From positions 65,038,001 to 65,102,000 of the forward strand of contig OX597817.1 in NCBI GenBank assembly GCA_951406725.2: a stretch of 64,000 nucleotides of DNA, read 5' to 3'. Below are positions 1 to 64,000 of this stretch, in pieces (position 1 is the first letter of the stretch; each line of letters starts with the position of its first letter). The position numbers and the translations under genes were made by a program. The notes below the pieces were generated by a model that saw only the letters and a program-made list of their open reading frames with translations, was not told the DNA's origin and ran no database searches. This stretch comes from Octopus vulgaris. Taxonomy: Eukaryota.

Positions 1-9556: not shown

Positions 9557-12500
9557 ATGATTAAGTTGGGCTGTATAAATGTGCGTGGAATGGGGTCGAA
9601 ATGGAAACAGGCTTGCTTGCTGGACGACCTCAGGACACACAGAATAGATGTAGCCATTGTCACCGAGTCCAAGATGAGAGGAACCCAAGCGTTCTCGCAT
9701 CTTCTCAATGGTTACGAGAAATTTATTTCTCCTAGCCGAGGAGGAAGTGCAGGCGTGGCAGTCCTTATCAGGAAGAACTTGGACTTACAGGTAAGTACTG
9801 TCTTTATGGACCCAGAAGGTAGGCTGGTTGTCCTCGATGTAACTCACGTGAGTAAGCAGTCCTTCAGGTTGGTAGCTGTTTATGCTCCTAATGAGGGTAG
9901 GCAGACTGGTTTTTATCGGAACTTGGAGCACTTTCTAGTGACGTCTAAAACGGTAGTATTGGTAGGGGATTTCAACACTATCATCGATGCGCGGATAGAT
10001 AGTGTGGGCTCGTCTGATAGAAGGGGGAATCTTTGCCTTAAGGGTCTACTGACGAGCTTTAATCTAGTAGATCGGTTTCGAATGGATGAGCCGAGCATTC
10101 CACAGTGGACGTGGAGTAACAATGACGGCTCACGCAGATCGTATATAGATAGGGTATTTGTTAAAGAACGAGATAGGAATAGCATTAGCTGTCCACAATT
10201 TTGTATTGTGCCTTACACGGATCACAAATTAGTGACGTGTGAGGTACATGTAGATAAATGCCATAGACAGGGACCCGGATACTGGAAAATGAACAAGTCT
10301 ATTTTGGCTTGTGAAGCTTTCCGTAACCGGATTATGGAATTAGTCCAGAGGGCATTATGTGGAACCATCATTAATAATAGATGGTGGATCGCCCTCAAAA
10401 GAGCCATCCGTTTGGAGTCCATTAGATTTAGCAACCAGCTAAGTTTAGATAGGACTAGAATAGAGGGCGATTTAGTTAAGAACTTAGACGAGGCAATGGG
10501 ATCTGGCTGTGCATCTAAAGTGTTAGCAGAGAGAACGATCTTGTACCGTCACCTCAATGCCAAGCATGAAGGATGTAGAGTCAGAGCTAAGCTACGTGCA
10601 GTGAAACGAGAAGGTATTAATGTTGCCGGATGGGCACGTCGTGTGGAGAGTCAGAAGGGCAAAAAGTCCTCTATTAAGTCTTTAACTGACGAACAGGGAC
10701 GCAAAATCTATGGACAGGAGGAGATACAGAATGTCTTTCAACAGCATTTCGCTCGGTTGTTTGGGGAGGGCGATCCACTCGAGCGAGGGGAGGACTTACA
10801 GAACTTCCTAGCTTGTGGGCCTCGGCTCTCGCCAAGCAGAGCGGAACGCTGTGAAGGACCGATTACTCCCGCGGAGGTAAGAGGGGTTTTGGCTGAATGC
10901 GCCCGGGAAAAGTCGCCGGGACTGGATGGTCTGCCCTATGAGTTTTATTGTTGTATGCCGGACTTGTTCGGGGACATACTGGCAAGCGTCTACGCAAACT
11001 GGCAACAGAATGGGAGGATTCCCAGTTCTGTGAGCCGGGGAGTTGTGACGCTGATCCAGAAAGACCCGAGCAAGGGGGATAATATTAGTAATTATAGGCC
11101 CATAACTCTACTTAATGTAGAGTTAAAGATTTTGGCCAAGGTGTTAGCAGAAAGGTTGAAGGTCTTCATGGAAAAACTTGTCGGAAAGGCACAGACATGT
11201 GCAATCCCAGGCAGGTCGATCGAAGATAATCTCCACCTTCTACGCTACACTATAGACAGGGTAGGGCAATTAGCCGGCAAAGGAGGGGCATTGGTCCATT
11301 TAGACCAAAGTAAAGCATTTGATAGGGTAGATCATCAGTACCTGGCGACGGTTCTCGAAGCGGCTGGGCTAGGTCCTGACTTTCGCGGGTGGATATCAGC
11401 TATGTACAGCGGTATCAAGTCCACAGTCCAGATAAACGGTTACTTAACGGAACCGTTTTCGATTAAGCGTTCAGTTCGTCAAGGATGTCCCTTGTCCCCT
11501 CTCCTGTACGTTTTGGCTCTTGAGCCATTGCTGCGGAAGTTGGAGACGGTGAGATGCAATCCTAATGAAATCGGATGCGGTAAGTCTGTTTCTGCGTATG
11601 CGGATGACGTCACCTTCATCGTGTCCAACGAAGCACAACTAACTCGTGTAGAAGGTGCTCTCCGAAGATACGAAGCGGTGGCTGGGGCAAAAGTTAACAA
11701 GGACAAGTCCACTGGTTTGCGCCTCGGCACCTGGAGGAACAAGCCGATATCGTCCAGTGTTGTTGGACACTGGACAGATGGTCCTGTTAAATTGCTTGGA
11801 GTTTGGTTTGGTTCAGACTCCCAGACGGAGAAAAATTGGAGCGAGGTAGTGACCAAGGTAGAAGCCATAGTTCGGGAGTGGTCCGGAAGGCATCTTTCCT
11901 TGAAAGGGAGGGCGGAGGTGGTACAGGTGTTTATAGCATCTGTAATCACCTATCGCCTGACTGTCGTGCCTTGCCCCGATTTGTGGCTAAGCAAGTTGGA
12001 TCGACTCCTTTTCCGCTTTTTGTGGAAGGGAGGAAAGCCACTTGTAAGGCGCTCCGTGTGTTGCCAGGAACCACTAAAGGGTGGGCTGGGGATGCCTTGG
12101 TTAATGATGCGCAGGCATGCGCTGAGACTGAGACATCTCTGGTTTCACCTGGAAGGTGATAAGGTGTGGAGTCCGCTGGCAGATAATTTCTTCCCGCAAC
12201 CGGACTCTATGGAGAGATTTAAACCCGGTTTCATTAAAAGACGGAACCTGACTTTATGGCAGAAAGAGTGCCGACAGGCACTCTGGCTGATCCACAAGAT
12301 AGGCAAAGCCGGCTGCGGGAATACCACCTCGACATTTTATAGAAGGATGGTAGAGGCAAAAAATGACGACGTCCTAAGAGGGGCTCTGGGGTTCGATGAG
12401 GATCAACTATCCGACCTGTTTAAGAAGACTTTCAAGCCGGGGTATTTGGACAATTAACAAAAATCCCTGACTTGGCAGTGCTATAGGAATGCTCTACCTG

Positions 12501-12955
12501 TTCGCGATAAGTTATATAGGCATGGAATGTCAGTGCCACCGACATGTCCAAGATGTGGGTTGGACGATGAAACCGTCCAGCACGCTTTTGTACATTGTCA
12601 GGAGCTGTCAGGCTTAATAAGTTACGTAGAACACGTGTTGTCGCATCTGGAACGAGTACAGCTATCGGCTGGTTCTATAATAAAGATGATACCGCCAGTT
12701 GGACTCTCAAAGGAAGGTGAGGCTTGTTTTCACTGTACGGTGGCAGTACTGAAAGAGTGTGTGTGGAGAACTAGATTGGAAGGTTTGGTGTCAGGAACCT
12801 TTGTCTCTGGATATGGTATGTTAAAATACTTCAGATACCATCTAAAGAGCAAGATGGATTTAGAGAAGAGGAACCTGACACAGAAAAAGTATGTGAATCG
12901 ATGGAAGGATGTGATAAAAAAGGTGGGTGTGAGTAACCCTGCTTGGTCATCATGA
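9557..12955 (+). pseudogene. LINE ORF2: APE endonuclease, reverse transcriptase and C-terminal Cys/His finger; one in-frame stop
   Basis: Motifs NVRG, VYAP, GDFN, IDR, TDH (APE); KSPGLDG, YRPITLLN, KAFDRV, QGCPLSP, YADD (RT); CPRC..ETVQHAFVHC. TAA at 12455-12457 is in frame with ORF 12527-12955. Confidence 0.93.
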
Positions 12956-13192
12956 AGGGAGAAAATAGTCTCTGGGCTCTTAGGCTGTCGGGTAAGAATC
13001 CTGACTGTGATATACCTAGCTGGCCAAAATCATTTTAAATTTTTTTTAAAAAAAGGAGAAAGTAAAGTCTAGTATCATAATCAATAATCAACATATGTAA
13101 ATATCAAACGAACAACGTAAACTTTTTGTAATTATGTTTTGTATTGTAATGTACTATCTCTGTAAGATTTTTATAATCATAATAAAGATTTT

Positions 13193-13486
13193 GGAAGCGA
13201 CACCTACTGGCTGGCTACGCTGCATTGAAAAGGGGCAATACCCCGAAACGCGTCTGTAGCTGCCGGTCAAGTAGTGTGGAGCGACTAACCTCCCTTGTTC
13301 GAAGGTTATATGGATACAGTTTGTGTATCAAATAGCTAACTTAAGGCGATGGCCTCATGGAGCTAATAAGCGGACAGCTTTATTCTTATTTTTATAAGAA
13401 TGCCATATTAGTATGGCGATAACTATTATTTTCCGGGAACGCTGCCGCTGTTCTCTTTTAGAGAGACTTAGTAATTTTAATATTTC

Positions 13487-13492
<6 letters not shown>
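13193..13492 (+). repeat. Remainder of the second 362-bp unit, resuming after the LINE
   Basis: Near-identical to about 7446-7745; ends in (TA)n. Confidence 0.9.
13219..13260 (+). ncRNA. Type I hammerhead ribozyme, third copy, just 3' of the LINE
   Basis: Identical to 7472-7513. Confidence 0.8.
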
Positions 13493-13564
<72 letters not shown>

Positions 13565-13892
13565 ATTTGTGAATATAAACATACATTTTAAAATCACTTT
13601 TCTGCCTTAGACAATGGGCTTAGTCCGAAACAATGAGCCAAATATGCAAATATGCAGTCCATAGCAGTTGACAAACGCGCTATAAATATTAGCCGAAATT
13701 TACATCAAATCGAATCTAACAGTCTTTTCGAAAATGTTTCATTGGATTATGTAGCACAATGCACTAAATAAAATACATCTAATTTTTGATCATAGGTCTG
13801 CTCAATCAACATTGACTGGGGATGGGGTGCTAGATATCATCTTCCTCCTCCTCCTCCTCCTCATCATCATCATCATCATCATCAGCAGCAGC

Positions 13893-13951
<59 letters not shown>

Positions 13952-13959
13952 ACTCTTAC

Positions 13960-14032
13960 ATGTTATTCTCCGATGCAACAAGAGTGTTCTGCTTGTCTTT
14001 CAGCTGGGATGGCACTGCACTGACTCCACTAT
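13960..14032 (-). CDS. Coding exon 2 (end of signal peptide plus pro-region: (N)SGVSAVPSQLKDKQNTLVASENN(M))
   Basis: Long polypyrimidine tract ending tatacAG; 73 nt, phase 1 in and phase 2 out, donor GTAAGA; both phases match the neighbouring exons; VSA|VP fits a signal-peptidase site. Confidence 0.85.
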
Positions 14033-14192
14033 CTGTATAAGAGAGTGAGAAAGAGAGAGAAAAACAATTGGTTTTAGTGGTTGTTTTGATATAAATTGAC
14101 CTGCTTAGATGGGAGTATCCACGTCTTTCAATATTCACACAAAGTACCTTACAAACAGCCATGATATCAGCGGTTCAGTTCAAATAAGTTTA

Positions 14193-15039
14193 AAGAGGTG
14201 TGTTCAAAAAGTTTCCGACTATATTTTCCTCGCCAAAACTAATACCACACGGGCAAAGTCTTTCGGGTGACGCTACCCTTCCTGCGCCTGCTCGAAAATT
14301 TTCGCGCCGGTAGGCTTCATCAGTTCCTATGTTACGCGTAGAGCACAGGTGTGTAGTGTGTGCTCGTTGGGTTTTCGTTTTCATCGACGAGAGATATTGC
14401 AACAAGTTTTGCCAAAAGCTTGGTGATACTCAAGCTCAAACCATTCAAAAAATTCAGCCTTCGGCAATGATGCCATGGGCAAGGCTCTGATCAAGGACTC
14501 ATATAATCGCTTCAAACATGACCGTGCCTCAGTTAAGAGTTATGCAAGCTTAGGCAGGCCATTCGCAAACGGAAACGTGGAGACGTTTGAGAAGGTTCGG
14601 CGAATAGTCATGGAAGATCGCTGTGTTACAATCTAGGAAATTGCTCACGAAATGGGAATAAGCACAGGAACAGTGTTTTCCATTTTAACAGAGGATTTGT
14701 GCATATGGAGTGTCGGCGAAATTCGTCCATAATGTGCTGGTGGAGCAGCACAAGCAACTTCGCATGTAAATCGTTCAGGATATGTTGGACTGTGCAAACC
14801 ACGACCAAACTTCATGAAGAACATCACCACTGTTGATAAGATATGTGTTTATGGTTACGACCTCTGAATGTGAAAATCCGACGGGCGCGCACTACACGTT
14901 TGTACTTTAAGTATAACAGCGCGAAAATTTCCCTGCATGCGCAGGAAGGGTGGCATCATCTCCCACCCAAAGGATTTTACCCACGCAGCATTAGTTTTGG
15001 CGGGAAGAAATAATTCGGATACGATTTGTGCTCACCTCG
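14193..15039 (+). mobile_element. Internally deleted Tc1/mariner transposon
   Basis: TA on both flanks, about 120-bp imperfect TIRs, decayed transposase (KFCQKLG.., EIAHEMGISTGTVFSILTEDL, NITTVDKICVYGYD). Confidence 0.85.
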
Positions 15040-16293
15040 TATCATGAGCCAAAGAAGGAGTTTTTTCGTGATCTTTTGAACAGCTAGAACCAGCAGCGAA
15101 ATAGCTTTCGAATAAAACTCCATTTTCCATTCTTTTATTCTTTTACTTGTTTTAGTCCTTTGACAGCACCCATACTGGGGCACGACATGAAGGGCTCGAG
15201 TAAATAAGCTCACACTCGTGGATTTCGACACGTTTTGTACCTCACCACCCTGTTTCCTTGATAAGCGCTTTACAAACGTTTAACCCAATGAAGATTACTT
15301 TAATAAATAAATAAAAAAAAAATCTTATGCAGTGGTTTATTATTATCCATATTTTTTTGTTATCCAATCCAAAATGTATCGCGCTCTCTCTTTAAAACAA
15401 TTTTATTTTTGACATTTGAGTGAGTTAGTGCATTTCTATGTTAATTTTGAATGAAATTACTCATGAAAGCGAGAACTTATATATAATGGACCTTCGAGCA
15501 TCATCAATCCAGTTTCTGCTTACTGATAAAACAATATCCTATTCATAATTTAATTTGACAAAGATTATATAATATAAGTATACCACGATCCTTGTCCCCT
15601 CTTGTAATTTGTTGTCCCTTCACATTTCCTTCACTTCCTGTTTGTGAGTTTACTACGCTCCCAAGTGGGCGCTATCACAAAGGTTAAGAATCACTGGCAT
15701 AAACAATAATTTGATAAACTACGGCAAAGAGAACTTCACATACGATGTGAAGTCTCCTTATTGTCGCATTCCACGTGTAATGTGGATTGCGACAGTAAGG
15801 AAGATTAGCATCGATCTGTTTAGGATTATAATTCCTGTCTTAAATATACATCTCTTTGTGTCTGGCACATGGTACACAATGCGTTACTTTACGTTATGCA
15901 ACTAGGAAGAAAGAATGGCCTTTTGTGTAGGCGATTCGGTAACAACGCTTCCATTTATAATTATTATCTTTTTTATTTTACTCTTTGTTTCTGTGAGATC
16001 ATATATTGTTCTCCAGGGAAGAGTTCTTTCGCAGCAGCAGCACTTCCCCCCACCATCATCATCACCACCATCATCACCAGCACCATCACCGCACCACTAG
16101 CACCACCAGCACCACTGCCACAGCCGCCGTTGCCGAAACCACCACCACCGCCGCCACCACCACTACCATCACCGCCAATACCACCGTCTCTACCGCCCCG
16201 AAGCCACCCCCACTTTTACTCGTATCAGGCTGCGGCCATGCTGAAGCACCACCTCGATCATAACGACGCGACTAATGACTGGGAATAGAAGCA

Positions 16294-16438
16294 TCATCAT
16301 CATCATCATTGTTCGACGGTGGTCGAGACAATGGAATTTACCATGCTACGCCAGACTTCACGGTCCATCATGGCATTACGGAGGTCCTGTTGCTGGATGC
16401 CTGTATCCCTGGAGATTACTACCCTGATGTAATCTCCA
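16294..16438 (-). mobile_element. 5'-truncated, 5'-inverted RTE-like LINE tail
   Basis: Reads VISRDTGIQQQDLRNAMMDREVWRSMV..; (TGA)n tail; 13-bp TSD GGGAATAGAAGCA at 16281-16293 and 16439-16451. Confidence 0.75.
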
Positions 16439-16634
16439 GGGAATAGAAGCAATATCGATCATGTATATCGGAACAGCATATTATTTGACACCTGTTTTCA
16501 TAATCGATTGAAGGAGAAGAATGAAGGGGTTAAAAAACAAAAATCAGATCCAGAACCATTTAAACTCAGAACGTAAAGGGAAGTCACAGCAAAATATGCT
16601 TTTTAACTTGATGCTCAACCGATTCTGAATCTCT

Positions 16635-16640
16635 ACCACC

Positions 16641-16687
<47 letters not shown>

Positions 16688-16821
16688 CAACAACAGCAAT
16701 AGTAGTAGCAGTGGGAGTTTGGTGGCGGTAGTAGTAAAAATAATAGTAGTAGTAGTGGTGGTAATAACAGTGGTTATTGATGAAGTAGTAGTAGCAGTGG
16801 TAAATAGCAGTAGTTGTTGAT

Positions 16822-16873
<52 letters not shown>

Positions 16874-17269
16874 CAGAGATAATAGCAGTGGTGTTTGATG
16901 TAGTAGCAGCAGCAGCAGCAGAAGTAGTAGCAGTGGTAATAGTAGTGGGTGTTGATGTAGTAGTAATAGTAGCAGTAGTAGCAGCAGCAGCACAAAATGC
17001 AGTGGTAGTAGAAGTGATAGTTGATGCAGTAATAATAGAACTAGTTGCAGCAATAAGTATTAGTATTAGCATCAGTATTAATATTCGTATTAGTAGTAGT
17101 AGTAGTAGCCGTCTTCGTGGTAGTAATAATAGTAATAATAATAGTTGTAGCAGCAGTATTGACAGCAGCCGTTTTATACTAGTTTGTAGTAATAGTAGTA
17201 GTAGTCACAGAGGTAATGGCAGCAGGTTAATATTAGTGGTAATAGTAGTAGTAGTAATGAAGGTAGTGA

Positions 17270-17302
<33 letters not shown>

Positions 17303-17530
17303 CATTACTACTAGTTAGTAGTAGTAGTAGTACTACTACTACTACTAAGTAGTAGTAGTAGTAGTAGTAGTAATGAAGGTTGTGATAATACTAGTAATAC
17401 TAATAGTAGTAATACTAATAGTAGTATTACTAATAGTAGTAGTAAGTGATGAGTAGTAGTAGTAGTAGTAAGCAATGGGATAATACACACCATAGTAGTA
17501 GTAGTACTAGTAGTATTAGCAGTAGCGTTG
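16635..17530. repeat. (TAG/CAG/TAA)n degenerate trinucleotide tract
   Basis: Directly visible. Confidence 0.95.
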
Positions 17531-17934
17531 GAGTTGCTAGTAATAGCCGTAGTGGACACACAAACAGCAACTTACGCAGACAACTGGCATCGTCACGTTT
17601 ATATTTATAGCCATTTTAGCGACACCAGTTCCTTGATATCAGTATTGTTACTTAGTCGTCGTATGTGGAGAAAAAAAATAGTCTTGGCTGGCTGCTGCTG
17701 CTATTTATTTTTTGACACACACGTATGAAGAACGTATAAAATAATAAATATATTATATATAAATATATATATATATTAATTATAATATATTATTTATTAT
17801 ATAGTGTGAATATGAGAATATGATTATGTATATACATATATAATAACATACATACATGCATACATCTATGTATATTACACACACATACATCAATATATAC
17901 ATATATTATACATCAATATATTTATATATATATA

Positions 17935-18674
17935 TGTTAACATCGCTGTTTTCGTCCGCCACTATAAAGGCTTTTTCCATTGCGCCAGAGAAAAAATTTG
18001 TTTGCTTGTTATCAGTCGTAAGACACTGTTGTTTTCACCGTTAATGCTTCTGTATTTCATGTTTCTGTATTCCATTATTGTTTTTTGTTTTTTTATATCT
18101 GTCCCTTTTGCTGTCCTGGTGTTCGTATGCATTCGATCCTTCTTCCAGGAAATCTACGCTTCCAGCTTAGTTTTTCTAATGCTCGTTGCTTGGTTTTTCT
18201 TGGAGGGCTGGCCGTGATCTAGTAATCTCAAGATTAATCAGCCGAAATTACTACGATGATCCGGTTCTTGACTGAAGACTGAGGGTTTCGAATGTCCTGT
18301 CCGTGTTTATTGTGTCGTCTTCTAAGAGTTATACGTTCTTGTCCATGTTGTATTTTTCTACATACCTTAACATATATTCCAGGCGCCCCGTACCCCCCTT
18401 AACATTTATGTGAGCACATATTCTTAATAATTGGTACGACTCTCTGTTTGTCTCTCTCTCTCTCTCATTTTTACTTGATCTGTCCCCCTCTCTCTCTTTT
18501 CTCTCTACTCATCCTCTTTTTCTCTTCTCTTTCCTCTGATTCTTTGGTCTAGTCTTCCACTACCCTCCTATTTCTTTGTCTCGCTCTGCACTCACAGGTC
18601 ATTCTTCGACACCCATCCCTTCTCCTCTCTGATTCCTTCTTTCTCTCTCTTCTCTCTCTTTGTTGCGTTTGTCC

Positions 18675-18708
<34 letters not shown>

Positions 18709-19532
18709 TTTGCTTCTCTTTCTTTTCTTTTCCCTCTTCTCTGTCACGTGACTGTTGGCCGAAATCTGCCTTTCAGCTTCTGACCCTCGTTCTGTTAACA
18801 TCGCTGTTTTCGTCCGCCACTATAAAGGCTTTTTCCATTGCGCCAGAGAAAAAATTTGTTTGCTTGTTATCAGTCGTAAGACACTGTTGTTTTCACCGTT
18901 AATGCTTCTGTATTTCATGTTTCTGTATTCCATTATTGTTTTTTGTTTTTTTATATCTGTCCCTTTTGCTGTCCTGGTGTTCGTATGCATTCGATCCTTC
19001 TTCCAGGAAATCTACGCTTCCAGCTTAGTTTTTCTAATGCTCGTTGCTTGGTTTTTCTTGGAGGGCTGGCCGTGATCTAGTAATCTCAAGATTAATCAGC
19101 CGAAATTACTACGATGATCCGGTTCTTGACTGAAGACTGAGGGTTTCGAATGTCCTGTCCGTGTTTATTGTGTCGTCTTCTAAGAGTTATACGTTCTTGT
19201 CCATGTTGTATTTTTCTACATACCTTAACATATATTCCAGGCGCCCCGTACCCCCCTTAACATTTATGTGAGCACATATTCTTAATAATTGGTACGACTC
19301 TCTGTTTGTCTCTCTCTCTCTCTCATTTTTACTTGATCTGTCCCCCTCTCTCTCTTTTCTCTCTACTCATCCTCTTTTTCTCTTCTCTTTCCTCTGATTC
19401 TTTGGTCTAGTCTTCCACTACCCTCCTATTTCTTTGTCTCGCTCTGCACTCACAGGTCATTCTTCGACACCCATCCCTTCTCCTCTCTGATTCCTTCTTT
19501 CTCTCTCTTCTCTCTCTTTGTTGCGTTTGTCC

Positions 19533-19566
<34 letters not shown>

Positions 19567-20082
19567 TTTGCTTCTCTTTCTTTTCTTTTCCCTCTTCTCT
19601 GTCACGTGACTGTTGGCCGAAATCTGCCTTTCAGCTTCTGACCCTCGTTCTGTTAACATCGCTGTTTTCGTCCGCCACTATAAAGGCTTTTTCCATTGCG
19701 CCAGAGAAAAAATTTGTTTGCTTGTTATCAGTCGTAAGACACTGTTGTTTTCACCGTTAATGCTTCTGTATTTCATGTTTCTGTATTCCATTATTGTTTT
19801 TTGTTTTTTTATATCTGTCCCTTTTGCTGTCCTGGTGTTCGTATGCATTCGATCCTTCTTCCAGGAAATCTACGCTTCCAGCTTAGTTTTTCTAATGCTC
19901 GTTGCTTGGTTTTTCTTGGAGGGCTGGCCGTGATCTAGTAATCTCAAGATTAATCAGCCGAAATTACTACGATGATCCGGTTCTTGACTGAAGACTGAGG
20001 GTTTCGAATGTCCTGTCCGTGTTTATTGTGTCGTCTTCTAAGAGTTATACGTTCTTGTCCATGTTGTATTTTTCTACATACC

Positions 20083-20086
<4 letters not shown>
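17935..20086 (+). repeat. Tandem array of about 2.5 essentially identical 858-bp non-coding units (Penelope-LTR-like or retrozyme-like)
   Basis: GTTAACATCGCTG at 17936, 18794 and 19652; ORF track repeats with period 858; (TA)n on both flanks. Confidence 0.92.
18210..18294 (+). ncRNA. Permuted (pseudoknotted) hammerhead-like motif; further copies at +858 and +1716
   Basis: TAGTAAT(18220-26)/ATTACTA(18247-53) hairpin; 20-nt loop C-TCAAGA-ttaatcagcc-GAA; downstream TCTTGA-CTGAAGA (18266-78). Confidence 0.6.
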
Positions 20087-20119
<33 letters not shown>

Positions 20120-20670
20120 CCCGCACACACACACACACACACGCACACACACACGTATTCTTTTATTCTTTTACTTGTTTCAGTCATCTGACTGCGGCCT
20201 CGATCCCAGGACTTACTCTTTGTGAGCCAAGTACTTTATCGGTCTCTTTTTTTTTGCCGAACCGCTAAGTTACACAGGGACTTGAACATACCAGCATCAG
20301 TTTTCAAGCGACAAACACAGACAGACAGACAAACACAGACACAGACACAGGCAGACAGACAGACAGACACACACACACATATATATTATACGACTGGCTT
20401 CTTTTAATTTCCCTCTACCAAATACACTCACAAGACTTTGGTCGGCGTGAGGATATAGTAGAAAACACTTGCCCAAAAGTGCCATGCAATGGGACTGAAC
20501 CTGTAACCATGTGGCTGGGAAGCAAGCTCCTTGCTACACACATACACACACACACACGCACAGAGGCACATACATAATACGTACATACATACATACATAC
20601 ATACATACATACATACATACATACATACATACCAATAGCTTCCGATCATAAAGCACTTGATCGTAGAATC

Positions 20671-20775
<105 letters not shown>

Positions 20776-21152
20776 CAGGGCGCAGGAATGGTCTTTGTAC
20801 ATGGTGAATATGTTCGCTTTGCAGCCACATTCTTCTGAGTTCGATTTCAATAATACAAAAATTTTGTGTTCGGTGGAAAACGTCAAAAATATTGTGTCTC
20901 GAGTTTTCTTGTAACTTTAAACAGTTCGACAAATAGAGAGGGGCCAACACTAAGAAAGGAAAGATTGAGCATAACGATTAGTGCTGGGCAAAGGGTAAAA
21001 AGAAGAGGAGAAACGAGTGAATCAGGAATGTCTATGTAAATGCGGCATGCATATTATTTACATGTACTATATACAGATCGCCATGTTGATTCGCTAGCTT
21101 CTGCACGCATTTTTTTCTCTCCTTGTTTCTCTCCGTGTTTCTTTTCTGTGTA

Positions 21153-21190
21153 TCTTTCTGTTGAAGAGCGTAGGTTCGAAACGTAAAAGA
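21153..21190 (+). ncRNA. Degenerate minimal hammerhead in a Penelope-LTR-like fragment (about 21080-21290)
   Basis: TCTTT-CTGTTGA-agagcgtaggttc-GAA-ACGT-A-AAAGA; core A6 is altered. Confidence 0.5.
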
Positions 21191-21499
21191 CTTGTTTTAT
21201 TTATATTCCTGAGCGCCATACTAATACAGTTGTTTGTTTGTTGTATTCCACCTGCCTTCGTCTTTTGTTTATTTTCATAAAGCTTCCCGTTTTATACATA
21301 TATGTGGCTGTCAGGCGAAGGAGTGCTGTGTGGTAAGAAACTTGCCTCCCAGCCACATGGTTCCGGGTTCAGTCCTACTGCGTGGCACCTTGGACAAGTG
21401 TCTTCTGCTATAGGGTGGGGTCAACTAAAGCCTTGTGAGTAGATTTGGTTGACGGAAACTGAAAGAAGCCCGTCGTATGTATATATTTATGTATGTTTA

Positions 21500-22460
21500 C
21501 GAGGTACATCCCAGAACTTGTGAGACTTATTTAGGAGAGGCAGATTATTGTTATTTTAGTATATCATTACTCTTCATCTAATAAACTGACCTGGCAATTT
21601 TTTAAATTCCGGATTGAAGGAGACGGCTGTTAAAGGCACGTTGGATTCATCCCATTGCTTGTCACAGTTGTCTAGTTTGCAGAATGCAGTCGGGACGTGA
21701 AGACAATTTGGAAGCTCGCTATGCAATAAACTTTTGCGTTCAACTAGGCAAAAAACGCTAGAGAAACTTATGAAATGCTTCAAACTGCTTACGAGCTGCG
21801 CATTCGTTTATCGCTGGCGCAAGCGGTTCTAGAACGGTGAGCGGGGAGGAGGAGAGAGACAAGGAGAGAAGTGGAAGGTAGAACGACGTCAGAATATCAG
21901 CTGGTTGAGAAAATAACGCAATTTTCTGAAAAAAAGATCGTTATGTGTCTATAGAGATAATAAGTCTGGAGTTGGTGTGGCAACTGTACTCAGAATTATT
22001 CATGAGGATCTGAACGTGCGCAAAATTTGTTCAAAGTTGGTTTACAGTGTGCTCGGTGACGAACAGAAAAAAAGACACATTAGTGGCAGCAGGAAATGGC
22101 TGAGTTCATTACTCCAATCCAAGAGTACTAGAGTCTCTGGTGACCTGTGACGAAAGCTGGATCTATTGTTATGATTCAGAGACCAAGAGACAGAGTACTC
22201 AAGGAAAGCATCCTGAGTCCCTCAGACCCAAGAAGGCCAGGCAAAGCAAGTCCACCAGTATGATCATAACAATCCCCCTTTTTTTTGACTGCGAGGGAGT
22301 CATCTATATCCACCGGGTTCCTTCTGGCCAGACAGTTAACAAAGAGTATTTTGTGGAAAGGCCAGAGTTCTTCCACTAGGGTTGGTAGCACATGCACCTG
22401 GACAATTTCATCATGGTAACTACTCGACAAAAATGGGCATCAACATTGTCCCTCATCCCC
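21500..22460 (+). mobile_element. Decayed mariner transposon
   Basis: TA-CGAGG start; VTCDESWIYCYDSETKRQS..FFDCEGVIYIHRVPSGQTVNKEYF. Confidence 0.85.
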
Positions 22461-22461
22461 C

Positions 22462-22496
<35 letters not shown>

Positions 22497-22796
22497 GACA
22501 TATATGAGTCATGAACACATGATTCGAAGGTCCCGCCAGCTTTGTCACATACGACATTACGTTGCTTCTTTCTACCCCGCCTGATGATTACGTTAAGGGT
22601 AAAAGTGTCTGTGGAATATTCACCCACTTACACTACAATATGCACACATACACACACATACACACGCAAACACATATCTCTCACACACAAGCACACGCAC
22701 ACACACATATTATAATGGAGAAAGCTGCTAATGAATTAGTTGGAATTATGTCATTTTTAAAGAAAGAAACTATTGGAAAATTTTGATAAATTCCAG

Positions 22797-22852
<56 letters not shown>

Positions 22853-23546
22853 TAATCCAAACGGGAAAACAGAAAAAACAACAACACGTGGAACAATTAC
22901 AGTATTATTATTATTAGGCGCTCAGGAAAATGGAAGAAGGATATATATATATTTATCAAAATGTGGTTTATCATTCAATGCGACATTTCAATTTACTGCG
23001 GGGTAGTGTGTTTTTTAACGATTGAAACATTCAAACAGCTCAAATATTTGCAACCCTACTCACTAAAAACTTATAAGTTTAATGCAGTGTCAACTAAATT
23101 ATGCTGATTTCAGTCTCCTTTCATATTTTTAGGGTGTTGTTGAAGAAATGGAAAAAAAAACAACCCCCTAATATAAACACTAGCTTTAATTAACTTACGT
23201 CAATTGGGCATAACTATAGAAATGCACCCTCGGTTTTGTATACACTTAACTTTCAGGAAAATGGGTATTTTCTAATAATCTTTTTACAAATACTTTTCTG
23301 ATGGTATAGATTACAGTTGCATCGGAATTTAATGTGAAGAAAATTGGGAAGAAAGATATTCTAAGCATTCCCAACGGACTTTGTTTTCCTCATATGTTTT
23401 GATAATTGTATTATAATTACATTAAAAAAAAACCGAGTACTATTCTGTCCTTTCCCGAAAATTTTCTGAAAGAAATCTTTGTAGAAAAGGGAATAATACA
23501 CTGAAAGTAATTATTGAATGCCTATTTCTTTCATTATATTATTGCA

Positions 23547-23979
23547 ATATGGTGGCGAGCTGGCAGAAACGTTGGCACGCTGGGCGAAATGCTTAGCAGT
23601 ATTTCGCCTGTCTTTACGTTCTGACTTCAAATTCCGCCGAGGTCGACTTTGCTTTTCATCCTTTCAGGGTCGATAAATTAAGTAGCAGTTGCATACTGGA
23701 GTCAATCTAATCGACCGGCCCCTCCCCCAAAATTAAGACCTTGTGCCTTGATAGAAAAGATTATAAAGGCGGCGAACTGGCAGAAACGTTAGCACGCTGG
23801 GCGAAATGCTTTGCGGTATTTAGTCTGTCTTTACGTTCTGAGTTCAAATTCCGCCGAAGTTGACTTTGCCTTTCATCCTTTCGGGGTCGATAAATTAAGA
23901 ACTAGTTGCGTACTGGGGTCGATCTAATCGTCTGGCCCCCTCACCCAAAATTTCAGGCCTTGTGCCTAGAGTAGAAAAG
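23547..23979 (+). mobile_element. Head-to-tail dimer of tRNA-derived SINE (family B)
   Basis: Two GG(C/T)GGCGA(G/A)CTGGCAGAAACG..TTCAAATTCC units inside one 14-bp TSD ATTATATTATTGCA (23533-46, 23980-93). Other family B copies at about 26040-26265, 29030-29248, 29277-29673, 30735-31148, 34590-34760 and 47560-47690. Confidence 0.85.
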
Positions 23980-24740
23980 ATTATATTATTGCAGTTTTAA
24001 CCTCCCTTTTTTAAACACACCCAAAGGTAGTTCATCCTCTACGTCACCGTTTAGAATGCTTGAAATATATCAGGGATCACATGAGTCTTAAAAGTAATTT
24101 ATTTTTTCCGCATAATTGTAATTTAGTCACCAAAACGATGAGGAAACAAAATCATGCGTTTTTTTTCACATTATATACTCTTATATAATCGTAATCTAAG
24201 CCACCTGAAAGTTGTTTGTAGAGAATATTCTAAAGATCCATTTTCCTGAAAGCTGTAAGGAAAGGAAATTGAGATGTGTGAATTATCCGAAACTCCTCCC
24301 ACAAAAAGATTTTTCAACACAAATTCTGATATAATGGCAATCTACATCACCTGAAACGTATTTGTAGAAAGTTTTAACAATAAATACATGCGATCTGCCT
24401 CTGTCACTGAGTCTGACTCTCTCTTATTCTCTCTTACTCTTTATATATATGTATAAATATGACATTCAGGCGTTTTAACACCCAGCCCTTTGAGGGCGTT
24501 ACTCCCATCGCACTAAACCGCAGCGTACCGGCGAACATGCAAAACATATACCTTGACTATATGCAGTCGATAATACTTACAACACTAGCGTTGCTTTTAA
24601 TTCGTAATTGAATTCAATCTTACGTATGTATCGTCGTGACATATCAGCAAATGATTCTTACCGCATAAAAGATGCCTAATTGACTAAACATGTCTTCATT
24701 AAAATTCATCAATTTAAATACAATATTTCCGGGAAGTTAG

Positions 24741-25060
24741 TATGAGGGTGGGCTGAGAAGTTCATAGGCTGACTATGAAGGAGTGTCCCTAGTTCGATTC
24801 TAGTATGTGATGTTGATAAGCTACAAAAATGGCAAAGTATCGGTATCCCTCGCTCCCGAATGAGATTAGGGAGGGTTGTCTCGCCTGTCTATAATTTTCA
24901 GGTGTTTTAAAACTCAGTGCTTCGAGGGAGTCATTCCCCACCGCGCTAGAACGCAGTGTACCAGCTAACAAGCAAAACACATACATTGAATATGTGTAGT
25001 CGATAATTTTACAGCACTGGCGCTGCTTCTAATCCATAATTGAATACACACACAAACACA

Positions 25061-25108
<48 letters not shown>

Positions 25109-26010
25109 TTAGCAAAGGTACCCGGTACGGTTGGAATATGTAGAAATATTCCTTGTTTTTTGCTGAGCTTATAACACCTTATATCAAATTTTTACGTACT
25201 GATTTATTTTATTTTATTATATTTGCACATATTCTAATTGTTATGTAGATATATGTCATACGAGGGCTACCCAAAAGTAACCGGAAATGTTCGTTGTAGG
25301 ACAAATCCGTAGTAGTTCAGGTTAGAAGCTACTTGATGCAACCCTCAGGCACCAGCCTGCCGATCGCACGTCGGCTGAAGTCGTATTTTTGCGATGGCTG
25401 AAACGAAAGAACAGCGTACTTCCGTGAAAATCTGTTTTCTGCTGGGGAAAACAGCGGTCGAAACAGTTGTCATGCTTCAAACAGCTTACAAGGACGCTGC
25501 CATGAGCAAAACACAAGTTTGTTCCTTGCTTGCTCACGGGAGATCAAAAGCATTCGCGACTGAATGCGTGTTGTGAACTGAAAGAACAATTGGAAGTTGA
25601 TAGGAACTGTTTTTTCGAAGGTCATCACTGATGATAAAAGCTGGTGTTACAGAAATTGCAGATGTGGAAGAGGTGAAGAAAAAAACGACGGAGGCGTTAA
25701 AAGGCATCATTTCGCAAGAGTTCCAGCATTGCTTCGGATAGTGGAAAACATGTCTGGACCGATGCATTGCTTCAAATCCTTTTGGATTTCTTGAACGTTT
25801 CCTAAGCCAGGAAGAGTGTTGGGTTCATCACTTTGAGCAAGAGACGAAGAAACAATCCGTACAGTGGAAACACCCCCTCCTCACCTGCTCCAAAGAAGGC
25901 CAAGGTCGTTTCATCTGTAAGGAAGCTGACGGCCTCAGATTTTTCGGATGCAAAAGGCTTTGTGTTTATTGACTGTCTTCAAAAGATCCACATCATTAAT
26001 AGAGTTGATT
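24741..26010 (+). mobile_element. Two interleaved mariner remnants (second element about 25261-25780)
   Basis: Two TA-(T/C)GAGGG termini (24741, 25259); MAETKEQRTSVKICFLLGKTAVET.., VITDDKSWCY, WKTCLDRCI, then QEECWVHHFE..WKHPSSPAPKKAK. Confidence 0.75.
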
Positions 26011-26719
26011 ATTTTTTCATTGTAATATTTAAGTTCTTTAAGGCGGTGAGCTGGCAATATTGTTAGCATGCTGGCCAAAATGGTTAGCGACATTTCGTCC
26101 GTCTTTACATGCTGAGTTCAAATTCGCCGAGGTTGACTTTACCTTTCATCCTTTCTGGGTGGATAAAATAAGTACCAGTTGAGCACTAGGGGTGGGATGG
26201 GGTCAATGTAATTGACTTACCCATCCTCCGAAATTGCTAGCCTTGTACCAAAATGTGAAACCATTATATATTGATACCATTATATATTGATGCACACACA
26301 CACACGCGCGCTTGCGCGTGTGTGTATGTATGCATGTATATATCTATATCTATATCTATATCTATATTTATATATATATATAGTATATGCACTCGCACAG
26401 AAAGGAGTATATATATTGGTTTCAAATTTTGGCATATATATATAATAATATATGCACACATACACACACAAATATTGGCTTCAAATTTTGGCACAAGGCA
26501 AGCAATTTCGGGAGAGGGGTAAGTCGATTAAATGAACCTTAGTGCTCAACAGGGAGGATGTAAGGCAAAGTTAACCATACATATATACATGCATACATTC
26601 ATACGTACATACATGCACACACATATAGGTATGTGTGTGTATTTATTTTAATACATAAGAATCTATATTCGCCATATTCTAGTAAATATATATATATAAA
26701 TATGTATATACATATATAC

Positions 26720-26786
<67 letters not shown>

Positions 26787-26941
26787 TGAGAGAGAGAGAG
26801 AGAAAGAAAGAGAAGGGGATACCTAGATGGGTCTACAAATAGAATAAAGACAGACAGATAGATAGATAGAAAGATAGATAGATATGCAGACAAACAAGTA
26901 GATATACATGGATAGATAGAGGCATTTTCATGTATACTTAC

Positions 26942-27005
26942 TGAATGTTACCATTGCATTGAGGATGAAGAAGCAGAGAAGAAGGGCTGTTGCTCTTGTA
27001 TTCAT
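26942..27005 (-). CDS. Coding exon 1 (signal peptide MNTRATALLLCFFILNAMVTF) of a secreted knottin/ICK peptide precursor
   Basis: Minus strand reads aagATG AAT ACA AGA ... ACA TTC A|GTAAGT: 64 nt, phase-1 end, consensus donor; basic N-terminus followed by a hydrophobic core. Confidence 0.85.
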
Positions 27006-27174
27006 CTTGTTTGTTTTAATTTTTCTTTTCCCTTTCTCTCAGACTTTTGTTTCGTAGGAGACTTGTGAAGACGCTCGTTTGATTCTGTATGCAGCTGAGG
27101 CACCCTGTGAGAAACTGTCGCGGTTCGTCCAAGGGAAATGGTTGGAGGGGAGAAAGAAGGAAATATTACGATCA

Positions 27175-27900
27175 TTTTAGTGATGATGATGATGATGATG
27201 ATGTTGAGAAAGAAGAATATAAGGAAGGGAAGAAAACGAGAAAGAAGAAAAAAGTGAAGAGAAAGAAGATAATTAACGAAGAAGAAAGAATAAATTGTGA
27301 AGGAGAAAGGAAGAAAAGGAAGAGAAGTAAAACACGAATTTTTATACAAAGAATAAAAAGAAAAGAAAGAAGTGCATAAGAAGAAAGGTGGAAAAAAGTT
27401 GGTAAGGTGGATGATAAAGAAGTAGAAAAAGAAGAGGGAGAAGAGAAGAAGAAAATGAAAAAGAAGAAGAAAATGAAGAAGAGGAAGAAGAAAATGATGA
27501 AGAAGAAGAAAGTGTAGAAGTAAACGAAGACGAAGAAAATGGAGAAGAGGAAGAAAGAAGAAAATGAAGAAGAGAAGAAGGAGAGAAGAAAATGAAGAAA
27601 AGGAGGAGGAGAGAAGAAAATGAAGAAGAGGAAAAGGAAGACGATGACGATGGTGATGACAATGATGATGACGATGATGATGATGACGATGATAATGATG
27701 ACGATGATGATGATGGTGATGATGAAAGAACAGGAGCCCGAAGGAGGAGGAGGAGGAGGAGGAGGAGGAGAAAAGAAGAAGGAGAAGAACAAGAAGAACA
27801 AGAACAACAACAACAACAACAACAATAACAACAACAATGGAAGACGAGATGTACGGAAAACAACGAAGAAAAGAGACAAGGTGTTAAAAAAATAAACGAT
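27175..27900. repeat. Purine-rich (GAA/GAT/GGA/CAA)n low-complexity tract
   Basis: Directly visible. Confidence 0.95.
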
Positions 27901-30900
27901 TAAGTCGAAGAAGACGGAAAGAAATAATGATTTAAAGGACGAAGGTGAAGGTAGAAAGAAATTTAAGAAATTAATGGAAAGAGTGCACTTCGTTTTAATG
28001 AATTTGACGTAATCAACGCCAATTAATTGATGATTAAAACTTTACTTGGGAAACTTGGTACACGTCACCTGTGATTTGACCGTATACTTGCCCGCATGGT
28101 AATTACAGATAATAACACAGCTGCGTGTAAAGTTAGTCTGAAATTTACAAAATTAAGACTCAATGTGCTTTCTTGTATAATCATATAGCAGAAAATAGAA
28201 ATAAAATAGAAATAAACATACAAATGGTTAAACAAATAAAATAATTAAAAAGAGAAGAAAAAGGATAAAGAGAAGTGAATGTATAAAAAGAAAATCACTG
28301 ATATGGCTGCCATCGAGTAGAGGTCACTAACACAATCTAGAACCTTCGTTAAAAGTCCATACAACCACCAAATCTCCACTGCAGTCACCATAAAACCACT
28401 ACAACCAACACAACACATCTACACTGAAAATAACGTGACAAGCACAACGCTAAAACAGTCAAATCGAGACCACTAGTATAGTTACTGTAACACTACAACA
28501 GTCACTTTAGTACTTACCACAACCATCATAGCACTGCTACATCCTCCATAACGTCATTACGACTACCATAACACTACTACACTCAAAATGGCACCACAAA
28601 CACAACATAATTACAGTCAAAATCACACTACTACTACTACTGCAATAGTAGTGCAGTCACCATAACCCCATTACATTCACCATGGAATGGATGAACCCCC
28701 TTCGGTCAGGAGTGACCATGGGATTGCACCTAGAAAGTTACCCTCCAAGACACAAGTCTGGTCAAGGTTGTTTCTGGAAGACCAGTAGTCGTTCATGCAT
28801 ACCAGTCTCCCCTCTCCACGCTACTAATGTTATCCAAAAGAAAGGCAATTGCCGGCACCAGTGAGTGACGTCGCAACTCATTTCTACAGCTGAGTAAACT
28901 GGAGCGACGTGAACACAACACACAGCTCGGTCCGGGAATCGAACTCACTACCTCATAATTGTGAGCCTGACGCTCTAACTACGTAGCCATGCACATTCAC
29001 CATAGTTCTACAACAATCACTATAATATTGGTTTCAAATTTTGGCACAAAGTCCGCAATTTCAGTGGAAGGGTGGAGTTAAGACGATTACATCGACCCTA
29101 CTGCTCAGCTGGTACTTATTTTATCGACCCCGAAAGGATGAAAGGCAAAGTTGACTTCGACGGAATTTGAACTCAGAACGTAAAGATTGACAAAATGATG
29201 CTGCTAATTTTCTTGGTGTGCTAACTATTCTGCCAGCTCACCGCCTTAACAGCCACTGTAATATTAATTACAACTAAGGTGGTGAGCTGGCAGAAACGTT
29301 AGCACTACGGGCGAAATGCTTAGCGGTATTTCGTCTGCCGCTACGTTCTGAGTTCAAATTCCGCCGAGATCGACTGTGCCTTTCATCTTTTCGGGGTCGA
29401 TTAAATAAGTACCAGTTACGCACTGGGGTCGATATAATCGACTTAATCCCTTTGTCTGTACTTGTTTGTCCTCTCTGTGTTTAACCCCATGTGGGTAGTA
29501 AAGAAATAGGTATTTCGTCTGTCTTTTCGTTCTGAGTTCAAATTCCGCAGAGGTCGACTGTGCCTTTCATCCTTTCGGGGTCGATAAATTAAGTACGCGT
29601 TGCGTACTGAGGTCGATCTAATGGACTGCACCCCTTCCCCCAAATTTCGGGCCTTGTGCCAGGTGTAGAAAAGAATATTAATTACAACCATCACATAAGC
29701 AGCAAGATGGCAGAATTGCTTGAGTGGTATTTCTTCTGTTTCTTTATGTTCTGTGTTCAAATTCTATCACAAGCACTATAACACTACTATTGTTACTATG
29801 ACCCCATTAAAGAAACCATGAGACCGCTACAACCATCATATCATCATTGTATGTATGGTAGTCTCTCGTGGTCCGAGAAAAATGGTTCTGCAATTTCATA
29901 CTGGACAAGCTGCGCAAATGATTTGTTTATAGTGATCAAATGTTTATGCTGTTCATTAGTTCACTCCCTCCATCAAATCAACGTTGCTTGAACAGGTGCA
30001 CGGTATTACCATATGTGAGGTGTCAAAGTAATCGCAGAGGAACGTGGGCTGAAGTATTTTGCTCAAGAATATAACATACCGCCCAGTCCAGGAATTGAAA
30101 CCACGATCTCACGATCTTGAGTAGAACACTCTAACCATTATTCCTTATACTCTCACAATATCACCACTACAAGCACTATAAGACCACTACAGTCACCATA
30201 ACACTGCTAAAATAACCATAATATCCCTACGACCATCATATCACCACTACAAGTACTATAAGACTACTGCAATCTCCATGATACTATTATGACTGCGCAA
30301 CACTTTCAATTATATTAACACTATGACAACCTCAATGACACCGACAACCATTTCAATACCTCTATTAATTGGCATCCCCTCGTTATGACGACGAGTGTTC
30401 CAGTTGATCCGATCAACGGAACAGCCTGCTCGTGAAATTAACGTGCACGTGACTGAGCACTCCACAGACACGCCTATCCCTAACATTATTCTCAGGGAGA
30501 TTCAGCGTGACACAGAATGTGACAAGGCTGGCCCTTTGAAATACAGGTCCTAATAATTTTTGTCAGCTGGATGGACTGGAACAACGTGAAATAAAGTGTC
30601 TTGCTGAAGTATCTTGCGTCGCTGTGTATCGAACTCACGACATTACGACCGTGAGCCGAATACGCCAACCATTAAGCCACAGGCTTTCACACTACCACTA
30701 TAATCAACCCGATTACATTTCTATAGTTACACTGGTTTCAAATTTTGGTACGAAGATAGCATTTCGAGGGGAGGGATAAGTCAATTACATCGACCTCAGT
30801 GATCAATTGGTACTTGTTTTATCGATCCCGAAAGGATGAAAGGTAAAGTCAACTCCCGGCGTTATTTGAATTCAGAACATAAAGAAAGACAAAATGCCAC

Positions 30901-32380
30901 TAAGAAGGGTGGGTTTAAGACGATTACATCGACCCTACTGCTCAGTTGGTACTTATTTTATCGACCCCGAAAGGATAAAAGGCAAAGTTGACTTCGACGG
31001 AATTTGAACTCAGAACGTAAAGATTGACAAAATGATGCTGCTAATTTTCTTGGTGTGCTAACTATTCTGCCAGCTCACCACCTTAACAGCCACTGTAATA
31101 TTAATTACAACCCCGGCGTGCTAACGATTTTGTCAGCTCGCCACCTTATTTAGAATATAATACCGGGTCTTCATATTGTTTGAGAGAACCTACGTATGGA
31201 ATAAGAAAACGGAATGGTTCATGACTGAAACATCTTTGATTCATATGTCTGCTCCATTAGAGCTGACTCGAGACTAAACAACAACCAAAACTGCAATCAT
31301 CTGGACTTTCCTACCCGCCTACCTGCCTACCTGCGTCCCAGATCAGCTCTGATCGAGCAGAACTATGATCAAGTGTGTTCTCTCTGTCTTTATTTTCAAT
31401 GAGAATCACATTGTCCAATGTCTCTGGACAATGTGATTCTAGAGCTAGATGTTACTTGAGGAAGATTACGTTTGTTATTACTAACCAGTAGAATGACCAG
31501 GTAGAGACCCTGGGCTTGGGTAAACAATGGAACATAAGTAGTTAATTGATGATGTAGGTGCAATACCTCTGCCTTGTTAAGTATGGGAGAGAGTAATTTT
31601 TCCTACTGTTCCGTCTATTGTTTTTTTAGTCACAACTCATCTGTGATCAAGCTGGGATATAATAAATTTACCTTCTCGGAAAGTTAGTGGTGATTCAGTT
31701 TTCTATTTTTTTCTCTTTTACTTTACCTTTTATTTGCTCCAATTACTGGATTGCGGCCATACTGGAGCATCGCCTTGAAAGATTTTAGTCGAACAAGTCG
31801 ATACTAGTACGGGGATGTAAACAAACTAACACCGTTTATCAAGCGGTGTCGGGACAGATACAAACACAAAGACACGCACACATACCTGTTCACTGTTCAC
31901 TGACAAAATTCCGTGCAGCTCGGAATTAAATGTTGAAGTGAATCTAACGGTTTTTGTATGTTTCTTAAATGACTTATAAACACCTTTCATGCTGCAATTG
32001 TTTTTGTTCCAGCATACAATCCCAGACCAGGTCAATTGCTATGCATGTACATCTCCGTAAGTATATTAAAAGTTTTTTTATTAGTCAATACCGTGTACTA
32101 CTGTGTTAGCGATACACTTAAATCGTGTGTTAAGGTCATCTCCGCAGACATTCTATAGAAATTATAGCCAGCACTGGTTTTGGTTCGACGTTTCGTATCC
32201 GAGACGTCAGATGTAAAAAAAACAATGATATCAAGGTTGAAAAAATGGATAATGGGCGTATATACCATTTTACAGGAGTTTTTGCTCCTCCAGCAGCACC
32301 CATCTAACCCATACGTATATATACACGCGCACACGCACACACACATACACACACTTTTATTCTTTATATATATATATTGG

Positions 32381-32455
32381 AGCAATCTCGAGTATAACCA
32401 GCCGAAATTGCAAAGATAATCTGGAACTCGACTGAGGAGAGAAAACTCCAAATGA
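32381..32455 (+). ncRNA. Permuted hammerhead-like motif, divergent homolog
   Basis: GCAAT-C-TCGAGT-ataaccagcc-GAA-ATTGC ... ACTCGA-CTGAGGA; three compensatory pair changes relative to the 18220 copy. Confidence 0.6.
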
Positions 32456-32555
32456 CCCGTCCCTGTTTTCTTTGTATCGTCTATCTGGATATTTTATTGT
32501 CCCTTTTTTGTATCACCTAACTGTCTGGATATTTTGCGTTTTTGTCCCATTTTGT

Positions 32556-32654
<99 letters not shown>

Positions 32655-33595
32655 GGGCTTGCTTTCAGTTCCAATCCACGAAATCCACTCAAGGCTAGGG
32701 TGGGTCCGGAGTTATAACGGAAGACATTTATCCAAAGTGCCACGCTATGAGACTGGACCCAAAACCGTGTGATTGGGATGCAAATTTCTTACCACGTAAT
32801 GCATGTCCACATATGTAAAAGACAAACATGAAAGGAAGTGATTTTACAGAAATAACCTGAAGTAAAATTGAATGCGTAAAACACCTGTTGGTGAGCAAAG
32901 TCGCTATACACAAAGCGATTGCTGACTGCTAAAACATTGTCCACAAAATTGTAACAATTCTACGTTGACACGTATGGGTACGAAGACTAAGGTTAAAAAA
33001 CATTTATTACATAATTTTTCTCTTTTTCTGGTTCCCCTTCCTCCACCAGATTTTCGAGTCCTAGGCGACCACATAGATTTTCCTAGCCTATAGCGCCAGC
33101 CTAGTTTTTGTTTTATTTTGTATTGGCCCTGCCTGTGTTCAGCAAACAGTTGTAACAGGGATAAAGGGATGCAGATGGTAAGGTTGGCCCTGGACATTGC
33201 TTACCCCAATGCTCGCCCTGTGAGCAGTACCAAAAGATGTACTCTGACATACCTTGGTTTATCGCATGAAGTGAACCGTGAACGTTTGAGTACATTGTAC
33301 AATGCCCGCGCTCCAGTTTTGAAACGGAGATAAAAAAAATTCAATATTTCACTTCTGCCCATGTTTCTTTTTGTTTTTGTTTTTATTTATTGACGTCAAA
33401 CCACGCGAGTTCAAACAGAACATCAAACGCATCGATCAATTTTATCGATAAACCTCATTCATTAACCTCATCGATCTCACCTGTCAAGGAGGGAGAGATA
33501 GAGGGCCTACTCAGGTCTTAGGACTTATCCTTTCTCCCTCGACGAAATAAAAGAACAGCAATATGGACACCGCCACACAGCTCCTACCGCTACCA

Positions 33596-33653
<58 letters not shown>

Positions 33654-36600
33654 GCCTGCTACTAAGCCACTGCAGCCAACACTGTACTAAAACACTACCG
33701 CTCCAGCAATACCTCCAAACCACTTTCATACTTCATCGATCACTTGTCTACTCTACTGTAAAATAAAAGCTTATCATGTCTTGCTAATACACTACAGCCC
33801 GAACCAACCCAGTTCAGCCCTGTGCAGCACACATCAGTTATGTCCAGTCTTGTTTAGTCTTGTCCAGTCCTGTTCAGCCCAGTCAGCATATCCTCCGTGA
33901 TTCGATACAAACTCAGATGTCTTTGATATCTTTTCTACATGCAATCGTCAACAATAAGCTTATTCGATATATAATCTCAAAAAGTGGATTGAATGGATGG
34001 TATAAGGCTTAATTCATCACCCGGTTTAACACGCCACATGGCCTTGCGCCAGAAGGTCTAGTGGAGTCCATTCTATTGCATGTATTTAGATCAAGTCACT
34101 CTGATTTGAACAAACATACTCGATATATTAATTTGTTGCTTTCTATAGCAGCAAGTGGAACAGGCAAGACAATAATGACTTCTCAAATACGACTTAACTG
34201 CATGAAATCTAAGGCCCCAAATTTTTATTATAGTTTGGGGGTCCACCTATGACTTTGGTTAGACAGAAAGTGTGGAAGGCAGTCAGATGCTCTGGATTTG
34301 TAACTGAAAGGACCAGTTTTGTTACACTATGTTACCCTGATTGCTTGTTAGTGTGTGTGTGTGTGGGGGGGCGTGTGTGTGTGTTTGTGTGTGTGTTTGT
34401 ATATGTGAGTTCTCTCTCCTTTTCTCCTTTACGATCCTCCAATTCTTCCTCCATTGAGCATGTCATAAAAATATGGATATTCATGTAATATAGGGATCCT
34501 TGAGAAGAAACAGGGGGATGGTAATAGAAGAATCGTAGGAAATGAAACTGCTAGTATTGAAACTATAATAGACACATATTTGAAGCCATTTGAGGGCAGT
34601 GAGCTGGCAGAGTCGTTACCACACCGGGCAAAATTCTTAGCGACATTGCATCCGTCTTTACCTTCTGAGTTCAAATTCCGCCGAAGCTGTCTTTGCCTTT
34701 CATCCCCTTCAACTTACTCCTTCCCCCGAAATTGCTGGCCTTGTGCCAAAGTTTTAAAAACTATTATTTAAAGTCATTTGCCAAATATTTACAATTCCGT
34801 AACCATTATTGGTTTTAGGAAATGCTATGTGTGTATGTGTGTGTGTGTGTACAGACATATACCATATACATGCATACATATACATGTACACACACTGACA
34901 TACCAGACATAGAGTTAATGCATCAATAAAATTCCGAAAATGATTGGCCCTAACGTTGATATATACGTATATATATATATATATATATATATATTCTTAG
35001 GGCAATCATTCTGTGAATTTTATTGATCTGGTGTTTATAGCAATATTATCAAAATCGCTTGCAAATACTGTACACAATCTTTTAAAATTATGTGTGACGT
35101 CACTAGAATGTATTCCTGTGGCGTCAATTCGACATAAATGATGCTTGGATCAATTTATATAGCCATATCTCTATTTTGGTTCCCTTTGAACTGAATACAG
35201 AAGCAAGGTTTGTTAAACTATACTTTGAGTTGAATAAATAAACGTTTGTAGTTATAAATAATTTTTTTTCTATTAATGCTTTGTAATTAAACATTAAGTC
35301 TAAATTCCTAAATTTCTCAGCTGATTCTAATAGTTTTCATTACCGCACCCTGATTGTTTTCAGGACCTCTATTTTAGAAGAGCAAACAGAAATGTATTTT
35401 TTTCTTTGTTCTCATTGTTGTTTAGTCCTATATCAGTTCTTTGGAATTGTCGGTTGGAAGCAGTAGAAAATATAGTCGATTCCACTTAATTGCATATACA
35501 TTGAAACTGAAATTCTTTTGCAGTTAGCTGAAGTATGCAATTAACCGAATTCGTGTAGAAGGCAAATTCTAAAAGTTCAGTATATTGTCAGCACAAGTAT
35601 TGAAACTGTCCCTCATTAATGATTTATGACATAAAAAAGAATGTTTAATGATGCATTTTGTATTATTTTATTTTTAAAATATATAAAGAAATATCTTTTT
35701 AGGAATATGAAATTACTAGGAGGAATGGATTCCCAGTTCCTTCGCTCCCATCCCTTTTAGTCGCCTCTCACATCCCACAGGGAATACGGTGACAGCATTC
35801 TACCGCACCCCTCCCCAGTCGCAGTGGGGTTTGTTAGTTAACCCATAGCTGGGGCCTTTACAAATGCTACCACTCCGGGCCAGAGTCGACCTGGGAACAA
35901 AAGTGTCTAAGAGGTGGTTCCATACTCCTCAAACCCTGAAACCAGGGCCCCAGGATCCCACTACTGGATGTAGTTTATAATCATACTCACAACAAAAGAA
36001 ATGTCGGTTTGAAAACGTATTACAAAATTTTCACAGTTCATATATTTAATCGATCTACAACAATTTTCTTTAGCAAGAAACTGATAAATTAGTTATTTCT
36101 TATTCGGGGTATGCAATTTCAAATATCACAATGATGTCTTGTTGATAAATTCTGTAATCTTTGACTGCAACTGTATACGTTTCGTATAAATCTTTAATGA
36201 CACAAAAATTGTCAAAATATTCTGTTATTCTCTTCGAATAAGTTTGTCATTGTTGTTAGAGAGAGTTTAATGACTGTTTTTCTGACAAGTAGCATCGTAT
36301 CTTTCTTCATCATCTTCATCATTGCTGTCTTTACAAACTTATGATCTTGTACCACAATTTTGGAATGTGGAAACTAATTTGCACGAGGCATTAATAAACT
36401 CATTGTAAAATGGAATGATGTTATAGACAACACTGGAAGAATATATCTATAAGCATTACATTTTTGAAATTTCATTGGGCATGATAAAAATGGAACGAAT
36501 TTTTTTTTCAGCTCGATAATTAATAAAAGACTTAAGGTAGTTCCAGGTATTTTCTGTTACCACTGCAAGAGAGGCTACACGCCTTCTTCAGCGGAGGGGG

Positions 36601-37129
36601 AAGCCACAGTGGTAAACCAGCCTTTCGGGAACAATTAATGACCATGAAAACCTTTAGAAAGTTACTCGAATTTTGCGGCTACAAGCTGGAGTAACATGCT
36701 GTCATGAGATTTTCTTAGCAAGGTTATTTATTGGATGTCCTTTAGCGATGAATCAGTTTTCTGAGAAAGGACCTCAATAAAATGATTTCAAATCCTTGAT
36801 AATGCTTTGGTTGCAACCGATATTCTGTTTGCTGGAAGAAGCATAAACCAAATTGATTTGTTAATAGTTTGTAACTGTTGTGTAGATAGTACAATAGTCA
36901 ACATGCCATACAACTTTTCTATTTTTCTGAGTCATCTCTTTGTGGAATTCTAAATATCTCTTTAGACATCCAAGCGTCCTTACTATCCTTTATAGGTAAC
37001 CGAAAATGTCTACCTACTAATAATTTTCTCATAAATGCAACTCTGATTCTGCATTTTTTGCTTTCGCTTATCTTCTTCACTATGAGTATGATTTTGATAG
37101 ATTCTCTAGTACAGTGCAGTTTCGTCTAT

Positions 37130-37935
37130 ATTGTAGACACCATCAGAGATACGAATTTATTGAATATTAGGTAAAGCTGTATCAGTTCAGATACCAGCTC
37201 TGAATTATTCACCTGATCTAGTGCTTTATATATATAATACATTCTCAAAAACGAAATAAAAGACTCCAGCATAAGATTATATAGGGACGACGGTCTAGGA
37301 GTAGTACATACCAAAAATGTACGTGGTATGGATAAGATAAAGAAAAAAATTATGCAAAACATTTAGACAATTTAACCTATAAAATAACATTTAACCGCGA
37401 AGAAGTTAATTTCCTAAACATGAATATGAATCTTAGTAAAGACAAATTTAAACCCTACAATAAACCAAAAGAGGACACCGCCTACATTGACAGATGCTCT
37501 AACCGCCCACTCTCAATAATAAAACAATTAGTTAACAGTATTAGTCGGTGTATTTCCGACCTATCCGCTGATGAAACCATTTTAAGAAGGCCGCTCCATA
37601 TTACAACGTTGCATTAGAAAGGTCCAGTTTAAAAAATAGTATAACCTATATTGAATCAAACATAGATAAGCTAAAAAGACGTAGACAGTGGAAATATTAT
37701 TGCATAATCCTCCATACAGTGTGAATGTTGTTACGAATACAGCTAGGGAGTTTTTGAAACTCATAGATACCCACTTCCCACATTGACATAAATACCACAA
37801 GATCTTCAATAGAAATACAGCCAAAGTTAGCTACAGTTGCCTCCCCAATATAGGATCGATGATTTTCACTCACCATATGACTATCAACATCAACATTAGG
37901 AATACCCGCCTTCACACCGAAAGATCCTGTAACTG
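37130..37935 (+). mobile_element. Decayed Penelope-like element, RT core and thumb/linker
   Basis: YRDDGLG, VNFLNMNMNL..KFKPYNKP, SNRPLSIIKQL, NPPYSVNV, KIFNRNTAKVSYSCLPN. Confidence 0.8.
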
Positions 37936-38985
37936 TAGAATCCCGGAACATCTGTCCAGGAATTGAACTCACGACTTTATGATCTTAAGCTTAATAGTCC
38001 TAACCGTTAGGCCACGCATCTTCACAAGACTTGGTAATACAAATGGAAGAAATAGAGCTAAGTACATCAAGTACAATTTATCTATTTATTTATCTATTTA
38101 TATGTTAAAGCGACGTAGGTAACTCAAAAGCCTAGAGTCTCATTGCATAGTATAAGTATGTGTATGTATATTTGTCTGTCAGTCTGTGTGTGTGTATGCA
38201 TGCATATATATGTATGTGTATACATGTACGTATGTATATAACATGTATTTAAGAAAGTTACAGTCTACAGTTGAAATTACCCCAAAACGCTGTGTAATGT
38301 ACAGTGCACTATAAATTTACTAATTAAGCCCAATTTGTCTCGTAGCTATATTAGTTGTCTTCAATGCCGTCTGCTTGTCTTTTTGTCGTTAATAGTGTTG
38401 TTCTTTCTGTTGCTGCTGTTACTGTTGCTAATCACGGTGTTGTTGTTTCTGTCGTTATGCGGTTGATGTTGACGTTCTTGTAGTTCTTGTAGTGTCATTC
38501 ATGATAGTAGCAATGATTACTAATGGTATTATCGTCATTGTATTTTGCTTTGCGTTGAGAAGGTTATTGAGTTTGTCTTTATGGTTGTTGCTGTTATTGG
38601 AAGTTTTATTTTTGACTCCCTATGATATTACCTATTTGAGACTACCATTATCAAATACATTTTTCTCATTTTTCTGACTATATCTAGCTCCTTGAGTAAC
38701 TAAATAGGAGCTCCGTAGGTTTTCATAACGTTGTTGCTGCTTTTGTTGGCCTCCACATCATAAAGAAAGATTCAGATTGCGTGGTAAGAAGGTTGCTTTC
38801 CAACCACATGGTTTCGGGTTCAAGTCTTGTGCGTGGAATCGTGGATAAGAGTCATCATAGCCCTGGGCTGACCAAAACTTTGTGAGTGAAACTGGAAGGC
38901 GAAAAATGAAAGAAATACATATACATACATACATACATACATACATACATACATACATACATACATACATACATACATACATACA

Positions 38986-39092
<107 letters not shown>

Positions 39093-40171
39093 AATGAATA
39101 GAAATGGCCTTTCTAATAATTTTTCCACTTCAATAATTAGATGTTTATAAACTGAGTTCAATTTGTTCGATAAAACCCTTCAAAAGGGCACCCCAGCATG
39201 GCTAAAAGAAGTAAAAAGTAAAGGGCATTGTAAACTTTCCGTGGGTTTCTTGATTCTTCTATATTCGTGTCTTTCATTTTGCTCTGTCAGCTGAATGTAG
39301 TAGAGTCGTGGTGGCGAACAACACAATTCAATAGATTCCGAACTGAGAGATCAACGGTTCGAAGCAGCAAGAGAGCCGAACTAGGGAGGGAGGATCTATG
39401 TGATCATTCAATCTGCTAAAAGCTGCAGTCATATCTCTCTCAAAACACCTCTAGTGTTTAGAATGAGGAAAGACACGTCAGTTAATATAGTCTTTGAGAC
39501 TCTCTGAAAACTCATAAGGGTGATGGATCAGAGTTAACCAAAGGAGAAACTATATCAACCATATTTCACGTTCTGTTAATGTCCTGTGCTGTGTTCTATA
39601 GCCATAAGTATTTAAGTCTCATATTCTCAATCTATTTCAGTACAGGTTAGACTATGCTCCTCTGAAGTCAAATAACAGCGAAACAAATTTGGACTGATCA
39701 GCCTACTGCCTCTGTTTTTATTGTTTTTTAATCTTTGAAATACATACATACATACGTGTGTGTGTGTGTGTGTTTACATTTGTTGCTAAATAAGGTATTG
39801 TGGCCCACTATGTCTCAAAATTCATAAAGCAGAGATCTATAAAATAAATGCCAGATTGAAATACGTATTGAGGTCAGTATGATCAATTAAATCTTTGAAG
39901 GTGATACTCCATTATTGCTAAAGTGGAAAGACAACCCAGTAAAATAATGTTTAAAGACTTAATGGCTGGATTACTAACCGTAAGATAATGAGTTGAAAAT
40001 TTCATATTGAACTTCAACTCTATGCGATGTACATCTCAGTTTACTTCACTTCCAACAATTAACAACTGTAATTTGAAGTTGAATGATTAGCAGTAAGGAA
40101 GATATACAGATTTCTTAAAAAATTATTGTACAAAATATTCTGAGAAAAAGAATTTTTCACTACAAGACAAC

Positions 40172-40231
<60 letters not shown>

Positions 40232-40804
40232 GAGGTGTCTGGAGGTAATTTGAGCTACTACAAATAACAGCCAAATCGCTCTTAAATCACACCCTTTCGT
40301 CAAAAGAAAGTCACAGATTTACAGTATTTCAGGAAGAAAACAAACAAAAAAAGCGTATGCGATGGGTCTGCTACATCAGCGGCAACTCTGGGCTAAACAA
40401 AACACAGACAAACATACTTCATATTAAACGATTATCCACTAAATAATACGAATAATGTTGACGGTATATCTTCTATGTTTCATTCCCTGATAAAACATTT
40501 TCTCATTATGCTGTAAGACAAAAAAATGTTCATGCAGAGTTGCCTCCCTTAGCTAAAGACCTCAAAGTTGTGCGACCCAACCTAGTTCTCAAGATTACTT
40601 TTGTAGTAAAAAAGAGTTGTTGTGCCACAAACATACTTTATTTGGTAGCCGAAAGATTACTGAATCGTTTGATACCTCATACATCAAAATCGGCAACTCA
40701 GTTTTCGAATCCATAACTAACATACGCACACACACCGTGCGCGCGCACATACACACAAACTCTGTTTTTTTTTTATAAGATTTTTTTATATATTGTATAT
40801 ATGC

Positions 40805-41390
40805 ATTATGGCTGCCCCCTCGTTATCGAGTATGGCCATTGCACGATGCTTAACTGTTACTGGTGCTGTGATCGAATGTGACTTTTTAGCCCAGCTAAAG
40901 ATCTACAATATCTTGTACAAAATTGGCAACTAAAACCTTTACTGGTAATAGCCGGCTGTAATTGTAACTGGGCTTCATATACCTTTGCATGTCGTTTAAG
41001 TCCTCCTGCCGAATTAAACTCTCTTCCACATGCCCGACAGAAATGATTAGTATGATGTGTTACACCACCACCAGTGGCCAGGTTGTCACTCATCTGTCTC
41101 ATTTTATGACTACGAAGATGACATTGAGTCCAGCTTTACTGAGGGAGGGTCTTGCACAGACATTGCATGTCAGCATCAAAGGAAGACCCTTCCCTTCTGG
41201 AAGTGTAACAGCGATGCCCTTCCTGACATCCCTCCTTACTTTCTCATGTGCAACTCGAGATTTCTCAAAAGTGGCTTTCCCCTCATGCACAATCCTTCTC
41301 CACCTGCTACGATCAATAGCTATGCCTTCCCATGTGTCAGGAGAGATGCAAGTATCTCGTAAGGAAGCCTTCAGCAAGTCCTTATACCTA
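40805..41390 (-). mobile_element. 3' end of an RTE (BovB-like) LINE with C-terminal C2H2-like fingers
   Basis: RYKDLLKASL..WEGIAIDRSRWRRIVHEG; CNVC.., CRACGREFNSAGGLKRHAK, CQFCTRYCRSLAGLKSHIRSQH. Confidence 0.8.
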
Positions 41391-43718
41391 TACATACATA
41401 CATACATACATACATACATACATACATACATACATACATACATACATACACACACACACACGCTTATATATCCCTAGTTGACCAATATCTTGTGAGTGTA
41501 GTTTGATTGACAATGACTGCCTTCGTATACGCAAGCCCGCATACATTTGTGTGCGAGCATGAGTGTGCATGTGTGTGTATGCCTGCCTGCCTACCTTTGT
41601 GTATGCATATCCGTTTCAGTGGTGCATCGAGCTGTATCCTTTGTATAAAAAAATTAAGTTAGCCTTTCGATAAAGAAAGCTTGATAAAATAAGTACTAGA
41701 CTTTTACGTGGCCTACATGCTACACACCCATTTCAGTATGGCAGCTGTTTGCACTCGCCTCTCTCTACATTTATTACAGTTAATCATAATTTCCATTTAA
41801 TACCATGTCTAACAGGCCAACAGAAAGTCATATTGTCAGTGGAAAGCCGAAAAGAAAATATGTTCAAGAAGGTAGTGTTATTTATGAGAATTTTAAGTGG
41901 ATCAATAGAAATCAAACAAGCCTGCTTTAGAATTATATTATCTTACGTCTGTTATTTTATAATTTAAGTATTGTAGTTCCTTACGGAAGTTACAACTCCA
42001 TTAAATAGATAGTAGACAAACTAAGGTCGTCTCTATGGCGACATTCATGAAATGGTTAGCATTTTTATTTACAGTTTATATGTTTTTACTTGTGTCTATA
42101 TTTCTATGTTCGTGTTTGTTTTTGTTTATATACTTTAAAAACAACCAAATGATCATTTTAATTTCAGAATTACTATACTTAGTATATATTAAGCCTTGGT
42201 TCCCCCGAACCGGAAAATCCAGAAATTCGATAAATGGCTCAGTATCTGCAACGCTCACTAAATACTTTCGAACCGGATTATTTATTGTTGACTGTTGTAA
42301 ACTTAGAGAATTTTTTTCATTATACAATAAATAGTTATATTTAATTGCTCAAGTTATACATCGTATTATTCCTTAAATGACATAAGATAATAGGTACATG
42401 CAATTAAAATTCAGGTCGAATGTGTGCTTAAACTCCAGCTTTAAATGTAAGGCTATGATAGGTACGTATTGACTATAGGCAATGTACCGATCGAGTTGCT
42501 ATATGCATAACAGAACAAAGGCATAAAAAGGTAGACAACGGGTGTCAAGTCATATTATGACATATTTATTTAATACAACATATCGAGAAGATCAAATACA
42601 TAAAGGAGTATATATAGCTGGAGGTAGGTCAGTAAAAGTTCCGATTGGTAAAGTTCTTAATAGTTGCTATGTAAACTGCGGGATAAAGCAGAAAGGAAGT
42701 CCATAGTGTTGATACGACATAGTTTCATAGGTAGATGAATGGTGCCATAGGTAAAAACCTCGTATATGATAGAAAAAAATGTGCAGATAGTCCTTTACAG
42801 CTGTTTCTAGAATGGGTGCGTAATTGGTGCAGTTCTCTGCCTGTTGCACACATCGAATTTTGTGGCAACTTATTCCATCTCCGGATGGATAATGGATAGA
42901 CACTCCATGAAGAAATGAACATAGATGAAAAGAGGCAGATTTATGAAAGGTCTAAAACTAAAGGAAGATATAGAGATGAAATGTGCTATGTGTTTATATA
43001 GGGACGAGAGGTTTTTAAGGGTATGGTATAGGAGGGAGAAGACAAACAGTTGTTACGGTGAAGTGAGGAGATAGCGATAGGGGTTATTAATTCTGCCAAT
43101 TTGGCAAGAGATGTTAAGGGTGATAGAAAACCTAAGAGCGATGAGGGAAGTAGGATAATAAGAGATAATGTACATAGTTCTTCGCAACAAGCGCTTTCTA
43201 AGAGAGAGATAGAGTCAGTGTTAACCATCTGATCAAAACCATGATGGAGCATCTAAAGTTTATTCTGGCTTTTTCTACACCTCTATTTGGTGGACATGGC
43301 GGAAGCAGTTCTAATTCAGTGGTAGCCCTTGCAGATGGATTACCTGCTATCTAAGAGAGACATAAATCTACCTTATTAAACGTCTCAAAAGAATCCTAGG
43401 TTACATTTTGTAATTCTTTTGGGAGGTGGTTGTATAACTGTAGACCTTTAAATGCCACATTATTGCTTTATAAGTGTCTGGTGTAGGAATTTGAGGAGAC
43501 AAGTGTCGAAATCGAACAACACACACCATTTCACTACTAACATCAAATCTATCAGGAAGAGGCAGAATGAATAGTTGGTTCCTTCCTTCCTTAAAATACA
43601 TTTTCATTGTTTGGCAAATCAGATGAGTCCAAGGAAAACGTCTTAACTCTTTCTGCATTTTGCATGCTGGCACGGGTGTGCAAAAGGCTAAAATACCACA
43701 GTCACGCCTGCGTCTCTC

Positions 43719-43808
<90 letters not shown>

Positions 43809-44505
43809 CATATGTATGTGTGTGTGAGGGAATGGGGAGTGTGTGAAGGTGCATGATCTAATGGTTATGGTGTTGCATTCACGATCGCTAGATTGTGGGT
43901 TCGATTCCCGGACCGGGTGGTAGGTTGTGTTTTTGAGCAAAACACTTCATTTCACGTTGCACCAGTCCACTTAGCTGCAAATGGGTAACCCTGCAACGGA
44001 CTAGCCCTCCGATCAGGAAGAATGTTGGCCTGCTCACCTACTCAGCGGGGTAGCATCATTCGAATGCTAAAACGATGCCAAAGCGCACTGTGACCAGCGG
44101 TGTATAACAACATCTGAAAGACTGGTCAATCACGTGATATATATATATATATATACACATAGATACACACATTCACACACGTACGCACACATACCTCCCA
44201 CACACACATCACATACTCATACAGACACGCACACAATTACGCACACATGGGTATAAACACACACGCACACATACATTAACAGCTACAACCACACACACAC
44301 ATACGCACATACACGTGTTATCATTACACATACACACACACCTGCACCTACGCACATCCCCACACATACCTCCTTCTCTTGCACTCTCCTGTCTTAGAAA
44401 GAACTTTTTCTTCACCCATTCTCTTCCGGTCATTTCGATATGTGACCGCGTGTGTATTGTTGGCGATTTTATTTCTCCGTTTTCCCTTCTTTGAACCTTT
44501 TCTAC

Positions 44506-44540
44506 ATTTCTGATGAGGAGCCCCGCTTGAAACGTGAAAT
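44506..44540 (+). ncRNA. Degenerate minimal hammerhead in a Penelope-LTR-like fragment (about 44370-44640)
   Basis: ATTT-CTGATGA-ggagccccgctt-GAA-ACGT-G-AAAT; G at the cleavage position suggests it is inactive. Confidence 0.5.
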
Positions 44541-44638
44541 CCTCTTTCTTTTCTTTCCTTTCATGAACGTCCAATATCACAGTACTTGTTCCACGTCCTC
44601 GCGTGGTTGTTTTTTTCTTGCTTGTACTTGTTTGGATT

Positions 44639-44706
<68 letters not shown>

Positions 44707-45416
44707 CCTTCGAAACACGCATTGAGACGAAACAGGGGCAGCTGATGAAGGGGAATATCCCTTGTATTGTTTGTCTTGTTCTCTGTTTTTTCGTTGTTAA
44801 AAAAAGTCCGTTTCCTTGTTTGATTTTATGTTTTCGTTTCTCGTTGTGTTCTACGTTTATTTGTGGTGTCCTGTACTCATATATATATATATATATGCAT
44901 GTATATATACATATAGATGTAGGTATGTACATATATGTATGTATGTATGCATATGTTTTATTTATTAAATTGTTATCATATGATTGAACGCCTCGCGTCG
45001 ATTTCTTTTTTCTTATTCTCCAAGTAAGTTTTTATTATATATATATATGTGTACAAATATAAAACATGTATATATATATATATATGTGTATGTGTGTGTG
45101 TTTGTGTGTACACACATATGCATATGTAATAGTTATTTGTATGGATGCATATAAATATATATGCATATACATAGGTTAGTAGAGTTAGAGGTTGGAACAA
45201 CCGTCTAAGGGATAAAGTATCCGTTATACTACCAGTATAATTACCTATGTTAACCCTGGACATGCATACGCAAGCATAGTATGCCCATAGATTACAGGTG
45301 ATGACAAAGATAAACATGAGGTTATCAGGAATCAAATTTAAAGTAAACAGAAAATGGAGAATTATTGATCAACAACAATTGACTTATATCAATTATTATT
45401 TTTTAATTCAATACAT

Positions 45417-45797
45417 GGAAGCACTCCGTCGGTTTCGACGACGAGGGTTCCGGTTGATCCGAATCGACGGAACAGCCTGCTCGTGAAATTAACGTGTAAG
45501 TGGCTGAGCACTCCACAGATACGTGTACCCTTAACGTAGTTCTCGGGGATATTCAGCGTGACACAGAGAGTGACAAGGCCGGCCCTTTGAAATACAGGTA
45601 CAACAGAAACAGGAAAAAAGGCTGAGAGAAAGTTGTGGTGAAAGAGTACAGCAGGGATCACCACCATCCCTGCCGGAGCCTCGTGGAGCTTTAGGTGTTT
45701 TCGCTCAATAAACACTCACAACGCCAGGTCTGGGAATCGAAACCGCGATCCTACGACCGCGAGTCCGCTGCCCTAACCACTGGGCCATTGCGCCTCC
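45417..45797 (-). mobile_element. tRNA-derived SINE (family C), young full-length copy
   Basis: GGAGGCGCAATGGCCCAGTGGTTAGGGC..GGTTTCGATTCCC head; 12-bp TSD AATTCAATACAT (45405-16, 45798-809). Relatives at about 28683-29000, 29860-30140, 30370-30690, 43845-44135 and 52560-52720. Confidence 0.85.
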
Positions 45798-46471
45798 AAT
45801 TCAATACATATAGACTGCATTACAAATGCGGGTGTGTGTGTTTGTGGGTGCATGTTTCTGTGGATATATAACTATGCATGTATATATGTATCTATGTGTG
45901 TGTATGTTTTTATGGGTACATATCTATGTATTTCTGCCTGTATATTTCGTATAAACTTAAATGCATCTACATACAAATCCATAGATTCAAATACACATTG
46001 AATGTTATATATGAATATGTATTCTAAACATATACACGTATGCATTTACACAAATGTACAGCAAAGACACACAACAGCTGGGAAATGGCTTGCTCTATTT
46101 ACTCAACGGTACACAAATGTACATAACACACACAGAGCCTACACACACACACACATATACATACACACGCACACAACTCACACACATATACACATACAGA
46201 ACATATACATAAAAAACACAAACAGAACATATACGTAAGAAAACAAAGACATATATACAAAATGCACCCAGATGTACATACATACACATACATATACAAA
46301 GGGGAGGCATATATCAAACCTACGAAGGACCCTCTACTTCGTCGCTCGACCTGCTAGATATAGCGGCCAAATCTCCATCAAAATCACTCCATATCATCTA
46401 ACCGCGACCCCATCACAAAAAAAAAAAAATGTTAGAATACGGTGTCCAGGGTTCCCTGCAGATGGGAAATC

Positions 46472-46513
<42 letters not shown>

Positions 46514-46853
46514 TACACATATATAATATAAGTATATACACACATATGCATATATATATATATATATATACAGATTTATACATACACAACTACATACGTA
46601 TACAGGTAAATATATTTACACAGAAAACACAGGTACCCTTACAAAGCACAAACACAATTACAAATTTACGCTTATACTCAGAAAACGCACGACACACACA
46701 CACACATACACACACACATTACAAAAGATACACACGGACACACTCACGCACACACACAACCATACAGATGACACAAATATAAACACATTTACAAAACTCA
46801 GTTGTACACATGGGCATGCAAAAAGCACACACGCAAACGCACACACACACACA

Positions 46854-46920
<67 letters not shown>

Positions 46921-47363
46921 TTCATTATGAACATTTGTTGCAGGCCGAAGTATGAATGGTTCATTCTAGAATTTAAGGTAAAAGAGAAAGAAAAGAGAAA
47001 ACAGAAAGAGAGAAGGAAATAGCAAAAAGGAGAGAGTGAAAGGGTGAGTGACAGTCAGAATGAGAGACAGAAAGAAGAAGAGAGAGAAGAAAGGGGCGGA
47101 GTGAAATCAATACTTGAGTCAAGCTAGCTTTGATAAACACGTTTTATGAATAAAAAGAAGAGGAATACCGGGTGAGCAGAGCTGTTCTAGCTTTGTCAAT
47201 GCAATTTCCATATATGGCCATGAGGATTCTCCAAACAGATCGATATTTTAGAGCTGTGACGTCAAACGATGGTCTAAAAATAGATTTGCACGCCACGCTG
47301 GAAAGCTTGCATGCATTTCATGTGTGCATACTTGCACTTAGATGCACAATCAGAAGCCAACGA

Positions 47364-47517
<154 letters not shown>

Positions 47518-48074
47518 GTGTGTGTGTGTGTGTGCGTGTGTGTGTGTGAATATATATCCAGCTGTTTACGTCCTGGGTTCAAATCTCACTGAGATCAGCT
47601 TTGCCTTTTATCATCCATTCGGGGTCGAGAAAATATCGTACCTACCAAGTACCCAAGTACTGCGCACTGGGGTTTGATGGCTAATCCCTCTTCTCAAATA
47701 TTTTTTTAAAAATCATTATATATGCACACCCCCGCCACACACAAGAAAATGTATGTGCACATGTATGTATATACATAAGTGTTGCAAAAACCGCTCAGAC
47801 TCACTATTCTTGATAAACATTTAAATAGAAAACACTGAGATTGCACCGGCCCAAACAACGATGGTAACTAAAAGAAAAGCCGCAGAAAAGAATATACCCG
47901 CAAGGTAATAAAACTTTAGCTACATGGAAACACCGTGAGACAGCTGCTTAACTTTACTAGTACTATACCAATACCTTAATAAATACGGGAGGTTTTTCTG
48001 ATGCATCCAGTATACATGCATACATGTATACATACATGCATATACACACATACATACATACATACATACATACA

Positions 48075-48107
<33 letters not shown>

Positions 48108-48597
48108 GCTTGTGTCTAAATATAAGCATGGATGCATGCTCTTATGGATGTCCCAAGATGCAGATCACGGTTTTGCACCTACGTAACTGATATTTTTAGT
48201 AGAAGCAGATGTAAGGCCAATACGGTTTTTTTCCAATAATTTCTAAAATAGGAAATTTCCTATCCCGCTCCAACTGAAGATTATCAGCTACTTTTTTTAA
48301 AAGCAATTTACTCATAATGTGAATTCACGTGACTGTATACAATTTAGATATTGGTATAAAAGGTGCAAGGTCAGGTAGAGCTGCTTGTTTATACACACAC
48401 ACACACAGACAGACACATACACAAGAATATATATATATATATACACACACACACCTTTAAACATTTATGCGTCTGCCGTCAACGCTATGCATATGTAGCT
48501 AAACATTCTTTCTCTCTTTTTCCATTTCTCTCCTTTCCTTCTCTCTTTCCGTCTCTCACTTTCTCTGTATATGTAAACACAAACACACATACGCACG

Positions 48598-48657
<60 letters not shown>

Positions 48658-49889
48658 TCTATTTAAGTAATACATACATACATACATATATACATACATA
48701 CATTCTTACGTACGTACATGCATGCATACATGCATACATACATATATGTTGACCCGTCCTGAGTGCTATTAATGGCATGTAACTCAGTATAACATGTTGC
48801 ATGTTCAGACAAACCAGAAGCATCCAAGAAAAACCGCTTAACTCTTTCTGCACTTTGCAGGTTGGCACGGGTGCGCAAAAGGCTAAATGAGAAAAGTTGA
48901 AATATACTTGGAGAAGTGGGATCGGTGGGTAAACAGTGGAGAGTTTTGTTTCCAACCCATCTTCGTAGGAGTCACTACAGCCCTGCTCGATTTTCATTTG
49001 GAACTAACCAGCGTATTCGAATGAAATTAGACGACAACTGGACAAACATGTTTCTCTTATTATACTGCCCGGGTAAAAGCAACATTGTAGCTACAGCACC
49101 ATCCAATCAATGGAGTGGACACTCTATCCAAATATAGTCAGTATGAAACCATCAGAAATGGGGGCAGGAACAGGTTATATGACTTCTCGATTGACAACCT
49201 ATTAAAACTACTAGATCTGTACATTGCCTCTTGCATCGTAGAAGACTGTTTTGACCCTGGGTCTTTGAGAGATGAGTTGTTTTGACCCTGGGTCTTTGAG
49301 AGATGAGTATTACACATTTCATTGGTGAGGCCGCAAAACTGATGAATATGCTGTTGCTATCAAAATATTGGGGGGAAATAAGGCATCAAAAGTGAATTGT
49401 GTTGAAGTAACACCATCTCCAATTTTACCACTTTCGGTATGAGTGGTGATGCAGTTTACATCACCTTGGATAGGTACTCTTTAGTAACAGTTGATTAGTT
49501 TTCCTATTCACGAACCTACTGAAGGGAAGCTTAGATGGATACCCAACAACTCTCAGAGTTACTTGCATATTTTCTTCTCCACTCTTTTCATCCCGATCAA
49601 AAGAATCTCGTACGCTCTCAAATATCACATGAGTCTCGAGAGTAGTTCGTATTGGTACCATGATTTTTCAATCTTCTCCAACCATTGCTGTTTGCTTTTC
49701 AATGCTATTCTAGTCAATGAGACCCATCGAACTACTTTCAATGTAATATTTATCCCCACTTAAAAGTAGATGACCTCTTAGAGCACAGAATACTGCGGTA
49801 GTTACCATAAGAGGAACTCTCATATTAGCTTTCGGCGCGTAAACGCACTCTTGTTCGTATCGTTCGCGGGGAGATAAATCACCCACCGC

Positions 49890-49950
49890 CGCCAACACCG
49901 AGACCACCAACCCACAGGATTTCGGCCTTCGTGGTCTTGTCAGTGATGGC
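49890..49950 (-). ncRNA. Degenerate type I hammerhead
   Basis: Minus strand: CCATCA-CTGACAA-gacc acgaa ggcc-GAA-ATCCtgtGGGT-TGGTGG. Confidence 0.4.
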
Positions 49951-49958
49951 GCTCAGGC

Positions 49959-50027
<69 letters not shown>

Positions 50028-50137
50028 GTATGTACGTATGTATATAGGCATGTAATTGCACAATTAATGCATGTATGTATGCATATATGTATACATATAT
50101 GCACACACACAGACACAGACACAGGTGTGTGTGTGTG

Positions 50138-50199
<62 letters not shown>

Positions 50200-50619
50200 C
50201 GTTTTAGTTTTAAATTGCGTCTACCCACCTTAATTATTAATATGTATGTGTGTAAAGAGTTTCACACTTGAAACGAGTACAACTTCGTACACACACACAC
50301 ACGCGCAGTCAGGCATTAATTTACACATCATATCATGTTTACTATAAAGCTAATTCGATTGTTCTTTTGGGTTCTACGCTGACTTCAAAGCTAATGCACC
50401 GCTGTGTAGTCACATTGCACACAAACAGTGCAGTAACGCAGAATTTAGCAGCCAAGTCAGCGTAGGAATGCGTAGAAGAGGCAACAGATAGCGTTGAATG
50501 CCTTCACTGGTCGCTAGTACGCATGTTGTATGTGTCTGTGTGTACGCACACATTGAACCATTCAAGTATTTTCACAATTGTGCCGAGACAAATCAACCAC
50601 CTTGTTTTCTATAAAAGGA

Positions 50620-51220
50620 GATGAGATGCTGATGATGGTAGTGAAAATAATGGCGATGATAGTGACGATGGTGGTGGTGTTGTTGGTGGTGATGTTGACA
50701 ATAGTAGTGGTGGTGGTGGGTTTGCAGTGGTGGCGGTGGAGATTACGGTGATGTCAATAATAACGGTTGTGACAATGATGCTAATGATAATGGAAGCGGT
50801 GGCGATGATGTTTATGGTGTTGGCGAATATTGGTGGTGGTGAAGGTGATGGTGGTGGCGGTGGTATTAGTAGATTTCGTGATGGCGGCGGCAGCGGCGGT
50901 GGTGGTGATGATAGTTGTTGTGGTGGTAGTGATGGTTGTGGTGGCGATGGTGGTTGTGGCGATGGTGGTGGTGGTGATGATGGTTGTGGTGGTGGTGATG
51001 ATGGTGATGGTGGACTAGTTGCTGGGGATGGTGATAGTGGCGTTGGAGGTGGAGGTGGTGATCGTCGTGGTCGTGGTGGTGTTGATGCTTGTGATGATAG
51101 CGGTGGCCTCGATGGTATTGATGGTGATAGTATTGTTGGTGATGGTAACATTGGTGACAATTGGTATTGTTGACACTGTTGAGATTATGATGATGGTAAT
51201 GATAACAATTGTAATAATTA

Positions 51221-51256
<36 letters not shown>

Positions 51257-51360
51257 GCGGTGGAGATGATGTTTATGTTGTTGGCGAATATTATGGTATT
51301 GTTGATTGCGATGGTGATGATGGTGGGAATGGTAACGATGGCGGTGGTAGTGGGGGGTTG
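50620..51360. repeat. (GGT/GAT)n degenerate trinucleotide tract
   Basis: Directly visible. Confidence 0.95.
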
Positions 51361-52376
51361 GAAATCTGGATGTGAGTGGAAGTAGAGGTGCTCGGTGTGA
51401 AGCGCGTGACCATGGTATTTGGAATTAGGGTGAGGAGGCGGTACCTTCGAAGAATGTTCCAGAATAAATTTGCAGGCCAGCGATTGGTTAATACGAACTG
51501 TAGAGAAAGAGGAGAATAAACAAAAAGACAAGAGCACATCTACAATTATGGTAATAAAACGAGGATTTTCCCAGATTTCTAAATATAGTCATGTTTGCGG
51601 TTGCAAGCACGTGCGTAATTCTAGCTGCACCTACATATAAACGGTTTCATCTATGTATACATATATAAATACGTGTATGTGTGTATACACATACATACAT
51701 ACATTCATACATACATACATACATACATACATACATACATACATACATACATACATACATACATACATACATACATACATACATACGTACATACACACAC
51801 ATACATACACACACATATGCATACATACATATATACATATTCGATATTACAATAAAAGAATACATTCTACTACAATGTGTACAATAGTGTATCATTAGAG
51901 TGTATTCATTTATAAGAATACGATGAATGTATGTGGGTACGTACATGCGCACAACACACACATGTGTGTGTGTGTGTGTGTGTATGAATTTGAGTGTGTA
52001 TGTGGGTGGATATGCATGCGTCTACATTTGTGAGTGTGCGTGTGTGTGCTTCGATGCACAAATGACAAAAAAGGTACTTAAAACATGAATTGTTTTGATT
52101 TAGTAAATATGTGTGTGTACGTGTGTGTGTGTGTGTGTGCGTGTATGTATACGTACTTGTATATACTAATGCACAGGTACATACATAAATGCGCTAATGT
52201 ACACTTTCGTTCATTCACTTGCACACACACACACACAAAGCATATTTTGGGTACTAATAGTTTCATCACAGGTGAGTGTTCCAACAACTCCTACACAACT
52301 ATAGAATTGTCACTACAACTTTATTAAATTCTCTCTTTCTTTGTGGCTGTTGTACAACGCACACTATGCTCACACA

Positions 52377-52428
<52 letters not shown>

Positions 52429-53849
52429 GTATGCATGCATGTATTTGGGGGCAACTCCTGTCGTACACAACAAGTTAGGGTTTCATAACTTCTTGCTGAA
52501 CAACCCGCACACATAATTTGTTTATATGATCGAACTTTTTCTGTTGTACTTTACCTCGCTCCTTCCGTCAAATTGGTGTCACCTGTACAGGTGCACGGTG
52601 TGTCACACGTCAGATGTCGAAGTGATTGCAGAGCAACATGAAATGTAGTATTTTGCTCAAGAACACAATGCACCACCTGGGAATAGAGGCAGCACCGTAA
52701 CCATCAGGCTAAGTGCCTTCATGTATGTATGTATGTATGTATGTATGTATGTATGTATGTATCTAGCTAAATAAATACGTAGATGTAGAGCCTCTGTTGT
52801 CCAATGTTGATCACACATTTGCATAAGAACAGACCTGGGTAAGGATTTTCGAGGAAGGGTTATGACTCTCCAATGCATGCAAGTTTCCCTTTTTCACATC
52901 GCTGATGCTTATCCGAGGGAAAGGCTGCCGATACAACTTGGCACTCATGGCTCGCAGACGTGGCTCTCAAAATGCGAAGAGCCGGAATAGATATCGCAAA
53001 AAATCTTGCCTGACCCTTTAACAGAACACCCATCGCACTGGTGCTTTTTATCAACTTCCAATTAAGAGGAAAAAGCAGTGTTGATCTCGACGGCAATTGA
53101 ACTCAGAGAGCAAACTATCAGGTATTTCATACAACATTCTAACTACACACATACCTTAGAGAATTTACTCCTTTTTTCGTTTATTGTGCAGTGTAAATAT
53201 TATAATGCAATATGTGCAGAATAATTAGCGTTAACGGCTAGGTTAGCTGACAGTTACCTCTAAGTTAACCAACAGTTGCGGTTGCAATCTGAATTTAACC
53301 AACAATTGTGATTAAAATTTAACTTCATTCTTGAAATTATCATCAATTGCAACCGCAATCATAATGTAATCAAGAAGTACGTTTAAAACATTAACACAGA
53401 CTATGTTTAAGATTCTAATTTGGCTAACATTGTTATTAAATTCCCAACTTATAACTGTGTTTATCTTCAGTAAAGCAACAATTGTAGTCAAAATATTAAG
53501 TAAACCAACAACTGTAGTTAAAAATAAACAGTGGCTTTAAAGAGACGATACTATACACTCCGACCCAAATAAAGATTATGCTTAATAATTGACTTCGGAA
53601 AATTACATGGTTCAATTTCCCTGTCTCCTTGAATCTTAAGATTAAAGTAGGCAAAAAATTCCTGGTTTTCATAAACATTTCCTCGGTTACCATAAATATA
53701 AAGAGATCTTCAATTGGCATTCCGTGAAAGTTTCCTACTGCAATTTTAATATGAAAAAACAGTATTGAAACTACTGGAGACCAGGTTTATCCCTATTAGA
53801 CCAAACATGCAAGGTTAGCTCAGTCATTTACGAAGCTGTTGTCATCTCC

Positions 53850-54600
53850 GTTCACTCAAATAAAGGAACTGAAAGAAAAAATATATATCAGATTGTTCAA
53901 AAATGATTTTAAAAAGACATACACCAAGCACAAAGACAAAAAAGAAAGCACAAAGCTAGCAAATCGTATCTAGAACCTGAAAGACAGCAATATATCACAC
54001 ACCATCAAGTGAAACATTGTAGGGATATCTAGGTTTTATATTAACTGGTAAATAAATGTGCCGACTCTGTATAGCTGGAAAAAGCATAACCTAATTTGAT
54101 CGAAGAACTGCACCGACCATCTAAACTCGAGATCAGAAAATTTTACAAGATGTATACATCTCTACAAGTTTCCGTTATCGACATACAAGACATCCACTTC
54201 ACGGTATTAAACACAAAGTTGAATGCACTTTAGCCTTTCTTCCATTCGACTACTCCTGCCAGGCATACTTGTTTTTTGTTTTAGATCTAAACATTCAACA
54301 ATGACGTTATTCTTCATTTACTGGGTTAAAAGGACATAACATATCCCTTAACATTTTCTTGTATTTTTTCTAGTAATTTTTCTCAGCTTCTTTTAACACA
54401 TTTCCTCTGAGAGTAGCCATGCCATTTGAGCCCTAAAGACTGCTGGATCGTGCATGGTACGCTATACCAGCTAGTCCGAATATTGCGCTATCCGAACATG
54501 AAACTTGAAGTAGCTCACGTATAACTCCTGTATTCATTAAAAGATACTTATCTCTCGCCGGCTTGAGTACCTTTTTGCTGATCTTATCAACAAATACTCC
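53850..54600 (+). mobile_element. Decayed Penelope-like 3' end: endonuclease C-terminus plus LTR-like tail
   Basis: STKLANRI*NLKDSNISHTIK*NIV..CRLC..LNSRSENFTRCIHLYKF; residual hammerhead-like GAA-ACTTGAAGT-A near 54500. Confidence 0.65.
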
Positions 54601-54604
54601 GTTC

Positions 54605-54648
<44 letters not shown>

Positions 54649-54675
54649 TATTATTATTATTATTATTATTATTAT

Positions 54676-56582
54676 CATCATTCAATAGTCTTATTTTTAC
54701 CACATGCTTTCACTGCACTACCGAGCGCAGCTCAGTGTGCTTTGGGTATGTGCTGTAGTTCATTGTGGTGCTCTTATTGCTACTGTATTGAAAGTGTTTT
54801 ACGTAGAATGTGTACGGTGCCTAGTAGTGCTATTTTCTGTATATTATATATATTTGTTAGTCCTGGTGTTTTTTTATCTATTTGTTTGAATGCTTTTTTT
54901 ATCATATCTAATGCACCTATTATGATAGGATTTGTTTCTGCTTTTAGACTCCACATTCGAGTTACCTCTATTTCAGGTCCTTGTATTATGAAAGTTTCTC
55001 CATTTCTTGTAGAGAAACATTGTCATCTGTTGGTATTGATACATCGATTCGAAAGCATTTTTTTCTTGATGATCTCTGATAACTATATCTGGCTATTGGC
55101 CTTAATTTCTCTCTTTGTGTGTATTGGCATATCCCATAGTATGGTTGCTTTCTCATTTTCTGTGACTTTTTCTGGCGTATGCCTATACCATCTTTTTTCT
55201 GTTGTTATTCTATAGTGTTGGCATTGCTTCCAGTGTATATAGGTCCCAACTCTGTCGTGTCTGTGAATATATTCCTTCATAGCCAGGACTGGGCAGCCAG
55301 AGACAATATGGTTTATTGTTTATTGTCCATCTCCACATATTCTGCAGTTACTTGTTATGCTTCATTTCATCATATGATTTTGGCAATTTCTGGTGGGGAG
55401 GCTTTGGTCTTGTGCTGCAATTAAAAGTCCTTCAGTCCCTGCTTTGAGCCCTGAGCTTCTCAGCCATTGTTGGGATTTTGCTTTGTCTATTTCTTTAATG
55501 TTTAGTTTAACCCAGTATTTGCCATGAAGGGGCTTATCTTGCCATTATTTTATCATGATCCGCTGCTGTTCCAGTTTTAGTTTGGTCTTCAGTTGTTTTA
55601 CAGCTTTTGTTGTTTCTTCTTTTTCTTCATTGTTGTTAAGTACTATGACTTCTTTTTTGTATTTCTCAGCTTCCTTAAAGACTGAAAACAGTTTTTGTTT
55701 TGTTCGTGTTTTATGGCTATTTCTATTAGTTTTCCCTGCTTCTGAAGTAGGTATTTTTGTAGTCATAGGGTAGTTATTTTGTAATAGTTTTCTAGCTGTA
55801 TAAGGCCTCTACCACCTTCTATACGTTGTATATAACCCTAACCTTTCTATGTCAGATTTTGGGTGGTGCATCCTAAATACTGTCATTATTTTTCTTGTTT
55901 TCCTGTCTATATTGATTTAGTGTCCAGCTAAGGATATTCTAGTTGTAACTGGGATGGCTAGAGTGTTGATACCTATTATCTTGTTTTTCGCATTGAGCTC
56001 TATAGTATTCTTTTTTTAATTTTCTCTTCCGTGTTTTAACGTATCTAGTTCATTATCATTATTATTATTGTTATTATTATTATTGAGCAGCGCATGCCAT
56101 TAAAGTGACACCGAGGTGAAATATACGAAGTCCAGTATACCCATCATGACTACTCGTCTGATAAGGGTACACCAGACACATGCATCACAACCAAATGTGC
56201 GCAACATGGTGATTTCATATCAGGTGGGGCCCAGTTAGAATTTTCTTTATGTCGAGTAGCCCATCCCGCTCAAAAGTTCTCTGAATAAGGGTTACTTAAA
56301 GATGTTGAACGAAACACCCATGTTTCTATAGGTGAATTATCTAAACCCCAAAGAATTCCTCTCAACACATGGCTATGATGCTCCCCCACTACTTCTGCTC
56401 GTGACCAGTGATGCATATATCGTCAGCCACTAAAGGACATGCTCAACTGGTTATAGTCTAACAACCGACAAGCAAATCTGTGGTATTGAGCAGAATATTT
56501 GCTGTAGCCCGTCTTTTATACCAAGACAAAACAGTTAAGATGAGAAACCCTGCAAGCCACTGTCTGGCACTGCATCAGGGCA
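54676..56582 (-). mobile_element. R4/Dong-like RLE non-LTR element fragments embedded in (TAA)n
   Basis: EYIHRHDRVGTYIHW..PEKVTENEKATILWDMPIHTKREIKAN; (TTA)n tracts at about 54648, 56055 and 56583. Confidence 0.75.
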
Positions 56583-56620
<38 letters not shown>

Positions 56621-57103
56621 CACACACACATATATGCATATACATACACATATATATGTATATATTTGTAAACATGTGTGTATGTCTGTATGTATATATA
56701 TATACGCGCGCACACACACACATATATACGCATATTTATACATATATGCGTAAATATATATAGATATATATGCACATATACACATATACTTATATGATAC
56801 ATATATACACATATATAATACATATATACACATACATTTATATTTATATATTTATATATATACATATTCAATAATCTTAATTGTCATTTTCATTCAGAAT
56901 GTGTCCGCTCCACCCTTGTTCCCACCCGGATATCCCCATTCAAAGAACTCTTCAATGTAGCTGCACGCAATCGCACTGTCGCTGTGCAGCATCCTCCTTC
57001 TCTTCCTCTACCACTACCTCATCATCATCATCATCTTCGACAACAAGAGCAACTTGATCAAGAATAAGCGCAAGAACGACCACCACCATCACCATCACAA
57101 CAT

Positions 57104-57179
<76 letters not shown>

Positions 57180-57230
57180 AGACAATATTTCCCAGTGAAT
57201 TCCCCCGGCTTCCATTCAATGGTTGTCGAG

Positions 57231-57400
57231 ACACGTGATTGTGTTAGCGTGGTGGGTGGTAGTCGGAACGAGAAGAGCTATAAAAGTCGTTTCTAGTATT
57301 TTCCAGTGAAAAGAGGCGTGTCCAACGCTGTGAATGAGTTTCGAGTGAGACCTGCGTTACGTTGCTGCATTCTTGAGATTCAAAGGAGAATCACGGTGGG
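57231..57400 (+). promoter_or_regulatory. Possible Pol II promoter and non-coding first exon
   Basis: CACGTG, then CTATAAAAG (about 57278), Inr-like CCAGT about 25 nt later and donor-like ACG|GTGGGT near 57395, in non-repetitive CpG-retaining sequence. Confidence 0.3.
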
Positions 57401-57539
57401 TGTGGTATGGTGGTGTCTGACTGTATTTTCCCGGGCACCATTCACTCGCGCGCGCGCGCGATCACACACAAACAAACGCACGCGCGCAAACTCACACGCA
57501 AACATACACGCACTGACTCATATAGGAACAAATATAAAC

Positions 57540-57572
<33 letters not shown>

Positions 57573-57604
57573 TGTATGTATGTATGTATGTGTATGCTTG
57601 TGTG

Positions 57605-57639
<35 letters not shown>

Positions 57640-57705
57640 GCACGCATATATGTGATATATAGGTATATATCTAAGAATATAATAATAATAATAAAAAACC
57701 AGTAA

Positions 57706-57769
<64 letters not shown>

Positions 57770-58211
57770 CAAATACATAGGCACATACACGCGTACATAC
57801 GCACGCACTGGAAACACATTCACCCATAATGTTATCAGTCGGTTATTTATCAAAATTAGTGAGTCTCTAAATATTTTTGCTAATTATTGTTATCGTTATC
57901 TAAAAGACTTCATCCGAAATGATTATTGTAGGTGACTAGACACTCCACACACATGCACAGCATCTCCTACATGAATAGTTCAATGAATGCAAATAATAAT
58001 CTTATTATAATTATTGATCGTAACGAGCAAGGTAGATGGGAAGAGCGAATATGCATGGTACATGTACCCTATTTTAATTATAAAATTTTGATTTTTAGAA
58101 TTGCATGCTCAAGGCTAAGTATCAGTAGGTACTCCTGACACATGCAGAAATACAGACATACGCACAAGCGCGTATATACATATATGAATTTTTGTGTGTA
58201 CACACACACAC

Positions 58212-58252
<41 letters not shown>

Positions 58253-60288
58253 CACATGTGCGTGCGGGTATGTGCATGCGTGTGTGTGTATATATATATA
58301 TGTATAATCAAGATAAGCGACAAGGATATCCAGAGGTAATGCAGTACGATCGTTTCATGCGACGATCATATTGCATTACCCTTGGATATCTTTGTTGCTT
58401 ATTTTGATTATAATCACCCCATTTTGAATTATATGGATAATACCATACTAAATTCTGGTGCCTTTAACTTAAGTACCATATTCACCTGAATCTAAATTTT
58501 AATGAACTTACATATATATATATATATGCGTGTGTGTATATGAAATATCAAATTGATAGTCTACTGTGAGTGCGACGTTATATAGGTGTGGCTGTGTGGT
58601 AAGAAGTTTGCTTCTCAGCCACATGATTCAGGGTTCAGTCCCATTGCGTGGCACCTTGGGTAAGTCTTTCACTTTCAGTCCCGAGTCGAACAAAGCTTTG
58701 TGAATGGATTTGGTAGATGAAAACATGTCTAAGTATGAGAGTTTGTCTAAGTGTGTTTGCGTTCGTTCTCACCACGACCATTTGCAACCGGTATTGGCTT
58801 GTTTACGTCCCCGTAGCCTAGCATTTCGGCAAGAAGGGCCGACAGATTAATTTCCAAACTTAAAGAAAATAGTACTGAGATTGATTTGTTCGACTAAAAT
58901 CTTTCAAGGCGGTGCTCCAGCATGGCCGCCATCTAATGACTGAAACAAGTAAAAGATAAAAGATATATACAGGAAATGAAAGTCCACGCACACACGTTCA
59001 CACACTAAAAGCACACTGTACAGACGCACATTATAGCGTCATATACACACGCACTTGTATACAACGTCCAATAACTCCGAGCGCACACACATATGTCGGA
59101 TAGACTCATACACACACACACACTCACCCATATACACGTACACACGCACATACCGACAGAGTAAATATACACACATTGTTTCATATACACATACGTACTT
59201 ATTCGCACACATACGTGCGCACACGCGATGTCATACCCACACATTCACACACACATCAGTATCATACATACACGCATCAGTATCATACACACACACACAC
59301 ATCCGTATCATACATACACGCATCAGTATCATATACACACACACATACTCGTTCGCGCGTACACACATACATATATTTGCTCACTGTGGTTTACTTTGCT
59401 ACCCACGCTGCAAACCGAATTCTCCCACTTTCAGTCATTTCATTGTGGTTTACCTTGCTACCCACGCCGCAAACCGAATTCTCCCACTTTCAGTCATTTC
59501 ATTGTGCTTTGACCGTTTAACTCAAACACGTATTGCTTTTCTCTCTCTTTTTCTTTCTCTCCTCATCAATTCTTCCTGCTGAAGAGTGTAGACATGAAAC
59601 GTTAAACTTGTGCCATTTTTCCTTAGTGTTATAAACTCGTAATGCACCCAGTTATTCTTTCATTCCGTCTTTGCTATTTTGTAATTTTTGGACCCCCCCC
59701 CCCCCACACACATTTAAGTATGAGTTAGAAGCAGCTCGGGATATATAAACAAAATCGAACACACCTACACAGAGCTTGCCTATTATTTACTTTCAGGTGC
59801 TTTTAACACCAGGTGTATTGAGAATATATTCGCTTACGCCTAAAATGCAGCCGACTCGCGAACAAACAACACACACATATTTGTAGTGTATTAAGAAGTT
59901 TGCTTCCCAACCATATGGTTTCGGGTTCAGTCTCACTGCGCAGCATCTTGGGCAAGTGTCTTCTTCTATAGCGTCAGGCCTTGTGAGTGGATTTGGTATA
60001 CGCCCTTGACAGTGTAGAACAGGTGTACTTGACTTTTGTTTTGATGCATGTATGTGTCAATGTATGTCTGTGTGTATGTGTGTGTCATTGAAGCTTGTGT
60101 ATGTATGTGCGTGTGTGTGAATACGTGTGTGAGTGTGTGTATGCGTGTGTGTGTGTGTGTGTGTATCTTTGTGTCCCACCATTGCTAGACAACCTATGTT
60201 GGTGTGTTTATGTCATCGTAACCTAGCGGTTCGACAAAAGAGTGCCAATAGAATAAGTACCAGGCTTATATATATTCACATACATACA

Positions 60289-60364
<76 letters not shown>

Positions 60365-60396
60365 CATACATACATGTATAAATACACACACACAGA

Positions 60397-60960
60397 GTTA
60401 TACCTCACTTTACGATTGTCCGCTTTACGAGACCCTGGCTTTACGAGTTTTATTTTATGATAATTTTTTCAAGCACAAGATCCAAATTTTGAACGAAGTG
60501 AAAAAAGTTTCTATTACCATAACAAATGCTTTTGCATGTTACCAAAACATTTATAGAGAGCGGAAAGTAGCTTCTCAACAAACAACTCTACAGTTGTTTT
60601 TTAAAAGAAATCTACACGTCTATCTACGAGTGCTTGTGAATAGGCGATCGCGTCAACAAGTGATGGTGTGTGCGAGTCTAGTGCGAGTGTAAGTGATGCA
60701 GATAACGATTATAATAATAATATTTTTTATTATAAGTGATCTTGACATTCTTTTTACTTTGCATAAAATATTCTTTACATTCTACTGTTGTTTTATTGCC
60801 ATTTATTTACGAGTATTATAAATGTTATATATAAAATAATTTTCTGGGAAGGAATTATGATTTATAACATTGCTGCTATGAGAAATTATTTCTCTGCTTT
60901 ACAAGTTTTTATTTTACGAGCGGTCTCCGAGAACAAATCAACTCGTATATCGAGGCATTA
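60397..60960 (+). mobile_element. pogo/Tigger-like DNA transposon remnant
   Basis: Imperfect TIRs (TACCTCACTTTACGA / TCGTATATCGAGGCA); [25 protein letters not shown] resembles the pogo-type transposase C-terminus. Confidence 0.6.
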
Positions 60961-61806
60961 ATATATGTATAGTTATTTAGTTTCCTCTATCAAATCCACT
61001 CACAAGGGTTTTCATGGCTGGGAAGCAAACTTCTTATCACACAGCCATGCCTGTAAAGAATAATTGAAGGCGGAAAAATTATTCTGGATCAGCTGATAGC
61101 ATCACCTGGAATTGAACTTATCATATCTTGCTTACAGTGGCCTAAGTACGCAAAGTATAGCAACGATGTAATTTACTAGAGCCGTCTGAAATAATGTACG
61201 GGCACGTATACGAGGACAAGCGCACGGACAGACTGAGAGATATGTAATAAAAGAAATAGGAGGCTTAGACGATAGAAGGTGGAAGGAAACACGTGCTTGT
61301 TGTATACAATATCTTGGCTGGTGTTATCACAGTGAAGAACATGTGTACTGAATGTTATATGTATGTGTATGTATGCATTAATGCATGTGCGCGCGCGATT
61401 GTCATATTTGTTTTCCATTGAACTGCTCTTCCAAATCCACCGCCTCCTCCTCATCATCATTGCCGTGGTCATGGTTGTCATCATCATCATCTATCGGAAA
61501 AAAAGTGACAGAAATATCAGAGATACTAGAGGCAAATTCCAATACTATCCTTTATATTTAACTTGTTTCAGTTATTAGACTGCGGCCATGGTGGGACACT
61601 GTCTTGTAGAATTACAGTCGAACGAATCGACTCCAGTACTAATTTTTTAAAAGCCTGGAGCGATATATTTTACCGAACTGTTAAGCTACAGGGACATAAA
61701 CAAACCAACACCGGTTGTCAAGCAGTGACAAACACAGACACAAAGATACAAACACACACACACACATACACACACGCGCACACACACATACATACACGCA
61801 CGCACA

Positions 61807-61846
<40 letters not shown>

Positions 61847-62589
61847 CTCTCTCTCTCTCTCTCTCTCACAGCGCTTTTTTTCAGTTTCCGTCTACCAAAT
61901 CCACTGACAAGGCTTTTGGTTAGCCCGAGGCTATTAGTAGAAAGACTTGTTCAAGGTGTCACGCAGTGGGACTGAATCCGGACCACGTGGTTGGGAAGCA
62001 AACATCTTGCCACACAACCACGCCTAACTGGAAGATGTCACATCAGAGAATTATGATAGTAAATTCCTCAATAGAAAGTTGGACGTATTTGCAATCGTCA
62101 AAATAAGCACCGTTTAATTTCGGAGTTAACGTAGTAAAATGGATAATCCGGGCCTCACTATAGGCTATGAATATGATGGCGCGACTGGAGCATATCTTGG
62201 GTCTTATGTTAGAAAACAGAACAAAAGGACGATTTTCAATAGGCGGACAAGGGTGATGGTTCTAGGCACAGGTGGGATGTACAGGATAAAGAAAAGTATG
62301 AGAGTGTACTTGCATGCCTCTACTTACGTCGGTAATTTATTCCAAGACCTGCGACTTAACTCGAAAAATGACGTGACACAAAAAATCAATTTGAAAATAT
62401 TGATTAGTTTATATTTGTTTTAGGTGTTTTTTTTAAAAATTATGTTTTTATATATGTTCGCTGAGCCGAGTCGGATAAATCGACTGATGTTGAAGTTTAT
62501 TCCTGAAAGCACCCTAAAAAACAAAGCAAAACGACGTAACGTTGAAATAGACGTATCTTGAAACGACGAAGTTGAGGTACGTCTGCATA

Positions 62590-62815
62590 TGGATATCACG
62601 TTCATGGCGAATTGGAGTTGACAGGGTCCAAGGGAAAGGAAAAGTGGTTGAGAAGGTTAAGGGCATGGTTAATATCCTTGCTATAAGAGGGCAAGATAGT
62701 GACGAGAAGCGACATAATCTTATCGCAGTCGCTGGAAAGAAGCACAGTGGAGAAGCTACAAAGGGAGACAAGAAGATGACCGGGATGGTTGAGTTTATGA
62801 AGCTTGAGGAAAAAG
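62590..62815 (-). mobile_element. Penelope-like RT N-terminal fragment
   Basis: KLHKLNHPGHLLVSLCSFSTVLLSSDCDKIM..LPSYSKDINHAL matches the PKxHK..PGRPIVS..LPSYxKDT pattern. Confidence 0.7.
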
Positions 62816-62961
62816 TGATAGATAGGTAGATAAATAGAGAGATAGAGAGATAGATAGATAGAGAGACAGAAAGAAAGTGAGAGAGAGAAAGAAAGAGAGA
62901 GAGAGAGAGTGAGAGAAGGAAAGTGAGAGAAAGAAAGAAAGAAAAAGAGAAAGAGAGAGAA

Positions 62962-63041
<80 letters not shown>

Positions 63042-64000
63042 CAGGTACATAGAGAAAGAACACACGTACATGAAGTTCGATGTGTGTTTGCCATAAACTT
63101 TGTGATTGTGGAAGATGAAATGATTAACTTAATATAGGTTAAAAGTTTTTGGTTCTGGAATCCGTGTTTCCTTGGTAGCTTGCACTAGAAGTTGGTATTA
63201 TCGAACTATTGGGGAGTTTCCTCTTCCGTAGAGAACAGGCCCTCAAATAACAGAGGCACCGACCTTCGCCAGTTGGCTTTATTGTGGAGTTGGCGAACGG
63301 TCATATTCAAGCTTTAAAGATATTCTTGGAAGTTAAATAAATCCAGATCACAGCACCACTGTTTTGCAGACAGGTCAATGAGTGTGAACTGTCTATGTGG
63401 AGTTACGTTGTTTAAACTTAGTAAAATCGTCGGTTTCCCGGGACCTGTCCTCAGCGCCGTAAAATGTGTCTTCGCCCACATTTGACAAACGAAACATACA
63501 GTGACTTTGAAAAACTCACCTGACTACTGTTGAGTGGAATGATGCTTAGGTCTTTAGCAGGAATGAAACATCCGATGCATAAAAGACAGGTATAAGATTT
63601 GAAATAATTATAGCATGGAGTTCAACGGGGGAGTGTGTGGATTGAGTGGAAAGCTGATGCTTGAGTTCATGGAGTTAGTTAGATACGATGGGTATTAAGA
63701 ACGCTATAGAATGTTATTAGTGATATATATGGTGAGTTAGGAATCAAAACAAGACAGGTGAACAAACGGAAGAGAGGAATGAATGACTACAGAAATGTCA
63801 CGCCGAAGTTTACTGTTGATTTTTATACCTCATTGAATATCAAATTATAGCTTAACGTTGTATGTATGTATGTATGTATGTATGTATGTATGTATGTATG
63901 TATGTATGGATGTATGTATGTATGTATGTATGTATGTATGTTTGTATGGATGGATGTATGTATGTATGTATGTATGTATGTATGTATGTATGTATGTATG

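What the first reader, a model, noticed from the sequence alone, without database searches (positions are those of the whole stretch)
32381..32455. Covarying homolog supports the pseudoknot
Seen: relative to the 18220 copy, stem III changes GTAAT/ATTAC to GCAAT/ATTGC and stem I changes TCAAGA/TCTTGA to TCGAGT/ACTCGA. That is three compensatory pair substitutions, while AUC, CAGCCGAAA, CTGA(A/G)GA, the loop length (20) and the GAA-to-core spacing (25 nt) are retained. Inference: selection acts on RNA structure.
Basis: seen in the sequence. Interest (0 to 1): 0.7.

Follow-up and report, generated by a model that had tools for sequence, protein, structure and literature searches.

The report
Split-core knotted hammerhead in animal repeats
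The paired base changes are real: this is a truncated, probably dead copy of a repeat family with thousands of copies whose RNA has all the catalytic bases of a self-cutting hammerhead ribozyme wired in a knotted, split order not found in the papers searched, and which likely cuts the element's RNA.

Summary
Observation confirmed: three compensated pairs and no unpaired change in stems I and III. The motif has 6,235 exact genomic matches, control 0. Correction: it is not plain type-SGC. Stem II never forms 3' of CUGAnGA (0 of 88); its partner strand lies upstream, so the core is opened between A9 and G10.1. The 32381 copy is 5'-truncated and lacks that strand, so it is likely inactive; the 18220 array is complete. 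A second family with another stem II shares the layout, as do several Naiad Penelope-like consensuses reported to lack canonical hammerheads. Copies starting at the predicted cut outnumber those starting 1-3 nt upstream 102 to 10, but a site 9-11 nt downstream is commoner, and this copy's subfamily shows the peak weakly. Cleavage is untested. The scan found this family before at other places in this genome. New variant of a known kind.

The parts
32376..32558 (+). 5'-truncated copy of the repeat (subfamily B), about 183 bp, between (TA)n runs
   Evidence: 888 first-look candidates in G000, 40 scored at 93-100%
32379..32381 (+). GGA of a kink-turn-like internal loop with 32412-32417 (label from recalled consensus)
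   Evidence: tandem GA/GA in 76 of 80 copies
32382..32387 (+). block S: stem III strand GCAAU and cleavage triplet AUC; predicted cut after 32387
   Evidence: U16.1 in 79 of 80, position 17 never G in 80 of 80
32388..32393 (+). stem I strand 3' of the cut (UCGAGU), pairs with 32426-32431
32399..32411 (+). block G: stem II 3' strand CAGCC, GAAA, stem III strand; the stem II partner is missing in this copy
32418..32424 (+). 3' strand of the interaction helix; most of its partner is lost here
32426..32438 (+). stem I strand and CUGAGGA core (C3-A9), not followed by a stem II strand
32439..32454 (+). 3' strand of outer helix X; partner lost in this copy
   Evidence: predicted duplex in full-length copies
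17935..20086 (+). head-to-tail array of an 858-bp non-coding unit (subfamily A) with three complete motifs, in (TA)n
   Evidence: (family D17)
18206..18278 (+). complete motif: stem II 5' strand GGCUG 18206-18210, predicted cut 18227/18228, CUGAAGA 18272-18278
19064..19136 (+). second complete motif, identical
19922..19994 (+). third complete motif, identical
18130..18142 (+). 5' strand of outer helix X, predicted to pair with 18281-18294 just after CUGAAGA
   Evidence: -17.1 kcal/mol duplex

Best explanation
The motif is a hammerhead core in S-G-C (knotted) order whose stem II partner strand lies upstream of the cut site, and it likely self-cleaves the RNA of a non-coding retroelement family; the copy at 32381 is 5'-truncated, lacks that strand and is likely inactive. 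Order in full-length copies (shown): helix X strand, hairpin H, stem II 5' strand, interaction strand, stem III strand + AUC, stem I strand, stem II 3' strand + GAAA + stem III strand, interaction strand, stem I strand + CUGAnGA, helix X strand. Predicted: helix X and hairpin H hold A9 next to G10.1 although they are not linked. Inferred: transcripts of 700-860-nt tandem units are cut after AUC into monomers; cut, uncut or circular RNAs are copied by a Penelope-like (probably Naiad) RT/endonuclease that primes at a fixed site about 143 nt after the cut and inserts into (TA)n. The compensated pairs record selection during that RNA cycle; after insertion copies decay.
For: Three compensated pairs; 61 of 69 copies keep all three. 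On 54 distinct sequences 95.4% of cells pair, 7 pairs change on both sides, slid controls pair 14-48%. Tree mapping on 80 copies: internal-branch changes stay paired 21 of 24, tip changes 22 of 61, Fisher p 2e-5. 6,235 matches, control 0. Downstream stem II of 2 or more pairs in 0 of 88. A second family with stem II GACAC/GTGTC has the same spacing and layout, 346 matches, control 2; its motif matches the 3' end of Naiad_Obim. The same four helices read by eye in Naiad_Plae, the entry before it and one more entry. 25 of 32 subfamily-B segments found by similarity, not by the upstream strand, carry that strand; the other 7 are truncated. Junctions to (TA)n at the predicted cut 102 versus 10 for 1-3 nt upstream, where microhomology is better. 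Fixed 3' end, scattered 5' ends. The A9/G10.1 step tolerates an extra base in known hammerheads (PMC3705267, PMC4209133, passages).
Against: No cleavage assay exists. The commonest 5' junction is not the cut but 9-11 nt downstream in an AT-only stretch: 45 of the first 100 rows, 25 on C1 against 13 at the cut. In this copy's own subfamily only 6 of 23 junction loci are at the cut, 9 of 23 lie 10-12 nt upstream. In a third family the upstream stem II has 5 or more pairs in only 3 of 20 copies. One interaction-helix position is A.C in 26 of 80 copies. Helix X is not supported in the GACAC family (0 of 30) and passes in 42 of 88 here. Stem II was fixed by my pattern in the 88-copy sample, so its invariance there proves nothing. 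No ORF was found linked to subfamilies A or B. Several Naiad 3' ends read did not show the layout.
Confidence: 0.74

Rival explanations
1. A non-catalytic structured RNA, perhaps hammerhead-derived, kept as a signal for the reverse transcriptase or for RNA stability; the covariation is real but there is no cutting.
For: No assay; junction peaks elsewhere are as high or higher; weak stem II in the third family.
Against: All core bases are kept across families with different stems; position 17 varies but is never G in 80 of 80; tenfold step in junctions at the scissile bond.
Confidence: 0.13
2. It cleaves only as a dimer or in trans between tandem units, with strands supplied by a neighbouring unit, as recalled for minimal PLE hammerheads.
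For: Units occur head to tail; the split between A9 and G10.1 would allow strand exchange.
Against: All four helices can form within 73 nt of one unit, and helix X closes locally.
Confidence: 0.08
3. An ordinary type-SGC hammerhead with stem II formed just after CUGAnGA, so that the 32381 copy would be complete.
For: Block order S-G-C; in subfamily A, CUGA after the core could pair with UCAG if CC is bulged (sequence).
Against: 0 of 88 copies have 2 or more pairs there; the bases after the core differ between subfamilies without compensation.
Confidence: 0.03
4. Chance: two subfamilies differ at matching positions by inheritance only.
For: Related sequences can beat shuffles; 24 of 500 shuffles reach the count of two-sided pairs, 468 of 500 the count of pair types.
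Against: Tree-based contrast; families with unrelated stems keep the pairing.
Confidence: 0.02

Closest known systems
Type-SGC hammerheads (HRIMA-1 and variants), Eckert et al. 2023, PMC10085705 (read: abstract, parts 2-4 of 8, discussion part 1, supplement part 1 and a term search)
   Same: S-G-C block order, pseudoknotted stems I-III, short linker from stem I to stem II, interaction helix beside stems I and II, full core.
   Different: The paper assumes CUGAnGA and stem II cannot be separated; here they are, and the ends lie at that step. Its examples are all from metatranscriptomes (Suppl. Note 1); these are animal genomic repeats. Extra helix X, hairpin H and a kink-turn-like loop.
Metazoan non-LTR retrozymes, Cervera and de la Pena 2020, PMC7229834 (passages); Li et al. 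bioRxiv 10.64898/2026.07.22.740005 (part 1 of 5 and passages)
   Same: Non-coding head-to-tail repeats with one hammerhead per unit, proposed to be moved by PLEs.
   Different: They carry type I hammerheads in 150-450-bp units; here a knotted split core in 700-860-bp units. Circular RNA is not shown here.
Naiad Penelope-like elements, Craig et al. 2021, PMC8557442 (passages; supplement parts 1, 12, 25 and term searches)
   Same: (TA)n targets; several consensus 3' ends show this same four-helix layout; the paper notes 'HHR_core' and 'HHR_half_core' cases that fit no descriptor.
   Different: The paper reports no canonical hammerhead and proposes no structure. Subfamilies A and B have no ORF and no sequence link to a Naiad ORF was found. 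Nematode Naiad excerpts show the usual core order instead.

Membership tests
Hammerhead ribozyme | Core CUGAnGA, GAAA and NUH | tested here: met
   present in all four window copies; U16.1 79 of 80, H17 never G; CUGA and GAAA were fixed by the search pattern
Hammerhead ribozyme | Stems I and III flank the core and covary | tested here: met
Hammerhead ribozyme | Stem II with G10.1-C11.1 | tested here: inconclusive
   formed by an upstream strand in full-length copies and covaries between families; absent in the 32381 copy; weak in family D, 3 of 20
Hammerhead ribozyme | Site-specific self-cleavage after H17 | not testable with these tools
   only an indirect genomic footprint, mixed
Type-SGC hammerhead | Block order S, G, C | tested here: met
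   against Fig. 1 legend
Type-SGC hammerhead | Interaction helix next to stems I and II | tested here: met
   90.2% of cells paired, 2 pairs change on both sides; mostly lost at 32381
Type-SGC hammerhead | Unbroken block C: stem II strand directly after CUGAnGA | tested here: not met
   0 of 88
Metazoan non-LTR retrozyme | Non-coding head-to-tail repeats with one ribozyme per unit | tested here: met
Metazoan non-LTR retrozyme | Type I hammerhead, 150-450-bp unit | tested here: not met
   knotted order; units 700-860 bp
Metazoan non-LTR retrozyme | Expression as circular RNA | not testable with these tools
   only contigs were available
Naiad PLE (non-autonomous derivative) | Insertion into (TA)n | tested here: met
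Naiad PLE (non-autonomous derivative) | Sequence link to an N-terminal GIY-YIG + RT ORF | tested here: inconclusive
   no linked ORF in the 3-kb loci held; only the layout is shared; no genome search with a Naiad protein was run

The most novel reading that the evidence does not exclude
A seventh natural hammerhead wiring: non-circularly permuted and opened inside the catalytic core between A9 and G10.1, held by an outer junction. It is active in animals, is the missing ribozyme of many Naiad elements, is also borrowed by a LINE and by non-coding retrozyme-like repeats, and has left its cut site recorded in the 5' ends of genomic copies.
Probability: 0.6. Interest if true: 0.85.

Novelty: new variant of a known kind. 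Interest (0 to 1): 0.72.

Why it matters
If it cleaves, it breaks the stated assumption that hammerhead block C cannot be interrupted, and moves non-circular permutations from environmental RNA contigs into animal genomes at thousands of copies. It would also explain why Naiads seemed to lack a ribozyme and give a direct test of what PLE hammerheads do. Standard type I-III and six-permutation descriptors would miss it, so other genomes may hide it. The single copy in this finding matters only as a witness of covariation.

Tried and rejected
Rfam: no match. Nested folding does not find the knotted structure and is no better than shuffles (z 0.49, -1.58, -0.15); it cannot model pseudoknots. HDV-like, twister and pistol folds and a minus-strand hammerhead were considered by eye from recalled layouts and did not fit. 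Metagenome scan: 120 matches, none with stems I and III of 4 or more pairs, 2 with 3; the scan covered 40 of 64 parts. Sequencing runs: no RNA holder listed; contigs of four runs from organisms A-D cover the stretch but cannot show ends or strand. The PLE RT fragment in L087 is antisense and separated by (TA)n, so I treat it as a separate insertion. Pfam gave no significant hit for family D's upstream ORF pieces. My first junction tally (34 of 97 loci at the cut, hand count) overstated the peak because that pattern could not see direct junctions at CAGCC; one search corrected it.

Full report
Observation. Stems I and III differ at 6 of 22 columns between 18220 and 32381, as three complete compensated pairs, with no single-sided change; 10 other differences lie outside these stems. 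The 18220 motif is one of three identical copies in an 858-bp head-to-tail array. Rfam finds nothing in the window.

What the motif is. The blocks run cleavage triplet, GAAA, CUGAnGA, the S-G-C order of the non-circularly permuted hammerheads of Eckert et al. 2023 (PMC10085705). In G000 (2.8 Gb, microsatellite-rich, animal-like) each window copy has about a thousand first-look candidates (888 and 1,155). A pattern for the shared frame has 6,235 exact matches against 0 for the control. Subfamily A is young (40 of 40 scored hits identical); B is older (93-97% for the other 39 scored).

Testing the covariation. From the 100 listed matches I held 30 as loci and fetched 55 more regions, leaving out 10 identical subfamily-A copies and duplicate rows; with tandem neighbours this gave 88 copies. 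The pattern does not constrain stems I, III or the interaction helix. On 54 distinct sequences 95.4% of cells pair and 7 pairs change on both sides; 0 of 500 shuffles reach the covariation score, but 24 of 500 reach the two-sided pair count and 468 of 500 the pair-type count. Since relatedness inflates such scores, I mapped changes on a tree of 80 copies (the 8 with other lengths dropped; the tree included the core columns). Changes on branches with 3 or more copies end paired in 21 of 24 cases, changes on 1-2-copy branches in 22 of 61 (p 2e-5). That is the pattern expected if masters are selected as RNA and inserted copies then decay. Four of six stem I pairs are compensated between subfamilies. 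One interaction-helix position is A.C in 26 of 80.

Correction: where stem II is. In type-SGC, stem II follows CUGAnGA. Here 0 of 88 copies have 2 or more pairs there. The partner of CAGCC is GGCUG, 33 nt upstream, followed by a strand that pairs beside stem I. This is the SGC set of four helices with the chain opened between A9 and G10.1, a step the paper assumes unbroken. My pattern fixed GGCUG, so independent support is needed. First, 25 of 32 subfamily-B segments found by similarity carry it (26 pass the 1-mismatch filter, one by chance; 3 spurious rows of 35 dropped), and the other 7 are truncated. Second, a family with GACAC/GTGTC has the same layout (346 matches, control 2). Against: a third family (1,145 matches) has 5 or more stem II pairs in only 3 of 20 copies, mostly 3. 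A hairpin sits just before the stem II strand (stronger than shuffles by 2 kcal in 74 of 88, 23 of 30, 9 of 20), and the bases after A9 pair with a strand before that hairpin (by 3 kcal in 42 of 88, 0 of 30, 18 of 20). These predicted helices would hold the open ends together. A tandem GA/GA loop between stem III and the interaction helix is kept in 76 of 80; the kink-turn label came from an earlier scan note and recalled consensus. Known hammerheads tolerate an extra base at A9/G10.1 (PMC3705267, PMC4209133; passages).

This copy. At 32381 the element starts at about 32376; (TA)n replaces the stem II strand and most of the interaction strand. It is therefore likely unable to fold in cis. It shows what its master looked like, not present selection.

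The element and a possible footprint of cutting. Subfamily A copies share one 3' end about 143-150 nt after the predicted cut, in (TA)n, and have scattered 5' ends (31 overlapping loci), as expected of target-primed reverse transcription. Copies that begin at the predicted cut number 102, against 10 that begin 1-3 nt upstream with better microhomology; six examples are. Other positions without AT microhomology have 1-4 junctions each on C1 against 13 (hand counts). But the commonest junction is 9-11 nt downstream (45 of the first 100 rows; 25 on C1), and in subfamily B 6 of 23 loci start at the cut against 9 of 23 at 10-12 nt upstream. Trimming of a cut end back to the AT-only stretch could explain the first; microhomology alone could too. 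I count the footprint as suggestive.

Link to Naiads. Craig et al. 2021 (PMC8557442) report that Naiads target (TA)n and lack canonical hammerheads but sometimes show core halves. Reading supplement text by eye, the full layout is at the 3' ends of Naiad_Obim, Naiad_Plae and the entry before it (probably Naiad-2_Movir by sheet order) and one unnamed entry. It is partial in Naiad_Esco and not seen in Naiad_Adux, Naiad-1_Skow or Naiad_Dcar; two of these three are listed as incomplete. Nematode excerpts show the usual order. I saw only these of 54 consensuses. The third family instead follows an ORF with motifs I recall as an RLE-type LINE (no Pfam support). No ORF was tied to subfamilies A or B, so their mobiliser is inferred.

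Novelty. Searches for hammerhead + non-circular permutation, hammerhead + octopus + Penelope, retrozyme + permut, Naiad + ribozyme, type-SGC, G10.1 + extra nucleotide, rearranged hammerhead + retrotransposon and later papers citing Eckert showed no report of this wiring or of SGC-type ribozymes in animal genomes. Most hits I saw as listings only; the library lacks most subscription papers, bioRxiv supplements are closed, and I read only parts of the two supplements, so unseen parts may bear on this. The scan's own notes describe this family many times in this genome; they are not independent evidence. My upstream-strand and Naiad reading was on record before and the junction counts.

Verdict. 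Observation confirmed, inference supported at family level, topology corrected, this copy likely dead, cleavage untested. It works like a hammerhead (0.74), is not a member of type-SGC as defined, and is a new variant of a known kind.

Noticed in passing
window 8071-12500 (+): Two long ORFs (433 aa with a zinc-knuckle-like motif; 974 aa starting with an endonuclease-like domain), looking like a LINE of the L1/Tx1 type (label recalled).
   Followed up: no
window about 595-670: Inverted repeat with CTGATGA cores on both strands, like a head-to-head Penelope-type stub.
   Followed up: no
L186, L198, L183 (family D): The same ribozyme layout lies about 300 nt after an ORF with zinc-finger, RHN and PD..E-like motifs recalled as RLE-type LINE; most copies have a shortened stem II partner, and flanks are not (TA)n.
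   Followed up: partly
window 18220-18226 and 18247-18256: Young subfamily A has UA where others have the GA of the kink-turn-like loop, which could extend stem III to 7 pairs; it also has a short duplication inside hairpin H.
   Followed up: partly
motif columns 29 and 60 (window 32394 and 32425): The position beyond stem I changes on both sides but stays mismatched: U.U in 53, A.A in 10 of 69.
   Followed up: no
window 18744-18753; L007, L087 units: A CACGTGAC box is kept in subfamily A and B units; similar CACGTG boxes appear near Naiad 5' ends in the supplement text, possibly a promoter element.
   Followed up: no
L079/L080: Two motif copies on opposite strands 450 nt apart, head to head, as in inverted PLE insertions.
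   Followed up: no
runs X16, X18, X19, X20: Contigs from organisms labelled A-D hold subfamily A-like and B-like sequence, so the family is not confined to one species label.
   Followed up: partly
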